From Candidatus Borrarchaeum weybense (lineage in GTDB: Archaea; Asgardarchaeota; Sifarchaeia; Borrarchaeales; Borrarchaeaceae): a stretch of 64,000 nucleotides of DNA. Of this stretch, positions 1-64,000 are shown in pieces. A program made the position numbers and the translations under genes. The stretch is taken from positions 715,685-779,684 of the forward strand of contig JAHQJS010000007.1 in NCBI GenBank assembly GCA_019057385.1. The letters are read 5' to 3'. Numbering within the stretch: position 1 is the first letter of the stretch; the number at the start of each line of letters is the position of its first letter. The notes beneath the pieces are model-generated. The model searched no databases, was not told the DNA's origin, and saw nothing but the letters and a program-made list of their open reading frames with translations.

Positions 1-213
1 ATATCTCCATTTTGAATCAACTTGCCTTCGTTCTATAGTTTGAAGTCTTTGCTATTAGTATAGCATCGAATTCATACAGATTTTTCAACGCTAAAAGAAT
101 TGTGGAGAAAAAACTCACAATCTATTTAATAGAAGATGCAGTTAGATAAAGCAGACTACTTATATTTTAATATCGCGCAAGAGAATTGATTTAGTAACTA
201 GGGGATCTTTTCC

Positions 214-636
214 ATGATACAAAGAACGCTGAAAGAAGGTTCACGTCAAATTCAATGCTATATGCCCTGTCCGTGCCTCAAACTTGAATCCGAAGAGCAG
301 TATTGCATCAATGGAACTTCGATTCAAGATGTCAACTATGTAGATTTCGGCTTCATACCTTGCTTTAAAAGTTCAGATAAAGCTTCAGACGCGTCACTTT
401 GTTTAAATATGGTTTATGCAGATAGTGATGGTTTCATCAGATGCGGAACAAGTAAAAAACTCATTAAAGTCAGAAATAGTCACATTTCTATTAAAGACTA
501 TTTAGAAGCGATTGACAATGTAAAAAATCTCTATAATGGAAATCTGGAAACGGAATGTGTGTGTCCAGAATGTCTTTATAAAACCATTATTGGCATATAT
601 TTGAAGCAATTGGGATATAAAGTACAATCTAAATAG
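214..636 (+). CDS. Hypothetical Cys-rich protein
   Basis: 140-aa ORF with SD-like GGGGA upstream; many Cys (CPC, CVCPEC); no family recognised. Confidence 0.6.
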   Translation: MIQRTLKEGSRQIQCYMPCPCLKLESEEQYCINGTSIQDVNYVDFGFIPCFKSSDKASDASLCLNMVYADSDGFIRCGTSKKLIKVRNSHISIKDYLEAIDNVKNLYNGNLETECVCPECLYKTIIGIYLKQLGYKVQSK

Positions 637-742
637 ATATCCTTACCTGTTTTTAAACTATTTACTTCTGTTATCTTATTGGAATAATGTTCCGGATTTT
701 TCATTTTTTCAAGAAATAACCGCTATTTAAGAAGGTGATAAA

Positions 743-1648
743 ATTCAAGAAATTATAATTGACACTGACCCAGGATATGACGATTTTTTAGCTTTAATGC
801 TTGCTATTAAATCAGGAATGTTTAAAATCCATGCAATCACGACTGTTGCAGGAAATACAACTATTGAAAATACGACAAGAAATGCTCGATATATTTTGAG
901 TTTACTGAAGAGAGAAGATATTCCTGTCTATTCAGGTGCCGAAAAACCACTTGTAAGAGAGTTGTTAGAATCTAAAGTACATGGAGAAAGTGGATTAGGA
1001 GATTTGCGTCCTCAGAATGAAGCGAATTTAACATACAATGCAATTGAGAAATTATTATCGCTTATTGAAAAGAGTCCTAATAAATTGAAACTTGTTACCC
1101 TAGGCCCTCTCACTAATATTGCACAAGCAATTAAGCAGGATTCGGAAATAATGTCCCATATGCAGGAAATCGTGATCATGGGTGGGGCAATACGAGTTCC
1201 AGGAAATGCAAATAGAGTTGCTGAATTTAATATCTTTGTAGATCCTGAGGCCGCAGATATTGTGTTCAGATTTCCCGTAAAAAAAACATTAATCCCTCTT
1301 GATGCATGTATGAATGTGAAAATGAGAGTATCTGATTTTGAGAGAATTAAGGATCCATTATTGAGAGAACCCATTGTTTCTATGATGACAGTATGCATTA
1401 AAATGATTTCTGAAAAAGAAGGATTCGATGCAGCACTGATGTATGATCCCTTAACTGTGTATTCACTTATGAATCCATCTGCGTGTAAAAAAATGGATTA
1501 CCATGTCGCAATTGAAACAAAAGGTGAAATAACCAGAGGAATGACGGTTGCAGAGTTAAGAAAAATAAGAGACGAGAAGCCAAACGTTACAGTTGTTGAA
1601 TGGATCTCTGAGAAATCATTTAAAGAAGATTTCATCAAGTTTTCATAG
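743..1648 (+). CDS. Inosine/uridine-preferring nucleoside hydrolase (probable ATT start)
   Basis: N-terminal IIIDTDPGYDD motif lies in frame upstream of the ATG at 797; VAGN, HGESGLG, LGPLTNIA, AEFNIFVDPEAA, YDP motifs; in-frame TAA at 728, SD GGTGA at 734-738. Confidence 0.9.
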   Translation: MQEIIIDTDPGYDDFLALMLAIKSGMFKIHAITTVAGNTTIENTTRNARYILSLLKREDIPVYSGAEKPLVRELLESKVHGESGLGDLRPQNEANLTYNAIEKLLSLIEKSPNKLKLVTLGPLTNIAQAIKQDSEIMSHMQEIVIMGGAIRVPGNANRVAEFNIFVDPEAADIVFRFPVKKTLIPLDACMNVKMRVSDFERIKDPLLREPIVSMMTVCIKMISEKEGFDAALMYDPLTVYSLMNPSACKKMDYHVAIETKGEITRGMTVAELRKIRDEKPNVTVVEWISEKSFKEDFIKFS

Positions 1649-1649
1649 G

Positions 1650-2732
1650 CTACTCCATTTCATATTGTACTGGTTTAAATTTCATGTCATCTTTTTCGAT
1701 TTGAAACGGTTTTGCGCCTATTAGAAATCCCAACACAACAATCACGGCTAAAATCACTGCTATCATTCCAAATACGGTCTGCGTAAAGATCCTCAGCAGT
1801 TCAGATTGCCAATCGATTCCGATTTGATCCAGAGCTCTTGTACTAACTCCAAAAACCGCTGCAAAAGCCGAATAGAATGCTGTCAATTGTGGAGAGATAC
1901 CAATTTTAACCTTTCCAAGATTGATTTGCTTAGCTCTCTTCTGTATTATAACTCCAGGAATCCATATCTTCTTTTTAGGAGAGTAGTATTCAAGTGAAAT
2001 TCTGCCAAGAAGTTCGATATCTCTATAAAACTCAATTTGGATATCATATTTGCCCTCTACGAGCGGCACAACCGCAAATTGATATTCATGCACGCCTTCA
2101 ACAACTCTAATCCTTTTGTTTGAGGGAGAAATGCTGAGAGCAGGGCAGGTTGGACGAATCTCAATTATATCTCCAATCTTAGCAGCAAGCTCAATTTCTT
2201 TTTCTTGTTGCTCTTCGGGGATCAAAAGCTTGATTTTTTCACTAGAAATCAAGACTGATAAGGGATAGATTTTTCCTTGCTGCATTCGAGGATAATATAC
2301 TGCCTTCGCTTTCAAAGGAATAGTCTTTTCGGGAACTAGTTCACTCTCATCATCAAAAATACGTACTTCATCGATCGATAGAAGTTCTGGACCATGTGTT
2401 GGAGCAGCAGGCGCTCCAGGAGCTTCATCCTCAGATTCTTTTATACGCTCTGATCTACGTAATTCCGCACCAGCTAGTGCACGCTTCTCTTTAACTTTTT
2501 TTGAATGGTCTTCAATAACAGGCTGATCTGATTTTATTTTTAAAGATCTCTCATAGCATTCTAATGCCTGTTCAGAATTGCCTAAAACGTTATATGCATC
2601 TCCCATTTTGTTCCATGCTTGATAAAAATTAGGATCAATCTCAAGTGCCTTCTTATACTCTTCTATTGCTTTTTGAAATTGACCTCGTAAGAAATACTTA
2701 TTTCCCATTTTGAAATAATCTTCCGCACTCAT
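1650..2732 (-). CDS. TPR-repeat protein with beta-rich middle domain and C-terminal membrane segments
   Basis: N-terminal TPRs (AIEEYKKALEIDPN, ALECYERSLKI); two hydrophobic C-terminal stretches. Confidence 0.8.
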   Translation of the reverse strand: MSAEDYFKMGNKYFLRGQFQKAIEEYKKALEIDPNFYQAWNKMGDAYNVLGNSEQALECYERSLKIKSDQPVIEDHSKKVKEKRALAGAELRRSERIKESEDEAPGAPAAPTHGPELLSIDEVRIFDDESELVPEKTIPLKAKAVYYPRMQQGKIYPLSVLISSEKIKLLIPEEQQEKEIELAAKIGDIIEIRPTCPALSISPSNKRIRVVEGVHEYQFAVVPLVEGKYDIQIEFYRDIELLGRISLEYYSPKKKIWIPGVIIQKRAKQINLGKVKIGISPQLTAFYSAFAAVFGVSTRALDQIGIDWQSELLRIFTQTVFGMIAVILAVIVVLGFLIGAKPFQIEKDDMKFKPVQYEME

Positions 2733-2886
2733 TATTTGTCAACACTCCAAATCAGTTGTCTATATTCACGGTAAATGTTGTGATAAAACTTGTGACAGTC
2801 TTAATACAAAGAACCATTCATCAGTTAAAAAACTGTCCCAATCTAGCAAGACCTTAACATCACATTACGCGCCGTGACATATTACT

Positions 2887-4650
2887 TTACTCTCGCCATT
2901 TTAGTCTCCTTTGAGTAATTTTTCGTAGTTTTTTAATGTTCGGATAGTAATTTCGGATTTTATTCGCAAGTTCTTCATTAATGACTGCAACCTCTTCAAC
3001 TGATAAGACTCTTTCTTCTTTCTTACATAGGTTTATGAAGTCAATTTCAATTTCTTTTCTTGGCACTGTGTTTTTTCGAGAACGCGACACACTTTCTCTA
3101 ATAAGACGATATTCTCCATTTAAAGTAGGTTGTAACATCTTAAGATTTTGTTTCACTATCTCAACATATTTCTCATCAATGTCTGTAGTAATAAAGTGGC
3201 GTTTAAACATCTTTGATACAATAGCGGTTGTTCCCGCACCACAAAAAGGATCAAAAACAAGATTATCCGGAATTGTTGTTAAGTTGATTATGCGTTCCAT
3301 GAGTTTTATGGGTAATTGACAGGGATGTTGATCTCTATCCTTTTTGTGCTTAATTCTGTGAATATCCCACCAAATATCGGTTAAATCAACCTTATCATCG
3401 TCTCCAGCAGTCTTTCTTTTCTTGATGCAACTTTTACGAAGGCAGTAATAGTGAGCATCTATAGGACCTAGAGAATCGGAATCAGTAGGAGAAGGAGAAT
3501 TAAAGGTAATTGAACCTCCACGCTTTGTATAATAAAGAAGCGCATAATGAGCGGGCATGATTTTTCCTGCGGGTTCTGATAAGGCATCCCACACAATCCA
3601 ATGTCGGAAGATCATATTATCCAACTCATTTAAGAATGCAGCATGATGAATACACCACTTTGGTAAATTTACTATCATCAATGCTCCACCAGGGCGTAAA
3701 ACTTCACACATTAGTTTAAGCCAGTCTTTACACCACTCCAAATATCTCTGATCGGATTGTAAATCAGCATATTCTCCATAATCCTTTTCGAGATTGTAAG
3801 GAGGGTCTGCAAATGCCAGATCAAATATCCCCTTGGGGTATTTGGTTGCAATCGTTTTCATAAACTCAATCGCATCAACAAAAAGTACTTGATCTAAAGG
3901 TAACTTTTTAAGAACACCTTTATTATTTTGAGAAACTTCCATAGCCTTTGCCGTAAAGGGTTTAAGTTGCTGTTCTGTTGGCGCTAGAGATTGCTGTTCG
4001 ATAATATTTATGAAAGATAAAGAAGGTTTTTCCACAAGGTCATATATTCGATTTAACACAAAATCTGGAATTTCGTTTGTTTCTAGAAATGTCTTTGGCA
4101 AATCTCTCCACACATCTGAAACGGCAGCACCTAACGGATTTAATAGATGCTTTTTTCCGCCCCAATCCTTTGTGATCTTTCCGCAGGCATGACATTCTTG
4201 GTAAGGTATTCGTACTGTTTTGGTGTTTAAATGGAATGGGGAAGGAGTCTTGGTTTTTCTACTCTTCAAATACAGAAGTAAGCCTGTATGAGTAGGTGGA
4301 AAGGTTTCTTGTGGAGATCTTGCATCTATATCGAGTGCGATCCAGTATTTAAAAATCATCTTGGATTTTCCGTTCTGCAGTGAATCTAGGAAAACTCCAA
4401 AAAATGGTAGCCATCTCGGTAGACCATATATGAATAATAAACCACCATTTTTAAGAATTTGAAAGCCTTTCTGGATTGTATTCATTGTTTTCTTAAGACG
4501 TTTTCTATATTCATTACCGATATCTTGGTAAGACTTCTCATTTGGGTCGAATTCTGTGCTAATAACTACGGCATCTACTGAATTGTCAGGAATGGCTTCA
4601 TATGAAGCATGTGGTAATCGGATTGTTGTAATATTTCTTGCTATATTCAT
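2887..4650 (-). CDS. Site-specific N4/N6 DNA methyltransferase, beta class, with a degenerate duplicated N-terminal MTase domain
   Basis: DPPY catalytic motif precedes HPCQLP and FDPFCGAGTT SAM motif; N-half aligns to C-half but lacks both motifs. Confidence 0.88.
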   Translation of the reverse strand: MNIARNITTIRLPHASYEAIPDNSVDAVVISTEFDPNEKSYQDIGNEYRKRLKKTMNTIQKGFQILKNGGLLFIYGLPRWLPFFGVFLDSLQNGKSKMIFKYWIALDIDARSPQETFPPTHTGLLLYLKSRKTKTPSPFHLNTKTVRIPYQECHACGKITKDWGGKKHLLNPLGAAVSDVWRDLPKTFLETNEIPDFVLNRIYDLVEKPSLSFINIIEQQSLAPTEQQLKPFTAKAMEVSQNNKGVLKKLPLDQVLFVDAIEFMKTIATKYPKGIFDLAFADPPYNLEKDYGEYADLQSDQRYLEWCKDWLKLMCEVLRPGGALMIVNLPKWCIHHAAFLNELDNMIFRHWIVWDALSEPAGKIMPAHYALLYYTKRGGSITFNSPSPTDSDSLGPIDAHYYCLRKSCIKKRKTAGDDDKVDLTDIWWDIHRIKHKKDRDQHPCQLPIKLMERIINLTTIPDNLVFDPFCGAGTTAIVSKMFKRHFITTDIDEKYVEIVKQNLKMLQPTLNGEYRLIRESVSRSRKNTVPRKEIEIDFINLCKKEERVLSVEEVAVINEELANKIRNYYPNIKKLRKITQRRLKWRE

Positions 4651-4764
4651 TCTTTAAACACTCTTTCAGTGTTCATTAAGAGTCAACCTTTTTACAAGCA
4701 ATAAGTATTCAATAATACAATTATTAATACTAGTGTCATACATAATGTATGGGGGGGAAGATTT

Positions 4765-5058
4765 ATGCCTTTTTATTTCATTCTTGGCAAATATACCAAA
4801 GAAGGGATCACAAAGATCAAGGATGCACCAGATCGGTATGAGAAAGCAAAAAAAGCAGCGCAGGCAGTTGGAGGAGAAATCAAGTCGCTTCACTATACCT
4901 TGGGTAGATATGATTTTATTTCATTAATCGAAGCTCCAAACAATGAAGCAATGATGCAGTTGTTGTTTATGCTTGGACGTGGCGGGGTGATTAGTACAGA
5001 AACATTAGTGGCGATTCCAGCTGAAAAAGGAGCAGAGATTCTTAAAAAGTTTCTATAA
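4765..5058 (+). CDS. GYD-domain protein
   Basis: YTKEG...GG.IKSLHYTLGRYD...TETLVA pattern, 97 aa. Confidence 0.85.
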   Translation: MPFYFILGKYTKEGITKIKDAPDRYEKAKKAAQAVGGEIKSLHYTLGRYDFISLIEAPNNEAMMQLLFMLGRGGVISTETLVAIPAEKGAEILKKFL

Positions 5059-5112
5059 TGCTTTTATGAATAACTGCTATCCTCTTTTCTTTTTTAACTA
5101 AAGGTTTTATCC

Positions 5113-5754
5113 TTATTTTTCTTGAAATTCTCTTTTTAAGAGCGGGTGAATTCCTTCAGTCCAGATGAATTCGCCCATTCGCTTATAACCTTCTATACTT
5201 AAATGAACGCCATCACCTGCATCATATTCAGGTTTAAGCAATCCTTCTTCATTAACTAGAGCGTTAAAAAGATCTATTCGGAAAATTTTATCATTAGGTG
5301 ATATTTCTTTTAGTATTTTTTGATTAAGTTCCTCTTGGACTTTTTGAACCGGCAAATAAACTGAGCCAATCGGAGGCACCGTGCAGGCGATCACATTAGC
5401 CCCACTTTCTTTGGCTGTCATCCACAGTCTTCTCAAATTCTCAAAAATCTGGAGTGGATCTATATTCCAACCAATATCATTGGTCCCACCAAGAATGATG
5501 ATTAGATCATAACTCTTTTTCCCGAGTAGGGTTACCAACCGACTGAACATATATTGAGCAAGTTCTCCTGGAACGCCTTTGTTATCAAATTCTATGTTTT
5601 GCCAGCCTTCTTGATTGGCGGAATCGATTAACCAGTAACTGTATTGGGATTTTTCATTTCCCATCCGATAACTAGGATCGTATCCTGGAAAACCTGCAGT
5701 AAGGCTGTCGCCAAAACCAAGAATATTTATTTTCAATGTTTTATCTAAAGTCAA
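5113..5754 (-). CDS. SGNH/GDSL hydrolase
   Basis: FGDSLT, GVPGE, GGTND, DGVH blocks. Confidence 0.92.
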   Translation of the reverse strand: MTLDKTLKINILGFGDSLTAGFPGYDPSYRMGNEKSQYSYWLIDSANQEGWQNIEFDNKGVPGELAQYMFSRLVTLLGKKSYDLIIILGGTNDIGWNIDPLQIFENLRRLWMTAKESGANVIACTVPPIGSVYLPVQKVQEELNQKILKEISPNDKIFRIDLFNALVNEEGLLKPEYDAGDGVHLSIEGYKRMGEFIWTEGIHPLLKREFQEK

Positions 5755-5973
5755 TGATTTTCAGCTCGCGTAAAGTTAAGTTGATCCTTTGAAAAGTGTT
5801 CATATTATATCAAGAATCTTAGAACTTATGTTCAAACACACCTTAAATCGATGGGGTGTTAATTATTTCACATTTACATGTTAAATCAGATTTATAAAAC
5901 AAGGAATATATACACATGATTGTTAAATAATTTATAATTCAAGTCTTTAAATTATTTCAAGTAAGTGAAGTTC

Positions 5974-7470
5974 ATGGATAAAATTGTCGTTATAGACTTT
6001 GGTGGACAATACACTCACCTAATCGCACGTAGAATCAGGCAATTAGGCGTATATTCCGAAATAAACCCATATAAAGTAGAATTTGATGAAAACGAATATA
6101 AAGGAATTATTCTCTCGGGTGGACCAGGCAGTGTTTATGCATCAAACGCTCCAAAACTTGATGTTAGTAAATTCAAGATTCCTGTGCTTGGGATTTGTTA
6201 TGGTCACCAGCTAATTGCTCACGAACTGGGCGGTAAAGTCGATCCAAGTACAACGAGAGAATATGGAAAAACCGTACTCTCTGTTGAAAATAATAATACT
6301 CTTTTCAAAGACCTTTCTGACAAAGAGATTGTATGGATGAGTCATGGAGATAAAGTAACAGACTTTAATGAAGCTAAGGTCTACGCACATACAGAAAATA
6401 CTCCAATGGCAGCATACAGCTACAAAAATTTCTATGGACTTCAATTTCACCCTGAAGTTCAACATACCTTACATGGAATGCAGATTTTGTCAAACTTCGT
6501 ATTTGAAATCTGCCAATGCAAAAAAGAGTGGTCTATGGGTGATTTCATCGAAAAATCAGTGCAAGAAATTCGAGAAATTGTCAAAGAAGATCATGTTCTC
6601 ATGGGAGTTTCTGGTGGAATCGACTCAACAGTTGCAGCTACACTTGTTAATCACGCTATTGGAGATAAACTGCACTGCATTTTTGTGGATCACGGCCTTC
6701 TAAGAAAAAATGAAGTTGAAGATGCACTTTCTTACTTAAAATTTGAAAACTTAGAACAGATTGAAGCCAGCGAATTGTTTCTGCAACGACTTAAAGGGAT
6801 TAAAGATCCCGAAGAAAAGAGGCACATCATAGCTAGTACCTTCATCGAGGTTTTTGAAAAAGCAGCAAAAGGACTTGAACAAAAATATGGAAACATTCGC
6901 TTTTTAGGACAGGGAACGATCTATTCCGATCGAATTGAAAGTGCAGATCCATCAGAAGAAGCTTCTCGCATTAAATCACATCATAATGTTGTCCTTCCAG
7001 ACATGGAATTTGAATTATTAGAGCCATTAAAAGAACTGTATAAGGATGAAGTTCGTGAAGTTGCACGTCAATTAAACTTGCCTTGGAAGCGCCATCCATT
7101 CCCTGGACCGGGATTAGCTGCAAGAATCATAGGGGAGATAACAAAAGACAAAATACGTATATGTAGAGATGCTAGCTATATTGTAGAAGAAGAGTTGAAG
7201 AATGCAGGAATCTATGATCTATGTTTTATGTGTTTTGCAGTTGTTGGAGATGATCTAGCTACGGGTGTGATGGGCGACGCACGTAATATTGGACATATTG
7301 TCACAGTGAGAGTTATTCAAAGCGATGATATCATGACTGCAGACTGGATGAAATTGCCTTATGAAGTGCTTGAAAAGATCTCAAATCGGATAACTAATGA
7401 AGTCAAAAATGTCACGTGGGTTACCTATGCTATTTCTTCTAAACCTCCAGCATGTATGGAACCTCAATAG
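5974..7470 (+). CDS. guaA: GMP synthase (glutamine-hydrolysing), fused GATase + synthetase
   Basis: DFGGQY, GICYGHQ, QFHPEV, SGGIDS, IKSHHN, RHPFPGPGL, SSKPP motifs. Confidence 0.97.
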   Translation: MDKIVVIDFGGQYTHLIARRIRQLGVYSEINPYKVEFDENEYKGIILSGGPGSVYASNAPKLDVSKFKIPVLGICYGHQLIAHELGGKVDPSTTREYGKTVLSVENNNTLFKDLSDKEIVWMSHGDKVTDFNEAKVYAHTENTPMAAYSYKNFYGLQFHPEVQHTLHGMQILSNFVFEICQCKKEWSMGDFIEKSVQEIREIVKEDHVLMGVSGGIDSTVAATLVNHAIGDKLHCIFVDHGLLRKNEVEDALSYLKFENLEQIEASELFLQRLKGIKDPEEKRHIIASTFIEVFEKAAKGLEQKYGNIRFLGQGTIYSDRIESADPSEEASRIKSHHNVVLPDMEFELLEPLKELYKDEVREVARQLNLPWKRHPFPGPGLAARIIGEITKDKIRICRDASYIVEEELKNAGIYDLCFMCFAVVGDDLATGVMGDARNIGHIVTVRVIQSDDIMTADWMKLPYEVLEKISNRITNEVKNVTWVTYAISSKPPACMEPQ

Positions 7471-7599
7471 ACGCAATTTAATGCCTTCATGGTTTTCTTC
7501 AAAGTTAAATACTCACTTGTAATGCTTTATTTCATTTAATTCATATATCAGTCTGTTTAAAACACACTAGCGAAATTTTCTCTCTTAGGTAGAATCATG

Positions 7600-7633
7600 G
7601 GTATGTAGAGGACTGAGGTATGTAGAGGACTGA
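7600..7633 (+). repeat. Perfect 17-bp tandem duplication GGTATGTAGAGGACTGA x2
   Basis: Units at 7600-7616 and 7617-7633. Confidence 0.9.
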
Positions 7634-7646
7634 GACCTAGCACAGC

Positions 7647-7681
7647 TAAAAACCTCACAACTTTAGCGTGAGGTAGTTTAC
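7647..7681 (+). mobile_element. Degenerate IS200/IS605-type right-end remnant
   Basis: CCTCAC-aactttagc-GTGAGG hairpin followed by TAGTTTAC, same layout as the right ends at 9520, 31182 and 37590. Confidence 0.55.
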
Positions 7682-8349
7682 CTAGAAAAACAACTCTTTG
7701 AACCCAAGACAACGACAAGGCAGTCTAGTTCCTTATTGTTGATGGTAGGGGATACTTTTGCTTTGACATCGGCGATATCACCTGGTCGTGCCCAAAAAAT
7801 CCAATCTGATACTTCCAATGAAACGTTCATCTGTAATGGAGGACTTAATAGAGCATCTTCTGGATCAGAATCAGCAGCCTCTTTTAATTTAGAGTCTTCG
7901 GCGAAAAAACTCTTACAATCTAAGATAACAACAAGGCAGTTTAACTGCTTATTCCCAATGCAGGGAGATACTTTAGCATTTATTTGTGCTATATCGCCTG
8001 GTTTAGCCCATAATACCCAATCAGGCACTTCTATTACTGCATTCATCTCCAATGGAGAATTTAATGTAGTATCTTCAGGAAATGATATATAACCTTTCTT
8101 TATTTTAGTACTGAGTGAATAAGAATCCTTCTCTAACTTGGTTCTGCATTTTGGACATACAGCTATGATTTCTCCAGTATTTTTGTCATATTGACGTCCG
8201 ACACCTGCTGGGCATAGAATATCTATGTTACATATTTTGCAATGATATCCCATGTTTTTTCCTGCAGAATCTCTAGGAGTTGACTCAACAACGCATGAAA
8301 AACAATAATCTTTCAGGTCACATGTTATACCCATGGTTGGCAATTTCAT
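7678..8349 (-). CDS. Zn-ribbon/OB-fold protein resembling the MCM N-terminal domain, with duplicated C-terminal OB segment
   Basis: CKIC...CPKC, then two copies of MN...EVxDWxxWAxPGDIAxxxAKVSP; paralogue of 8631-9197. Confidence 0.6.
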   Translation of the reverse strand: MKLPTMGITCDLKDYCFSCVVESTPRDSAGKNMGYHCKICNIDILCPAGVGRQYDKNTGEIIAVCPKCRTKLEKDSYSLSTKIKKGYISFPEDTTLNSPLEMNAVIEVPDWVLWAKPGDIAQINAKVSPCIGNKQLNCLVVILDCKSFFAEDSKLKEAADSDPEDALLSPPLQMNVSLEVSDWIFWARPGDIADVKAKVSPTINNKELDCLVVVLGSKSCFSR

Positions 8350-8630
8350 CTTTCGCTCGAATACCCCTTTTGATCATTTCCCAAATAATGTAATGAACTC
8401 TTAGTTTAAGAGACTAATGGTTAACTTGAATTTCATGAATTCTAGTGGGCCTACATGACTACTCTAAAGAAATAAAACCTCTCAGAGAGAGTTTTTGTCG
8501 GTTGGAAATGAAATGAAATAATTCATGAGACAAGTTAAATAAGATTTTAACTTATGCGGCGGGAAGTCCCCTGAGTAAACTAGGAAACGCTCAATATCGT
8601 CTAAAAAGTAATGTTACTGAAAGTGTTACT

Positions 8631-9197
8631 TTAGCGAGAGATACAACTCTTAGAATTTAAGACCACTACAAGACAGTTTAATTCTTTGTTACCTATACAT
8701 GGCGATACATTAGCTTTGACTTCTGCTATATCACCTGGTTTAGCCCAAAAAACCCATTCAGGTACGTCCATTGTAGCATTCATGTTTAAAGAACGACCAG
8801 CTATGGCATCCGCTGGAAAAGATTTATATCCTTTTAACATTTTCTTGTTAAGATAATAAGAAAACTTCTCTAATTTTCTTCCGCATTTTATACACACATC
8901 TATGATCTCGCCACTTTTTTCGTCATATTGACGTGCGATACCAGCAGGGCATAGTATCTCCATATTGCACGGTTTGCAACGATAACCTAAATTTCGTCCT
9001 GAAGAGTCTTTAGGGGCTGAATTAACAACGCACGCAAAACAATAGTTTTTCAGGTCACAAGCTACGCCATTCGTTGTAAATCTTGGCGTTTTTGATGTTT
9101 TTAATTCATTTTCTGCAACTTTTCGTGAAATTTGTGTATAGAGCATTAAATTAAAAAGAATGATTACCAATGAAAATGTTATTAGTTTTATCATCAT
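8631..9197 (-). CDS. Zn-ribbon/OB-fold protein resembling the MCM N-terminal domain (true start probably downstream of 9197)
   Basis: CKPC...CIKC, WVFWAKPGDIAEVKANV; clear paralogue of 7678-8349; the predicted start overlaps the mobile-element end. Confidence 0.6.
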   Translation of the reverse strand: MMIKLITFSLVIILFNLMLYTQISRKVAENELKTSKTPRFTTNGVACDLKNYCFACVVNSAPKDSSGRNLGYRCKPCNMEILCPAGIARQYDEKSGEIIDVCIKCGRKLEKFSYYLNKKMLKGYKSFPADAIAGRSLNMNATMDVPEWVFWAKPGDIAEVKANVSPCIGNKELNCLVVVLNSKSCISR

Positions 9198-9520
9198 CGT
9201 AAGAAAACCCCTCAGCTTGTTGGGGTGATAAATGAATTGCGTCTTTTACGTGTTTCACTTTCACCCAGGTCTCTGTAATTGTTAAATAATGTTCGCATAC
9301 ATATGATATGTGTCTACCTGCAGGCACGAGGTCGGCATGTGAGTACCCTTCTGAACCCTGTATGCCATAAAGCCAAGTGGGTCTGGAAGGGGACACAGTA
9401 GGGCAGGAACTGTCCGATTTAAAGCCTGTGTTAAGCCGATACCCGTTAAAGGTATGGTTGGAGACGCCGTAGGTCGTCTATAAAGCAGGAAGCCATTCAA
9501 CTTGTTGGATGGTAGTTCAC
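9192..9520 (+). mobile_element. Non-autonomous IS200/IS605 derivative (PATE/MITE-like) carrying a TnpB omegaRNA-type right end
   Basis: Left hairpin ACCCC..GGGGT followed by ATGAATTGCGT; right end AAGCAGGAAG-CCATTCAA..TTGGATGG-TAGTTCAC; no tnpA/tnpB ORF; left boundary approximate. Confidence 0.75.
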
Positions 9521-9540
9521 CAAATCGCTTCCCTCAACAC
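9398..9540 (+). ncRNA. Putative TnpB omegaRNA (reRNA) scaffold plus flanking guide
   Basis: GTAGGGCAGGAACTGTCCGA..AAGCCTGTG..GGAGAC..AAGCAGGAAGCC..GGTAGTTCAC; guide would start at 9521 (CAAATCGCTTCCCTCAACAC). Confidence 0.6.
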
Positions 9541-9703
9541 CACTATGGTGCTTTTTCCTTAAAATACTTAGATATTTTGACACCATTGAGGGTACACAAT
9601 AACTGATGCCAAAGTACTTTTCTATCATTGGAGTTAATCAAAATTCCTTCCAAAATTATCTATAAACGTTAAAATTTTTTATTTAAATAAAAACAATGTA
9701 AAA

Positions 9704-10198
9704 GTGGTTTATTTAGAATCAAAAATAAGAGGGCCAAGCAATTTGAAATTAAACGAATTAGTTAAGAGATTAAAGGACGTTGCTCAAAAGCTGCAATCTT
9801 ATGATGAAACGGTTTATATGATAAATGAGAATTTACAAGTTGGACACGGAGAAGGAATCTACAAGTTTTCATTTGAAACCTATAAAAAAGAAGGTTCAAA
9901 AGCATCGATACCGATGGGGAGGGATTTCTTTCGTGACGAAATAAAAGGAATGGCCAGCCCAGAATTACTTAAAAAAACTCCAAGATTCACCTTGGAACCA
10001 ATTTATGACGAGATGCACGCAAATAAACTCGCAATTATAATAAAAAGCTGGTCTGAGACTATTCCTCAAGGCTTTATTGAAACATTAGGAAGCACATTAG
10101 ATCTCCCAAGAGACGTATCCTTGATCTCAGCGATAAGACTACTAGATGGAGAGATAAGACTAACAATAAATTCTGTTAAGATTCGAGATAAAGTCTAG
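9704..10198 (+). CDS. Hypothetical protein
   Basis: 164-aa ORF; TTG at 9743 after GAGGG may be the true start. Confidence 0.6.
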   Translation: MVYLESKIRGPSNLKLNELVKRLKDVAQKLQSYDETVYMINENLQVGHGEGIYKFSFETYKKEGSKASIPMGRDFFRDEIKGMASPELLKKTPRFTLEPIYDEMHANKLAIIIKSWSETIPQGFIETLGSTLDLPRDVSLISAIRLLDGEIRLTINSVKIRDKV

Positions 10199-10267
10199 CA
10201 CTCAAAACTGTGAATCGATGAAAATTACCGTTTTTTAAATATCTCGTTTTAAAAAAAATGGCTAAAT

Positions 10268-10297
10268 TTGCGGAGAGTTTTCTCATAACGTTAATAA
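10268..10297 (+). promoter_or_regulatory. TTGCGGAGA motif + TATA box of GTPase 1
   Basis: TTGCGGAGA at 10268-10276; TTAATAA begins 20 nt after the motif C. Confidence 0.65.
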
Positions 10298-10430
10298 TAG
10301 ACAACTAAGCAAATATATAATATTAGAATCCTCGCGCGCCAGTTAAAAAAATAAGCAATATTTTGATCTTAGTGGCTCAATCTTTTGCTATATAGGTTTT
10401 TTAAATCCTATGCTTCGTTGATAAGCTAAG

Positions 10431-11093
10431 ATGAAACATATTAGTCAAGGGACGCTTTTCGACAAGAAAGAAACAGAAAAACTAAAGAGAGATGTGAGAA
10501 AAATGATGACATCATCAATAATAAATAGCCTTGTGGGCAGAGACGTTCGTAAAGTCAGACAATTTATTTTTAAGATCATTGCAGTTGGGGATGGGACAGC
10601 TGGTAAGACGAGTATTATTAGACGATACGTTCATGAAGAATTCGATTCGAAATACATTAAAACTATCGGCGTGTCTCATGCTTTAAAGAGACTTTGTCTA
10701 AACGATGCTGAAATAACTATAACGATTTGGGATACAGGTGGACAAGAATTATTCGACTGTATAAGACCCCAATACTATAGAGGTGCTCATGGAGTGCTTA
10801 TCGTCTACGACGTGACTAGCCAAGAAAGCTTTGACCATCTTGATAAATGGATAGCTGAATTAGATTTTAACTGCGGAAATGTCCCAAAAATCATTGTTGG
10901 TAATAAAATTGACTTAACAGGTGAAAGGGTCATTCCTCCTGAAGCAGGAGAGAAATATGCGCGTCAAAACTTTGTAAGTCATTCTGAAACCTCTGCAAAA
11001 ACTGGTGAAAATATTGCAGAGGTTATGGAAGAACTCGCTAAATTGATTATCTCAAGAAGCAATAAGTTTAGAGCAGCCCGTGCAAAGAAATAG
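10431..11093 (+). CDS. Rab-like small GTPase (Ras superfamily)
   Basis: G1 GDGTAGKTS, G2 TIG, G3 WDTGGQE, YYRGA, G4 NKID, G5 ETSAK; start may be ATG 10503. Confidence 0.95.
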   Translation: MKHISQGTLFDKKETEKLKRDVRKMMTSSIINSLVGRDVRKVRQFIFKIIAVGDGTAGKTSIIRRYVHEEFDSKYIKTIGVSHALKRLCLNDAEITITIWDTGGQELFDCIRPQYYRGAHGVLIVYDVTSQESFDHLDKWIAELDFNCGNVPKIIVGNKIDLTGERVIPPEAGEKYARQNFVSHSETSAKTGENIAEVMEELAKLIISRSNKFRAARAKK

Positions 11094-11257
11094 ATTTGAT
11101 TAAATCTTCCTATTGTATATTTCCGAAATACAACCGATATCGACGAAATTATGTTTCTGAATCAAATTCATAATTTTAATTTCCGTATTATTTTACAAAA
11201 AGACCAAAATAACATTTCGATCTCTTTACATTTCCCACAGATCGATTTTGTTTTTTA

Positions 11258-11287
11258 TTGCGGAGAAAACTACTAAAATATTTATAA
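11258..11287 (+). promoter_or_regulatory. TTGCGGAGA motif + TATA box of GTPase 2
   Basis: TTGCGGAGA at 11258-11266; TTTATAA at 11281. Confidence 0.65.
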
Positions 11288-11352
11288 TAAGAAGGACGAA
11301 ATACCATTACTTTCATTGATAATTAACACATTTTTTAATTGAGTGATATTTG

Positions 11353-11889
11353 ATGGCTCATTATATCTTTAAGGTAATTGTCGTAGGTGACGGTTCAGTT
11401 GGCAAAACAAGCATTATAAGGAGATACGTTCACGAAAAATTCGATCCATACTATAAAAAAACTATTGGCGTCGCACACGCTGTAAAGAGAATTAATATTA
11501 AGGATACACAGGTAACACTAACTTTATGGGATACTGGTGGGCAAGAACTATTCGATTGTGTGAGACCACAGTATTATAGAGGGGCAAATGGCGTGTTGGT
11601 TGTCTATGATGTCACAAATAAAGAGAGTTTTGATCATCTTGATAAATGGCTTAATGACATATCTGATCAATGTGAAGAGATTCCAATAATACTTGTTGCC
11701 AATAAAATCGACCTGACAAATAAAAATATCATTCCTCGAGAAGAGGGAGAACGTTATGCGCTTAAGAAGAGCTTAACATTTTATGAAACTTCCGCAAAAA
11801 CGGGTAAAATGGTTGTTGATGTTTTAAAAGAACTCGCTAGACTAATGCTCAAAGTGGCCAAAAAGTTAGAGGCTAAGAAGAATCAATAG
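11353..11889 (+). CDS. Rab-like small GTPase
   Basis: GDGSVGKTS, WDTGGQE, YYRGA, NKID, ETSAK. Confidence 0.95.
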   Translation: MAHYIFKVIVVGDGSVGKTSIIRRYVHEKFDPYYKKTIGVAHAVKRINIKDTQVTLTLWDTGGQELFDCVRPQYYRGANGVLVVYDVTNKESFDHLDKWLNDISDQCEEIPIILVANKIDLTNKNIIPREEGERYALKKSLTFYETSAKTGKMVVDVLKELARLMLKVAKKLEAKKNQ

Positions 11890-11996
11890 CATCTAAAGAA
11901 TTTCTATAAGCATTAATTCCAGAAGTTAGACATTTTTTATTACGTTTTAGATCTATCAATCATCAGTAGGCTGTAATAACTAATCTATTCATTATA

Positions 11997-12026
11997 TTGC
12001 GGAGAATTTTACTAGAATACTTAAAT
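11997..12026 (+). promoter_or_regulatory. TTGCGGAGA motif + TATA box of GTPase 3
   Basis: TTGCGGAGA at 11997-12005; CTTAAAT at 12020. Confidence 0.65.
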
Positions 12027-12129
12027 CAACAAAAATATATAGTAATTTTACAGTAAGGAAATCTTATGCGTGTTTTTTAAAACTTTAAGAATGTTCTAAA
12101 CTATGTCCTCTTGATTGAAAGGGATCTTA

Positions 12130-12687
12130 ATGTCTCAATTTATATTTAAAATCATTGCAATCGGCGATGGAACAGTAGGTAAGACGAGTATTATTAGACG
12201 ATTCGTTCACGAAGAATTCAATCCAAAATATGTTAAGACTATCGGCGTATCTCATGCTTTAAAGAGACTTTTTATCGGAGATAACGATGTAACCCTTACT
12301 ATATGGGACACTGGAGGGCAAGAATTATTTGATTGTGTGAGACCACAGTATTACAGGGGAGCCAGCGGAGGATTTGTTATCTTTGACGTCACCAACAAAG
12401 ATAGTTTTGACCATCTTGACAAATGGTTTAATGACCTTAATAACCAATGCAGTGGGATAACTATCATCGTTATTGGTAATAAAATTGATTTAGAAGCGGA
12501 CCGAGTTATCTCTACAGAAGAGGGAGAACAATACGCATTGCAAAAAGGCGTAAAGTTTTTTGAAACTTCAGCAAAGACCGGCGAAAATGTGATTGATGTC
12601 ATGGAAGAACTCGCTAAATTGATTCTTTCGGAGAGGAAAGTCAAGACATCAGAGAAAACGAAAAAAACAGTTGATAAGGCCACGTAA
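12130..12687 (+). CDS. Rab-like small GTPase
   Basis: GDGTVGKTS, WDTGGQE, YYRGA, NKID, ETSAK; ATG 12130 follows SD AAGGGA. Confidence 0.95.
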   Translation: MSQFIFKIIAIGDGTVGKTSIIRRFVHEEFNPKYVKTIGVSHALKRLFIGDNDVTLTIWDTGGQELFDCVRPQYYRGASGGFVIFDVTNKDSFDHLDKWFNDLNNQCSGITIIVIGNKIDLEADRVISTEEGEQYALQKGVKFFETSAKTGENVIDVMEELAKLILSERKVKTSEKTKKTVDKAT

Positions 12688-12770
12688 AAGGAAAATTTTT
12701 TTATTTTCCGCCTGTTCAAAATCGAAATTAGATTCAACTTAAATTCTTTCGGCGGAGAGTTAATTGAGTT

Positions 12771-13553
12771 TTAAGCCCGAAAAACAACATTATGATGCTC
12801 TAATTCTTCAAGAATTTCTAAAACTTGTTTAGGGGTAATATCTGAAACTATATTTTCCTTTATAGTATCTGCAAAATCATTTACTGTGTAACCTTGATCT
12901 AAATTGAGTAGGATTGCTTGAACTTCCGTCGTTAAGCTGATATTTAAATTCATGTTTTTGATCTTATCAAGGATATTTTCTGTGTTAAATCCATCCAATG
13001 TATTTATTTTGAAAACAATGTTGTATCTTTTTTCTTCTTCCTTTTTTTTCAAAAATTCTGAGAAGCGACTACATAGCACCATTTTATAACAATTACAAAA
13101 AGACTCCCGATAATCGTCAGTAATCTTCTTATAATCGGTTATACACTTAAAACTAAATAATGTTTTTTTTAAATACAGACATGGTAGACGTAAGAGAAGT
13201 TCAGTAAACTGTGGTGTGAGTTCTTTGTACATAGTTACATCTAGTTTTTCCTGGTTAATAATCTCTTTGTATTGAATTAACATTTGTTTAATTGTTTCTA
13301 GAAATTGCTGGATAAATTCTTTTGGTTCATCTCCATCAACAAGTGTAGCAATGAAAGTGGATTCGTTTAGGGGTGTATAGATTAATTTTAAATTGTGGAA
13401 ATTGATAGAATCCATCGAGTCTAAAAGTTTTTGGCTTAATGATTGTATCGCATCGAGAAAACTTGAAAATAAAATCGGGTCAACTTCAACTGTGCTGATT
13501 TTGAAATTGAAAATGCAAACACCATTCTTAATCAAATAAACAGCGCGTATCAT
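12771..13553 (-). CDS. Longin-domain protein with Cys-rich linker and C-terminal winged helix
   Basis: MIRAVYLI-KNGVCIF..DPILFSSFLDAIQSLSQ is the typical Asgard longin start; C-terminal TVNDFA..VLEILEELEHHNVV is wHTH-like. Confidence 0.75.
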   Translation of the reverse strand: MIRAVYLIKNGVCIFNFKISTVEVDPILFSSFLDAIQSLSQKLLDSMDSINFHNLKLIYTPLNESTFIATLVDGDEPKEFIQQFLETIKQMLIQYKEIINQEKLDVTMYKELTPQFTELLLRLPCLYLKKTLFSFKCITDYKKITDDYRESFCNCYKMVLCSRFSEFLKKKEEEKRYNIVFKINTLDGFNTENILDKIKNMNLNISLTTEVQAILLNLDQGYTVNDFADTIKENIVSDITPKQVLEILEELEHHNVVFRA

Positions 13554-13782
13554 GTGGATTCAACTTCACTCAATAGAAATTTTTAGTATTTGTATTAAAC
13601 AATCATTTACAGAATTATTAATTATCGAACAGGTTTTAGAATCATTCATGTCAGTCAAAGTAATGCCCCCTAGTCTCCCAGAGAAATAATTCTTACATGA
13701 AATAAAAAATTTTCGAACAAGTTTGTAAAACTTCAAAAATAGTCGCAAAATAAATCAAATTATTAAACAAGTATGTCAAATT

Positions 13783-14637
13783 CTAAATACGCAGTAAGAA
13801 TTTCCGGCTACGTGCATATCTAAGATAAATAACTGCAACAATGACAAGGGAATAACTTAAAAGCCATAGGAGATCAACAGGATGATAAGTAACATAGGTT
13901 TCTTCCCATAGGATAATACTGAACCACGAATCTGCAAAAACGTCTATTAGAAAAGACAGAGCAAGAATAAACCACGCCCAAGATATCTTTGCCACTCTAA
14001 ATCTCAAGAGAACAAGCATTGCAAATAAGAAGAGTATTATATCCGTTACTGGGTAAATAATACTAGTAACTTTTTCTGAAAAGGCGAAGTCTTCACCGAC
14101 AGGATATGTAGCAATAGGCCATATTACAAGAAGTATAATGGCAAGAATACATACTACAGAAATAATACAATAGGAAACGAGAAGTTTTTTTGTTAACTTA
14201 GGCTTAATTAGCTGATTTGTTTTGAAAAGCGCTACGTATAAAGGAAAGAAGCCAGCAAGCCATAGAATATCGGCGAAACTAGGATAAGGAGTATCAATAC
14301 CTAAGAGTACTTCAAAATAAAACCATCCAAACTCGCCAAGAGCCCAAAATAGATTGCCTAACGCAATCAGAAGCCAAATCTTGCTATTCAAAGTCTTATA
14401 GCCGTAGATCTTAAAGCTCGCAAACAATGATCCTATCGTCGCACCTATGCCAAATAATACGGGCACTATATCTGTAAAAAATATTCCGCCCTCGAACTCG
14501 GGAATAAATTGAGTTAAATATACAATAGTTACAAATAATAAGCTACCAATAACAACTGCAATTAGTCCAATGAGTTCTACTGTTATTTTGGATATAGTAA
14601 AAATGCTTTTTTCTTCCTTAAATGGTGTCATTGACAA
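13783..14637 (-). CDS. Polytopic membrane protein resembling membrane sensor domains
   Basis: About 8 hydrophobic helices; PYPSFADILWLAG, YPVTD and DLLW motifs. Confidence 0.75.
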   Translation of the reverse strand: MSMTPFKEEKSIFTISKITVELIGLIAVVIGSLLFVTIVYLTQFIPEFEGGIFFTDIVPVLFGIGATIGSLFASFKIYGYKTLNSKIWLLIALGNLFWALGEFGWFYFEVLLGIDTPYPSFADILWLAGFFPLYVALFKTNQLIKPKLTKKLLVSYCIISVVCILAIILLVIWPIATYPVGEDFAFSEKVTSIIYPVTDIILFLFAMLVLLRFRVAKISWAWFILALSFLIDVFADSWFSIILWEETYVTYHPVDLLWLLSYSLVIVAVIYLRYARSRKFLLRI

Positions 14638-14922
14638 CCTCCTTATGTTAAGATTTTGAAAACTCGCATATAATTTTTCCGACCTATTTTTTAGAAATCA
14701 ATGTTATTTGAATTCTGTAGAGAATTGTTAAATCATTGGTTTATTCTCTCTTTCTGCGCTGCAGATGCTGTAAAATATTAGAATCTTTTACTCTGTTAAT
14801 TACAATTAAAATCTCAAGATTCTCCATAAGAAAATTTAATTTCAGATTGCAAAGGAGGAGTGACAAAATTTAAAATAGAAGAAGTGTTTTTGAAGTCATA
14901 TCTGTAAAAGCGAGGAAACTCT

Positions 14923-15384
14923 ATGATGCACCAAAAGATTTTAATTAAGCAGAAAAAAAATATTGCACTAATTGCTCACGATGAACGAAAACAGGATCTC
15001 CTAGACTGGGTGAAATTCAACAAAGGTACCCTAAGTCAGCATAATTTATTTGGAACTGGAACCACTGGATCGCTTATCGCACAGAACGTAGGACTAAATG
15101 TGACAAGATTCAGAAGTGGTCCTTTGGGTGGCGATCAACAGGTCGGTGCGAAAATTGCTGAAGGAGAAATTGATTTTCTCATCTTCTTTTGGGATCCTCT
15201 CGAATCCCATCCTCACGACCCTGATGTCAAAGCTCTTCTACGGATAGCTGTAGTTTGGAATATTCCGATCGCCTGTAATAGGGCAACAGCGGATTTCCTG
15301 ATCTCTTCACATCTTTTGTCTGAAGAATACGAACGTCTTGTAATTGATTATGAGAAGAGATATAAGAGGGATCAGTTTACCTAA
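14923..15384 (+). CDS. mgsA: Methylglyoxal synthase
   Basis: [47 protein letters not shown]. Confidence 0.97.
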
Positions 15385-15919
15385 TCTGAGTTCTGGAATT
15401 TGTCTTCAAGTCTTCAGTTAAATGCTTTTCTTTTTTTCTTCGCCTTTGCAACCGTATTATACCCATTAAAAGGTTTATTCGTGGCACAGATTCCATATAG
15501 CATTCATAATCGTCCCCAAACTTCTCGATGCAATCCTTATCCGCGTTATGTGTATCTATATAGAATAAAATGGCTGATATAATACCAATAATTACGATTA
15601 TCCAGTTTTGAGCAATGAAAATCAATGCAAGGTTGAAGAAAATCCCAGCTAGATATTGTGGATGTCGAACAATTCCATAGAGTCCGCTGTCAACAAGTTT
15701 TGTAGTATTTATGTGACTTTTTCCTTCAGGAATTCCACCTTCTTTTTGAAGAAAATAGATAGGCAGGCAACCAAAGACTATGCTGAGAGCCCAGAGTATT
15801 CCTCCGACAACTTGAAGTGTCACCAAACCAGTAGAGTTGAAAAAAAAGAAACTCAATATGATTTGTGCTACCGTCAAAATCCCTGCAACTAATCCTAAAA
15901 TATAGACTTTCCATTCAAT
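15377..15919 (-). CDS. Isoprenylcysteine carboxyl methyltransferase / PEMT-family membrane protein (probable ATT start)
   Basis: [15 protein letters not shown] and [14 protein letters not shown]; in-frame ATT at 15919 follows SD GAGGAGGGG. Confidence 0.85.
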
Positions 15920-16360
15920 AAGTAAAGCCCCCTCCTCTCTAGTTTGCCAATACTTTCAATTTGTTGCCAACTCAAGTGAATATAATCTAAATATGTATAT
16001 GTACAAAGGTTATACTGTAATATTCCCAATAAAGTTTCAATTTGTAACTGACGATTATAATGAAGGATATTTTGCATTTTCCCTTCTTCTCTCTTGTTTT
16101 AAAATTCTTTGTTGATTTGCTGATCCTTAATGATTCCTGCGTTGTACTCAACCAATTTATTCTTTGTTAATTCGTTAAGGGCTCTTTTAATCGATTTTTT
16201 AGTAAGATGGGTATTGATTCATATTTATTGCCTAATTTGTAACTTTTATAAATATTCTAAACTTTTTTAAAGTAATATTATATTTACTACGTGTAGATTT
16301 CTTACTATGCGTAAATGTAATGAATGATCATTATATTTAGAATTATAAAAGGTGAAATAA

Positions 16361-18379
16361 TTGACAAAAGAACAAATCGAGAAACCATCTATTGATGGAG
16401 GAATAAGCGTTCCTTTCGAAGAACGAATGGAAAGTATACTTACAGAATCGCGTGTGTTCGATCCTGAAGTCCTGAACGAAGAATTCGCAAAAACAGGCAT
16501 CTCAATGAACGAATACAAAAAACTCTATAGAAAAAGCATTGAAGATCCCGATGCATTTTGGAGTGAGCAAGCTCAATTGCTCGATTGGTTTAAACCTTAC
16601 GATAGAGTTTGGACAAAAACTAATTTGTTCCCTGGTAAATGGTTTGATGGGGGAAAACTAAATGTTAGCTACAATTGTATTGATCGTCACGTGAAGAACG
16701 GTAAAGGAGAAAAAATAGCTATAATTTGGGAAGGCGATGAGCCAGGTCATGTAAGACTCATTACTTATGAAGAACTCTTGAAGGAAGTCTCTAAAGTCGC
16801 TAATGCCATGAAAAAGTTAGGGATTAAGAAAGGGGACCGTGTGACATTGTGGTTACCCATGATTCCTGAATTAGCGATTATAATGTTAGCATGCGCACGA
16901 CTTGGCGTAATCCACTCAATCGTCTTCGGAGGATTCTCCAAAGAGGCTGTGAAAGAAAGAATTGAGGATTCTGATAGTCGTCTCTTGTTTACTTCGGATG
17001 AGACATTGCGAGCTGGCAAAGCATATCCTAAAATGAGTGATGTCGTGCAAATCCTGCCCGAATGTCCAACAATTGAACAAGTAATTGTTGTGAAACGAAG
17101 TGGAAATGATGTACCTCACACAGACAAGGATATTTGGTATCACGATTTCATCAGTGATGTCAGTGATAACTGTGAATGTGAAGAAATGGATGCTGAAGAC
17201 ACCCTGTTTATCCTTTACACGAGCGGTACAACTGGTAAGCCAAAAGGTGTGAAGCATACTACCGCAGGATACCTCCTATATACTGGTCTTACACATAAAT
17301 ATGTCTTTAACTACCAGGAAGGAGATATTTGGTTCTGTAGTGCAGATATTGGCTGGATAACTGGACACAGTTACATTGTCTATGGTCCTCTAGCTAACGG
17401 TGCTACTACACTGATGTTTGAAGGTGTGCCAACGTATCCAGATAGAGACAGATACTGGGATATTTGCGAAAGACATAAAGTTACACATTTCTATACCGCG
17501 CCTACCGCGATTAGAGCGCTGATGGGATACGGCGAGAGCTTCGTAAATCGACATGATCTAAGTTCCCTTAAAGTATTAGGGACAGTTGGTGAACCAATTA
17601 ATCCAGAGGCCTGGACATGGTATCATAGAGTTGTTGGAAAAGAAAAATGCCCAATCGTTGACACTTATTGGCAGACGGAAACGGGTGGCTTTGTTATGAC
17701 GCCATTTGCTACAGCAACTCCCACAAAACCAGGATCTTGTTGTTTGCCTTTCTTCGGAATTAAACCAGTAATCTTTGACGAAGCTGGAAGTGAAGTAACA
17801 GAACCTAATGTCGGAGGATACCTTGCATTCGAAATGTCATGGCCGGGAATGCTTCGCGATGTGTGGGGTGATACTGAACGGTTCAAATCTACATATCTAG
17901 AGAGGTTTCCAGGATTTTATTACACAGGTGATGGAGCAAGAAAAGATGAAGATGGCTATTACTGGATATTAGGAAGATTAGATGATGTCATGAAAGTATC
18001 AGGACATAGAATCGGAACGATGGAAGTTGAATCAGCACTTGTTAGCCATCCAAAAATAGCTGAAGCAGCAGTCGCACCATTTCCTCACTCTATCAAAGGC
18101 CAAGCCATTTGGGCGTATGTCACCCTGATGGCAGGAACTGAAAAATCGGACGAACTTAAGAAGGACATTAGAATGCATGTTAGACGGGAAATTGGACCAG
18201 TCTTTCAACCAGATGTCATTCAATTCGCTGATGCTTTGCCCAAAACAAGAAGTGGAAAAATAATGCGTAGAATCCTGAAAGCGATTGCTTGTGGATCCGA
18301 AATCGGAAATGTCACAACATTAGCAGACCCATCGGTAGTACAGACCTTAATAGAGCAAAGACAACGTATAGAGAAATAA
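16361..18379 (+). CDS. acs: Acetyl-CoA synthetase (AMP-forming)
   Basis: YTSGTTGKPKG, VGEPINPEAW, DTYWQTETGG, PKTRSGKIMRR. Confidence 0.97.
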   Translation: MTKEQIEKPSIDGGISVPFEERMESILTESRVFDPEVLNEEFAKTGISMNEYKKLYRKSIEDPDAFWSEQAQLLDWFKPYDRVWTKTNLFPGKWFDGGKLNVSYNCIDRHVKNGKGEKIAIIWEGDEPGHVRLITYEELLKEVSKVANAMKKLGIKKGDRVTLWLPMIPELAIIMLACARLGVIHSIVFGGFSKEAVKERIEDSDSRLLFTSDETLRAGKAYPKMSDVVQILPECPTIEQVIVVKRSGNDVPHTDKDIWYHDFISDVSDNCECEEMDAEDTLFILYTSGTTGKPKGVKHTTAGYLLYTGLTHKYVFNYQEGDIWFCSADIGWITGHSYIVYGPLANGATTLMFEGVPTYPDRDRYWDICERHKVTHFYTAPTAIRALMGYGESFVNRHDLSSLKVLGTVGEPINPEAWTWYHRVVGKEKCPIVDTYWQTETGGFVMTPFATATPTKPGSCCLPFFGIKPVIFDEAGSEVTEPNVGGYLAFEMSWPGMLRDVWGDTERFKSTYLERFPGFYYTGDGARKDEDGYYWILGRLDDVMKVSGHRIGTMEVESALVSHPKIAEAAVAPFPHSIKGQAIWAYVTLMAGTEKSDELKKDIRMHVRREIGPVFQPDVIQFADALPKTRSGKIMRRILKAIACGSEIGNVTTLADPSVVQTLIEQRQRIEK

Positions 18380-18449
18380 ATTTTTGATTTACAATTTCCT
18401 TTTTTCTTTTTTAATTAATTTAAACTGCTTAAGTTTTAAGTTAGTTTCA

Positions 18450-20348
18450 CTATTTACGCCTGAATGTCATTTTAAGCTCAGACATTCCTGCTTCGCTTCT
18501 CTTCTCGGTGTAAAATCCCATTTTTTCGAAAAGTCGAAACATTGGACGATTTTCTACTAACACCTCGGCTGTAAATCCAAGAAGACCTTGTTTTTTTGCC
18601 AATTGAGTTAAATAAGTTAATAACTCCGTGCCCAGGCCTTGACGCTGATAATCATCCCTAACAACTAAAGCAACTTCTGCTGTACGAGTTCCTTCGTTAA
18701 TTCCATATTGTCCTAAACCAAGAATTTCTTCCTTTCCTTCATGCTCTTTCACGGCAAGGATGACCATTTCCTTAGTATAATCAATGATTACAAAATCCTG
18801 TAGCCTTTCATGTGGCATATCTGTTCGAGCGGAGCTAAATCGCCGATAAAGACTTTTATCTGAGAGCGAGTAAAAGAAATCCTTCACTAAAGGTTCATCA
18901 CTTATTTTTACAGGTCTCAAGAGCACTTCTAACCCTGCTTTTGTGGTTCTATAGGTTTCAAGTTCTTCAGGATATTCTCCCCTAACTCCAGGGATAAATT
19001 CCTGATCCTTATAGATCAAATTCTGCTTTTTCGCTTCTTCAATTAACCATGATCTAAATTTCGGATGCGCTATTGAAATTAGTTCCATTGCACGTTCTCT
19101 AATGTTTTTGCCATGTAAATAGGCAATGCCATATTCTGTCACCACATAATGTATATCTCCTCTATTTAGAGTTACGCCAGCACCTTCCTTAATAAATGGC
19201 ATTATCCTTGAAACAGTTTCATTTTCAGCAGTCGATTGTAGAGCAAGAATTGTTTTCCCGTTCTTTGCTAAAACTGAACCACGCATAAAATCAGCTTGTC
19301 CACCAATACCACTATAGAATGTCTTTCCAATCGATTCTGCACTTGCTTGACCGGTCAGATCTATCTCTAATGCACTGTTTATCGCGGTCATATTATCATG
19401 TTGAGCGATAGTCAGTGGATTATTTGTATAGTCGACCGTTCGAAATTCGATAGCAGGATTATCATGAATGTATTCATAGGTTTCTTTATTCCCCATACAG
19501 AATGTTGCGATAGTCTTACCCCGGTTTATACTTTTTTTTGAATTATCAATCACTCCTTTTTTCATCAGTTCAACGAGTCCATCACCTATAAGTTCTGTAT
19601 GCACACCAAGATTTTTTTTGTTATAAAGATTCGATAAAATTGCATTTGGGATGCTACCATATCCAACTTGGATCGTATCCCCATTTTCAATTAGTTGTGA
19701 GACATAATTCCCGATTTTTTGAACAACTTCAGTCTCTGCTTCTTCCTTATATTGTAGAACAGGTTCATCATACGGGATAATAAAATCAACATCCTCGATA
19801 TGGATAAAACCGTCCCCGTGCACCCGAGGACTGTTAGAATTGACCTGGGCAATCACTAACGAAGCATTTTCCGTTGCCGCTTTGACAATATCAACACTGA
19901 CGCCTAAGCTCATGTAGCCGTGACTATCTGGTGGTGAAGTCTGCACAAGAGCGACATCAATCGGTACAACTCCGCTATAGAATAACTCCGGAATCTCGGA
20001 CAAAAAAATAGGAGAATAATCTGCCAAGCCTTTATTGATTGCATCTCTAGTATTGGCACCAATGAAAAACGAATTATGTCGAAAATTGTATTTGAGTTTT
20101 TCATCAGCGTAAGGCGCTACTCCAAGTGTCCATACGTGAAGAACTTCAGCATCAAAAAAGGCTTTTGGATGCGATTGGACATAATTTACAAGAGAACGAA
20201 CAAGATATTGAGGTTCACCACAAGCCGTACCAATAAATATTCGGTCTCCTCTATGAATATGACTAAATACTCTATCTTCTGGCATGAATTTATTGGGATA
20301 GATTTTTTTCATTTCTTCCATCATTCTGCTTTCATTATTGAAAATCAT
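18450..20348 (-). CDS. Acetyl-CoA hydrolase/CoA-transferase fused to a C-terminal GNAT acetyltransferase
   Basis: GDTIQVGYGSIP, SGIGGQADF, VVTEYGIAYLHGK; GNAT AEVALVVRDDYQRQGLGT..N.PMFRLFEKMGF. Confidence 0.92.
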   Translation of the reverse strand: MIFNNESRMMEEMKKIYPNKFMPEDRVFSHIHRGDRIFIGTACGEPQYLVRSLVNYVQSHPKAFFDAEVLHVWTLGVAPYADEKLKYNFRHNSFFIGANTRDAINKGLADYSPIFLSEIPELFYSGVVPIDVALVQTSPPDSHGYMSLGVSVDIVKAATENASLVIAQVNSNSPRVHGDGFIHIEDVDFIIPYDEPVLQYKEEAETEVVQKIGNYVSQLIENGDTIQVGYGSIPNAILSNLYNKKNLGVHTELIGDGLVELMKKGVIDNSKKSINRGKTIATFCMGNKETYEYIHDNPAIEFRTVDYTNNPLTIAQHDNMTAINSALEIDLTGQASAESIGKTFYSGIGGQADFMRGSVLAKNGKTILALQSTAENETVSRIMPFIKEGAGVTLNRGDIHYVVTEYGIAYLHGKNIRERAMELISIAHPKFRSWLIEEAKKQNLIYKDQEFIPGVRGEYPEELETYRTTKAGLEVLLRPVKISDEPLVKDFFYSLSDKSLYRRFSSARTDMPHERLQDFVIIDYTKEMVILAVKEHEGKEEILGLGQYGINEGTRTAEVALVVRDDYQRQGLGTELLTYLTQLAKKQGLLGFTAEVLVENRPMFRLFEKMGFYTEKRSEAGMSELKMTFRRK

Positions 20349-20500
20349 AGTTCTCCATCCCTCCGGGAACTAAACAGGGTTCATTTTCAAATAATATATA
20401 AATTCAATTTGGTGGAATTAAAAGTTTGTTGAGTTGTTATTTGTCTAATGTTTCATACAAAGTTTCTAGAAAGAATAGAATTGAGACAATAGTTGATACC

Positions 20501-21079
20501 ATGGCTAAAAAAACTAAAAAAAGGTGTTCTTGGGCAGTAAGCAATTCGTTAATGAAAGGATATCATGATAAAGAATGGGGAACACCCGTACACAATGATA
20601 GACTGCTGTTTGAATTTTTAATATTGGAAGGTATTCAGGCGGGACTAAGTTGGAACATCGTTTTGCAAAAAAGAGAGAATTATAGAAAAGCGTTTGATAA
20701 TTTCGACTACACTAATATTGCTAACTATGGGGAAGAAAAGATCGAGGAATTACTGCAAAATAAAGGTATTATTCGAAACAGAAGAAAAATACAAGCTACT
20801 ATTACAAATGCTAAAGCGTTTGTGGAAATGCAAAAGGAGTTTGGTTCGTTTGATGGATACATCTGGGGGTTCATTGATAAGCCAATTCAAAATGCTTGGA
20901 AATCTTTAGAAGAGATTCCAGCTAAAACTGAGATTTCTGAAACAATAAGTAAAGATTTAAAGAAACGAGGGTTCAAATTTATTGGTCCAACAATTGTTTA
21001 CGCGTTTATGCAAGCAATTGGGATGGTTAATGATCACACAATTGATTGTTTCAGATATACTGAGTTGAAAAACAAATAG
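20501..21079 (+). CDS. tag: DNA-3-methyladenine glycosylase I
   Basis: RCSW, YHDKEWG, LEGIQAGLSW, IIRNRRK, GMVNDHTIDC. Confidence 0.95.
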   Translation: MAKKTKKRCSWAVSNSLMKGYHDKEWGTPVHNDRLLFEFLILEGIQAGLSWNIVLQKRENYRKAFDNFDYTNIANYGEEKIEELLQNKGIIRNRRKIQATITNAKAFVEMQKEFGSFDGYIWGFIDKPIQNAWKSLEEIPAKTEISETISKDLKKRGFKFIGPTIVYAFMQAIGMVNDHTIDCFRYTELKNK

Positions 21080-21321
21080 TTGATTGTTCGAGACGACATA
21101 ATTTTATTTTGATCTTATCGACTTATTTGGTTTATATTCGTTTTTTAGAAACTCTATCATCTATTATTTGCCAATTTTATAAGTAGGAAATTACTCAAAT
21201 CAAACATAATTATAGATGAAGAGCAAAAATGAGTTTTGCGCATCCCAAAAAAATCACTAAAACTTATTTACTCGAACCAACATACATTTGAGTCAAATTG
21301 ATTTGAATAGTGATCAAAAAT

Positions 21322-21990
21322 ATGTCATTGGATGAGTATCTAGAAATAGCGAAAGAGTTATTCCGGACAAAAGAATACGATTCAGTTATTGAAACTTTGC
21401 AAGAAGTTGTCCAAGTTGATCCCAAATCACCTGAATCAATATTAGCATGGAGACTTATGGGGGTGTCTTTCGCAGAGCTAGGAAATTACAGAATGGCTTT
21501 TAAATGCTATCAAACTTCTTTGGATTTAGATCCTAATGATTCAGCTACGTGGTATAATATGGGTGTAAGTTACGAAAAACTTAACGATCTTGGCAATGCA
21601 ATTAGATCATATAAGGAAGCTCTAAAAATAGACCCTGAGCTCGAAGATGCATTGATTAATCTTGGAGAAGCATATAGAGAGCTAGGTCAGTATAACAAAT
21701 CTATTAATGGCTATAAGAAAGCAGTGATTATTAATCCTACAGATGAAGCCATATGGTATAACATGGGTTGCGTATACGATAAATTGGGCGAGCATAATAA
21801 GGCGATACATTGCTATCAAACTGCCCTGAAAATATATCCTGAATTTATAGCAGCGCTCAGCAACCTGGGTGCAGCTTATGTTGCTGTAGGAGAAATTGAG
21901 AAAGCTGTTGAGTGTTATCAAAAAGCTGGGGAAATTGATCCTAGGTTTGCAAATACTTTAGAAAACTTAAAACTACTTAAGGAAATTTAA
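21322..21990 (+). CDS. TPR-repeat protein
   Basis: About six canonical 34-aa TPRs (WYNMG...YKEALKIDP). Confidence 0.92.
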   Translation: MSLDEYLEIAKELFRTKEYDSVIETLQEVVQVDPKSPESILAWRLMGVSFAELGNYRMAFKCYQTSLDLDPNDSATWYNMGVSYEKLNDLGNAIRSYKEALKIDPELEDALINLGEAYRELGQYNKSINGYKKAVIINPTDEAIWYNMGCVYDKLGEHNKAIHCYQTALKIYPEFIAALSNLGAAYVAVGEIEKAVECYQKAGEIDPRFANTLENLKLLKEI

Positions 21991-22085
21991 ACCCACTCTT
22001 TAGTTACCTAGTTTAGTATGTTTCAGCACATTTTCCAAGCACCTTCAAAATACGGTTTTTTTGATATTTTTGAGTGTGGGACTTG

Positions 22086-22388
22086 CTACTCAATGTTGAA
22101 AAATGCCTTGTATTCCTCCACATCAAAGCCAACGAGAAACTTCTTATCATCTGAAATAAGAAACGGATAAGCTACATGTTGACTATCAGATTTTTTCATT
22201 AATTCTTCACGCAGGTCGCCTACAACTTTCTTTTCCAATTTGTCTACAAATACATATTTGAAGTCGATTAAATTCTCCTTCAAAAAAACAAGAGCGCGTT
22301 TACAAAATCCGCATGTTGATAACGCGTACAAGGTCACTTGATGACGTGTATTATTCCCAGACACATGAATGAATTCAATTTCCTTCAT
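22086..22388 (-). CDS. Glutaredoxin-like protein (CGFC)
   Basis: YALSTCGFCKRA, YPFL, VGF. Confidence 0.9.
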   Translation of the reverse strand: MKEIEFIHVSGNNTRHQVTLYALSTCGFCKRALVFLKENLIDFKYVFVDKLEKKVVGDLREELMKKSDSQHVAYPFLISDDKKFLVGFDVEEYKAFFNIE

Positions 22389-22469
22389 TCTTAAAATTTT
22401 CCAAAGATCATTTTAATTAATAACAGAAGCATCGTGAAAATTGTGAACTAAAATTCTCATGCTTTTGAT

Positions 22470-22772
22470 TCATTCGATATTGAACATTTCTCTGTATTTG
22501 GCTTCAATAAAGCCTTGTATATACTTTTTGTCATCAACTACTAAGAATGGGTAAGATACGACACGTCCGAATTTCTCTTGTAAATCGGCTCGTAGTTTTT
22601 TTACAATTTTTCTGTCTAAAGAGTCTACAAAAACATACGAATACTCAATGAAATGTTCCTTCAAATATGACATAACGTGATGACAGTGAGCGCACGTCGA
22701 CAACGCATAGAGCTTAATTTTCCAAGTCTTATTTTTACCAAGAACGCGATTGAATTCTATTTCATATGGCAT
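22470..22772 (-). CDS. Glutaredoxin-like protein (CAHC)
   Basis: YALSTCAHC, SYPFL, QGF. Confidence 0.9.
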   Translation of the reverse strand: MPYEIEFNRVLGKNKTWKIKLYALSTCAHCHHVMSYLKEHFIEYSYVFVDSLDRKIVKKLRADLQEKFGRVVSYPFLVVDDKKYIQGFIEAKYREMFNIE

Positions 22773-22840
22773 AATATAAGCCCTAATTATGAATTCTAAA
22801 AATTAAATTGTGCAAACGTCAGATTTTGAGGTCTATCTGC

Positions 22841-23158
22841 TTATACATCGTGTTGATGCGTTTCCATTGTATCTAATAAGTCCTCGTATTTCTCTGTATT
22901 GAATCCAACCATACATTCCTTATCATCGACGATTAAGAAAGGAAACGCCACTCTTCGGTTAAATCTTTCTTTTAATTCCTTAGTAACATTATTTCGTGTT
23001 TCTTTATCTAACTTGTCAACGTAAACGAATTCAAAATCAACAGAATTATCTCGTAAAAACGCTAAGGCACGTTTACAAAATCCACAAGTCGAGAGAGCAT
23101 AAACAGTAATTTTACAACCTTTTTTTTCACCGGCTTCGTGAGTCCATTCAAATGACAT
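22841..23158 (-). CDS. Glutaredoxin-like protein (CGFC)
   Basis: YALSTCGFCKRA, AFPFL; ATG 23158 follows SD GGTGA. Confidence 0.9.
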   Translation of the reverse strand: MSFEWTHEAGEKKGCKITVYALSTCGFCKRALAFLRDNSVDFEFVYVDKLDKETRNNVTKELKERFNRRVAFPFLIVDDKECMVGFNTEKYEDLLDTMETHQHDV

Positions 23159-23268
23159 GCATTTTTTCACCTTTTTTTTGAGTAAATTCAAATGACAATG
23201 GAGTTAAGCTCTAGTTTTTAAGATTTTTGAATGGGGAAAGTCTATGCAACTGTATAAAGACGATTTAG

Positions 23269-24102
23269 CTAATATTCAAGCCTTATTCCAACTCCTACTT
23301 CATTAAGTTCTATGACTTTAGACATTGCTATTTTTGAGTTTAAATCCGTACAATGACAGGCATGTACTTTTTCAGGTTTCAATTCTTTTAGGTATTCTAA
23401 TGTTCCTTTTAATTGTTCTTCTGAAGGATTAAGTAGATGAAATCCACCTATTATATCAATTACTCTATCTTCTTCACAAATCTTTCTAGCATACTCAATA
23501 ATATTGCAGATTCCGGCATGAGAGCAACCTGTAATAATCACTAAACCTTCTCGTGATTTATAAACTATGGCGGAATCATCCATTAAATAATCGTCTTCTA
23601 GGGAAGATCCTAGAATTCTACCAATTGGGCTTTTCGCTTCAAAATCATTTGTTCGTTCTATCTGTCCAAGAAAAACTATGTTGTCTGTTAACCATACAGG
23701 ACTTTTACTTAATTCAAGATTAAAATGGTTAGCTAATTTTTCTTCAGAAATAATAGATCCAATTTCTTTCAAACCGTTTATTGTTCTCGTTGAAAATGTC
23801 AAAGGATGAGCAACAAGCATTGGCTTTACGTAACTAATATTTTCGATCTCCGCCTCTGTGTAAAGTTGCACGAGAGGAACTAAACCCCAGGTATGATCCA
23901 TATGCCCATGAGAAAGAACTATGAAATCGATGTCCAACAGATCGATTTTCATTTTTTGTGCATTCTTAATAAACGCATCTGAATATCCTACATCAAACAG
24001 AATTTTTTTGTTTCCATCTTCAATAAAATATGATACAGCAGGCTCGCCGTAGAAATATCGATCTATTAAAGTATTATTATCCACAAGAACTGTTAATTTC
24101 AT
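23269..24102 (-). CDS. MBL-fold metallo-hydrolase (COG1237-like)
   Basis: SHGHMDH, GCSHAG, GGFHL, CHCT; ATG 24102 follows GAGGAG. Confidence 0.9.
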   Translation of the reverse strand: MKLTVLVDNNTLIDRYFYGEPAVSYFIEDGNKKILFDVGYSDAFIKNAQKMKIDLLDIDFIVLSHGHMDHTWGLVPLVQLYTEAEIENISYVKPMLVAHPLTFSTRTINGLKEIGSIISEEKLANHFNLELSKSPVWLTDNIVFLGQIERTNDFEAKSPIGRILGSSLEDDYLMDDSAIVYKSREGLVIITGCSHAGICNIIEYARKICEEDRVIDIIGGFHLLNPSEEQLKGTLEYLKELKPEKVHACHCTDLNSKIAMSKVIELNEVGVGIRLEY

Positions 24103-24203
24103 TGTGTTCTCCTCAATAGTAACATTGAAATTAACTATATAACTTAAGATCCCTCCCATAGAGAACGATTAAAATATTATAATTAAAAGTAGGCGGAATC
24201 CGA

Positions 24204-27041
24204 ATGAGTGCTGTTTCAGGCGATTCAAAGGGACAGTTATCATATGAAGAATGTCTAGAGGTATTGGGTGAAGATATAAATGGACTCACAGAAACTGAAG
24301 CAGGCTCCCGGCTTGCACAATACGGATTTAATAAATTAACAGAGGAAGAGGAAAAAAATCCGATCTTCATGTTTATTGCGCAGTTTAAGTCGCCCCTCGT
24401 TTACGTATTAATCTTTGCAGCCGTATTATCGCTTTTTATGGAAGAATTAATTGATTTTTTTGTAATTTTGGCTATTTTGTTCGCAAATGCGGTAATTGGA
24501 TTTACACAGGAATGGAAAAGTGAAAAAACCATACGCGCGATCCATTCATTGATTGAGGATAAAGCGATAGTAATTCGAGATGGTGATGAAATAGAAATTC
24601 CTGCAGAAAATGTTGTTCCAGGAGATATAATGCTACTTTCCGCGGGCCAAAAAGTTCCTGCTGATGCAAGAATTCTATTCGAAAGAAATCTGCATGTAGA
24701 CGAGAGTTTGCTGACTGGGGAAAGCGTCCCCATAAAGAAAGATACTGTATGTCTAATCGAGGATCCATACTACTATGAGCAAGTCAACATGGTATTTTCG
24801 GGCTCTTTTGTTACCGAAGGTCGAGCTAGAGTCATCGTTACCGCCACAGGCGATAATACAGAATTAGGGAAGATTCACAAAGAACTTCAGGGAATTCAGG
24901 AGAAACCATCTCCGATGGCAATTCGTACAAAACGCCTTAGTTTATTTTTCCTCGGTCTTGCATTGTCATTTGTCGGTTTAGTAATTGGATTAGGACTCTA
25001 TCGGGGACTTGAGGGGGCAGAACTTGCACTCTTAGCACTCGCTAGTCTCGTGTCAGCGATCCCTGAAGGATTATTAGCGGTTCTCACCATCGTTTTAGCT
25101 ATAGGCATAACTAGACTCGCACGACAAAATGTAATTGTAAGAAACTTAGGAACAGTTGAAACACTCGGCATCACGAATGTAATTTGCTCAGACAAGACTG
25201 GTACACTCACTAAAAACGAGATGATGGTTCGTCGAATTTATACGAAAGGACAAATCTATGAGGCAAACGGAAGCGGATATGACCCACTTAGTGGTGGAAT
25301 TTATCTTGAGGGCTATGGACCAGAAGGATGCCTACGTTCTCCAGGTTTTTGTTACCCTGAAGAAGCAGCGCCTCCAGGGGCATACGAGCCAATTAATAAA
25401 GATACTTTGAAACAATATCCTGACTTAGAAAGATTGTTGATATACATGGCTTTAGCTAACGATGCTGAAGTATATGCCGAATGTGAAGGAGGAGGACGCT
25501 GTACTGTGGTGGAGAAACATGATGCACCACACTTTTGGCGAGTTAAAGGCTCACCTACTGAGGCAGCATTGATTGTAGCACTCGAAAAAATTGGTTTACA
25601 TAAGCATATACTCGACGAAATGTGGCCACGCATTGCTGAAATTCCGTTTTCTAGCGCAAGGAAATACATGTCAACTCTCCATGAGCTTGGCCCTATGATG
25701 TATGATGGGAGAGAAAATGGGAGAGAATTTGAAAACAAGAACCTAGTAATCGTTAAAGGTGCACCTGAAGCCCTACAAAATTTCGCTAAAGAAATGCCAG
25801 CTAAATGCCAAGCTATTGTAGATGAATATGCCTCACAAGGTCTACGAATACTGGCTTGCGCAGCTAAATATGTACCAACCAACGTGCGTCAAATTACAAA
25901 AGATGATCTTGAAGGGATAGAGTTTGTTGGGTTGGTCGGTATAAATGACCCACCACGAGAAGAGGTTCGTGATTACATCGAAAGAAGTAAGCTAGCAGGA
26001 ATTTCTGTTAAGATGATTACTGGTGATAACGAACTAACGGCAAACGCTATCGCTGAAGAGATTGGTCTAATAAATCCAGATTCTGGTGGTAAAGCTTCAT
26101 TCAGAGGCGATAGTTTAGATCAAATGAATGATGAAGAATTGAAACAAGTTGTTACTGAAGCCAAGGTGTTTTCTCGAACGAATCCGATACACAAATTACG
26201 AATTGTTAAAGCACTTCAGGAACAGGGTTCTATCGTTGCAATGACAGGAGATGGAATAAATGACAGTCCAGCGCTAAAACAAGCTGACATAGGAATTGCA
26301 ATGGGGATTACAGGTACCGATATTGCTAAAGAAGCTGCTGATGTCGTTTTGCAAGATGAAAAATTTGAGGCTGTTGTTGACGGCATAGACCAAGGGCGGC
26401 ATATTTTTAATAATTTCAGGCGTGTTGCGCTCTATCTACTTTCGACTAATATAGGAGAACTTTTGCTCCTCATTTTAACTTTAGCGATCTTTCTCCATCC
26501 TGTTTTACTTCTGCCCATTCAAATTCTTTGGATCAACCTTGCGACTGACGGATTTCTGGATATTTCACTTGCTATGGAGCCAAAGGAGGAAGGACTTCTA
26601 GATAGACCGCCAAGATCGCTTGATCAGCGGATATTATCACGGGATACTGTCAAATTGGGAATTTTCTACGCATTAATAATGGTAGTGGGTAGTCTAATGG
26701 TTTATTTTTATCTTATATTCCAAGATACTCCTGCAGCGAAAATAAGAACCGCAATTTTTGTAGTTTTGATTATTTTCCAGTGGTTTAATGCTTTCAATTG
26801 TCGATCGCATAATAAATCGGTATTCTCAGTAGGAGTCTTTAAGAACAAGACGCTGTGGGTTTTTCTGGTTATTGACATACTTCTTGTCGCTATTTTATTC
26901 ATCGTACCTCCATTAACACTTGCATTTGACATAGTACCGCTTGGAATCATGGAGTGGGTTATTATTGCACTTATTGGCTCTAGTATTTGGATCATCGACG
27001 AGATTAGAAAAACGCTTCAATTATTTACAGTGCAAGATTGA
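24204..27041 (+). CDS. Cation-transporting P-type ATPase (type II)
   Basis: TGES, PEGL, DKTGT, KGAPE, TGDN, GDGINDSPAL, QILWINL. Confidence 0.97.
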   Translation: MSAVSGDSKGQLSYEECLEVLGEDINGLTETEAGSRLAQYGFNKLTEEEEKNPIFMFIAQFKSPLVYVLIFAAVLSLFMEELIDFFVILAILFANAVIGFTQEWKSEKTIRAIHSLIEDKAIVIRDGDEIEIPAENVVPGDIMLLSAGQKVPADARILFERNLHVDESLLTGESVPIKKDTVCLIEDPYYYEQVNMVFSGSFVTEGRARVIVTATGDNTELGKIHKELQGIQEKPSPMAIRTKRLSLFFLGLALSFVGLVIGLGLYRGLEGAELALLALASLVSAIPEGLLAVLTIVLAIGITRLARQNVIVRNLGTVETLGITNVICSDKTGTLTKNEMMVRRIYTKGQIYEANGSGYDPLSGGIYLEGYGPEGCLRSPGFCYPEEAAPPGAYEPINKDTLKQYPDLERLLIYMALANDAEVYAECEGGGRCTVVEKHDAPHFWRVKGSPTEAALIVALEKIGLHKHILDEMWPRIAEIPFSSARKYMSTLHELGPMMYDGRENGREFENKNLVIVKGAPEALQNFAKEMPAKCQAIVDEYASQGLRILACAAKYVPTNVRQITKDDLEGIEFVGLVGINDPPREEVRDYIERSKLAGISVKMITGDNELTANAIAEEIGLINPDSGGKASFRGDSLDQMNDEELKQVVTEAKVFSRTNPIHKLRIVKALQEQGSIVAMTGDGINDSPALKQADIGIAMGITGTDIAKEAADVVLQDEKFEAVVDGIDQGRHIFNNFRRVALYLLSTNIGELLLLILTLAIFLHPVLLLPIQILWINLATDGFLDISLAMEPKEEGLLDRPPRSLDQRILSRDTVKLGIFYALIMVVGSLMVYFYLIFQDTPAAKIRTAIFVVLIIFQWFNAFNCRSHNKSVFSVGVFKNKTLWVFLVIDILLVAILFIVPPLTLAFDIVPLGIMEWVIIALIGSSIWIIDEIRKTLQLFTVQD

Positions 27042-27292
27042 TTTTCTAGATGTCTGAAAAAAATATATTTTCAAAGAGTAGTAGTAAATCCATTAGAAGG
27101 AGTTATTTAATGCAATCGAGATTAAATGAACGAATAAGTAAAGTTATCAAAACTGCAATCCTTCATCGTGCTTTTTACTGAAGAAGAGATGTTGAGAAAA
27201 GGTATTGAATTCATAATGTTCGTACTAAATTACCGATAAGGCGTAAGGGTTAAGGATGATCTATACTAGAAACAACTGAAAAGGTGGTATAA

Positions 27293-27697
27293 ATGCAGAT
27301 AAAGATATTCTTCTATGCTTTAGGAATCTGGGTATTGTTACTTTTTCTTGCAATTAGTAACGCGTTAATTAGAGAATCAGTTTATGCGCCTATAGTTGGC
27401 TCATATGGGGGACATGTGATTTCTACAATAATAGCAATATTGTATACTCTGATCATTACATATCTATTCGTTGTATATTTAAGAGCAGACGTAACAAGGA
27501 TCGATCTTTTGTTGATTGGTGCTTTTTGGCTGATTATAACAATTCTATTTGAGCTTAGTTTCGGTCATTATGTAATGGGGCATCCCTGGAGCTATTTATT
27601 TGCAGATTATAACATTCTTAAGGGAAGAGTATGGAGTGTTTATTTATTTGTTGTGTTTACAGCACCATCGTTATGGGGGTTTTTTCTAGGAGTATAA
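27293..27697 (+). CDS. Hypothetical 4-TM membrane protein
   Basis: Hydrophobic helices; FELSFGHY..DYNILKGRVW. Confidence 0.75.
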   Translation: MQIKIFFYALGIWVLLLFLAISNALIRESVYAPIVGSYGGHVISTIIAILYTLIITYLFVVYLRADVTRIDLLLIGAFWLIITILFELSFGHYVMGHPWSYLFADYNILKGRVWSVYLFVVFTAPSLWGFFLGV

Positions 27698-27783
27698 ACT
27701 AATATCTAAGATGAAATAAATTAGTTATAAAAATAAAGATGTCCATATAAAAATCATAAAATAAGTAAATTGGTGATGAAATA

Positions 27784-28134
27784 ATGTTCCAACCTTATTG
27801 GTTTCCGTTTTTCTTTATCCCCTTCATGGCAGCAATTTTCATCGTGGTCATCCTTTTAGCTGTATGGGTGTACAGAGATGCTGAAAAGAGAGGAGAGAGC
27901 GGTATATTGTGGTTAATCATTGTATTAATCACTGGGATAATCGGCTTGATAATTTGGTTGATTGTTCGAGGTGATAAGCCAGTGATTTCATCAGAACCGA
28001 CTACAAAAGTACCTCCACCCCCCCAGGCAGTACAGGCTACTCAGACAACTGGCGCCCAGTTTTGTCCAAATTGTGGCGCAAGTATCCAACCTAATTCGGT
28101 TTTCTGCGCAAACTGCGGGGCAAGTCTAGAGTAG
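27784..28134 (+). CDS. Small membrane protein (PLDc_N-like) with C-terminal double zinc ribbon
   Basis: WVYRDAEKRG..WLIIVL..GLIIWLIVR; CPNCG..CANCG. Confidence 0.85.
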   Translation: MFQPYWFPFFFIPFMAAIFIVVILLAVWVYRDAEKRGESGILWLIIVLITGIIGLIIWLIVRGDKPVISSEPTTKVPPPPQAVQATQTTGAQFCPNCGASIQPNSVFCANCGASLE

Positions 28135-28267
28135 ATAAATAGACTACATGTGTCGCAAACAACAACTTTATATGACATAATCAAGAGATATGTAGCCACA
28201 CACTCCTTTTTATTATTTAAGAGTTTAACTAATCATTTTAACACATGGGAGCTTAGGAGGTATAAGC

Positions 28268-29206
28268 ATGACCGAAGAAATATGGTTTGGATATCATCTA
28301 CCACCTGAGGGGACTGGTTTTGAGGGAATGAAAAATGCCTGCCTAACAGCAGAAAAGATAGGACTTGATCTCTTCACAATTACAGATCACTTTATGAATA
28401 TGGCAAACCCAATGGGAGAAGAGAACCATCCTCTTGAGTGTTGGACTCTGCTCGGAGCACTTGCCGCGATAACTAATAAGATTAGATTAGGCCCCTTAGT
28501 ATCCTGTTATAGTTATAGAGCACCAACATTGTTAGGGAAAATTGCCACTACTGTCGACGTTATCAGCAATGGAAGACTCGTAATGGGACTAGGGGCAGGA
28601 TGGAACGAACCCGAATTCAAAGGGTTTTATGGAAGATTTCCTCCTACGAAAGAACGCCTACAAGGCTTCGAAGACACTCTTGCCATCGTTTATTCAATGT
28701 TTAAAAATAAACACACGACATACAGGGGCAAAGCGTTCTCTACAGAAAATACATTGAACAGTCCACGACCAATTCAAGAACATATACCATTGATGATAGG
28801 TGCTTTTGGGGAGAAAATGATTAGATTAGCGACACAGTACGCCGACATTATTCATTGCATGTTTGATCCAAGCCCAGAATATTTAGCCCAACAAAAGCAA
28901 AAGATAATAACTGGATGTGAAAAAACAGGAAGAAATCCCTAGGAGATTCGAATAGGATCAGGATATACCATCTGGTTGGATCCAACTGAAGAAGAGACCA
29001 ATCAGCGAGTCAAAAGACTGCAAGTAAGGATGAACATACCAGAAGAAACAGCAAGACAAATTGTTGCAAATGCCCCCTCGACACCAGAAGCACATATAGA
29101 AACAATTCAGAAAGCAATTGAGGACGGAATAACAGTTTTCACACTCATGGGGTCACCAACCCTGTTAAAAACATTTGCCGAACAAGTTTTATTAAAACTA
29201 AAATAA
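28268..29206 (+). pseudogene. LLM-class flavin-dependent oxidoreductase interrupted by an in-frame TAG (28940-28942)
   Basis: DHF, ECWTLLGALA, SNGRLVMGLGAGW; the frame continues GRNP*EIRIG to TAA at 29206. Confidence 0.8.
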
Positions 29207-29252
29207 TCATATTCAGCAAAGCGTAGTAGTCCAAACACGAGAAAATAAAATC

Positions 29253-29593
29253 TCAGATAAAACTAACCAATTTCTGTTCTACCATATTTAAATCTCTTTT
29301 TCTCCTATAGACAGGTACATCATTTTCACGGTAAGCTGCTAGGTTTTCCTCAAAAGTTTTTTTCGGATTGATATAGAAAATACCTAAAGGATACTTTCCT
29401 TTTTCTGTTGCTCTTCTAAAAGCCTCTACTCTATCATAAGGGTCATGTGAACCGTTAAGATAATAGGTGTTCTCTTGAAACCATTTATACGCGTTAAGAG
29501 TTGTTCAATAGTAGCAATCCCCTGTCCAGCCGCACCACAGATTACAATTGAAATATCATCCTTTTTATTAACGGAAAAAGAAGAGGTTTTCAT
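29253..29593 (-). pseudogene. Deletion remnant of a 2-oxoacid:ferredoxin oxidoreductase alpha/beta operon
   Basis: Alpha N-terminus ([23 protein letters not shown]) joined out of frame to beta C-terminus ([36 protein letters not shown]). Confidence 0.75.
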
Positions 29594-29763
29594 AGAAAAA
29601 TATAACCCATACCTGTGTTTAAAAAAAACTTGTGTTTAAAGAATATTCCTTTTGAATGCTACAGATTTCTAAGAACATACAATTAAATATAAAAACTTTA
29701 TAGAGATGATAATTAATCCTAATGTTCTTTTCACGATTCGTATAAGAAAGAGGAGGTAATTTA

Positions 29764-30909
29764 ATGTTAGATTTATCGGAGTTCCCAGTAATTGACGACC
29801 ATGCTCATATGTTTGGCCCAGATGCTAAAGATGCCAACCCATTAAGAAGTTTTACGATGCTAGAACATCCGAAAGACATAGAACATCAGCTTCTTTATCA
29901 TTGTGCAGCTCGTGCACTCGCGAAATTATATGGATGCACACCTGACGAAGAAGAGATTTTCAAACTTAGGAAAGCGAAAGCTCAAAATAACTTCGAGGAA
30001 TTTGTCGCTGATATTTTCCAGAAAGCAAATATTGAGGCACTTATCGTTGATCCAGGTTATCCACCCACGATTACTGTAGAAGAATTCCAAGAAATCGTTC
30101 CTGTTAAGGTATATTCAGTTCAGCGAATTGATGAACATCTATTTGATGAGGTTATGGAAGAATCCAACACTTTTGATGAGTTATTGGACACCTTCTATGA
30201 ACAATTAGATCAATGGTTTAAGAAAAAAGACGTTGTAGGCTTGAAAACGATCACAGCCTACATAACAGGTCTCAATATCCCAAGAATCGATCGTGATCGT
30301 GCAGAAGAGATTTTCAAAGAGTTCCAGAAAGACAAAAAACGTTGGATTGTCGAATTTGGTTTCGGGCAAAAGCATTATATTGGACCTTTTAAAATGCGGA
30401 TGTTTCTGTTCTGGGAAGCCTTAGCCAAGTGTGCAGAGAAAAATGTACCGTTCCAAATCCATACTGGTGATGGCGATATGGATATGAAGGACATGAAAGA
30501 AGCAAGCGCTCTCCTTCTCCAAAAGAGTGTTTTAAACGACGAAATAGCAAAACAGGTGGAACTTGTCCTAGTCCATAGTAGCTATCCAGAAGTGGAGTTT
30601 GCTAGTTATCTTAGTTATGTATATACGAACGTCCATATCGACCTCTCGCATCTAAACCCTTTTCTGAATGTACTCGTTGGTCGAAAAATTGAGGAAGCAT
30701 TTATGTGGACTCCTTTTAGCCGTATTTTGTTCGGAACGGATGCATATGGTATTCCTGAGTTCTATTGGTTTGGAGTGATGAACTTCAAGAAAGAATTAGA
30801 AAGAGTTCTTGGTTATTTAGTAGCTAGAGATGCACTTGATGAGGACTATGCGTATAAGGCTGCCGGAATGATCCTATCGGAAAACGCGAAAAAACTTTAC
30901 AGTCTATGA
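29764..30909 (+). CDS. Amidohydrolase family protein
   Basis: IDDHAH, GLKT, QIHTGDGD, LVH, FGTDA. Confidence 0.9.
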   Translation: MLDLSEFPVIDDHAHMFGPDAKDANPLRSFTMLEHPKDIEHQLLYHCAARALAKLYGCTPDEEEIFKLRKAKAQNNFEEFVADIFQKANIEALIVDPGYPPTITVEEFQEIVPVKVYSVQRIDEHLFDEVMEESNTFDELLDTFYEQLDQWFKKKDVVGLKTITAYITGLNIPRIDRDRAEEIFKEFQKDKKRWIVEFGFGQKHYIGPFKMRMFLFWEALAKCAEKNVPFQIHTGDGDMDMKDMKEASALLLQKSVLNDEIAKQVELVLVHSSYPEVEFASYLSYVYTNVHIDLSHLNPFLNVLVGRKIEEAFMWTPFSRILFGTDAYGIPEFYWFGVMNFKKELERVLGYLVARDALDEDYAYKAAGMILSENAKKLYSL

Positions 30910-30986
30910 ATTTTGCATAGGAACTTTGTCAATCAATTTATTTTTTTTCATCTCCTTTGCACTCCTGGAAAAACGCTGGTTTTTGA

Positions 30987-31418
30987 TTAATTGGACCTCA
31001 CTTTGAGCCAGATACAAGTATGACTCTATTTGGAAAGCCTATATCAATGCCAATCTTAGGCTGAAACGGCTAATAAAATCGAAAATGCAATTTCTGCTAC
31101 AATTGCTGAAGGAAAATATGTCACATACGATTAAAAGCCTCCAGAAAAAAAAAGATGAAGCAGTGGGCACAAAAGAATACAGTGAGCTACCTCGTGCTAA
31201 AGCCTCGAGGCTTCCTGCTTCAACGACGGACTCGATCCCCTTGTGGGTTACGGAGGTCTTATCTCCACAGGCTTAACATCCCTACGCCCCGTAGGTACTA
31301 TAATTGGTTTCATAAAAAACTATATAAACATCACGCAATTCATCACCACGCTAAAGCAGTGGTGCTTTCTTGCTTGGTTATCAGTAATGCAGTGATTTCA
31401 CATATTGATGAACAATAG
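30987..31418 (+). pseudogene. Chimeric gene fragments: FMN-dependent alpha-hydroxy-acid oxidase piece plus isocitrate/isopropylmalate dehydrogenase C-terminus split by a mini-IS
   Basis: LIGPHFEPDTSMTLFGKPISMPILG, then ANKIENAISATIAEGKYVTYD*..AVGTKEYS|NAVISHIDEQ*. Confidence 0.6.
31182..31383 (-). mobile_element. 202-bp non-autonomous IS200/IS605 element with omegaRNA-type right end
   Basis: Minus strand: TTAC target, AAAG + left hairpin, GAAG + right hairpin, TCAC end; excision restores the host reading frame; second copy at 37590. Confidence 0.88.
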
Positions 31419-31524
31419 CAATATGAACAATTCGGAAATAATTGAGTTTACTTCTTCCTTCAAAATGAAAAAAGATAGGTATAAGAAGGATAGTGCGTCA
31501 GATATCAGTGATATATGGAGTTCG

Positions 31525-32508
31525 ATGTCTTTGACGAGCGAGCATGTTATTCATCAGTTATTTAAAACTGCTGCTGATTATGCCAAAAAAGCTGTGGAGC
31601 TTGATCGCGCAAATCAGTTTGAGCAGGCCAAAACGCTGTATATAGCTGCAGCGGAGCATTTACAGCGAATCCTCGACCTAGAACAAAATGAAAAAATGAG
31701 AAACATGTATTTTCGCAAAGCTAAGCTATATCTAATACGAGCAAAAGAAATACGAGAACTATTAAGAGGTCCAATAGAAGAGGAAGAAGAAGCAAAGATA
31801 GATGAAGCAGAAGAGATTTTGCCAAGTGTTACTAAAACGGGCGAAGTCTCGGATGAAATTTTACCAAGTATGAGTGACATAACTGAAGAGAAACCAGCTG
31901 CACCAATCTCTGGTGATGTTCACGTTGACTCTCAAGCTCAGGAAATTAGCGATTTAATCTACGAAGCGTTTGAGATTAAAAAGCAGTTAAAAGAAAAAAT
32001 GAATGAATACAATATAGATGATCCAATTACCTTAAAATTGGCTTTAACTGAATTGCAAGACCAAGAGTTAGAAGTTCATCCTACTTATGAAGATTATCTT
32101 TCTATTCAGTCTTTAGAATACTATTTCAAAGAAATACTCTTTAAGTTAGACATCTTTTTAGCAGAATTGAAGGAAAAACCAATTACAGAACAGTTAGAGA
32201 GAGAGTCAATTAAAGATCGATATAATGAATTTGGGAGTATTATAACCTCTGAAGTTTCAGATCTATTGAAAGACGCTCCATCGATCTTTATAGATCGGAT
32301 TGAAATAGTGTTTATTGACAACTCGCAGCTTAAGATTTATTATCCTACAGATTTAGAATATTCTTTTTATTGGTCCAAAGGCGAAGAGATGTTTAATGTA
32401 AATGATACTGTTCCGAATACTATTGCAAGTCCTGAAATTACGCCGAAAGAAAATATTATAAATTTCTTGAACGAATTACGTAATAGAATTGTAATACCTC
32501 CAAAATAG
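31525..32508 (+). CDS. MIT-domain protein with C-terminal antitoxin-like and DUF6516-like regions
   Basis: AADYAKKAVELD..A..LY..AAE.L..IL..E.N...YLIRA.EI is an MIT domain; acidic linker; HPTYEDYL and FIDNSQLKIYYP..YSFYW. Confidence 0.8.
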   Translation: MSLTSEHVIHQLFKTAADYAKKAVELDRANQFEQAKTLYIAAAEHLQRILDLEQNEKMRNMYFRKAKLYLIRAKEIRELLRGPIEEEEEAKIDEAEEILPSVTKTGEVSDEILPSMSDITEEKPAAPISGDVHVDSQAQEISDLIYEAFEIKKQLKEKMNEYNIDDPITLKLALTELQDQELEVHPTYEDYLSIQSLEYYFKEILFKLDIFLAELKEKPITEQLERESIKDRYNEFGSIITSEVSDLLKDAPSIFIDRIEIVFIDNSQLKIYYPTDLEYSFYWSKGEEMFNVNDTVPNTIASPEITPKENIINFLNELRNRIVIPPK

Positions 32509-32518
32509 GAGGCATTTC

Positions 32519-33091
32519 TTGAAAATTTCTTTTCGAGATATTAAAAACAAGAAATTATTAATTTTAGGAGAAGTAGCAAGCGGTAAAACCCAACTTCTAA
32601 TTGAATTGTTGCAGGACACCCTTCAATATGCCGATAAAATCACATTGCTTGATTTTGCTCCATCAGTAAAATTTGTGAAAGGAATGAAAATCGGTGGACG
32701 TGTTAATGAAAGGATTGAAATGCCCTCTAATGTAGATTATTTATGCCCCGAGAGGGTAGAGACACCCCGATTAACGGCGGCTGAAACAAATTCTGCCAAA
32801 CAGTTACTAAGACTTGCTCATACAAATGCAAAAAATATGAGTTTAAAAATCAATGAATTCTTGAAAGCTCCAACAAACATTGTGTTTATTAATGATATCT
32901 CCCTGCTTTTTCAAGTTGGTAATATTGAGCCCGTCGAAAAACTCTTAGAGATCGTTAATACAGCTGTTATTACCGGCTATTACGGTAAAAAACTCGAAGA
33001 AGATCTAGGCACTGGTGTCTCAAAAAAGGAGCGGACATTAATGCAAAAATTATCTAGACAGGTTGATCTTGTTATTAATTTGAACCAGTAG
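32519..33091 (+). CDS. Hypothetical P-loop NTPase
   Basis: Walker A GEVASGKT, LLDFAP, VFINDIS; tightly coupled to the MIT gene. Confidence 0.75.
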   Translation: MKISFRDIKNKKLLILGEVASGKTQLLIELLQDTLQYADKITLLDFAPSVKFVKGMKIGGRVNERIEMPSNVDYLCPERVETPRLTAAETNSAKQLLRLAHTNAKNMSLKINEFLKAPTNIVFINDISLLFQVGNIEPVEKLLEIVNTAVITGYYGKKLEEDLGTGVSKKERTLMQKLSRQVDLVINLNQ

Positions 33092-33107
33092 CAAACAATA
33101 ATTGAAA

Positions 33108-33641
33108 CTATTCTTCAAGAAATTCGTCGAGTATACCCGATTTTCTTAGGATTTTTAAAATAATGAAGCCTAAAACTGATCCAGGAATACAACTTGCTGC
33201 AAATGCTATCCAAAAGAACGTAATATTCGGTGTTGCTCCAATTAAAGGAGCAAAGATCAATGCGGAAATGGTCGCACCAATTATAACAGTTCCAAGAGGC
33301 TCTGCTAGTGCAGCATAATCAGTTTTTTTAAGATATTTGTAAATTATCCCTACCACAAAACCTCCTGGAAGGCCACCAGGAAATGCAAATATTGTGCCCC
33401 ATCCTAAAGAATTTCTAATTATTCCGATTACTAACGCAATAAAAACCGCATAAAGGGGTCCAAGAAGTATTCCTGCTATAGCATTAACTATATGTTGTCC
33501 TGGGAAGACCTTGGTTGGTCCAATAGGGAACCAAAGAAAAGATGCTAACAAAACACCTAAGGCGATTAAGACTGCACTTAAGGCTATTTTTTTAGTTTCA
33601 ACGACCTCTGTATATTTATTTTTTTGTAAGCCTCTTTCCAT
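33108..33641 (-). CDS. thiW: ECF transporter S component ThiW
   Basis: FPGQHIVNAIAGILLGP, GTIFAFPG, EPLGT; adjacent to thiamine genes. Confidence 0.9.
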   Translation of the reverse strand: MERGLQKNKYTEVVETKKIALSAVLIALGVLLASFLWFPIGPTKVFPGQHIVNAIAGILLGPLYAVFIALVIGIIRNSLGWGTIFAFPGGLPGGFVVGIIYKYLKKTDYAALAEPLGTVIIGATISALIFAPLIGATPNITFFWIAFAASCIPGSVLGFIILKILRKSGILDEFLEE

Positions 33642-33745
33642 TCCTTTTCCTCCTCGTTGAATCGTAAACGAAACAACTCTTAGATTGACTTTTATTTTGA
33701 GCAACTTCAATTGAAAGTCTATTATTATCAATCATATATATATAG

Positions 33746-33760
33746 TATAACAAAATTATA
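33746..33760. promoter_or_regulatory. Palindrome TATAA-N5-TTATA (candidate ThiR operator 1)
   Basis: TATAACAAAATTATA between divergent thiW and cytX. Confidence 0.55.
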
Positions 33761-33833
33761 TCAATTTCTAGACAATAAATGAGCCACGAAGCAAGAAAAA
33801 TAGATTAATCCAATATATTGAGATTTATTGTTT

Positions 33834-33852
33834 ATTATAAATCAGTTATAAT
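33834..33852. promoter_or_regulatory. Palindrome ATTATAA-N5-TTATAAT (candidate ThiR operator 2)
   Basis: ATTATAAATCAGTTATAAT just upstream of cytX. Confidence 0.55.
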
Positions 33853-33869
33853 TTGGAAGGGGATAATGT

Positions 33870-35201
33870 TTGACAAAAGCACTGTTTAAAAAGTTCAGAA
33901 TAAGCCCTCCTCCAGAATATGGAATAGAGTCCGTTCCTTCTAAATTGAAAAATTTACGTTTCCTTGATTATTTTGTATTATGGAGTTCTCTGGGAGTTGG
34001 ATTATTGGTTTTTTGGGCAGGTCTCCTTCTTGTACCAGGTCTAGGACTTGGCTTGGCGCTTTTAGCAATTCTCGTTGGACATCTTATCGGAAACTTGTTT
34101 CTAGCACTTGTTGGGACCATTGGTGCTGAAAATGGTATTCCCTCTATGGTTGCAGTTCGCCCATCATTTGGTATTCGTAGTTCATACTTGATGTCCATCT
34201 TGAATTTAATTCAATTAATCGGATGGGCATCTTTTGAGATACTCGTGATGGGACAAGCCGTCGATGCAATAATGGTTTCTACTTTTGGTTACTCTAATTA
34301 TGCCATTTGGGTTCTCGTTTTCGGATTCTTCGTTTTTTTATTAGCCTTTGGAGGTCCACTTACAGTAATAAGAGATTGGTTAAGGAAATTTGCGATTTGG
34401 CTCATTTATGGATTAGGTATTTGGATAACCATCATTGTCTTCACACAATACGATTTGGTTGCATTACTTAACGCTCCATCTACAGGCGAGTTAACATTTT
34501 CGGGAGGTATTGACCTAGTTATTGCGATGCCAATATCATGGGTTCCTCTTGTCGCAGATTATAATAGATTTTCTAAAAACTCGAAAGAAGATTTTTCAGG
34601 CACATATTTAGGTTTCCTAATCACTAGTGGCTGGTGTTATGCTCTAGGAGCTATCACGACATTAGCTACAGGTGAGCCAAACCCCGTTCTCCTTATTATG
34701 GTAATTGTAGGTCCAATTGCAGCTATTCCTTCACTATTAATAGTAGTAACTGATGAAACAGACAATGGGTTTGCAGACGTATACTCTGCTGCAATTTCCG
34801 TCCAAAACGTCTTTCCGAAGGTTAAACAGTGGAAATTAATTATTATAATCAGTATAATAAGTACAGCGCTTGCCTTAGTTTTTGGTTTATCCCCACAGTT
34901 TGAGGAGTATTATATTAATTTCTTGCTTTGGATTGGCTCAGTATTTATTCCTCTATTTGGAATTGTGATCATCGATTACTTTGTTGTGAGAAAGAAGAAG
35001 TTTGATATTTCTGCGATATATGAAAGTAAAAAAGGCGCACTATACTGGTATTGGAAGGGGATTAATCCGCGTGCAATTATTGCATGGATCTGTGGTGTAA
35101 TGATATACTGGATACTTATCTTTGCAGTTCCATGGCTTGGAGGATCACTACTTAGTTTGATAAGTGCCGCTGTTCTCTATTGGCTATTTACAAAACTCTA
35201 G
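33870..35201 (+). CDS. cytX: NCS1-family hydroxymethylpyrimidine transporter
   Basis: About 12 TM; AMPISWVPLVADYNR, DETDNGFADVYS; upstream of thiD. Confidence 0.85.
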   Translation: MTKALFKKFRISPPPEYGIESVPSKLKNLRFLDYFVLWSSLGVGLLVFWAGLLLVPGLGLGLALLAILVGHLIGNLFLALVGTIGAENGIPSMVAVRPSFGIRSSYLMSILNLIQLIGWASFEILVMGQAVDAIMVSTFGYSNYAIWVLVFGFFVFLLAFGGPLTVIRDWLRKFAIWLIYGLGIWITIIVFTQYDLVALLNAPSTGELTFSGGIDLVIAMPISWVPLVADYNRFSKNSKEDFSGTYLGFLITSGWCYALGAITTLATGEPNPVLLIMVIVGPIAAIPSLLIVVTDETDNGFADVYSAAISVQNVFPKVKQWKLIIIISIISTALALVFGLSPQFEEYYINFLLWIGSVFIPLFGIVIIDYFVVRKKKFDISAIYESKKGALYWYWKGINPRAIIAWICGVMIYWILIFAVPWLGGSLLSLISAAVLYWLFTKL

Positions 35202-35255
35202 AACAAATATTTGGCTTTTTAGATTAGCAAACTCAAGAATAAGGTGAAATATATT

Positions 35256-36608
35256 ATGAGAAAGATTCCCTGTGCTTTAACTATAGCTGGTTCCGACAGT
35301 GGGGGCGGGGCGGGTATTCAGGCAGACTTAAAAACATTTGCAGCCCTCGGTGTTCATGGAATGAGCGCAATCACAGCAGTAACAGCACAAAATACGGTTG
35401 ATGTAACCGCGATTCAAGATATATCTCCTGATTTAATAAGCGCTCAAATTAATGCAGTTTGGGACGATATTGGTGTGGATGCTGCTAAAACGGGTATGCT
35501 TCACACTGTTGAAATTATTAAAGTAGTTGCAGAGGAAATCGAAAATAAGGGATTTCCTACTGTTGTTGATCCCGTTATGATATCAAAAAGTGGTGTTCCT
35601 TTACTCAAAGAGGAAGCTGTGAATAGTTTGATCTCCCATATCCTCCCAAAAGCTGATGTTATAACTCCAAATGCTCATGAAGCAGAAAAACTCTCTGGAA
35701 TGCAGATAGAGTCCCTTGAAGACGCCAAGAAAGCGGCGATAAACCTAGCAGAATTAGGTCCAAAGGCAGTCGTGGTAAAAGGAGGACATATTTTTTCTGA
35801 GGATGGTTCAATAGATGTATTATATTATAATGAGGAATTTGTTACAGTGACCTCCGAAAGAATTGATACTAAAACGACGCATGGAACTGGATGTTGTTTT
35901 GCTGCAGCAATTGCTGCTGAAATCGCTAAAGGAAAAGATATAAACGAAGCTTTTATTGTTGCAAAAGACCTTATTACCGAAGGAATACGACATGGACTCC
36001 CACTTGGTAAAGGATATGGCCCCGTTAGTCCTATGGCCCATCTTTACAACGAAGCTGAGAGATATTATGTTCTAAAAGATGTACAAAATGCGCTTGAGAA
36101 ACTTGAGAAAAATCCAAAAATGATTCAACTCATTCCAGAAGTACGATCAAACTTAATTATGGCTACATCTTATGCTATAGACGCTAAAGATGTTGTTGGT
36201 ATTCCAGGGCGAATAACTGCTACAAAGGATGGAATAAAAGCTGTTATGTGTCCAACTTTCGGCGTATCTCAGCATGTAGCGAACACTATATTAACTGCAA
36301 AAAGATATGATCCTTTAATTAAAGCTGGAATGAATTTGCGTTATTCTGAAGAAATTCTTGAGATATGTAAAAAATCGAATTTCTTAATTTCCTGTTATGA
36401 CCGTAAAAAGGAACCTCAGGATATAAAAACGAAAGAGGGCAAAACAACAGCTTGGGGCGCTGAGCAAGCGATTGAAGCTGTTGGAAGAGTGCCAGACGTT
36501 ATCTACCACACCGGTGACTTGGGAAAAGAACCAATGATAACAATATTGGGCAATTCAGCATTAGCTGTTGCCCAAAAGGTCTTAAGAATTTCAAAAAATC
36601 TGCCCTAA
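35256..36608 (+). CDS. thiD: Bifunctional HMP/HMP-P kinase - thiamine-phosphate synthase (ThiDN)
   Basis: IAGSDSGGGAGIQADLKT, VDPVM, HGTGC; ThiN region LIPEVRSN, GDLGKEPM. Confidence 0.95.
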   Translation: MRKIPCALTIAGSDSGGGAGIQADLKTFAALGVHGMSAITAVTAQNTVDVTAIQDISPDLISAQINAVWDDIGVDAAKTGMLHTVEIIKVVAEEIENKGFPTVVDPVMISKSGVPLLKEEAVNSLISHILPKADVITPNAHEAEKLSGMQIESLEDAKKAAINLAELGPKAVVVKGGHIFSEDGSIDVLYYNEEFVTVTSERIDTKTTHGTGCCFAAAIAAEIAKGKDINEAFIVAKDLITEGIRHGLPLGKGYGPVSPMAHLYNEAERYYVLKDVQNALEKLEKNPKMIQLIPEVRSNLIMATSYAIDAKDVVGIPGRITATKDGIKAVMCPTFGVSQHVANTILTAKRYDPLIKAGMNLRYSEEILEICKKSNFLISCYDRKKEPQDIKTKEGKTTAWGAEQAIEAVGRVPDVIYHTGDLGKEPMITILGNSALAVAQKVLRISKNLP

Positions 36609-36750
36609 AATTTACATGGATTATGCGAAGGTTTAAAGCGGAAAATAGAGGGTACCTTCAAGAAAAATTATAAAAAGAAGGAGCTTCATACAGAACGTTT
36701 TACCTATAGATATGATGTATATAGTCTACTTCAATAGAAGGTGAGTAAGT

Positions 36751-36984
36751 TTGCAACCTCCACCACCAGAAATTCTATTCGGTTTTGGTATTTTAGCACT
36801 TATGATAGCCATTGGAGTTATATGGTTTGTAGTTGCTATATTGATTGCAGTCTGGGTGTATAGAGATGCCGAAAAGAGGGGCGAGAGCGGAGCATTGTGG
36901 TTAATTATCGTATTGATTACGGGGATAATCGGTTTGATAATTTGGCTGATTGTCAGGGGAGACAAGCCTGAGATAAAATCATAA
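36751..36984 (+). CDS. Small membrane protein (PLDc_N-like), paralogue of 27784-28134 without zinc ribbon
   Basis: AVWVYRDAEKRGESG.LWLIIVLITGIIGLIIWLIVRGDKP shared; SD GGTGA + TTG. Confidence 0.8.
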   Translation: MQPPPPEILFGFGILALMIAIGVIWFVVAILIAVWVYRDAEKRGESGALWLIIVLITGIIGLIIWLIVRGDKPEIKS

Positions 36985-37014
36985 AAACAATCACAATAAA
37001 AAAAAGAAGATAAA

Positions 37015-37542
37015 CTAAACGAAATCGATGTACACTGTTGCAGTGAAGTCTGGGATTGTCTCAAAGTTAAAAATCACATCAAGTCGAACTGATTGACCTC
37101 TTACTTCTTCTTTATACTCTGCGATTTCTTCAGCAGCTACAGTAAAACTATCAGTTTCGTCCAGTCCAGCAAGGATATCAAACCCTTCTTTTCCATCACC
37201 ATCATCATCAGCATTATCGACATCGATGTTGTGCGTATAGATCTTAACTTCCCAGTCCCAGATTCCTAGAATCCTTTGGACAGAATAAATCTCCATGGAC
37301 ATATCCGTGAGATGGACCGTCTCACCGTTATTTTGAATAGCGAGGTCTACACTGATAGCATTGTCAACGTTTATTGTAAGTGGGTTATCCTTAGTATTGT
37401 ACTGAGATACATCATTGCCGTTTATTAAAACTGTCATCGATAGATCCTGGTGTGTGTATGCTGCATTAGATAGCGGAGCGAACGTACTAAGTGCAAATAG
37501 AGCTACAAGCAATAAACCAATTATTGATGTAGATTTCCTCAA
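37015..37542 (-). CDS. Secreted beta-rich protein (family member 1)
   Basis: Signal peptide ending SNA-A; YTHQDL..NG.DVS..GETVHL..DVDNADDDGDGKEGFDI..IPDFTATVY. Confidence 0.85.
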   Translation of the reverse strand: MRKSTSIIGLLLVALFALSTFAPLSNAAYTHQDLSMTVLINGNDVSQYNTKDNPLTINVDNAISVDLAIQNNGETVHLTDMSMEIYSVQRILGIWDWEVKIYTHNIDVDNADDDGDGKEGFDILAGLDETDSFTVAAEEIAEYKEEVRGQSVRLDVIFNFETIPDFTATVYIDFV

Positions 37543-37589
37543 AATAATTCACCTTTCCTAAAGTCTTTTCTCATTATCCAATTATCTGA

Positions 37590-37793
37590 GTGAGCTACCT
37601 CGTGCTTAAGCCTTGAGGCTTCCTGCTTCTACGACAGACTCGATCCCCTTGCGGGTTACGGAGGTCTTATCTCCACAGGCTTAACATCCCTACGCCCCGT
37701 AGGTACTCATAGACGCAAGGAGCACCAGATTATATGAACCCAACGCCATTCATCACCACGCTAAAACATTGGTGCTTTCTTGCTTGGCTTTTT
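37590..37793 (-). mobile_element. 204-bp non-autonomous IS200/IS605 element with omegaRNA-type right end
   Basis: TTAC target (GTAA 37794-37797), AAAG/GAAG guide tetramers, TCAC end; 117-nt right part differs from the 31182 copy at 5 positions. Confidence 0.88.
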
Positions 37794-37815
37794 GTAAGAT
37801 AAATAGATCTCCATC

Positions 37816-37836
37816 TTTAATAATTCTTTTAGTACA
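37816..37836 (-). promoter_or_regulatory. TGTACTAAAA-N3-TTATTAAA promoter motif
   Basis: Same motif at 38505-38525 and 42216-42236. Confidence 0.65.
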
Positions 37837-37874
37837 ATTTTTTCCCTTACTATAAGGTTTTTTAATTTGAAACA

Positions 37875-37913
37875 AAGCAAGAATGCTACCCACTTTAGTT
37901 AGAAATGAATTGC
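37875..37913 (+). mobile_element. Orphan degenerate left end of the same IS200/IS605 mini-element family
   Basis: AAGCAAGAATGC..CTTTAG..ATGAATTGC resembles AAGCAAGAAAGC..CTTTAG..ATGAATTGC. Confidence 0.55.
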
Positions 37914-38057
37914 TAAAGGCAGATACTTGTGAAAAAGATTGTTTAGACTTAATAAATAAGCCTGGAAAAAGTCTAGTTTGGTAAAATAAATAATAAGATA
38001 AAAAAATGAAAAATCTGGAGTTCTTGATATCGAAATGCTACTCAATCTAAAGAGCCA

Positions 38058-38429
38058 TTATTGAGTCTTCCAGAAATATTTGAGTGCATACAAAAGATAT
38101 ATCGTTAGAACTAGGAATGAACCAAATGTAAGCCACGTAGCAGTCAAGCCTAACGCTGAAATTATTAAACCGATTACTGCGAGTACGGTAGTGGCAAACC
38201 AAGACCATTTTTTCATGTACCATAATCCACTTCCCACAGCCATCACGATAAGCGCTAGGAAAATCCAGCCAATCCCTAAAATCAACTCATTACCTACGCC
38301 CCACAACGGTGTCGTAAGTAGTGTGACTGCTATAACCCCTAGGAAGATCAATCCTCGGACTAATACAATGATACCAACGATATAGACTAGAATTGCTAAA
38401 AGGGTGATACCAATAGGTCGTTTTTCCAT
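38058..38429 (-). CDS. Small 4-TM membrane protein
   Basis: KRPIGITLLAIL..GLW.MKKWSW; four hydrophobic helices. Confidence 0.8.
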   Translation of the reverse strand: MEKRPIGITLLAILVYIVGIIVLVRGLIFLGVIAVTLLTTPLWGVGNELILGIGWIFLALIVMAVGSGLWYMKKWSWFATTVLAVIGLIISALGLTATWLTFGSFLVLTIYLLYALKYFWKTQ

Positions 38430-38504
38430 ATTATTCTCTCCTCATTTTTTTGATTTTCATTATTTAGAATTACTTATCAGTTAAAACTGATATAATAGAG
38501 TTTA

Positions 38505-38525
38505 TTTGATAAGCCTTTTAGTACA
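38505..38525 (-). promoter_or_regulatory. TGTACTAAAA-N3-TTATCAAA promoter motif
   Basis: Shared with the two secreted-protein genes; palindrome TATCAGTT-AA-AACTGATA at 38475-38492 lies downstream. Confidence 0.6.
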
Positions 38526-38589
38526 CCGTTTGCACATGCCAAAAATCGATTGTGGGGCATTTTTTGCATGAAAAAAATCGAGTTCACGC

Positions 38590-39795
38590 CTAAACAAAAC
38601 TTTCAGGTAGAATTTTTCGTAAGACAAGATTCTTTTTGTTAATAAAAAACTTCTTTTGTCCATTTTCCAGTATAACGTTAATTATTTTTGCGTCTACAAG
38701 CTTTTTCATATTATATCTGATGGTTCCCTGAGATTTCCCTAATTGCTTTGCAATAAGATTCTGGTATGCCCCAGGGTTTTTTGAAATGAATTGAACTATC
38801 GCTTTAGCAGTATTGCTTTTTAATATTAATCGGGGATCCTTCGGTGAAATCTTTCTTCCAGTTGGATAATAAACTTTGTACTGCTTATATCTATGAGAGC
38901 CAATAAATCCAAAATCTTCTAGAACCTGTAAATGCCAAACTCCTGCAAAGGGTCCTATATCGATATAATCAATAATCTCACGAAAATGGGCACCCTCATT
39001 ATTGATAATATAGTCGTAAATTTTCTCTCTGGTAACATTCGTTAAAATTTCATCTTTTTTAAGATTTCTAACCGCCGGTGGACGAATTACTGTCCCAATA
39101 GCTACACAAAACGTAGCTAATTTTTTCACAACTTTGAAGGTAAATTCCCTATTTGTAAGGATAACCGCAAAAGAGACGGCTATCGCACTTATTGTAGAGA
39201 ATACAATCAATTCTGACGTTTGAATTCCTTTAAAAAGATCAAATAAGCCATTAGAACCTTCAGATGCTATTTGTCCTTCTCTTAGGTATACGGTAATAAA
39301 ATAATCTGGGATAATTTCAAAGTTAAGGTTGATATCAACACGCACTCGTTGACCTCTAATTTGCTCTTTATACTCTTTAATCTCTTCTGAATATACAACA
39401 AAATTACGGGATTCACTCATTCCCGACTCTATATCAAAACCTTCTTTTCCATCACCGTCTTCATCATTATTGTCGACATCTATGTAATGTGTAAAAACTT
39501 TCGCTTCTTGATCCCATAAGAGAATCTCTTGAACTGTATAGACATCGATTGACGCATCGATTAGGTGAACAGATTCGCCAGCGTTTGATATATCTAAATC
39601 TATTTCTATATCGTTTTCAATATCTATTACAAGCGGAGTTTCCTTAGTATTATGCAGAGATATGTCATTATCATTTACTAAAACTGTAAATGTGAGGTCG
39701 TGGTGTGTATATGAGGCGTTTAGAGACGAAACAAGAGCATTAATGGTGAAAAGCATCATAAAAATGAAAACTAGAACAGACACAGATTTTCTCAA
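38590..39795 (-). CDS. Membrane-anchored transcription regulator: secreted-family ectodomain + TM + double winged HTH
   Basis: Signal peptide, same ectodomain as 37015, TM segment, then TREKIYDYI..GAHFREI..WHLQVLE and NPGAYQNLIAKQLGKS..IRYNMKKL (COG3398-like). Confidence 0.85.
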   Translation of the reverse strand: MRKSVSVLVFIFMMLFTINALVSSLNASYTHHDLTFTVLVNDNDISLHNTKETPLVIDIENDIEIDLDISNAGESVHLIDASIDVYTVQEILLWDQEAKVFTHYIDVDNNDEDGDGKEGFDIESGMSESRNFVVYSEEIKEYKEQIRGQRVRVDINLNFEIIPDYFITVYLREGQIASEGSNGLFDLFKGIQTSELIVFSTISAIAVSFAVILTNREFTFKVVKKLATFCVAIGTVIRPPAVRNLKKDEILTNVTREKIYDYIINNEGAHFREIIDYIDIGPFAGVWHLQVLEDFGFIGSHRYKQYKVYYPTGRKISPKDPRLILKSNTAKAIVQFISKNPGAYQNLIAKQLGKSQGTIRYNMKKLVDAKIINVILENGQKKFFINKKNLVLRKILPESFV

Positions 39796-39982
39796 AATGC
39801 TTTCATCCCTTGTTTGGAAGCCAATAGACTTTTTATTGATTCTCTATATATACTTAAATTATTAAGTTTTAGAATGCATTAAAATCGATTTAATAAATAA
39901 AAAACATACTATAGAAATTCACAAATAAAAGATCCAGCAATTTGATTTAGGTAAAATGCTTTATCATTAAAAGAATTTGTAT

Positions 39983-41308
39983 TTACACTGAAAACGCATT
40001 TTCAGGGAGAATTCTACGTAAAGCTAGGTTCTTTTCGTTAATATAAAATCTCTTTTGCCCATTTTCCTTCATAATGTTGATTATTTTTGCGTCTACAAGC
40101 TTTTTCATATTATATCTAATCGCCCCTGAAGATTTCCCTAATTGCTTTGCAATAAGATTCTGGTATGCCCCAGGGTTTTTTAAAATAAAGCGAACGATCG
40201 CCTTAGCAGTCTTACTTTTTAATACTAAGCGGGGATCCTTCAGTGGAATTACTTTTCCTGCAATTAATGGATAGAAAATCTTATAGTGCTTATATCTGCG
40301 AGAGACAATGAATCCAAAGTCTTCTAGAACCTGCAAATGCCAGGTGCCCTCAAATGGACCAATATCAATGTGATTGATAATTTCGCGAAAATGAGCGCCT
40401 TCATGAGAACAAATGTAGTTATAAATTCGATCTCGGGTATCATTCGTTAATACCTCATCTTCTTTAAGATTTCTAATTGAAGGTGGACGAACTACAGTAC
40501 CAATAGCTACAATAAATGCTTCAGCACTTATAATAACAAAAAACATTTCACCAATCTTGAAAATTAGAGCTGCAAACTTGAGTGCAATTTTTTTATTCGT
40601 TTGCATTACAACAAATGAGACTAAAAGAGCGCTTGCTGTTGTATATAAAATCAATTGTGACGTTTCAACCCCTCTAAACGGGTCAAATAAGTCTATCGTA
40701 TATTCTGTATCTTGTGTAACTCCATTATCACTAATACCTTCCGTATTTCCGTCTGTTTCCGTTTTATTGGAGGCTTCTGGTGAAACTACACCTTCTTCTA
40801 TATAAACAGTAATAGTATAGTCAGATATAGTTTCAAAATTGAAAGTTAAATCAACCCGAGCTCTTTGATCTCTCATTAGTTCCTTGTATTCTTCAATATC
40901 TTTTGACCTTAATCTAAGACTTTTTGATTCTGCCAATCCAGCAACAATATCGAAACCTTCTCTTCCATCGCCATCTTCGTCACCATTATCAACATCGATG
41001 TTGTATTTAAAGATCTTTGTTTCATAATCCCAAAAAAGTGCTTTCTGGATTGTATAGACCTCAATTGATGTGTCTATTAAATGAATTGTCTCGCCTGTGT
41101 TCGAGATATCAAAATCTATCTCGATATCGTTATCTACATCCAATAAAAGTGGGTTATTTTTAGTGTGACTTGATACTTCACTACCGTTTATCAAGACAGT
41201 TATAGTAAGGTCTTGATGTGTATAAGCAGCATTTCCAGGGGAGATAAAAGCTGATAATGTGACTAGTGTTACAAATACCAGGATAAAGATGGGCAGATTT
41301 TTTTTCAA
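39983..41308 (-). CDS. Membrane-anchored transcription regulator: secreted-family ectodomain + TM + double winged HTH
   Basis: Paralogue of 38590-39795 with a longer S/T/E-rich stalk and an extra hydrophobic segment. Confidence 0.85.
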   Translation of the reverse strand: MKKNLPIFILVFVTLVTLSAFISPGNAAYTHQDLTITVLINGSEVSSHTKNNPLLLDVDNDIEIDFDISNTGETIHLIDTSIEVYTIQKALFWDYETKIFKYNIDVDNGDEDGDGREGFDIVAGLAESKSLRLRSKDIEEYKELMRDQRARVDLTFNFETISDYTITVYIEEGVVSPEASNKTETDGNTEGISDNGVTQDTEYTIDLFDPFRGVETSQLILYTTASALLVSFVVMQTNKKIALKFAALIFKIGEMFFVIISAEAFIVAIGTVVRPPSIRNLKEDEVLTNDTRDRIYNYICSHEGAHFREIINHIDIGPFEGTWHLQVLEDFGFIVSRRYKHYKIFYPLIAGKVIPLKDPRLVLKSKTAKAIVRFILKNPGAYQNLIAKQLGKSSGAIRYNMKKLVDAKIINIMKENGQKRFYINEKNLALRRILPENAFSV

Positions 41309-41647
41309 AATATATTCACCATTTTAATGAGGTATTATAACTTTAGTGACAAATAACTTTATTATTACCTCACAAAATACCTCACTACGCAATTGTTTTG
41401 TTTTCTAATCTATTCCTATGTATATTTTTGGACTTAATATTTGAAATTCTTTGCTCCATTCACAACTTGGTACACTGGGTTTTCCATTTTAATTGATTTT
41501 ATTTTGCTAAAAATCACTTTTGGTACAAATTTTGTTACTTTCCAGTTTAATCTAGAACCGCATATTATACAAGAGGGTATTGAAAAATAGTATTACATTA
41601 GAAGCACATTGAAAAATCAAATCAAAAATAAAAAGAAAAGATTAGGA

Positions 41648-42139
41648 TTAAACAAACTCCACATAAACTGTTATGACAAAGTATGGAATGCTTTCAAAAC
41701 TAAGGGTCACATCAATGCGATTGGTTTGTCCTCTAAGTGCTTCTTTATTCTCTCCGACATTGTTTAGGAACAAAGTAAAACTGGCTTTCGTTCCAAATCC
41801 TGCAGGGATGTCTTTGTCGACTTCGAATTGATTTTCGTAGAATTTTGTGTCCCAGTGCCAGAAAAGAACAGGCTGAACATTATAAAGTTCAACAGTAATG
41901 TCGTTTAGGTGGACAGTTTCCCCATTATTTGCAAATGAGAAATCTCCTTTAACATCTTCGTCTAGGTTTATTACTAGTGGATTATTAAAAGTATCATGTG
42001 TTGATACATCTGAACCGTTAAGAAATAGTGTCATTGTTATATCATGATGAGTATAGTCAGCGCTTGAAAGAGGGGCAAAGGTAGTCATTGCAAATAATGT
42101 CACAAATAGTATCGCTATGACGCTGGTATATTTTCTCAA
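41648..42139 (-). CDS. Secreted beta-rich protein (family member 4, lacks the acidic loop)
   Basis: TTG 42139 follows SD AAGGTGA; signal peptide; YTHHDI..NGSDVS..GETVHL..IPYFVITVYVEFV. Confidence 0.85.
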   Translation of the reverse strand: MRKYTSVIAILFVTLFAMTTFAPLSSADYTHHDITMTLFLNGSDVSTHDTFNNPLVINLDEDVKGDFSFANNGETVHLNDITVELYNVQPVLFWHWDTKFYENQFEVDKDIPAGFGTKASFTLFLNNVGENKEALRGQTNRIDVTLSFESIPYFVITVYVEFV

Positions 42140-42215
42140 ACGTTGTTCACCTTTCTTAAGTGCTCTAAGATTTATATTTACGATTAAACTAGAGTAAGAT
42201 ACATATGCACTCATA

Positions 42216-42236
42216 TTTAATAACTTTTTTAGTACA
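42216..42236 (-). promoter_or_regulatory. TGTACTAAAA-N3-TTATTAAA promoter motif
   Basis: Third copy of the motif. Confidence 0.65.
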
Positions 42237-42414
42237 GTTTTTACCATAATTAAAAACTTTGACTTAGAGGCAATTTCTTCCCTTAAAGAGGCATACTAAT
42301 CTCATAATGTACAATTAAAAACGAATTGAATTACGTGAAAGGTGCATTTAACGTAATAAAATCTGATAAGAACAAAACATGATCAAAATTAATAAAAACA
42401 GGGATTCTCTTTTC

Positions 42415-42861
42415 CTATTCTTGGTCTTCTAATTCACCATCATCTTTGCTTAAAGCGAATTCCTTAATCTCTTGCAGGTTCCTTTCCATCCATTCTTTTC
42501 CAATATTCGTCTCAAGTAATTCAACTACCTCATCTTTGCCTTTTAGTTTTAAATACCATCTTATGACCGTTACGTTCATTGCTCTTATGGCTAAACGACT
42601 CATACGGCTCAAATCAACTAACAAGGGCTCTAAGATCGGAGATATCGACCTATCATTCTCAATATAAAGTTCACAAATGTCCCTGGTCAGATTATCAAAT
42701 ATTAAGCCATAATGATGCTTTTTTTCAGCCACGGCATCAAGAACCTCCCAGATATTCTTGAGTATTTGTTCTTGCTCTTCACCATTATTCGAATACGCTA
42801 AGTCAATCATTTCTTTTCTTAGGGCATCTATCTCCTCTTGAGTCATTTCTATTTCGGTCAT
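42415..42861 (-). CDS. Hypothetical helical protein
   Basis: 148-aa ORF with SD AGGAG. Confidence 0.65.
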   Translation of the reverse strand: MTEIEMTQEEIDALRKEMIDLAYSNNGEEQEQILKNIWEVLDAVAEKKHHYGLIFDNLTRDICELYIENDRSISPILEPLLVDLSRMSRLAIRAMNVTVIRWYLKLKGKDEVVELLETNIGKEWMERNLQEIKEFALSKDDGELEDQE

Positions 42862-43056
42862 TGTGATGCGCTCCTATTTTCTTTTGAAAGGCCTATTTGT
42901 TTCTTGTTAGTATTGTAATCGGTTCTTTGAAGTGCTCTTCCGTTATTACGTTTTCGGTTTTTTTATCTTTTCATCATAGAATATTTTCTCATTCTGCAAA
43001 ATTAAAATCTCTGTTGAACAGAGTTTATTGCAATAAGAAAGCGATGTATTACTAAT

Positions 43057-43509
43057 TTACTTCAAAATTTTGATTTGTTTGCTTCTTACGGCTGCCTCAA
43101 TCCGGCTACAAATGTTCCAAGCTTCAAAAGCATAATCAATTAAAACCACCGCGTCCCGTTTTTGAAAGATGTTACTGGTAGCGATATCGATATAACCAAA
43201 TACAGAAAAATCGTGAAACGTCTTGCTTAGTTTTGATAAGAATATGAGTCTCTGTGCACCTTCAGTGATCAGACTAAATCTTTCGGGAAGTTCAAGCTTT
43301 TTTAGTATCATATTTATTTTTGTTGTAGAATCATGCAGAGGGGGATAAGAAAGATCAACTAAACTAAAAAGCGATTTGATAGCAACTTCTATGCATGATT
43401 GAGCCGCTTGAACACTAACAGAGAAATCTTTTTTCGCTAGTAATTCTCTGCCCATCATATAATATTTATATGCTTCGGCAAGAAGTTTCGCAGCCTCTTC
43501 GATACCCAT
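43057..43509 (-). CDS. HEPN-domain protein
   Basis: DFSVSVQAAQSCIEVAIKSL..YPPLHD matches the MNT-HEPN class; no RxxxxH seen. Confidence 0.75.
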   Translation of the reverse strand: MGIEEAAKLLAEAYKYYMMGRELLAKKDFSVSVQAAQSCIEVAIKSLFSLVDLSYPPLHDSTTKINMILKKLELPERFSLITEGAQRLIFLSKLSKTFHDFSVFGYIDIATSNIFQKRDAVVLIDYAFEAWNICSRIEAAVRSKQIKILK

Positions 43510-43700
43510 TGTTGGTCATACTCATAAAACAATATAGTATTATATACTATTTTGACCTTAAAAAATGAGATTGTAAACTCCTTTAAAAATCTAAACTAGT
43601 AAGTTAAAACTAAAAATCAAGTGTAGTTTTTCTCAATAGACCGCTTAGAGAAAAATATAAAGAGTAGGACATTGTAAGATTTTACAGGCGGGAATGTACC

Positions 43701-44381
43701 ATGAGGAAAATTTGTTGTTGGATCATACTCGCACTTTTCGTAGGCAGTGTATTCTTTGTAAGTGTAACTACTGCTCAGGAAGACATTGAACTAGAACCAA
43801 TCGCAGACACTTATATTAGAGCTACAGATCCTGATGAAAACTATGGTGACGAAACATATCTTCGTGTGGGAGACGCACGTCTAAGCAATGATTATATACG
43901 TATTACCTATCTGCTGTTTGATTTATCAGCGATTGACGGATCGATTCAAGAGGCAACGTTGAAACTTTATCTGAAATGGTCATGGGAGGCGCGATATATT
44001 GGGATTCACGAATGTGATGACACCAATTGGAATGAAGACACACTTACCTGGAACAATGCACCTTCTTATAACTCAGAGGCTGTAGACAGTTTCAATGTTA
44101 GTCGTACACTTCAATGGAATGAATGGGATGCTACAGACATTGCTAAAGGAAAGCAAGGTCAACTGGTAACAATTGTGGTAAAAGCAAGAGATCCAGTGAA
44201 TAAAATTGGTGATTGGACCGACTTCGCTTCAAAAGAAAATGATCGCAATCATCCCGTGCTAGTCATTAATCAAGGCAGTGGCGGTTTTTCGGTGTGTCTT
44301 GGCACCATTCTGCTATGCTGTACTATTCCAGTGCTTGGATTAGGTGTCCTTTCTAAACGAATTCGTACTAAAGTTCGCTAA
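43701..44381 (+). CDS. DNRLRE/CBM96-like surface protein with C-terminal membrane anchor
   Basis: Signal peptide; PIADTYI..PDENYG..YLLFDLS..WNEDTLTWNNAP..FASKE..HPVL; CLGT-TM-basic tail. Confidence 0.82.
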   Translation: MRKICCWIILALFVGSVFFVSVTTAQEDIELEPIADTYIRATDPDENYGDETYLRVGDARLSNDYIRITYLLFDLSAIDGSIQEATLKLYLKWSWEARYIGIHECDDTNWNEDTLTWNNAPSYNSEAVDSFNVSRTLQWNEWDATDIAKGKQGQLVTIVVKARDPVNKIGDWTDFASKENDRNHPVLVINQGSGGFSVCLGTILLCCTIPVLGLGVLSKRIRTKVR

Positions 44382-44549
44382 ACATCTATTAAAAATCCTT
44401 TTTTCTTTTTTCCAGTAAGTATTGGTACCTTAGGAGTATCTCAAAAGGAATTTAACTCATAAATTGTTTTGCCTAATAAATTAAAGATTTATAAGACATA
44501 AAAACAGAGTAAAAAGGATATATTGTGCGAGAATATCGAGGTGAGGATT

Positions 44550-45551
44550 TTGAAGATCGCATTTTTCGAGGTAAAGGAATGGGAGGAAAAATACCTTAGT
44601 GAAAATCTACCAGGACACGATTTAGTATTTTATTCGGAAGCTTTAACATCAGAAAACGCTGATAGAGTGAAGGATTTTGATAGTGTTTCAGTTTTTGTTT
44701 TTTCAGAGGTTTATAAAGAGGCTTTAGCAAAAATGCCGAACCTAAAATTCATTACAACGCGATCCACAGGCTTTGACCACATTGACCTGGAGGGGTGCAA
44801 GACACGAAATATCGTTGCGTGTAACGTTCCATTTTACGGAGATAATACAGTTGCCGAGCATGCTTTTGCATTGCTATTATCACTAACGCGGAAGATACAT
44901 AAAATCCGTATGACTGAACATAAGACCTTAGCCATGGAAGGGCTTAAGGGAACTGACCTTAAAGGAAAAACATTTGGAGTGGTAGGAGCCGGTCGTATTG
45001 GGTTATATGCTGTAAAATTTGCACGTGGATTTGGCATGAACGTTCTTGCGTATGATATCATCTTTAACGACTTCGCACGTGAAGTACTTGGATATAAATA
45101 TGTATCTCTTGAAGAACTGCTAAAAAATTCAGATATAATATCTCTTCATGCACCGTATAACAAATATACGCACCATATGATAAACAAAGATAACATTAAG
45201 CTAATTAAACCTGGTGCTATCCTCATAAATTCTTCAAGGGGCGGCCTTATAGACACCGATGCACTGAAATACGCGTTAGATGAAGGGATCATAAGTGCTG
45301 CTGGTCTCGATGTAATTGAGGGAGAAGAATTTCTTATTGAAGAAAAAATGAAACCCCGAGAAACATTAACAGATGAAGAGAAAAGAATCCTTCAAAGGAA
45401 TTTGGAAATTATTGAAAGAGAGAATGTCATATTTACTCCACACGTGGCATTTAATACCCAAGAAGCGGCACAAAGAATTCTGGATACTACTTTATCAAAC
45501 ATAAAAGCGTATCTAGAAGGTCATCCAGAAAATGTGATTGCAGAAATATAA
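44550..45551 (+). CDS. D-2-hydroxyacid (D-lactate-type) dehydrogenase
   Basis: RSTGFDHID, VAEHA, GAGRIG, NSSRG, LDVIEGE, TPHVAFNT. Confidence 0.93.
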   Translation: MKIAFFEVKEWEEKYLSENLPGHDLVFYSEALTSENADRVKDFDSVSVFVFSEVYKEALAKMPNLKFITTRSTGFDHIDLEGCKTRNIVACNVPFYGDNTVAEHAFALLLSLTRKIHKIRMTEHKTLAMEGLKGTDLKGKTFGVVGAGRIGLYAVKFARGFGMNVLAYDIIFNDFAREVLGYKYVSLEELLKNSDIISLHAPYNKYTHHMINKDNIKLIKPGAILINSSRGGLIDTDALKYALDEGIISAAGLDVIEGEEFLIEEKMKPRETLTDEEKRILQRNLEIIERENVIFTPHVAFNTQEAAQRILDTTLSNIKAYLEGHPENVIAEI

Positions 45552-45573
45552 GATATGATGATTTTCTTTCAAC

Positions 45574-46137
45574 CTATTCATCTTTTTTTAATTGATCCTC
45601 AAACATCTTGAAATCACGTTTTTCTTGTTCTTTAATGATAGACACTTCGTCCTCTGGTGAAAGTATAGAGATGCCTACGGAATCCTCTAAAACCTCTATA
45701 AAAACAATTTTATCTGCCTGTTTAAGATCTACTTTTCGATCTATGTTGGAGGCTGCTGCAGTAATTAGGTCATTTCTGGCAACATTTGTAAATCGTCTCT
45801 CTAGAGTGATACGAAAGGTTTCATCATTCTTAATTTTCTTTTCCGCTAGTTTCGAACACACCTGCTTGATTTCATCTAAATCTGCTTCAACAACACTTTC
45901 AATAGGCCTTAGTTTAAGGATTAAAAAATAGCGAAACTTATCCTTCTGAATTAATTCCTTTATTTTCTTAATCACAATAAATGGGTCAAGATTTGTATAC
46001 GCAAGTATTATTCCTTGCGCTACGGAGGTCGTTACTTGTGGGTTTGTATCTCCGAGTTGTTCTAATAAATCTTTCATTTCTTCGCAAGCTGGTATTTCGA
46101 AACCTTTCATAACCGATACAAATAAGTTAAATTTCAT
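45574..46137 (-). CDS. THUMP-domain RNA-binding protein
   Basis: ETFRITLERR..RKVDLKQADKIVFIEV. Confidence 0.88.
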   Translation of the reverse strand: MKFNLFVSVMKGFEIPACEEMKDLLEQLGDTNPQVTTSVAQGIILAYTNLDPFIVIKKIKELIQKDKFRYFLILKLRPIESVVEADLDEIKQVCSKLAEKKIKNDETFRITLERRFTNVARNDLITAAASNIDRKVDLKQADKIVFIEVLEDSVGISILSPEDEVSIIKEQEKRDFKMFEDQLKKDE

Positions 46138-46230
46138 TAAATCCACTTATTGAAACTTATTGAGCTGCATATATTAAAAGTTTTAAACTTAGTTAAAGTA
46201 GTACATTTGAAATTAGCCAATTTGGAGGAC

Positions 46231-46536
46231 ATGACAATTCTCATAAGAGACCTCCTCAATAAATTAATCTGGGATTCGAAGGAAGACATCAAAGACTATG
46301 TCATCATCTATATCCATCGTGGAGCGTTGAATGATCAAAGACAAATTCTGGCACATCTTATAGAAAAGGTTTATGTTGGAAGTTTTCTCTGTACTATCGA
46401 CGATGAAGAGACGATTATACCCTTCCATCGAATTCTTGAAATCAGAAATATTCGTACTCAAGAAATAGTATATAAAAAGAGAAGTTCTCAGAAAAAGGAA
46501 GTTGAGTGTAAAGATAAGAGTAAAAACGACCACTAG
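46231..46536 (+). CDS. DUF504 / MJ1316 RNA-repair-domain protein
   Basis: IRDLLNKLIWD, YIHRGA, IPFHRILEI; SD GGAGG. Confidence 0.85.
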   Translation: MTILIRDLLNKLIWDSKEDIKDYVIIYIHRGALNDQRQILAHLIEKVYVGSFLCTIDDEETIIPFHRILEIRNIRTQEIVYKKRSSQKKEVECKDKSKNDH

Positions 46537-46553
46537 CGTTTCTTTGTCACATT

Positions 46554-47312
46554 TTATACACTCTTTGCACTGATTGATCTTTCAACAACAAACCAACCCA
46601 CGCCATAACGATAAAGATAATCATGTACTTCAAAATTTGACTGTTGTAGTAGCCTTATCCAATCATCTTTTTTCAAAAGCATCCAGAATGCAAAAGGTGT
46701 GAATGTGAAAAAGCCTCTCAAGTTTCTTAAAGGTTCTACAAGAAGAAACCGTCCACCGGGTTTCGTTACTCTATAGATTTCTTCTAAGGCATTAAGTTTT
46801 TCATCTATACTATTTAAATTATTCAGGACGCTAGAACTGGCCACCAAATCAAAGCTTGTATCAGGAAAGGGTATATCCAGAACATTGCCGAAAGAAAATT
46901 CAACCTTATCTCTAACACCTTCTATTGCAGCGTTTTCATAGGCTTTTTCAGCTGAGTTGCCAGGTATCTCCATTTTATCCCAAATATCAATTCCAATAAC
47001 TTTACCATCATTCAATTGCTTCGCAATTCCGTTTGTCAGTTTACCCAATCCACAGCCGACATCAAGAACATTTTCGTTGCCCGCTAGTTTAAGAATTTCA
47101 GAAACATCTTCAGCTCTATCCTGCCTCATGAAATGAATGGAGATGCCATAAGATGCCACTAGATATACTCCAAATGCAAGGATGATAATCCCAATTATTT
47201 GCATGGCAAATAGGAACACCAAAATACCTGCTAGTATTATAAGTGCTGATAAGCCAGTCATAATGGGTAGGGCGTAATAGCCGTAATGGGGCTTATCCTT
47301 CACTTTTTTCAC
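46554..47312 (-). CDS. Class I SAM-dependent methyltransferase with N-terminal TM helices
   Basis: VLDVGCGLG, GIDIW, PFPDTSFDLV, RVTKPGG. Confidence 0.9.
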   Translation of the reverse strand: MKKVKDKPHYGYYALPIMTGLSALIILAGILVFLFAMQIIGIIILAFGVYLVASYGISIHFMRQDRAEDVSEILKLAGNENVLDVGCGLGKLTNGIAKQLNDGKVIGIDIWDKMEIPGNSAEKAYENAAIEGVRDKVEFSFGNVLDIPFPDTSFDLVASSSVLNNLNSIDEKLNALEEIYRVTKPGGRFLLVEPLRNLRGFFTFTPFAFWMLLKKDDWIRLLQQSNFEVHDYLYRYGVGWFVVERSISAKSV

Positions 47313-47566
47313 CTATTTTCGCCCTTCTTTTTGACTCCGAATTTTTCTGTAACATACCCCACGCCTTCCAAAATTTTTAGTGCAAAATTTTTCATCAAAT
47401 CAGCCTTTACGATAGCCAATCCTTTTTCTTCATCTCCAACCACGAGCAAACTATCTCCAGCTTTTATGTCGAACATCTCTCTTGCTTCTTTTGGAATAAC
47501 AATCTGTCCTCTTGCTCCTACTTTGGCTATTCCGAATATATGCTTGCCTTCTTTTATTTCAACCAT
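47309..47566 (-). CDS. AbrB/MazE/SpoVT-family DNA-binding protein
   Basis: KVGARGQIVIPKEAREMFDIKAGD; overlaps the methyltransferase start. Confidence 0.92.
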   Translation of the reverse strand: MVEIKEGKHIFGIAKVGARGQIVIPKEAREMFDIKAGDSLLVVGDEEKGLAIVKADLMKNFALKILEGVGYVTEKFGVKKKGENR

Positions 47567-47575
47567 TTTGATCTC

Positions 47576-47625
47576 TCATGTAATTCATATTTTTCATACT
47601 AATCATATCAATGTGATGATTCATA
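47576..47625. promoter_or_regulatory. TCATA direct repeats at 9-bp phase (candidate AbrB operator)
   Basis: TCATG/TCATA at 47576, 47585, 47594, 47603, 47621. Confidence 0.6.
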
Positions 47626-47722
47626 TTTAAAGTTGTTGGTTTTGGTTTAAAACGGAATCATAATATAAAGAAGACAACAGCCGCTGGAATGGTTTACGAA
47701 ATTAAGTTGATTATATGAGATC

Positions 47723-48058
47723 TTAATCGGCTTCTATGATTCGGATATCGTTTTGGGTAAGTTCAGAAAATAAGGAATAGATTTCTTGATTGATCCTTAG
47801 TTCAACCTCATTTATTTTTTCAATTATTCGCGTATATTCAATATAATTACCTACCCATTTTTTAGAGTCATTTTGATTAGATTCGAGTTGATTTTTTTCC
47901 TGTAAAAGTGAAATCAACTCGATTACAAGTTCGGTAATTCTATCATGTTTTGTTTTTTCTTTAGGATCTGAGAGATCTATCTTTTTTATGAGTATTCTGC
48001 TTAAGGGTGTGGTGAAATATTCATTCGTACCACTCTTTGCTTTTTTTGTCGTAATCAT
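47723..48058 (-). CDS. Stand-alone alternative C-terminal segment of the Type IIG R-M enzyme
   Basis: KAKSGTNEYFTTPLSRILIKKID vs KAKGGMNEYFTTPLSRIPIREID in the large gene; ends INQEIYSLFSELT..IIE. Confidence 0.7.
   Translation of the reverse strand: MITTKKAKSGTNEYFTTPLSRILIKKIDLSDPKEKTKHDRITELVIELISLLQEKNQLESNQNDSKKWVGNYIEYTRIIEKINEVELRINQEIYSLFSELTQNDIRIIEAD
47992..48019 (-). repeat. 28-bp inverted repeat, left arm
   Basis: TATTTCACCACACC(C/A)TTAAGCAGAATAC, 27/28 identical to 51249-51276. Confidence 0.85.
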
Positions 48059-48185
48059 TTTTAATAAAAAGGTAGATAATAAAATGTAAAATGTTTTATA
48101 GGCGACAAAAATTTAATGAATGTATTATTCAACTTTGAAGAAAATTTTTATTGATCGATCAATCCGGTCTCGGGTTGTTGTTCTA

Positions 48186-51100
48186 ATGACTGATGAGATT
48201 CGTCGTACATTTGAAGCTACCATTCACGAACTAATCACAAAATACGATCAATGGATTCACGAAAAGGGTGAAAAAGGACTAAAAGAAATAAGTGAGGCAA
48301 ATATCAGAAAAGATTTTGTTGATCCCCCCTTTGAGGCATTAGGATGGCAAGTTAGAGACGCCCACGAGTACGACGCTGAAAAATATGTTCGACCAGGTCA
48401 TGCTGATGTTATGATTAAATTAAATGAAGAGCCAGTTATGATTATTGAAGCTAAAAGATTTCGCGGAATTCCAGAAAGGGCATTTCAGCAAACAATAAAT
48501 GGGATTTCTATACGGACGGATTGGTATGATGAAGAGCGACAAGTCCTGAACTATGCTTATCGTACAGGTGTAAAATGGGCCATTTTAACTAACTTTGAAA
48601 AGTTTAGAGTCTTTAATGCTTTTAATGGGATAACTGTACTAAATATAGAAAAACCTATTGAGTATATTGATAGAATTAACGAAATGTTGCTTTTGACGAA
48701 AAGTTCAGTGGAATCTGGACAATTAGATAAAATAGAAGAAAGAAGAGAATTACCAGATATCGACTTAGGCTTTTTAGAATTGTTAAAAGATTGGAGACTA
48801 AAGTTGGCACGAAGGATCTATGAATTGAATGTTGGGAAGACCGTTGAAATAGATGGGAAACAGATAGTCTTCTCTTTTGATACTGAAGAGCTTATGAAGA
48901 AAAATCTCGAATTAATAAAATCAGCAACTCAAAGGTTGCTGGATCGACTCATAATAATGCGATTCGCAGAGGATAAATTAATCACAGAACATCCAGACTT
49001 ACTTAAAATTATAAACGATAATTGGATACAGACAAGAGGATATCGTGATATCAATTTCTTGAAAAACTCTCTCAATGATATATTTGCGGGATTCTACAAA
49101 AAGCATAATAGTAAAATTTTTGAGAAAGGACATATCTGTGAAAAATTAGAGATAGATAATGAAGTTTTAAGTGAAATAATAACTGCGCTTTATGGAATTT
49201 GTTTTAGAAAATTCACGTCGGACATCTTAGGAAATACGTATGAGAGTTATTTGGGGCACGAATTTTTCTTTAGAGGTAGTACACTTGATCTAAGAGCCAA
49301 TCTACGGCTGCAGAAGATGGGAGGGATATATTACACACCTATAGATATTGTTCAGTTCATTGTGGATTATACTCTGGGTATTAAATTAGAAAAAATATGG
49401 GAACGTACAGAAGAACTACTCGGTGAAGGCCAGCATGAAGAAGCGATTGGCTTTTTTATTGAAGTCTTTGACATAAAAACGTTAGATGCAGCATGTGGAT
49501 CTGGTACATTCTTAATCAAAGTTCTGGAATTATTTGAAGAATATTACAGAAAATTCAAAGAAAAAATCAGAGGAATCAGAAAACTAGAACAACTAGATAA
49601 AATAAGTAGTTATTTGAAGTTGCCAGACGGCATTTCAAACTATACGGTGGCTATCCTAAAGAAAAGCATATATGGCAATGATTTAGATCCTTCAGCATCC
49701 GAGATAACTTCGGTGAATTTAGTTTTGCAGTCTTTAGAAAGAGAAAAGAAATTACCTCTAATTCTTTATGAAAATATCAAAATTGGAAATTCGTTAATTT
49801 CAGGTGTGACTTCAGAGAAAGATCTTGATAGATTCCAAAATGAAATTGAAAAGTTAACAGAGTTAAGAGAACAATTAAAAGAAGTTGAAGATGTGGAAGA
49901 AAAAAAGGAACTTGAAAAAGAAGAATCAACTCTTAGAGAAAAAATTTATTCCGAACTCAATAGAAATCTGAAACCTTACTTTGATAACCTAGACGATTTA
50001 ATGAAACCATTTGTCTGGGAGATAGAGTTTCCTGAAATATTTTCAAATGGCGGATTCGATGTAGTTATAGGAAACCCTCCGTATTTTACAATTGAAGGAC
50101 GTCGAGAAAGGGAACAAACTATTTATTACGAGTATTTCAAGAATTTTGAGGTTTGGAAACCATACTTTAGAGCAAATTCGGATATCTATTACTATTTCAT
50201 CATTCAGGCAATAAGATTATTGAATAAGGGAGGACTATTTGGCTTTATCATAGAAAATTACTTTTTAGAAAATGATTTTGCAGACCGCTTGAGAGAGTTT
50301 ATTTTGAAAAACACAACAGTAGAAAAGATAATCCATTTCGGCGACATTAAGATATTTCCTACTGCGGATAATGATACATGCATCTTAATCTTAAAGAAAG
50401 AAGACAATGAAAAGATTAGAAAAGAAAACAAAATAAAGGTTGTTCGCTGCAAAAAAACGCCAGAATTAAATGAAAACCTAATTCAGCAATTGCAAGAAAT
50501 GATATCAAAAGAGTTTTTCGAGAAAAAGGTTCAGCAGGAACGAAACAAAAAACTAGTTGAACACATAAGAGAGCATATCTCAAAAGAAGAATACTCAGAT
50601 GACCTCATCGATGTTTTTTGGGTACAACAGAATAGCCTAAATGAAAACAAATGGGTTCTTTCAATACAAGAGGAGATAATAGATAAAATTGAGAACGTAG
50701 ATTTTACATTAGCCGATTGTTGCTACATAGGAGAAGGATTCAAAACCGGATTAAATGAAGCATTTATCGTAGATGAAACTACCATCAATAAATTTGGATT
50801 AGAAAGCGAAATATTAGTCCCTCTCTTGAGAAACAGCCATATTTCCCGTTATTATGCAAATTATAGGGATCTCCATTTGATTTACGCCACTAATGAAACC
50901 GATATAGATGCCTATGAAAATGTTAAAGATTATCTAGACGGATTTCGAGAGAAGTTAGAAAATAGGTTCCAATTTAAGGATGAAACCTGTAAATGGTATA
51001 GTCTCAGTATTCCCCAAAGCCAAGAACTCTTTGATAACGCGTCCGAAAAAATCTTTTGTCCCTATAGAGCCGAAAGGAATACATTTGCATATGATAACGA

Positions 51101-51989
51101 AATGCATTATGGTTTGACAGATACCTATATAATCGTTCCAATAGCGGAATATGAAATGGATATCAGGTATCTTCTTGCCTTATTAAATTCTCAAGTGCTT
51201 GATTTCTGGTATAATCATGCGGGAAAGGCAAAAGGCGGCATGAACGAGTATTTCACCACACCATTAAGCAGAATACCTATACGAGAAATCGATTTCACAA
51301 ACCCTGAAGACGTGTCGATGCATGATGAACTTGTTAAATTGGTAACGCAGTTGATTGTTTTATTTAAAATAAAAGACTGGGTTCGCTCAACTATCAAAAA
51401 TTTACTAACTATTTTCAGTATGCTTAAAAAAGAATCTCTTGACTATTATTTTAATCTAAACGAGCCTTCCTGGATAGAAAGATACGGCATAGAACTTTTA
51501 AAGAGCAAAAAGATCGAAACCAATGAAGAAGTCCTTATTAAAGAATATAACGTAGATTTAGAAGACAATTACATTATTATCAAGACAAAGATTGATGAAG
51601 AAAAGATATTCAGAGAAGTATTGCGATTATATTTTAATAACCAACATTTCAGAGATTATTTCTATTTAAACTTAATAGAAAATGAAGGAAAAAGAAATTA
51701 TAAAAAAAAGAAGCCCTTATACACTACTACATTGAAAGATATGGTAGTTCGAAGATATTCTGAGTCTAATCTAATTAATGATAATGTTTCAACAATTCTA
51801 AACTTGATGGAAGTTCTGAATAAAGAATTCAGGAAAGAACATGATGAAATAAAAATAAAATTAGATTTATCAAAAGTAAAAAAGGAGATAGCTGAACTTC
51901 AAGTAAAAATAGATCATCTGGTTTATAGACTTTATGACGCCCTTACCTACGAAGATTCTAAAATTATAAAGGGTGAATTGATAGAATAG
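48186..51989 (+). CDS. Type IIG restriction-modification enzyme (Eco57I/TaqI-like)
   Basis: N-terminal AD..IIEAKR nuclease, GIYYTP, LDAACGSGTF, GNPPY, C-terminal TRD with YLLALLNS. Confidence 0.93.
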   Translation: MTDEIRRTFEATIHELITKYDQWIHEKGEKGLKEISEANIRKDFVDPPFEALGWQVRDAHEYDAEKYVRPGHADVMIKLNEEPVMIIEAKRFRGIPERAFQQTINGISIRTDWYDEERQVLNYAYRTGVKWAILTNFEKFRVFNAFNGITVLNIEKPIEYIDRINEMLLLTKSSVESGQLDKIEERRELPDIDLGFLELLKDWRLKLARRIYELNVGKTVEIDGKQIVFSFDTEELMKKNLELIKSATQRLLDRLIIMRFAEDKLITEHPDLLKIINDNWIQTRGYRDINFLKNSLNDIFAGFYKKHNSKIFEKGHICEKLEIDNEVLSEIITALYGICFRKFTSDILGNTYESYLGHEFFFRGSTLDLRANLRLQKMGGIYYTPIDIVQFIVDYTLGIKLEKIWERTEELLGEGQHEEAIGFFIEVFDIKTLDAACGSGTFLIKVLELFEEYYRKFKEKIRGIRKLEQLDKISSYLKLPDGISNYTVAILKKSIYGNDLDPSASEITSVNLVLQSLEREKKLPLILYENIKIGNSLISGVTSEKDLDRFQNEIEKLTELREQLKEVEDVEEKKELEKEESTLREKIYSELNRNLKPYFDNLDDLMKPFVWEIEFPEIFSNGGFDVVIGNPPYFTIEGRREREQTIYYEYFKNFEVWKPYFRANSDIYYYFIIQAIRLLNKGGLFGFIIENYFLENDFADRLREFILKNTTVEKIIHFGDIKIFPTADNDTCILILKKEDNEKIRKENKIKVVRCKKTPELNENLIQQLQEMISKEFFEKKVQQERNKKLVEHIREHISKEEYSDDLIDVFWVQQNSLNENKWVLSIQEEIIDKIENVDFTLADCCYIGEGFKTGLNEAFIVDETTINKFGLESEILVPLLRNSHISRYYANYRDLHLIYATNETDIDAYENVKDYLDGFREKLENRFQFKDETCKWYSLSIPQSQELFDNASEKIFCPYRAERNTFAYDNEMHYGLTDTYIIVPIAEYEMDIRYLLALLNSQVLDFWYNHAGKAKGGMNEYFTTPLSRIPIREIDFTNPEDVSMHDELVKLVTQLIVLFKIKDWVRSTIKNLLTIFSMLKKESLDYYFNLNEPSWIERYGIELLKSKKIETNEEVLIKEYNVDLEDNYIIIKTKIDEEKIFREVLRLYFNNQHFRDYFYLNLIENEGKRNYKKKKPLYTTTLKDMVVRRYSESNLINDNVSTILNLMEVLNKEFRKEHDEIKIKLDLSKVKKEIAELQVKIDHLVYRLYDALTYEDSKIIKGELIE
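51249..51276 (+). repeat. 28-bp inverted repeat, right arm (inside the Type IIG gene)
   Basis: Reverse complement of 47992-48019 with one mismatch. Confidence 0.85.
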
Positions 51990-52299
51990 ATTGAAATTGA
52001 ATACACATATTGATTTTTCAACAGGTACGATAAGACTAAACATAAGGGATTCATGCGTTTTATCAAGAAAAAGGTAGTTTCAAACGAGGAAGCAGAGGGG
52101 TAAGGAGAGTTTTAAGATGCTCTCCTTAAATTAAATCGTCGATATCGGCAAAATCGTTGTCAAGAAACTAGTAGGCAACTATTAAGCCAAGATATCCTTT
52201 GTTTTTTTCGTTACGACCTTTCTCGTCCTCTGCGAGTCATCCCTGCCCATCAAAGGCGTCAGACCTTTATGGATGAGTGATTTCATGCACAAGAACGTG

Positions 52300-52752
52300 C
52301 TACACGCTGAAAGCGGATAGCATACCGTCTTGCAAGTCATCAAGATAGAGATTCACTGTTAATAAGAGATGATTTTTCAAAGAAGAGAAACCAAATTCGA
52401 GAGATTCATTGATCTTATCAAGCGCTTGACATTTTTTAACAAAGGAATAGAGTGCATAAGGCGAATATTGGCACAGTTCAATCTCTCTCTTGAGTGCATC
52501 GAAATCTATAGCTTCGGTTTCTGCTGCGCCGTAGCGCGAGTACGTTGTCCACCTGAATTTTCGAGAAATGGCTGCAGCAAGTCTATCATAGTATTGAAGC
52601 AGGGAAAGGATAGGCAGTTTTCTTTCATCTATATCATAGTTACAATGGTTTTTCACAAGATTATGAACGTCTTCATCAATTAATGCCTTTTTTAATGAGG
52701 AATCACCAACATATCTAGAGACAAGATATGAGGATTCGTAACTAGTATGCAC
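52300..52752 (-). CDS. Probable N-truncated HD/Cas10-like helical domain protein
   Basis: LQYYDRLAAAISR and SLKNHLLLTVNL resemble HD/Cas10 segments; no HD dyad present. Confidence 0.45.
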   Translation of the reverse strand: MHTSYESSYLVSRYVGDSSLKKALIDEDVHNLVKNHCNYDIDERKLPILSLLQYYDRLAAAISRKFRWTTYSRYGAAETEAIDFDALKREIELCQYSPYALYSFVKKCQALDKINESLEFGFSSLKNHLLLTVNLYLDDLQDGMLSAFSV

Positions 52753-52842
52753 AACCTCCGATGCGTGTTTATTGGGTTGGCGAGTGTTATCCCTCCAAAA
52801 CGCTCTTTTTCCTTTTTTGTATTTCTGGAGTATCTTCTATGG

Positions 52843-53613
52843 TTACAACAATCTGATCATCCGATTTACCACATCGATGCACAAACCGAATAAATCCTGC
52901 ACTTCTTCAATATCATATATCTTCTCGGGATGCTGTGTAGGGTTTCTAAATGAGCGGCGAATATTATCTAAATTATTAAGAAGCACATCAGGTGGTTTAT
53001 TTCTACGTTTTTTGAGATGTTCGGTCATTGGTCCCCAGAGCATACCTTTAACACGATTTCTTTTTACAAAAGAACAGTAAAAATATCGTAAGACGGCTTC
53101 AGTTCCTCGTAGCAAGTGAAATGCCGCTGCTGTAGGACGTCCAAACGCAATACACTTGCCAGCTTCACCGAAGTCGTACTGGGCGATGTCAGGTAGAGCG
53201 TCAAAGACATTAGGAGCCATTAAAGCGGGCATATCATAAAGGACTTTATTGACATCAAGTCTCTTATCAGTAACGATAAAGGCTATGTTTCCCTCGGCTT
53301 CCGCTAAAAGTGTTTTTTTTAAATCATCCATAATTTCTTTAAGATCAGACGCTTCATCGGCTGTAAGGTTATGATCTGGATCTGTCTGTGCCAATTTATC
53401 GCTAAATTTTTTTAGCCTTTTTGTTGCGCCTGCACGTTGAGTGACTGGCAGATTAAATTCATTTAAGCTTTCAAAAATCAGATCTATGATAGGCAATACA
53501 CACCTTTCTCCGTGCACAGGATATGCATAATCTTCAAAAGATGTTATTGCATCATTAAGATACCTTATGTTTGCTCCAAAAATTATGTAGTCACATATTG
53601 GTTTTGATTGCAT
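52843..53613 (-). CDS. HEPN-like (RxxxxH) protein, putative defence effector
   Basis: EAGKCIAFG.PTAAAFHLLRGTE and FRNPTQHP. Confidence 0.7.
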   Translation of the reverse strand: MQSKPICDYIIFGANIRYLNDAITSFEDYAYPVHGERCVLPIIDLIFESLNEFNLPVTQRAGATKRLKKFSDKLAQTDPDHNLTADEASDLKEIMDDLKKTLLAEAEGNIAFIVTDKRLDVNKVLYDMPALMAPNVFDALPDIAQYDFGEAGKCIAFGRPTAAAFHLLRGTEAVLRYFYCSFVKRNRVKGMLWGPMTEHLKKRRNKPPDVLLNNLDNIRRSFRNPTQHPEKIYDIEEVQDLFGLCIDVVNRMIRLL

Positions 53614-53886
53614 TTTTCTCCCCTCACCACAGTTTAACGTATGGCAGTTATATGTAACTTTTGCACAAAATTAGGAATCAAAACTTTTAGAACTATTAAA
53701 CATATTAAACTTAAAATACACGTCATTTTCGGTCGAGATGTTTAAAAGACCAAGGATTGAGTAGGTGAAAAAGATGAATATTGATCCACTAGGTTCTTTG
53801 ATCCAAAATTCGCACATCAAAGTGATAGGTTTGAAATAAATTCGCAACATTTATGAACCAACGGACCTGATATATCTGGAGGAACA

Positions 53887-54840
53887 ATGGGAACTTTTGA
53901 TACGTATTCGAAACGCAAAAAACGAATTGAAAATGCTGGGCAACCTGATGTCTATATTTATGATAAGTTACCAATGCGTTTACGCGTTCAGATTATCCAT
54001 ATATGGAACTCGGCTATTGGACCATTTTTGTCCAGAGAACGTCGGCTCCCTTTTCAACCTCCGCCACACTCCAATAAATTGTGGTGGAGACTACACACTA
54101 CAATATGTCGCGAGCTTAGTTTATTAACACTAGGAGATAGTAGTTCAGATCCATTTAATCGATGCCAACAGTTCCTACTAAAAGAAGAAGAAGTCGACAA
54201 TGTCTTAGATATTATTGAAGTATCATTTTGGGTTATTAATACTATTGTTCGCAAGATGATCCCCTCTGAACGAAGCGACTCAAACATTATACAATCGCCT
54301 GATGATGCTATTGAAGAATTAAATTATAGGTTTAGAGAGAATAGTGTCGGTTATCAGTATGTAAAAGGTAAAATTATCAAAGCAAACTCCCAGTATATTC
54401 AAGCGGAAGTTGTGCGTCCCACAATCTCACTCCTATCAGATGTAAAGTTCAAAGGTGCTGAAGAGGAGTTCCTAAAGGCTCACGAACATTATCGAAAAGG
54501 TAGAAATAAGGAAGCTATTGCCGAGGCAAATAAAGCGTTTGAAAGCACAATGAGGTCAATTTGCTCCGCTAAGAGCTGGAATGTTCCTGCCAATGCCACC
54601 GCAAGCCGTTTGATCCAAGCCTGTTTTGACAATGAATTAATTCCATCCAGTTTGCAAAGTCATTTCGGTGCATTTCAATCAACTCTTAAAGACGGTCTTC
54701 CAACAGTCAGGAACAAATTAGCAGGACACGGACAAGGACCGACACCAATTCAAGTACCAGATTATCTTGCTGCCTACGCATTACACCTTGCTGCCACGAA
54801 TATCGTTTTCTTGGTCAAGGCTTTTTTGAACTTAAAATGA
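53887..54840 (+). CDS. AbiJ-N / Abi_C-type HEPN protein (STM4504/CBY_0614-like)
   Basis: DVYIYDKLP.RLRVQI, ELNYRFRE..VGYQY, KAFESTM, RNKLAGHGQG. Confidence 0.85.
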   Translation: MGTFDTYSKRKKRIENAGQPDVYIYDKLPMRLRVQIIHIWNSAIGPFLSRERRLPFQPPPHSNKLWWRLHTTICRELSLLTLGDSSSDPFNRCQQFLLKEEEVDNVLDIIEVSFWVINTIVRKMIPSERSDSNIIQSPDDAIEELNYRFRENSVGYQYVKGKIIKANSQYIQAEVVRPTISLLSDVKFKGAEEEFLKAHEHYRKGRNKEAIAEANKAFESTMRSICSAKSWNVPANATASRLIQACFDNELIPSSLQSHFGAFQSTLKDGLPTVRNKLAGHGQGPTPIQVPDYLAAYALHLAATNIVFLVKAFLNLK

Positions 54841-55013
54841 TGCTCTAAACATCTTTGCGAATTTGTCTATGAATTCACAAATTTAGCCCACAAAAAATTA
54901 CATGCTCGATTCACAAAAATCGAAAATCCTTCAACCACGATTCGTTTTTTCGAACCGTAAGCTGGGCCTTTTTAAATCTAATTACGTTAAAAATATGAAG
55001 GAGGTGAAATGAA

Positions 55014-55550
55014 GTGGAAGTTGCTGAAGAGATTGTGACGTCTTGGCTTAAGCAAAAGGGATATTTTACAATGAACGAGATCAAGGTAGGTCTAAAAGAA
55101 ATTGATATTTTAGCCGTAAATCCTATCACCAACATAAAACAGCACGTAGAAGTTAAAGTCGCCATCACACCCCTTGGTGGACTACGACTTTGGGGCGCAG
55201 CGAAATATGCCAAAGAACCATTACCAGATAGGATCAGAGATTTTTGCCAGGGCAAATTTATTGGTTCGGTAAACAAGGAAACAAGGGAACTTAAGAATAG
55301 AAGCGTTGAAGAAGAAGCAATATCAATTTTCGGTGATAAGGATTATGATAAAATACTAGTTTGTGGCAAGTTAGACAAAACTGATCTACCGAAAGAAAAG
55401 CTCGAAACTGAATTAACCAAATATCACGTTAGATTGATCCCTATAACCGAGATCTTAGTTGATCTACAACAAAGCTTAAAGATTACCTTCATGGATCACC
55501 CAAGGCGCTATCTCCAGATCTTTACCACTTTTTTAGGAAGCGAGCGATGA
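55014..55550 (+). CDS. PD-(D/E)xK nuclease-fold protein
   Basis: AEEIVTSWL..GYF..EIDILA..HVEVK. Confidence 0.78.
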   Translation: MEVAEEIVTSWLKQKGYFTMNEIKVGLKEIDILAVNPITNIKQHVEVKVAITPLGGLRLWGAAKYAKEPLPDRIRDFCQGKFIGSVNKETRELKNRSVEEEAISIFGDKDYDKILVCGKLDKTDLPKEKLETELTKYHVRLIPITEILVDLQQSLKITFMDHPRRYLQIFTTFLGSER

Positions 55551-55699
55551 GGATTAGCGTCCTTCTTTTTTTTTCCTATTTTTCCAAAAATACTTTGTAA
55601 AAATCAAACTGTCCTTTCATGTTGTTAGATTGCTTTTTAGTACGATCTTTAGATATAGTAGAACCATTTATTCAAAATGAAAATTGGGAAGAGGAAAAA

Positions 55700-55825
55700 A
55701 TGGAGATTTATTGTGCAAAATGTGACGGTAATAGGTTTACTATCCGTGTTGACGAATTACTTCAGACCATACTTGTGTGCAACAGTTGTAAGACCGCATT
55801 TACTCTATTTTCACGTGAAACGTAG
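55700..55825 (+). CDS. Small zinc-ribbon protein
   Basis: MEIYCAKCD..VCNSCK, 41 aa, SD GAGG. Confidence 0.5.
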   Translation: MEIYCAKCDGNRFTIRVDELLQTILVCNSCKTAFTLFSRET

Positions 55826-56061
55826 GTTTCATTATTTTGCAGGGAAGAAAGAGATCACCATAGTGGGTGATGGTTCTTCCTTTCATTTAGGTAGAACGTC
55901 ACAGAAGAGAATTAACTTAGTAGGTACTTTCCTACTTTTTGCTGTAGAATACCAAAATTCTTCAGGTGTCCTATCCACTTCACAGGCTCCATTCTTTTGT
56001 AACCAAACCGCTCTAGGATAACGTGAAAATTTATGCCTGATATGTGTTCGGTGTTCAAGTA

Positions 56062-56730
56062 TTACTCGCAGTTTCGATACATTTGATGATTCCACACAGT
56101 GTGGAACCGTTTGGTGGAAGTTGTACTACTCTGTTTTAATAGATGTTTTTTGATACTAAGAGCCAATTTTTCTAGAGTAATAGGTATAGCCTCCCAATCA
56201 ATCCCTAGTTTCTTGTCAGGTAGACAGAATAACCGCTCTCCTTTGGGCGCCCCGGGGTATCGTGGCAGCAAGTGAAAGTGCAAATGTTCTGTAGTATCCT
56301 TTTCCTCTGTTTTTAGTTCCCGCTTTTCAAAGTGATCGCACATCGAATAGACATATACCTTTTCAGCACGTAGTTCTTCCTTGAGCCTTCGTGAATAACG
56401 TGAAAGGACTTCACCTATTTGCTCATGTGTCGCCTTAGATGCATTGGTTATGTCACATATGTCGTCATAAGGATATTTCCATATAACCAATGTATGTCCA
56501 GCAACTTTGGGGTCTCGTGAAAGAAGGACGATATACTCTATTGAATCTAAGGACATCTCGTTTTCGGGGTAAATTAGTCTATATTTCTCTTTTTCTAAGA
56601 AATCTCGCCACCCATCTTCGCCAGAATTTAGCCATTCGCAGAAGACACATTTTCTTTTTTTATGACGCTTGACATTTTCATCATCATTATTCATGATTTT
56701 CCCTCCATCAGTTTTAAATGTATAATTCAA
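56062..56730 (-). CDS. HIT-family hydrolase
   Basis: CVFC, GHTLV, HLHFHLLPRY. Confidence 0.85.
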   Translation of the reverse strand: MNYTFKTDGGKIMNNDDENVKRHKKRKCVFCEWLNSGEDGWRDFLEKEKYRLIYPENEMSLDSIEYIVLLSRDPKVAGHTLVIWKYPYDDICDITNASKATHEQIGEVLSRYSRRLKEELRAEKVYVYSMCDHFEKRELKTEEKDTTEHLHFHLLPRYPGAPKGERLFCLPDKKLGIDWEAIPITLEKLALSIKKHLLKQSSTTSTKRFHTVWNHQMYRNCE

Positions 56731-57016
56731 AGTATAATAATGTTCAAACCTCTGATCTCTGCGTCTCCATTGATGAGATGCGTGAATTCAACACATTCAA
56801 CCGTGATCAATTCAGAGAAGGAAAATTCAACTTCACCTTTCAAAACATCGGAATACTTTAATCGTAATTCTAGTTGAAGATCAGTGAACACATTACTACC
56901 CAAATGTGTAACAACTTTTTGATATTACTAAGTATTTAATAAAAACATTGATCTTATCGTGGTATCGAGTTTACTAAAATCACAAACACGTTCAAGGATA
57001 TGCGGATGGTAAAAAA

Positions 57017-58288
57017 ATGCATGAAGAATATGTAAAGGATATGTACGATCATGTAAAGAAGCAAAATACATGGCGTAAGAAAGAATGTATAAATTTAATT
57101 GCGAGTGAAAATGTTTCAAGTCCTTTAGTCGACGATATACGTATTTCAGATTTTATGCATAGGTATGCTGAAGGATTACCATACCAGAGGTATTACCAAG
57201 GCACGAAATATATAGACTATATCGAAAATAAAGTAGTTGAATTAGCAAAAAAAATCTTTGACGTCAATTTCGTTGAACCGAGAGCAATTTCAGGAACTGT
57301 AGCTAATTTAGCAGTATTTAGTGCTCTAACAAACCATGGTGACAATATAGCTACCCTTAGTATTCCTGCGGGTGCCCACATAAGTCATTTAGGGGTTGGT
57401 TGCGCGGGTATTTGTGGACTAAAACAATTTGATTTGCCCTTTGATGAAAAAGAGATGAATATTGATGTTGATAAAACAATTACACTTCTCGATACCAATA
57501 ATTTTAGTCTTATTGTCTTAGGTACAAGTTTGTTTCTATTTCCAGCCCCCGTAAAAGAATTGAAAGAAGCTATAGGCAAAGAGACGAAAATTGTTTATGA
57601 CGCAGCACACGTACTCGGATTGATCGCGGCAAAAGAATTTCAAGATCCGATAAGGGAAGGTGCGGATGTTATCTCTTCCTCAACACATAAAACACTGCCT
57701 GGACCGCAAGGTGGCATTATTCTAACAAACAATGCAGAGCATTACAAGAAAATATCGAGGGCTGTATTTCCTGGTATTGTATCTAATCATCATTTAGCGA
57801 GGCTTCCAGGTCTAGTAATTGCACTTGCTGAAATGTTAGATTTTGGTAAAGAATACGCAACGCAAATGATAGTCAATGCCAAAAAATTAGCTGAATGTCT
57901 TTATGAACGAGGGTTTCAGGTGTTGTGTGAACACAAGAATTTCACAAAGTCGCATCAAGTCGCTGTTGATGTTCAGAATTATGGTGGTGGAACTAAAGTA
58001 GCGACAAAATTGGAAAAAGCAAATATCATCTGCAACAAAAATCTGTTACCTTGGGATAAACCGAAAAAATCCCTAAATCCTTCTGGGATCAGAATAGGTA
58101 CAACAGAAATGACACATGTAGGTATGAAAGAAAAAGAAATGGAGAGAATAGCTGAATTCATTACAGATACAATTATTAAAGAAAAAGATACAGAAAAAAT
58201 CAAAAAAGAGATAACTGAATTTAAACAGGACTTTTTGGAAGTCAAATATACCTATAAACTCAGCAATATGAGTCCAAATAGCATCTAG
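57017..58288 (+). CDS. glyA: Serine hydroxymethyltransferase (archaeal type)
   Basis: NLIASEN, RYAEG, RYYQG, YDAAHVLGL, STHKTLPGPQGG, SGIRIGT. Confidence 0.97.
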   Translation: MHEEYVKDMYDHVKKQNTWRKKECINLIASENVSSPLVDDIRISDFMHRYAEGLPYQRYYQGTKYIDYIENKVVELAKKIFDVNFVEPRAISGTVANLAVFSALTNHGDNIATLSIPAGAHISHLGVGCAGICGLKQFDLPFDEKEMNIDVDKTITLLDTNNFSLIVLGTSLFLFPAPVKELKEAIGKETKIVYDAAHVLGLIAAKEFQDPIREGADVISSSTHKTLPGPQGGIILTNNAEHYKKISRAVFPGIVSNHHLARLPGLVIALAEMLDFGKEYATQMIVNAKKLAECLYERGFQVLCEHKNFTKSHQVAVDVQNYGGGTKVATKLEKANIICNKNLLPWDKPKKSLNPSGIRIGTTEMTHVGMKEKEMERIAEFITDTIIKEKDTEKIKKEITEFKQDFLEVKYTYKLSNMSPNSI

Positions 58289-58409
58289 TTTCTCCCAGGA
58301 TGACCTGTCCATCGGGTATTTTGCGATCGGGTCATATTACCTCTATTGACCGCTCATATGGTTTTGATGATGCATTCGTAGGATGACCTATCCTTTAAGA
58401 AAAGATAGT

Positions 58410-59339
58410 TCAATCCGGAGCGTGTCCTGCATTAAGTGTAAGACTATCTAATTCTACTGTGGTACAGTAGGGAATATATCCTTTCTCCTTTGCAAGTGTA
58501 TAAGCTTCATCAATATAATCCTGCTTATTACAATAGTCAACTGTCAAGACAAGTTTATTTTCAGCTACAACCAGATCCAGATACGTCTCGATTGCGTCCC
58601 TATGATGTGTAGAAGTTCGAATATTTGTAGCCTCAAAGTATACTTCTTCTCGCCCTATTCCAGTCAATGCATTGAGATAATTCATATTTTCGACGAGTTC
58701 TTCTGCATTTTGGGCAAAAATTCCAAAATCTTTCGCACCTTTCGTCCTATGAGCATAATCTGCAATGGCAATAATAAAATTGATCATATCTTCTCGTGCA
58801 TTTGAATATCCCTTTTCTTCATAATATTGGTACGCGTCAATAATGTCTAAGTACACACCATCAAATCCTGCATCTATGATCTTATCTAAATAGCTATTTG
58901 GCGAGCCAAAAATAATATTTTGCCATTTCTCGTCCCAATATTTCACCTTGTAATTTCCTTCCCAATTGGGATTTACTTTATCTAACCATTCAGGTGCGCC
59001 CGGTTTCCAACCATCTTGCCAATAATATCGATAATCCTCAGCTTCACCGATGCTTAGATATGCGATGATTAACTTAGAGCCTCCAGGACCTCCTTGTAAA
59101 GAAATTATATCATTTCGGGTAAATTCACCAGAAGCCTCCCCATTAACAGAATAGTCTAAAACAAGCAAGTCAAATTTTGTCGTACGTGTTTCATCTATAT
59201 TGATATTCTGTAGTTGATACCCCCAGTCATTTATACCCTTCCATTTATTTGAGACTTGTATTTCTTGTACAATATGATAAGATGTTAATATGAGTGAAAA
59301 AATTGCTAAGAAAAGGATGATTGGGTATCTTCGTTTCAT
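58410..59339 (-). CDS. MJ1477/TM1410-family putative glycoside hydrolase (GH114-like)
   Basis: WGYQLQ, AYLSIGEAEDYRYYW, GFDGVYLDIID, QNAEEL; N-terminal anchor. Confidence 0.9.
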   Translation of the reverse strand: MKRRYPIILFLAIFSLILTSYHIVQEIQVSNKWKGINDWGYQLQNINIDETRTTKFDLLVLDYSVNGEASGEFTRNDIISLQGGPGGSKLIIAYLSIGEAEDYRYYWQDGWKPGAPEWLDKVNPNWEGNYKVKYWDEKWQNIIFGSPNSYLDKIIDAGFDGVYLDIIDAYQYYEEKGYSNAREDMINFIIAIADYAHRTKGAKDFGIFAQNAEELVENMNYLNALTGIGREEVYFEATNIRTSTHHRDAIETYLDLVVAENKLVLTVDYCNKQDYIDEAYTLAKEKGYIPYCTTVELDSLTLNAGHAPD

Positions 59340-59660
59340 TAATTTTCCCTATTCATTTTTTAAGATAAATATATATCAGAGAATTATATGAGAGAGAATT
59401 GAGATTTTTTTCATATAAAAGCAACAAAATATTAACGCCTTTTATTCCTGTAGGCAACGTAAAGGCACTTTCACGAAAGCGCGCTCTTATTTACTACAGC
59501 TTATAGTTTTCTTAATATCAGTATTTCAAGGCATAAGTTCTTATAAAGCTAGCTGAGACTTATATTCCATTAAATTACATAGCACAAAATGCTAGATTTC
59601 GTCAAACGGGTCAGCGACAAAGAAATATAATGCAAGGTTGTATCTGAGGGGGTTGCCAAG

Positions 59661-60785
59661 TTGATGATCTTCATAAGAGATTTTACCAAGAGGATTATTT
59701 CAGGGGTTGCATTCTTAAGAAAAAAGATTAATCAATATATTGAAATATGGATTTCGATAGTCACAATAACATACATTATTATAATGCTATTCATCACTAG
59801 AAGAGCGCTTATCCTTCACGATTTGAATACAGCGATTTTATATCTATCTTTATTTGCGATTTGGCTACCAGTTGTGTGTATTATTGCGCTTTCAATCACA
59901 AATAGAGGTTTTTTTATCAAGATTCTAAAGACTAAAATATTTATAAACCAAATCAGTGCTGCAGCAACTTATCTTGCTCTATTTTATGGATTTTTAAATG
60001 ATATTGTTATTTTCGCTCTGTCTCCGCCTTTCAATTTATATTTACTTTCCGTATTTTACGGAATGGCTGCTATAACTTTTTTTAAAGGGTTTTATGACCT
60101 TTATACTGAAAGACATTGTCTTTTAAGAGAATATATCCTTTCTAAAATTTCGGACATTATTTTGAAAATGAAACGACATGTTGTTATTATAGGACTCGGA
60201 ACTCTTTGTCAGATGACAATTCTTGAGTTAATTCGCCGACAGATTCCTTACTTCTCTAAAAGTCCGAAAAAGGGAGTCTTTAATAGAATTTTAAATCGGC
60301 TAATTAGTTTCAAAAATCCTATTGAAACGACGATTTACATCAGTCCTCAAGAAAAACGAAAAATTTTAACAAAGGTCCTCATTGTTGATGAGAAATCGAA
60401 AGATGTTACATCAATCGGAAGACATGGTGTACTAGACATGATTGGATATGCCGAGGTAGGTGATTCTGAACATTGCGCACCTGTTCTAATCGGTAATATG
60501 GATACTGAAACGATTAAGTATAGATCAAATATTAGCACTGCAAAATTCGTTATATTAACAGCCGACAGTTTTCAAACTGGTTTATATCTAGCTAGATTAA
60601 TAGAAGAAACCGATAAAATTAAAGGAATAATCCGTGCAACCTCAGCTAGTCAAATTGAATTGCTTTACAAATATGCAGAAGAGGCGATTCAGTCACAAAG
60701 ATTGCACATATTCTATCCACAACAATTTCTTGGAATGAGACTTGCGGCAAAAGCAAAATTATTGTACGCTGGGGATAAAATATGA
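59661..60785 (+). CDS. Membrane protein with TrkA-N/RCK-like Rossmann domain
   Basis: Four N-terminal TMs; RHVVIIGLGTL, VLIVD, NISTAKFVILTAD. Confidence 0.65.
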   Translation: MMIFIRDFTKRIISGVAFLRKKINQYIEIWISIVTITYIIIMLFITRRALILHDLNTAILYLSLFAIWLPVVCIIALSITNRGFFIKILKTKIFINQISAAATYLALFYGFLNDIVIFALSPPFNLYLLSVFYGMAAITFFKGFYDLYTERHCLLREYILSKISDIILKMKRHVVIIGLGTLCQMTILELIRRQIPYFSKSPKKGVFNRILNRLISFKNPIETTIYISPQEKRKILTKVLIVDEKSKDVTSIGRHGVLDMIGYAEVGDSEHCAPVLIGNMDTETIKYRSNISTAKFVILTADSFQTGLYLARLIEETDKIKGIIRATSASQIELLYKYAEEAIQSQRLHIFYPQQFLGMRLAAKAKLLYAGDKI

Positions 60786-62782
60786 ATTTTGAAATAGAAG
60801 CCAATGGAAATGGATATGAATCCTCCCTCGAAAAAACTGTAGCGTACGAAATTTTAAATGCTCTTATTAAAATTGATCTAAATCAATTGACACCCACAGA
60901 AGTGATGTGCAAACTCAGTGAATTAAAGGAAAGACTAAAAAAAGAAGATCGCATAAAAGAAACTAAAGTTGGCATCCCAAACCTTCTACCCATTTTTGGC
61001 TATGGAACTCTGACTCATTATCTACTAGAGACTCTAATTTGTCAAGAATGGATCTCAACTAAAGAGCTTAAAATAGTGCCTATTATAGTCTCGCAATCGG
61101 ATATCTTAAGAACAAGAAAATTAAATTCCGAAACTAAGAACTTTATTGATTTAGGAAGTTCATTAAAGCCAGAATTAAAAATACCATGGAAATTAGAACG
61201 TTTTGTCACTAGATTTTATAAAGCGGGAATGTTCGGTATTCCTTTGTTATTTCAGAAACCTTACCGAAATACAGTAATCCGAGAAATCCTAGTTTGGGAT
61301 AAGATTAAGCTAGCAATAATTTCAGCAGTTAATACTCAATCTATTTCAGAAATCTTTCAGAAAATTTCAAGCATGAGAGAAATAAGTGAAATGCATCATT
61401 TTGAAATTTTAATCTCTCCAAGAGGTTTTGATGATGAAAAACTTGCTGAATCGGCGTTATTCACAAATAATACTGACTGTAATCTATGGCACTCAAATTT
61501 TATCTCTTCAAATTATGCAGAAACAGCTAAAGAATTAAGTGAACTGGTTCATGTATATATACCTCAAACTGGTCAAAAGGAAAAGATATCACGTCGTAAA
61601 TTTGCTTGTTATATGTGCATAGATGATGTTCCAGGCAGTCTTGAATGTATTTTATTAAAGCTCTTACATCCTAACCTTCAAATCATAGACGAATCAAAAA
61701 AGAAAGATCTTTATCCTATTATTCATTATTTAAGAGTGCAGTTCTGCGGCAATCGGTATTTTTGCGGAGATGATAGAAGTGGTTTTGTAGATGGTTTTTT
61801 GTCTTTTATGCCTTTAAAGGAACCCATAAATTACAGATATACGCTTTCAACAGAAAAAGATCGGAAAGAAATATCGTCTATCTTTAAAGAACGGCTTGAA
61901 CGGCAACTTGAACCGCAATTCTCAGAAGAGGCAGAAGAAAAAAGTATGAAAACAAATCTTAATTCTGAAAAGAGACCTTCCTTACAAGAAAATTGGTCTA
62001 AGCGGAATCTAGAATGTAAAGAACAACCCCACTGTATAATCAATTTTTCAAAGCCTTCATTCAAGGGAACAGTTGAAAAAATTCTAAAAGATTCCTCTAG
62101 AGATGATTCAAAAGAAATTGTTGCTCATATAATGGCTTGTGTTAATGGAGATCCTGGTGCCTTTCTTACATTTCTTTTAGCCTTAAATCAAAAGTCTATC
62201 AAAGAAGACGAAAAACATACGAAAGATATAATGAACATCGAATATCTTACCTCTGCGAATTGTGCGTTTCCAGGCAAAACAGTTAATCTTCAAATAATCG
62301 GAACTCTAGAATCCGTAGAAAAAGGGGTTATAAAGGATTTGAAAGAAGCTCTTAATGCCGTTTACATTTTTACTCACAAAGATAACAGCGAATATATAGA
62401 AGAGAATCTTATAAAAGATTTATACGAACTTCTTAAAAAGAATGAAAATGAAACAGGAGAAGCTGCCAACAATTATAACGAGAATCTAGCTTTTGAATTG
62501 CATTTTCTAATGTATCCTGAAAAGTTAAGCGATAAATATCATGTTTATGCTGCTTATAAAAAACAAAATCAAAGTATGAACAAAACTGAAACCAGAGAAC
62601 AATATGATTGTATCTCAAAATATGAAAAGATCTTAAATTCTAATAAAGAAGAAAAAACAAAACGATCCCATGACAAAAGAACGATTTGTAAATTAACTAG
62701 AATAATCAATGCATTAATTGAAAAACTTGAAAAGATCAAAAGAAGAAAAGAAATTCATGATGGGGAATTCATCAAATTATAA
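60782..62782 (+). CDS. Hypothetical protein with RCK-like and ACT-like segments
   Basis: IFGYGTL; CIDDVPGSLECIL and VNGDPGAFLTFL; ATGA overlap with the upstream gene. Confidence 0.55.
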   Translation: MNFEIEANGNGYESSLEKTVAYEILNALIKIDLNQLTPTEVMCKLSELKERLKKEDRIKETKVGIPNLLPIFGYGTLTHYLLETLICQEWISTKELKIVPIIVSQSDILRTRKLNSETKNFIDLGSSLKPELKIPWKLERFVTRFYKAGMFGIPLLFQKPYRNTVIREILVWDKIKLAIISAVNTQSISEIFQKISSMREISEMHHFEILISPRGFDDEKLAESALFTNNTDCNLWHSNFISSNYAETAKELSELVHVYIPQTGQKEKISRRKFACYMCIDDVPGSLECILLKLLHPNLQIIDESKKKDLYPIIHYLRVQFCGNRYFCGDDRSGFVDGFLSFMPLKEPINYRYTLSTEKDRKEISSIFKERLERQLEPQFSEEAEEKSMKTNLNSEKRPSLQENWSKRNLECKEQPHCIINFSKPSFKGTVEKILKDSSRDDSKEIVAHIMACVNGDPGAFLTFLLALNQKSIKEDEKHTKDIMNIEYLTSANCAFPGKTVNLQIIGTLESVEKGVIKDLKEALNAVYIFTHKDNSEYIEENLIKDLYELLKKNENETGEAANNYNENLAFELHFLMYPEKLSDKYHVYAAYKKQNQSMNKTETREQYDCISKYEKILNSNKEEKTKRSHDKRTICKLTRIINALIEKLEKIKRRKEIHDGEFIKL

Positions 62783-62877
62783 TATTTCAACATATGAAGA
62801 AGACTATTTAAATATATGTATACAAATAATTATGTATGAGGTATATTTCATACTAGACTCTCTGAAATATTTGTGAT

Positions 62878-63090
62878 GTGTTTAAAATGGGAAAATTTCT
62901 TTTTGTCTACGTATCTCCTGTGTTTGCATTAATCACATTTCTCTTGATAATATTTTCAATTCCGACATTTCCAAACCCTTTACCTATGCTTTCACTTTCA
63001 GGTTTTATTGTCGATGTCAAAATTTTCTTTTATGCTACAATTGCTATGCTTGTTGTATTCTCATTTATCATGATCTTTATTAGACGATAA
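62878..63090 (+). CDS. Small 2-TM membrane protein
   Basis: Two hydrophobic helices, basic end. Confidence 0.5.
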   Translation: MFKMGKFLFVYVSPVFALITFLLIIFSIPTFPNPLPMLSLSGFIVDVKIFFYATIAMLVVFSFIMIFIRR

Positions 63091-63358
63091 TCTTTTAGTT
63101 TTAATTTGTAAAAAAATCACTTTTCGTAGATTTGTAAATGAAATGCCCAGTTATTTGTACTTTTCCATTTATTTGAATCATGTTTTTCTTGTACAAGAAG
63201 ACAAGATGTCAGTATAAGCGAAATTAACCAATACGTGAATGAATGAATCCGCTTCCTTTTTAAGGCCTCTGCCACTTTCAAGAGAATTAGTCAAAATGGA
63301 TTTATGTTTTTAGAGATTATATGATATTAATCAATCATAGTAAATAGGAGAATAAAAG

Positions 63359-63655
63359 GTGAAGGAGAAAAAGAAGGGATACATGCTCCTGGCAGATGGA
63401 AGTATTCATTCAGATTTGGAAGGACCACCAAAGGGACTCTTTGCTCGTGGGTACTTTCAAGATGATAAATTTTTCCCAGAAGGTAACATTGAAGGCGAAG
63501 GACCTCTTGGGGCTTCTGGCTCACCTGGATGGATGGAATTCTTTACAGGCACTTTTTATGGAATGCAGACAAGCCGCCCACCATTTCCACCTTATGTGGA
63601 GGGATATATGACACCTGATGGATTCCAACCATCTTCTAGGCGTGTTGTCTACTAG
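63359..63655 (+). CDS. Hypothetical Gly/Pro-rich protein
   Basis: SD AGGAG + GTG; internally repeated G(Y/W)...F.P pattern. Confidence 0.65.
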   Translation: MKEKKKGYMLLADGSIHSDLEGPPKGLFARGYFQDDKFFPEGNIEGEGPLGASGSPGWMEFFTGTFYGMQTSRPPFPPYVEGYMTPDGFQPSSRRVVY

Positions 63656-63692
63656 GAGATCCAAGGATATAATCTGTAGGATACGATTTAGT

Positions 63693-64000
63693 TCATCTGG
63701 CAAACTCTACTCCCAGTTCCTTTAGCAACTTTGGAGTGGGTATTCCGTTCTCATCCCAGCCTCGAACCTTATAAAACTCGGCAATCATGTGATCAAGCGT
63801 TTCTTGCGGGATTCTTTCTTTGTGATCTTTGAATGACAGTGTTTCTTCCTTAAAACGAGATGGGAGGTCGTCATCAGCACGTGTCAATCCTTGTCGAATA
63901 CTGAATAGGCGACCTAAATTGTAATTACGCTCACCAATTTTTAACATTTCATCTCTATCAATTTCGTATCCAGTCACTGCATTCAATACCTCTCTAATTT
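63693..64000 (-). CDS. Aldehyde:ferredoxin oxidoreductase, C-terminal part (runs off the window)
   Basis: NAVTG..GERNYNL.RLF..DDDLPSRF..FYKVRGWDENGIPT..LKELG. Confidence 0.92.
   Translation of the reverse strand, partial: IREVLNAVTGYEIDRDEMLKIGERNYNLGRLFSIRQGLTRADDDLPSRFKEETLSFKDHKERIPQETLDHMIAEFYKVRGWDENGIPTPKLLKELGVEFAR

Follow-up and report, generated by a model that had tools for sequence, protein, structure and literature searches.

Our analyses revealed that the window, a stretch of 64,000 nucleotides from the Asgard archaeon Candidatus Borrarchaeum weybense, contains two members of a family of mobile, protein-less miniature IS200/IS605 transposons, each of about 200 nt and each with an omegaRNA-type scaffold in its right part. 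We consider it probable, at about three chances in four, that these mini-elements arose from a resident IS200/IS605-type tnpB element by internal deletion, as non-autonomous, PATE-like derivatives whose omegaRNA is used in trans and which are retained by homing. Each mini-element appears to keep a left end (a target-recognition tetranucleotide and a hairpin), a TATA box, a trimmed scaffold and a right-end hairpin with its cleavage site.

A preliminary description of this DNA had placed related repeats at 31182-31383 and 37590-37793, and two complete copies, A and B, occupy exactly these positions, both on the minus strand. Their right parts show the five differences that had been counted and are 96% identical over 119 nt (31181-31299 versus 37589-37707), and their similar left ends are 84% identical (31321-31387 versus 37731-37797), with a diverged middle between them. 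All of the tetramers that had been reported are present in both copies: TTAC outside the left end, AAAG and GAAG before the hairpins and TCAC at the terminus. A plus-strand open reading frame of 87 amino acids (31155-31418) spans copy A; we dismissed it as a gene, because it runs opposite to the element and covers the repeat. Copy A is 24 nt before an ATG at 31408 and copy B reads into an open reading frame that starts at 37542.

Table 1. Features of the mini-elements and related sequences in the window.
Feature	Position	Strand	Basis or remark
Copy A, complete short-class mini-element, 202 nt	31182..31383	-	Left end 31383, right end 31182; edges base-exact from the G003 and G004 empty sites
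Copy A, TTAC target and predicted TAM 5′ of left end	31384..31387	-	Read from sequence
Copy A, left end: 19-nt linker ending in AAAG, then hairpin CACCAC / 9-nt loop / GTGGTG	31344..31383	-	Direct reading; IS608-like
Copy A, TATA box TTTATATA	31321..31328	-	Fixed position across the short class; putative promoter
Copy A, omegaRNA-type scaffold including right-end hairpin and TCAC terminus (31182-31217)	31182..31302	-	Covariance model, 147.7 bits; tnpB 3′-end homology; covariation
Copy A, predicted guide, flank TGTATTCTTTTGTGCCCACT	31162..31181	-	Full genomic match only at its own locus; matches the G003 empty allele
Copy B, complete short-class mini-element, 204 nt	37590..37793	-	Sequence comparison with copy A
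Copy B, TTAC target and predicted TAM	37794..37797	-	Sequence and family comparison
Copy B, TATA-like box TTCATATA	37731..37738	-	Same position as the copy A box
Copy B, omegaRNA-type scaffold including right-end hairpin and TCAC	37590..37710	-	Covariance model, 145.7 bits
Copy B, predicted guide TCAGATAATTGGATAATGAG	37570..37589	-	Directed toward the start of ORF 37015-37542 (minus strand)
Protein-less element, 333 nt, four genome copies	9188..9520	+	Inserts after TTTAT; right-end hairpin with CTTG loop
Degenerate right-end remnant, hairpin CCTCAC...GTGAGG, terminus mutated to TTAC	7597..7681	+	Covariance model, 25.4 bits, E 1e-4

The site of copy A is empty in two congeneric sister species (G003 and G004), and the comparison revealed that precisely 202 nt were inserted, 3′ of a TTAC-like tetranucleotide and without any duplication. 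At the position of the TTAC target, the empty sites read ATAC (G003) and TTGC (G004). The reverse also occurs, with one copy in G004 at a site where this genome has no element. A clean empty site for copy B was not found, because the locus is ∼2.4 kb longer here than in G004, a difference that includes a paralogue duplication. These data bear out the earlier claim that the elements are protein-less, of IS200/IS605 type and have moved. Specifically, insertion takes place 3′ of a specific tetranucleotide (TTAC in 29 of 35 complete copies) with no target-site duplication; the ends are asymmetric, with subterminal hairpins (left CACCAC/GTGGTG, right CCTCG/CGAGG, with similar loops), and the termini are not inverted repeats; and the guide tetranucleotide 5′ of each hairpin foot matches its cleavage site (AAAG with TTAC, GAAG with TCAC), a correspondence read from the sequence.

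The family comprises at least 35 complete copies in the 4.18-Mb genome, 16 of a short class of ∼208 nt, 18 of a long class of ∼319 nt and one of intermediate length, and the long class retains a second RNA module from inside tnpB. The remaining tetramers are retained about as often as TTAC (AAAG in 29, GAAG in 32 and TCAC in 30 of the 35), and the flanks of the copies are unrelated. In the short class, mean identity is 0.87 in the scaffold, 0.80 in the TATA box, 0.78 in the left end, 0.57 in a 24-nt spacer and 0.30 in the flanks. A covariance model built on the scaffold matched 68 places in this genome and found matches in 37 of 151 genomes of the phylum.

The preliminary description had proposed that the right part encodes an omegaRNA, and direct homology to a module of the resident tnpB family, together with covariation, upholds this. 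The conserved right ∼120 nt of the mini-elements share homology with the final ∼150 nt, the omegaRNA-coding region, of resident tnpB elements that encode proteins of ∼430 amino acids. In a direct alignment with 11 resident tnpB 3′ ends, whose stop codon is 10 nt short of the right end, the mini-elements and the full-length tnpB 3′ ends have their helices in common. Between tnpB subfamilies, helix 1 shows full compensation (CCTACG/CGTAGG versus GGTAGG/CCTACC), and in the mini-elements the inner stem is reduced to a short capped hairpin, CCC–GNRA-like loop–GGG. Conservation of the scaffold ends with the terminal TCAC and is lost immediately in the flank, which places the scaffold at the right end with the guide outside it, as in an omegaRNA. 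Scaffold changes that break pairing at the neutral rate had been named beforehand as an observation that would speak against this assignment; 18 of 24 scaffold pairs show compensatory, both-side changes among 84 distinct sequences from several genera. In the same 84 sequences, 95.4% of cells are paired, a percentage inflated by the fitting of the alignment to the model, compared to 77.5% in shuffles and 31 to 41% when the partners are slid. At gathering thresholds, no Rfam family was matched anywhere in the 64-kb window. The only suggestive match of copy A is to RAGATH-18 (RF03064), a TnpB guide-RNA family (PMC11061315), with 24.9 bits and an E value of 0.012; this score is below the gathering score of 44.9 and we rejected membership of copy A in that family.

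The right part might instead work as single-stranded DNA, through extra transposase or replication-fork contacts in peel-and-paste transposition, and not as RNA. IS200/IS605 transposition does use folded single-stranded DNA, and covariation does not separate DNA hairpins from RNA hairpins. However, the region corresponds to the tnpB 3′ end, which encodes the omegaRNA in every studied TnpB system (PMC8612924, PMC10055086), and a putative promoter is retained directly upstream of it. In addition, the scaffold tolerates G-U-type pairs (U-G in 58 of 84 sequences at one pair and G-U in 71 of 84 at another), which RNA accommodates better than DNA does. We regard a function as DNA as very improbable.

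A conserved archaeal TATA box is located ∼23 to 24 nt upstream of the first helix of the scaffold, and its position is fixed in the short class, while the spacer between box and scaffold is free to vary. The mini-elements appear to carry the tnpB promoter, placed to start transcription at the scaffold. Oligo-T terminators occur within 60 nt of the right end in 23% of cases, compared to 20% at random TTAC sites; as they are no commoner than at random sites, the 3′ ends of the transcripts are not predictable. A T9 run is present ∼27 nt past the right end of copy A, beyond the predicted guide.

Alternatively, the mini-elements could be inert deletion relics, spread by TnpA alone, in which the scaffold hitchhikes as a neighbour of the right-end hairpin and RNA is neither made nor used. 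TnpA requires just the subterminal hairpins plus the cleavage and guide tetranucleotides (PMC3201880), yet the ∼85 nt upstream of the right hairpin, beyond these needs, are the best conserved part of the element and carry compensatory changes, whereas the adjoining 24-nt spacer has drifted. The fixed distance of the TATA box and the persistence of the trimmed scaffold in several genera also argue against relics. On the other hand, derivatives of ∼50 nt without any scaffold exist in about nine copies, so the scaffold is not required for a derivative to persist, and the long-class copies are 92 to 97% alike in their right part, so that conservation could partly reflect recent spread. Overall, we consider inert relics unlikely.

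Parent genes for the family had been proposed as a check, and intact cognate tnpB genes are indeed present in trans. The genome contains 41 tnpB hits and one tnpA. About seven intact tnpB genes of ∼430 codons have 3′ ends homologous to the mini-elements (one cognate gene is at G000:C5:22984-24282), and their products match ISDra2 TnpB structures and Pfam families PF07282 and PF01385. The sole Y1 (HUH) transposase gene in the genome (G000:C7:194191-194619; PF01797, 131 bits) belongs to a different tnpB subfamily, with other hairpin stems and a TTTAA target. We assume that the resident TnpA cross-mobilises the mini-elements.

For the reading that we favour, derivatives whose omegaRNA serves in trans, three steps are backed by the sequence comparisons: insertion 3′ of TTAC without duplication, homology to the tnpB 3′ end and compensated helices. 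Beyond these, transcription would begin at the first scaffold helix, some 23 nt past the TATA box, and the transcript would cross the right end into the flank, yielding an omegaRNA with the adjacent host DNA as its guide. TnpB from a full-length element would bind this omegaRNA in trans. The single Y1 TnpA would excise the mini-element in trans, and the rejoined donor, which contains TTAC followed by the guide match, would be cut by TnpB and repaired from a filled chromosome copy, so that the mini-element is kept. At an occupied site the guide match follows TCAC instead of TTAC, which would protect that site from cutting. TTAC is the predicted TAM on the strength of the insertion rule.

The suggestion that the copies form a dispersed guide-RNA repertoire was not supported as regards a targeting system: none of the 35 guides has a second TTAC-flanked site in the genome. 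Specifically, blastn-short searches of the 35 guides against the genome returned no second site with at least 13 matched bases preceded by TTAC, and viral contigs contained no exact 20-mer of the two window guides. Each guide matches only its own flank, the DNA adjoining its insertion, as expected for homing to a vacated site, and such homing is the simplest explanation for the guides.

The cognate TnpB clade has a conserved glutamine at the canonical RuvC-II glutamate column, followed two positions on by a conserved acidic residue (Q-x-E/D), so the nuclease activity of the cognate TnpB is not certain. This glutamine, and the position of both window copies just upstream of genes, would fit domesticated regulators, in which the RNAs guide a nuclease-weak, TldR-like TnpB to DNA or an outward promoter drives the neighbouring gene, and through which the host would control adjacent genes. 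However, copy A is polymorphic between sister species and the copies lie at unrelated loci; there is no guide with a second TAM-flanked target, and the element's own flank is preceded by TCAC, not TTAC. Furthermore, the protein retains the RuvC-I and RuvC-III aspartates, the zinc finger and the acidic residue near RuvC-II. We judge domesticated regulators very improbable. Much the same low expectation attaches to a wider conjecture, that the cognate TnpB is a weak or altered nuclease and the dozens of self-transcribed mini-guides, many of which would lie just upstream of genes, might constitute a trans RNA-guided DNA-binding layer for gene regulation or for chromosome-copy control in a polyploid Asgard, beyond a role in transposon homing alone.

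The mini-elements are a well-supported instance of a kind of element known from bacteria and not a new principle; gene-less omegaRNA elements have already been published (PMC10055086, PMC10691335). PATEs encoding omegaRNAs were described in Geobacillus stearothermophilus (Meers et al. 2023, PMC10055086). Similar to those PATE-like elements, the mini-elements contain no protein gene, have ends common to resident tnpB elements and a right-end omegaRNA, would need TnpA and TnpB in trans, and reside in a genome with many tnpB and very few tnpA genes. They differ in their Asgard host, putative TATA-box promoter, naturally shortened scaffold, two size classes and number, with ∼5 copies per intact cognate tnpB. 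As summarised in PMC10691335, stand-alone omegaRNAs of OMEGA systems (Altae-Tran et al. 2021) were shown to work in trans; the likeness lies in mobilised omegaRNA loci without effector or transposase that share a genome with effector-bearing loci, whereas the mini-elements are of TnpB type with complete IS200/IS605 ends, and their function in trans is predicted.

The ends resemble those of IS608 of Helicobacter pylori (PMC3201880) in having TTAC 19 nt 5′ of the left hairpin foot, AAAG at that foot, a guide tetranucleotide before the right hairpin and no target duplication. Unlike in IS608, right cleavage is at TCAC with GAAG (TCAA in IS608), so that only the fourth position differs, on both partners, and the cleavage site is 8 nt rather than 10 nt away from the hairpin foot; the hairpins are unrelated in sequence. 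The Haloquadratum walsbyi PATEs (PMC3119063) are likewise archaeal, protein-less and IS200/IS605-related with palindromic ends, a likeness by description; their description predates knowledge of omegaRNAs. RAGATH-18 guide RNAs (RF03064, PMC11061315) are also TnpB scaffolds, but of IS607 elements, which use a serine recombinase.

The family shows how far a TnpB guide-RNA unit can shrink and still spread, with ends, putative promoter and trimmed scaffold in ∼200 nt. Copies that exceed the intact cognate nuclease genes by ∼5 to one and that persist in several genera argue for TnpA, TnpB and omegaRNA as modules that can be separated, and the trimmed scaffold is a natural template for shortening TnpB guide RNAs.

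Further traces had been reported in the window. Of two remnants, only one was located (7597-7681). A search for the other was unsuccessful: hits to the motif at 42520 and 49273 were at chance level and lacked hairpin context, and we rejected them. A larger related element, given as 9192-9520, is present, with its start at 9188. It represents a separate subfamily with ties to another tnpB family, and the covariance model gives its distantly related scaffold (9394-9520) a score of 46 bits.

Copies A and B, the two protein-less mini-elements in the window, could be aligned from end to end, with their right ~119 nt 96% identical, their left ~67 nt 84% identical and a divergent middle of ~35 nt. 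The likeness breaks off precisely, with TTAC as its left limit and the end of TCAC as its right limit; therefore, the coordinates and tetranucleotides assigned to both copies in the preliminary description are correct. That description had also suggested a genome-wide BLAST search. When copy A was compared with its own genome (G000; 4.18 Mb in 8 contigs, ~37% G+C) and left-end and right-end hits were paired, 35 complete elements were recovered. Specifically, 16 are short (206 to 212 nt), 18 are long (303 to 327 nt) and one is a 342-nt intermediate; in addition, there are fragments with the scaffold only or the left end only. The element flanks are unrelated (mean identity 0.30).

Features in the window
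Feature	Position	Strand	Remarks
Mini-element, copy A	31182-31383	-	202 nt
Mini-element, copy B	37590-37793	-	204 nt
TATA box of copy A	31321-31328	-	fixed position in short class
TATA box of copy B	37731-37738	-	fixed position in short class
Protein-less element of other subfamily	9188-9520	+	333 nt; four copies; inserts after TTTAT
Degenerate right end	7597-7681		covariance-model match

Of the 35 copies, 29 have TTAC as the tetranucleotide in the left flank, 29 have AAAG exactly 19 nt past TTAC at the left hairpin's foot, 32 have GAAG before the right hairpin and 30 end in TCAC. Because IS608 also has TTAC 19 nt 5' of its left hairpin and the guide AAAG (PMC3201880), the two share the same left-end geometry. 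Of the right-end motifs, the cleavage site and the guide each depart from the IS608 sequence at one base only, the fourth.

Two further species of the genus lack an element at the copy-A locus: G003, which reads ...GCAATAC and then directly TGTATTCTTTTGTGCCCACT, and G004, which reads ...GCGTTGC and then AGTATTC.... Therefore, copy A is a precise 202-nt insertion without duplication. Reciprocally, the two flanks of a 96%-identical copy in G004 are only ~11 nt apart in G000, so that this site is empty there. For copy B, comparison with G004 gave no clean empty site because G000 has ~2.4 kb extra at this locus: window 37591-39987, which includes copy B and a paralogous HTH gene, corresponds to ~110 nt in G004. 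Separately, a ~4.3-kb block at 32491-36751 (a small ORF, ThiW, a cytosine/purine-type permease and a ThiD-ThiN fusion) has ~180 nt in its place at the orthologous site of G004. Diverged direct repeats of several families (7674-8939, 10551-12629 and 37049-41032; 67 to 81% identity, spacing ~740 to 2250 nt) indicate that paralogous genes form tandem arrays near the elements.

In G000, the TnpB domain (PF07282) gave 41 hits and only one Y1 transposase (PF01797) is present. Clustering divides the tnpB genes into several families, one of which, with about seven intact genes of ~423 to 432 aa plus fragments, is cognate to the minis: its stop codon is followed after 10 nt by a right end matching theirs, and the last ~150 nt of its elements align with the minis across the whole conserved right part. 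Helix 1 is the same in both and is fully compensated in a second tnpB subfamily (CCTACG/CGTAGG vs. GGTAGG/CCTACC). In place of the long inner stem of the tnpB elements (GGAATAC...GTATTCC plus an enclosing helix), the minis have a 3-bp stem with a loop of 4 nt, in most cases GCAA. The full-length stem is still present in the 342-nt intermediate. The left ends of the short class (~75 nt) and the long class (~110 nt) match those of two variants of the full-length element. The long class also retains a ~60-nt module from inside tnpB, 313 to 375 nt before the right end, with an outer stem that covaries between tnpB subfamilies (GGAG/CTCC vs. GGTG/CACC). This homology to the ends and to an internal module of tnpB elements indicates that the minis are internal-deletion derivatives that kept the RNA modules and lost the coding sequence. 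On the anatomy and origin of the elements, the preliminary description was right.

RNAalifold analysis of 36 sequences predicted four scaffold helices, with compensatory changes in 10 of 24 pairs. A covariance model, likewise suggested beforehand, was built from this alignment and matched 68 places in G000, ~37 of the trimmed mini type at >120 bits and ~13 of the full-length type, as well as 37 of the 151 genomes sampled from the phylum (16 of 52 genera). Among 84 distinct matches, 95.4% of cells pair, compared to 77.5% in shuffles and 31 to 41% with slid partners, and both sides have changed in 18 of the 24 pairs; fitting of the alignment to the model favors the percentage paired and has less effect on the count of double-change pairs. 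Against Rfam, window 31212-31271 (-) scored 24.9 bits for RAGATH-18, below the gathering score of 44.9; this family was later shown to yield guide RNAs of IS607 TnpBs (PMC11061315).

The host is an archaeon, with an archaeal 16S gene and, in the window, ThiN and HVO_0163-type genes; the closest tnpB relatives are from Candidatus Borrarchaeum, Sifarchaeum and other Asgard MAGs. The 16S match (G000:C5:332567-335232; archaeal model, 1223 bits) spans 2666 nt against 1478 model positions, and therefore the gene carries ~1.2 kb of inserted sequence, which is probably an intron or other insertion. Short-class minis have a TATA box (consensus GTTTATATAG) ~15 nt past the left hairpin, followed by a 24-nt spacer and the first scaffold helix. 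Identity within this class is 0.87 in the scaffold, 0.78 in the left end, 0.80 in the TATA box, 0.57 in the spacer and 0.30 in the flanks. Long-class minis have their box ~110 nt into the element, ahead of the extra module. The box is the counterpart of the tnpB promoter in the parent elements, and we infer that it is a working promoter. Archaeal promoters have a usual TATA-to-start spacing; if it holds here, transcription would start 1 to 3 nt before the scaffold. Expression of the mini-element RNAs and their action in trans are likely.

The putative nuclease that such RNAs would serve shows matches to structures of ISDra2 TnpB (E 2e-17) and to the Pfam families PF07282 and PF01385; its zinc-finger cysteines and the aspartates of RuvC-I and RuvC-III are in place. 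Both pairwise and multiple alignments put a glutamine in the column of the canonical RuvC-II glutamate, E278 in ISDra2. This glutamine is conserved clade-wide, in Asgard, Thermoplasmata, Aquificota and Thermotogota relatives. The motif is C-Y-Q-D-E-N, at residues ~296-302 of the cognate TnpB P0001 (G000:C5:22984-24282) and in its relatives L142-L168, with the Gln invariant and a conserved Glu or Asp two positions past it. The catalytic residue would then probably have moved along the strand.

The only tnpA is part of a tnpA-tnpB element whose tnpB belongs to a third family. The right end of that family is built on the same frame as in the minis, GCAGGAAGCC - hairpin - GGTAGTTCAC, with different hairpin stems, and the target is TTTAA. 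Cross-mobilization of the minis by this tnpA is plausible, in line with what has been proposed for Geobacillus. At its locus (L090, G000:C7:193700-196200), the 10 nt after the right end, ATAGACTTGG, equal the first 10 nt of the element's own left end, which resembles either a junction of a right end with a left end or an incomplete tandem copy. Elsewhere, a tnpB element of the TTTAA-targeting family (tnpB at C7:546899-548224) is inserted 16 nt downstream of a TTAC-family right end (G000:C7:548304-548452), and thus inside the would-be guide region of that omegaRNA.

The 20 nt past each right end match their own locus only, where TCAC, not TTAC, precedes the match. None of the 35 guides has a second site in the genome with at least 13 matched bases and a TTAC TAM, and neither guide from the window is matched exactly among viral contigs; a guide-RNA repertoire aimed at other targets, as first envisaged, is therefore not supported. 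The copy-A guide is a perfect match to the empty allele of G003. In the published homing model, the donor site that an element has left is cut by TnpB, and repair then brings the element back (PMC10055086); the guide matches are as this model predicts. Meers et al. described PATE-like elements of G. stearothermophilus that carry no protein-coding gene (PMC10055086), and mobilized stand-alone omegaRNAs beside effector loci, working in trans, have been summarized (PMC10691335). The present family fits and adds to this published kind; its distinctive traits are an Asgard host, a predicted TATA promoter, a scaffold that is trimmed naturally, two size classes and a copy number that is high relative to cognate tnpB.

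The larger element previously placed at 9192-9520 is present and protein-less but starts at 9188. It has a right hairpin with a CTTG loop, is akin to a ~390-aa tnpB family rather than the ~423- to 432-aa cognate family, and matches the scaffold model at only 46 bits. With copies A and B and the degenerate right end, it accounts for four of the five traces claimed for the 64-kb window; a fifth was looked for there and not found. Outside the window, G000 carries about nine micro-elements of ~50 nt (G000:C7:539692, C7:814148, C7:843092, C6:591985, C6:583515, C6:804279, C4:585177, C4:997792 and C5:217675) without promoter or scaffold. They consist of TTAC, a 19-nt left linker with AAAG, a single hybrid hairpin, which joins the left arm from the left-end hairpin to the right arm from the right-end one, and TAGTTCAC. 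The two end hairpins have similar loops, and the micro-elements look as if the DNA between these loops had been deleted. G000 also has two weak Cas1-domain matches (G000:C5:121343-122176 and C4:342074-342907), within open frames of 1347 and 1367 aa, and one ordinary Cas1 (C4:153602-154474).

Follow-up and report, generated by a model that had tools for sequence, protein, structure and literature searches.

Gene content of the cluster

The window, meaning the whole 64-kb stretch of DNA that was analyzed, comes from an uncultured Asgard archaeon and contains a co-oriented cluster of four minus-strand genes (A to D), which lie at the coordinates given in a preliminary description made from the sequence alone. 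A gene for a small membrane protein and a dispersed repeat lie between B and A, and a fifth paralog, E, is found elsewhere in the genome (G000). The features are as follows, with window coordinates unless stated otherwise.

37015..37542, minus strand: gene A, free secreted paralog, 175 aa; signal peptide and Ig-like domain with DxDxDG loop; C-terminus ...VYIDFV
37590..37793, minus strand: 204-nt GC-rich dispersed repeat, an IS200/IS605-like mini-element
37827..37836, minus strand: promoter of A, box TGTACTAAAA, then TATA-like TTATTAAA
38058..38429, minus strand: gene for a 123-aa four-TM membrane protein, with the same promoter box
38516..38525, minus strand: promoter of the 123-aa gene, box TGTACTAAAA, then TATA-like TTATCAAA
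38590..39795, minus strand: gene B, putative tethered regulator, 401 aa; no promoter box of its own; signal peptide, residues 1-27
39268-39714, minus strand: ectodomain of B, residues 28-176
39151-39213, minus strand: TM helix of B, residues ~195-215, followed by a 23-aa basic juxtamembrane segment
38593-39033, minus strand: tandem winged-helix (wHTH) module of B, residues ~255-401
39983..41308, minus strand: gene C, putative tethered regulator, 441 aa; signal peptide; acidic/Thr-rich stalk
40784-41227, minus strand: ectodomain of C, residues 28-175
40598-40660, minus strand: TM helix of C, residues ~217-237, followed by a 36-aa hydrophobic-amphipathic juxtamembrane segment
39986-40444, minus strand: tandem wHTH module of C, residues ~289-441
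41309..41527, minus strand: conserved ~210-nt leader of C, starting with box TGTACCAAAA (41518-41527) and a TATA-like element
41648..42139, minus strand: gene D, free secreted paralog, 163 aa from TTG; no acidic loop
42227..42236, minus strand: promoter of D, box TGTACTAAAA, then TATA-like TTATTAAA, within a spurious ATG-extended open reading frame
G000:C5:190474-190914: gene E, fifth free paralog, with loop

A domain of ~145 aa lies behind the signal peptide of A, B, C, D and E. It aligns over its full length across A to D, with 48-59% identity to A and 40 invariant columns. The TTG starts are plausible, as GGTGA (GGGATGA for B) lies 6-8 nt upstream of each, and the recorded homologs begin at the same L-[KR]-K. 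A longer ATG start of D (42247) is unlikely, since the conserved promoter box and TATA would then fall inside the open reading frame. A, D and E stop directly after the shared domain, whereas in B and C it is followed by a stalk, a single clear membrane helix and a tandem winged helix, which matched PF24266 (HTH_HVO_0163_N) with 50.2 and 58.1 bits (cut-off 31) and PF13412 (HTH_24) with 35.4 bits (cut-off 21.9). A, B and C have an acidic DxDxDG-type loop, D[DE]DGDG[KR]EGFD, that is cleanly missing from D. The coordinates, the alignment, the GGTGA and the Pfam matches thus bear out what the preliminary description had read from the letters: co-oriented, TTG-started paralogs with a common domain, two ending after it and two extended by stalk, membrane segment and double wHTH, and a loop in all members except the fourth.

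The 123-aa protein had no Pfam match and resembles DUF2127/DUF7144 by language-model features only; its gene was found in G000, L009, L030 and one JGI contig and is absent from the second species, G308. A CBM96 surface protein is encoded nearby (43701-44381), and the surroundings of the locus are variable and include an integrase, HEPN genes and mobile elements.

Fold of the shared ectodomain

The ectodomain had no Pfam family match at E<=0.1 and no sequence match in the PDB. The AF2 model of A residues 28-175 reached a pLDDT of 86.3, and structure searches showed that the domain folds as a generic Ig-like sandwich (Z 9-11.2; rmsd 2.3-2.8 Å over 108-117 residues; TM score by query 0.57-0.73). 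Spo0M, RbmA, TRAP luminal domains, RhoGDI, arrestin/Vps26 and transglutaminase C-terminal domains share this Ig-like/E-set beta-sandwich without sequence relationship, whereas the DxDxDG insertion and a single helix are peculiar to the ectodomain family. The likeness gives no indication of function, and no diagnostic interface was seen in the fold comparison. DxDxDG loops are typical of Ca2+ sites, and the free forms A, D and E are probably Ca2+-binding Ig-like proteins.

These features bear on a possible, if rather unlikely, reading in which the paralogs share an external ligand and make no contact with one another. The ligand of the Ig-like domain would be a molecule or ion outside the cell, for instance Ca2+ or another metal, a matrix polymer or a surface glycan; the free forms would be scavengers, matrix components or decoys, and the tethered forms would sense the same ligand with a borrowed module. 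The fold class is rich in carbohydrate-binding and matrix modules (RbmA, Wzt CBD, CBMs and glycosidase Fn3-like domains; Z 7.5-10.5), and the Ca2+-type loop and the neighboring CBM96 gene fit as well, as does the precedent of clostridial RsgI (PMC10328401, PMC6852018). Unlike cellulosomal proteins, however, the free paralogs have no effector domain, enzymatic or otherwise, and neither a ligand-binding pocket nor a ligand-binding family could be assigned.

Family distribution and selection

The ectodomain family is very narrow: 1.84 billion proteins yielded 11 clusters, and 5 of 400 Asgard genomes have members. Its kin are few, and L009 is near-identical to G000. The fused ectodomains form one clade (support 100/99), indicating a single capture of the domain. 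Only one genus is known to have the fused form; outside it, free forms alone were found, both in metagenomes and in a different family of the class. D forms a long-branch clade of its own, with orthologs in G308, L009 and P0029. The free forms carry a conserved C-terminus, ...VY[IV]xFV, and A is under purifying selection (dN/dS against G308, 0.135); together with their presence outside the genus, this marks them as real genes and not the recent truncations that the preliminary description had allowed for.

Purifying selection was also found on C, in both the ectodomain (dN/dS 0.084) and the wHTH (0.106). The ectodomain diverges much faster than the wHTH (dS 1.6 vs 0.37), which the shared-ligand reading would expect of a specificity-determining sensor. 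P0047-P0051 combine the same TM-juxtamembrane-wHTH module with an unrelated ectodomain, an acidic coiled coil, which indicates that the ectodomain is a swappable sensor.

Free and fused forms lie together wherever the locus was recovered, in five contexts: G000, a 'Ca. Borrarchaeum sp.' contig, G308 and two metagenome contigs. The conserved co-localization that the preliminary description had proposed to look for was thus found in each of them. Of the counter-case it had considered, a generic Ig-like module without co-localization, the Ig-like part agrees with the structure, but the loss of co-localization does not hold.

Membrane topology of B and C

The first TM segment is hydrophobic (hydrophobic moment, 0.06-0.10). 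The segment that follows varies from 23 to 42 aa among proteins with the same wHTH, contains 4-5 K/R and has basic residues on both flanks, which speaks against the chain crossing the membrane twice. Another strongly hydrophobic stretch, not mentioned in the preliminary description, is present in C and most relatives (Kyte-Doolittle 2.3-2.4 over 19 aa); if it spanned the membrane, the wHTH would be outside. That B and C are not membrane-acting transcription factors, with the wHTH lying outside or serving in protein binding or nucleoid anchoring, is a reading to which this stretch lends weight, as do the full-length AF2 model, which is uninformative (pLDDT 44.5), and the literature, where no published function of PF24266 was found. 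We consider it very improbable. The corresponding segment of B has only 11-12 hydrophobic residues and that of relatives extends up to 42 aa, so that the number of passes would differ between orthologous modules; both flanks are basic; and the wHTH is strongly constrained by purifying selection and scores above the Pfam cut-offs of DNA-binding wHTH families. We infer that the wHTH of B and C is cytoplasmic and the ectodomain outside.

A promoter box confined to the cluster

TGTACYAAAA occurs four times in the window, each time inside the cluster, on the coding strand and ahead of a gene, namely A, D, C or the 123-aa gene (0.45 expected; none of 100 shuffles reached four). The box-plus-TATA pattern occurs three times in the 4.18-Mb genome, each time within the cluster. 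In G308, both matches of an equivalent longer pattern likewise fall in the cluster, and none was found in the three genus members where the tethered regulator was not found. The spacing is kept across species: the box precedes A, D and the 123-aa gene by ~80-90 nt and C by ~210 nt. The leader of C has a mean column identity of 94% over a ~260-nt aligned region (G000, L009 and G308). No box was found upstream of B, making the regulon non-uniform, and E has only a degenerate version. The shared private box makes it likely that the genes form a functional unit, which may be a private regulon marked by TGTACYAAAA directly upstream of a TATA-like box.

The paralogy could instead have arisen by tandem duplication and shuffling without functional coupling, with B and C regulating or sensing other things and the box merely inherited. 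A, D and E are paralogous, so their promoter likeness could be by descent, the version of E being degenerate; the box could also be a copied promoter module bound by another factor. The lack of a box at B, the young, genus-restricted family and the variable surroundings point the same way. We nevertheless regard this as improbable: the non-paralogous 123-aa gene and regulator C carry the exact box at positions kept in several species, box-plus-TATA occurs nowhere else in the genome, and free/fused synteny is invariable in the contexts recovered.

The leader of A is interrupted by the 204-nt repeat, which is inserted 3' of TTAC between promoter box and start codon. Its GC content is 52-56%, against ~26-31% in flanking windows; it gave 61 genome matches, from roughly 40 copies, and no Rfam or tRNA match. 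The A leaders of G308 and L030 lack it. Since this mobile element parts A from its promoter in G000 and L009, the circuit may be partly disabled in G000.

Recurrence of the design in other Asgard archaea

PF24266 was detected in 129 of the 151 Asgard genomes searched. Most members are ~240-280 aa without a large ectodomain, as is the 241-aa G000 member at C6. We surveyed 20 long PF24266 proteins from 13 other Asgard genomes (loci L038-L055), and all 20 showed the order signal peptide, ectodomain, TM, wHTH. Fourteen had an adjacent, co-oriented HTH-less paralog of their own ectodomain, in five sequence-unrelated ectodomain clusters, none related in sequence to the Borrarchaeum ectodomain (hhalign probability 0.1%). 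For one other ectodomain family the pairing is kept across at least seven genera, which also speaks against uncoupled paralogy, and pairing in five unrelated clusters is more simply a partner relationship than five shared ligands. The surveyed cassettes have a cassette-specific conserved box just before the TATA of the paralog gene.

The layout, which the preliminary description had taken to be unique, is therefore not so at the level of design. The surveyed paralogs are membrane-anchored by a C-terminal TM and a short basic tail, which A, D and E lack, and the Borrarchaeum cluster differs further in having several free paralogs, including a loop-less one, and two regulators, and in being confined to one genus. 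B and C themselves are like PF24266/COG3398-type proteins in passing the PF24266 cut-offs and having HTH_24 as second wHTH, and differ from the typical member in adding signal peptide, Ig-like ectodomain and TM helix.

Proposed mechanism and comparison with known systems

The best explanation overall, to which we give slightly less than an even chance, is that tethered one-component regulators sense through HTH-less paralogs of their ectodomain and feed back on a private regulon. B and C would be type-I single-pass membrane-tethered transcription regulators. From the N-terminus, each would have a signal peptide, an external Ig-like ectodomain, a single TM helix, a basic/amphipathic segment lying along the membrane and, inside, PF24266+HTH_24. 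The ectodomain was captured once from the small Sec-secreted Ig-like family (A, D and E), and the gene was then duplicated. The tethered wHTH modules would act at the TGTACYAAAA promoters of A, D, the 123-aa gene and C. In the most likely sensing mode, the receptor ectodomain would associate directly with its HTH-less paralogs, and this inter-paralog heteromer would alter how the regulator oligomerizes or how stable it is, so that the amount or state of the secreted proteins feeds back onto their own genes. The homotypic binding, Ca2+ gating, proteolytic release, antagonist role for D and density sensing that the preliminary description had proposed are hypothetical. The paralogs consist of the sensor domain and nothing else, as would be expected of a partner or modulator more than of an effector. 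In bacteria, ToxR, TcpP and VtrA each function together with a partner that is encoded alongside and binds to the periplasmic domain, and the heteromer mode would resemble ToxR-ToxS, TcpP-TcpH and VtrA-VtrC.

B and C share with these transmembrane transcription regulators, and with CadC and archaeal ArnR/ArnR1, the combination of extracytoplasmic sensor, anchor and DNA-binding domain in one polypeptide; a putative extracytoplasmic partner is likewise co-encoded beside the regulator gene, and autoregulation is plausible. The definition and census of the class are those of Demey et al. 2023 (PMC10269533). Compared with the ToxR type, B and C are reversed, with signal peptide and ectodomain first and the DNA-binding module C-terminal, and that module is a PF24266+HTH_24 tandem wHTH instead of the OmpR/PhoB type. 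ToxS, TcpH and VtrC are not paralogs of their regulators, whereas the putative partners here are free secreted paralogs of the sensor domain.

The RsgI-SigI biomass sensors of Clostridium thermocellum offer the other comparison: the RsgI ectodomain copies a module of the secreted proteins that are controlled, the sensor modules of these clostridial anti-sigma factors being copies of cellulosomal carbohydrate-binding modules (PMC10328401, PMC6852018). The sensor ectodomain of B and C is likewise a copy of a secreted-protein module. RsgI, however, is an anti-sigma factor that signals through autoproteolysis and cleavage by RseP, whereas in B and C the DNA-binding domain is part of the protein itself, and the secreted proteins A, D and E are without catalytic domains. 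A surface-to-gene-control design whose sensor is a copy of a neighboring secreted protein has apparently not been described before.

Gene anatomy of the cluster

The cluster contains four paralogous genes (A to D) and the gene for a small four-TM membrane protein, and a fifth paralogue (E) lies on a different contig of the same genome (G000).

37015-37542, minus strand: A, free secreted protein, 175 aa
38058-38429, minus strand: four-TM membrane protein, 123 aa
38590-39795, minus strand: B, tethered regulator, 401 aa
39983-41308, minus strand: C, tethered regulator, 441 aa
41648-42139, minus strand: D, free secreted protein, 163 aa from TTG
G000:C5:190474-190914: E, fifth free paralogue, acidic loop present

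End-to-end alignment bore out the preliminary description of four co-oriented genes with a common, signal-peptide-led domain. Over ~145 aa, the ectodomains of A-D showed 48-59% identity to A and 40 invariant columns. Each N-terminus has L-[KR]-K, then a hydrophobic run of 17-20 residues and a cleavage site of AxA type (by inspection SNA/A, LNA/S, GNA/A or SSA/D, the slash marking the cut), and inspection found the features of Sec signal peptides (n-h-c organization, small residues at -3/-1 and no further anchor). A C-terminal hydrophobic segment is absent in A, D and E, and A and D end right behind the last strand (...VY[IV]xFV). B and C extend past the ectodomain through a stalk, a hydrophobic helix and a tandem winged-helix (wHTH) module.

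The TTG starts are credible, since GGTGA lies 6-8 nt upstream of each gene (GGGATGA for B), recorded homologues start at the same position as the TTG-read A-D, and an unlikely longer ATG frame of D would enclose the conserved D promoter. In L009, a near-identical 'Candidatus Borrarchaeum sp.' contig (GCA_019058535.1), the D orthologue has TTA at the start position and so starts elsewhere (GTG five codons downstream). The L-[KR]-K start is apparently conserved family-wide on a non-ATG codon, namely TTG for A-D and, it appears, CTG for E and for a 216-aa gene of L009 (non-ATG sites at window 37542, 39795, 41308 and 42139, locus L002 ~1435, and L009 ~1157 and ~3590).

DNA-binding module and predicted topology of the tethered regulators

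PF24266 (HTH_HVO_0163_N, the N-terminal half of the tandem wHTH) scored 50.2 bits in B and 58.1 bits in C (cut-off 31), and PF13412 (HTH_24) scored 35.4 bits in both (cut-off 21.9). With an HVO_0163-type HTH above the gathering score and a second wHTH behind it, B and C belong to the PF24266/COG3398 tandem-wHTH proteins, and a search against solved-structure sequences gave only a weak match for the wHTH (5duk). Both are also putative transmembrane transcription regulators (TTRs), combining a recognized DNA-binding domain with at least one predicted transmembrane region in the same polypeptide. The TTR census, which defines this general class, counts about four such regulators per archaeal genome (PMC10269533). 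Literature searches on HVO_0163 and COG3398, and on Asgard membrane-anchored wHTH regulators, found no functional description. To our knowledge, membrane-bound one-component regulators are common in archaea, and the signal is known for almost none of them.

We examined the membrane topology of B and C. TM1 is predicted to be a classical membrane helix, with a hydrophobic moment of 0.06-0.10 and maximal Kyte-Doolittle 19-mer values of 2.39 in B (residues 196-214) and 1.69 in C (residues 219-237). It is followed by a segment that runs to the RPP of an invariant juxtamembrane motif, AIGxVxRPPxxRN, and measures 23 aa in B and 36-42 aa in C and in regulators with an acidic coiled-coil ectodomain (P0047-P0051). 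This segment contains 4-5 Lys/Arg, starts with an amphipathic 18-mer (moment 0.42-0.56) and has basic residues on either flank. Since its length and hydrophobicity vary in front of the same wHTH, an obligatory second membrane pass is unlikely, and this variability and the positive-inside rule favor a cytoplasmic wHTH. The main structural caveat is that the last 19 residues of the segment in C are hydrophobic enough to span the membrane; weighing this stretch against the variable segment length, we consider it very unlikely that the wHTH faces outward or is non-regulatory. A full-length AF2 model of B (17-row alignment) had a mean pLDDT of 44.5 and was unusable for topology or domain packing.

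Family, fold and acidic loop of the ectodomain

The ectodomain had no match in Pfam, and nothing was found among solved-structure sequences (best E 0.77). A profile of the four ectodomains matched 11 proteins at E<=0.001 among 1.84 billion cluster representatives, only one of them fused. The domain occurred in 5 of 400 genomes of the phylum, four of the window's genus and one of another family of the class; the latter carries the free form only, and fused forms were found within the genus only. An AF2 model of mature A (pLDDT 86.3, pTM 0.80) is a beta-sandwich with one helix, and its structural neighbors (Z) are Spo0M (11.2), RbmA (10.5), a TRAP subunit (10.3) and RhoGDI (10.1), further ones being arrestin/Vps26 and transglutaminase C-domains. 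The ectodomain is thus modeled as a generic Ig-like/E-set module, which assigns a fold and neither function nor family. The preliminary description had held that a generic Ig-like module without co-localized free and fused forms would speak against its proposal; the fold is indeed generic, but the co-localization is kept.

An acidic loop, D[DE]DGDG[KR]EGFD, is present in A, B and C and missing from D, as first described. A and E have DDDGDG as the DxDxDG motif, B and C have DEDGDG, and D and the homologues P0031/P0034 lack it. D-x-D-x-D-G in a loop is a calcium-binding loop motif, which the acidic insertion of A, B, C and E fits, making Ca2+ binding putative; the A model has its lowest confidence in this loop (pLDDT 62). 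An N-terminal metal site (ATCUN or histidine brace) at the conserved A-Y-T-H behind the signal-peptide cut was rejected, the His being mostly at position 4 and the motif missing in distant members. The 216-aa secreted protein of L009 aligned with the ectodomain at an hhalign probability of 71% over 48 columns only, which makes it a lead to a possible sixth family member.

A private promoter element

The 64-kb window has four occurrences of TGTACYAAAA, all of them in the cluster and on the coding strand, one each upstream of D, C, the 123-aa gene and A; 0.45 were expected, and 100 shuffles never yielded as many as four. The whole genome has 31 bare boxes, and the box with a TATA-like T[AT]TNAA occurs 3 times in 4.18 Mb, always in the cluster. 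In G308, the second species of the genus, the equivalent longer pattern (TGTACTAAAARRNWTATYAAA) has two matches, both in its cluster, and three genus members without a detected tethered regulator (69-77% complete) have none. Box positions are conserved, ~210 nt before the start of C and ~80-90 nt before the starts of the other three genes, and the ~260-nt aligned region upstream of C has 94% mean column identity (G000, L009, G308). B has no box and E only a degenerate version. In L009, the coiled-coil regulator gene P0049 carries a one-mismatch box ~215 nt before its start, a distance similar to that of C, and the secreted 216-aa gene has tandem TGTACCAAA boxes. The box appears to lie directly 5' of the presumed BRE/TATA, a common binding site of archaeal activators, and the tethered regulators would be the candidate proteins that bind it. 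We regard paralogy alone, with no functional coupling, as improbable.

The C leader (window 41309-41527, minus strand; L021, the G308 locus, 8240-8460) is ~210 nt long and more conserved between the species than the adjoining coding sequence, whose ectodomain part has 69-84% nucleotide identity. It contains an inverted repeat, TGAGGTA...TACCTCA, beside the GGTGA ribosome-binding site and may act as an element controlling translation or transcription. A 17-codon ORF that follows the C box was rejected as a peptide gene, not being conserved in G308 (ATG to ATA, then a 2-nt deletion). No RNA records spanning the whole cluster were listed. One metatranscriptome contig (234 nt, 85% identical) covers the 5' part of gene A; since it comes from a relative and may reflect DNA carry-over, it cannot serve as evidence of expression.

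The GC-rich stretch upstream of A was rejected as a riboswitch or structured RNA, having no Rfam match at E<=1, no tRNA and folding z-scores of only -1.1 and -1.4; it turned out to be a dispersed repeat of ~200 nt. Copies lie at window 37590-37793 and 31181-31377, with at least 40 further copies in G000; the 61 matches in the whole genome include many to a longer second form, which has ~150 nt more between its two ends. The copy in the A leader directly follows TTAC and has TCAC as its end, and without this copy the A leader aligns with the uninterrupted leader of D. The repeat fits an IS200/IS605-type mini-element. Since it separates the A promoter from the start codon in G000 and L009, the circuit may be altered in G000.

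History, synteny and selection

A maximum-likelihood tree of 39 ectodomains places every fused one in a single clade (100/99 support) that contains B-type and several C-type sublineages, and the free forms comprise the A, D (loop-less, long branch) and E clades and divergent members. Since the fused forms are one clade and none but free forms was found beyond the genus, the simplest history would be that a tethered regulator acquired a secreted domain once and was then duplicated. The possibility that the short forms are recent truncations was ruled out, because their C-terminus is kept across distant members. The recipient module (TM helix, AIGxVxRPPxxRN segment and tandem wHTH) is also found on P0047-P0051 with the unrelated acidic coiled-coil ectodomain, at 54-59% identity in the wHTH half, and P0049 lies directly upstream of D in L009.

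Free and fused genes stayed together in every context recovered, the contexts being few and closely related.

Gene order in the contexts recovered
G000 and L009: D-C-B-123aa-A-77aa
JGI contig: as G000, plus a 1585-aa Ig-repeat gene between D and C
L030 (begins at contig end): (C)-B-121aa-A
G308 (second species): D-C-A

The cluster genes are conserved together, and the comparison of G000 with G308 showed them to be under purifying selection.

dN/dS and dS between G000 and G308
A: dN/dS 0.135, dS 0.227
C, whole gene: dN/dS 0.155, dS 0.572
C ectodomain: dN/dS 0.084, dS 1.6
C wHTH: dN/dS 0.106, dS 0.37
D: dN/dS 0.53, dS 0.06 (very few changes behind the value)

No coding stretch of the locus has diverged more than the C ectodomain (69-83% nucleotide identity; window 40784-41227 against L021), with D at 93-99% and the C wHTH half mostly at 91-97%. 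This mosaic suggests that the sensor part alone was replaced or has long diverged.

The 1585-aa protein of the otherwise syntenic JGI contig (JGI 3300042731) has faint Big_3_3/Big_7 matches, and its gene, which is oppositely oriented, separates the D-like from the C-like gene. In P0046 (278 aa, 1161-nt JGI contig), an aminoacyl-tRNA-synthetase-like N-terminus (PF00579) runs directly into the juxtamembrane motif (...AEAFFVAIGTVVRPP) and wHTH half of a C-type regulator; this protein is a rearranged copy or else a chimera of assembly.

Three genes lie upstream of the cluster.

42415-42861: 148-aa acidic protein
43057-43509: HEPN-domain protein (PF05168, E 2.3e-5)
43701-44381: protein with signal peptide, CBM96 (E 1e-34) and C-terminal anchor

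The same acidic, HEPN and CBM96 genes flank the G308 cluster, with one extra gene between CBM96 and HEPN, but not that of L009, so the upstream boundary of the cluster is variable. In L009, positions 1-3444 hold three extra genes ahead of the cluster, encoding a phage-type integrase, the 216-aa secreted acidic-repeat protein and P0049.

Recurrence of the design in other Asgard archaea

The preliminary description knew of no system with this layout. It is not unique: a tethered regulator with an adjacent HTH-less paralogue of its ectodomain recurs in other Asgard genera. PF24266 was present in 129 of the 151 Asgard genomes searched; the open frames at the matches listed were mostly ~240-280 aa, with many long forms in two families. 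We surveyed 18 loci chosen by open-frame length alone, with their neighbors disregarded, which yielded 20 regulators from 13 genomes. All 20 had a hydrophobic N-terminus, an ectodomain, a TM and a tandem wHTH in that order. Fourteen adjoined a co-oriented HTH-less paralogue of their own ectodomain, a count that describes recurrence among related, non-independent proteins and is no statistical test. The 14 paired regulators represent five of six sequence-unrelated ectodomain clusters.

The paralogues of the surveyed cassettes have a C-terminal TM anchor and a short basic tail, whereas A, D and E have neither. No relationship was detected between the Borrarchaeum ectodomain and that of the widespread ~415-aa Asgard cassette (hhalign probability 0.1%). 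The commonest cassette has an apparently conserved box, [AT]TGGGGAAAnnTATnCCTCAATCC, just before the TATA-like element of the paralogue gene, ~60-75 nt before the ~225-aa paralogue genes of L038, L039, L040, L041, L042, L044, L046, L047 and L054. It is an imperfect inverted repeat, GGGAA-N7-TTCC, present twice in L054, and parallels the TGTACYAAAA box of the Borrarchaeum cluster. A literature search on the regulator/ectodomain-paralogue pairing found no publication describing it. The cluster is one instance of a recurrent and apparently undescribed Asgard design, within which its free secreted paralogues and clearly delimited private regulon are unusual.

Proposed mechanism and comparison with known systems

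The cluster encodes two tethered tandem-wHTH proteins whose outer domain is common to several secreted neighbors, under a private promoter element. Of the preliminary interpretation, the layout, the genuine free forms and their co-localization stand, and the uniqueness of the layout does not. The most likely reading, which we put forward tentatively, is that the receptor ectodomain directly associates with its HTH-less paralogues, possibly in a Ca2+-dependent manner through the DxDxDG loop. Such association would alter the clustering or stability of the regulator and thereby act back on the promoters that carry the box, those of C, D, A and the 123-aa protein. Heteromers of paralogues are commonly descended from homomers. 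This reading stays near the preliminary proposal. Complex prediction for mature A with the B ectodomain gave no verdict (score 0.00) and is evidence neither way.

The main rival is a common external ligand bound by both forms, the free ones acting as decoys or matrix components, as in RsgI logic; we judge it somewhat unlikely. RsgI-type anti-sigma sensors have an N-terminal anti-sigma-I domain and an autoproteolytic periplasmic domain, and a Pfam scan at E<=0.1 found neither in B and C, which are not RsgI proteins. We know of no sigma factors in archaea.

The free Ig-like proteins might instead be diffusible ligands of their own paralogous receptor-transcription factors, in a self/density-sensing or kin-recognition circuit, the latter variant drawing on the strong divergence of the receptor ectodomain 'cassette' between species. 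We hold this to be a long shot, and a partner or co-receptor role is better grounded than density sensing. If true, a receptor ectodomain that copies its partner would be a general principle of Asgard surface-to-genome signaling, conceptually near the homophilic Ig/cadherin-type receptors of eukaryotes.

The sensor domain here has visible candidate partners, its own paralogues, adjacent and under the same private promoter element, and other Asgard genera show such a pairing for at least five unrelated ectodomain clusters. Binding of the paralogues to the receptors, if it occurs, would give the closest prokaryotic relatives of eukaryotes a simple, repeatedly evolved means of reporting the state of the cell surface or surroundings to the genome. 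The system is small and testable (two domains of ~150 aa, a DNA-binding module of ~160 aa and a box of 10 nt), and cultured Lokiarchaeia with the anchored version would suit a test of the general phenomenon.

The characterized bacterial transmembrane regulators ToxR, TcpP and VtrA each work with a co-encoded partner bound to the outer domain. In ToxR, TcpP and CadC, an N-terminal cytoplasmic OmpR/PhoB-type wHTH precedes the TM and a C-terminal periplasmic domain, whereas B and C have the reversed order (signal peptide, ectodomain, TM, C-terminal wHTH) and a PF24266/HTH_24 module, and are not members of that group. By analogy, the cluster may nevertheless work like ToxR/TcpP/CadC-type systems.
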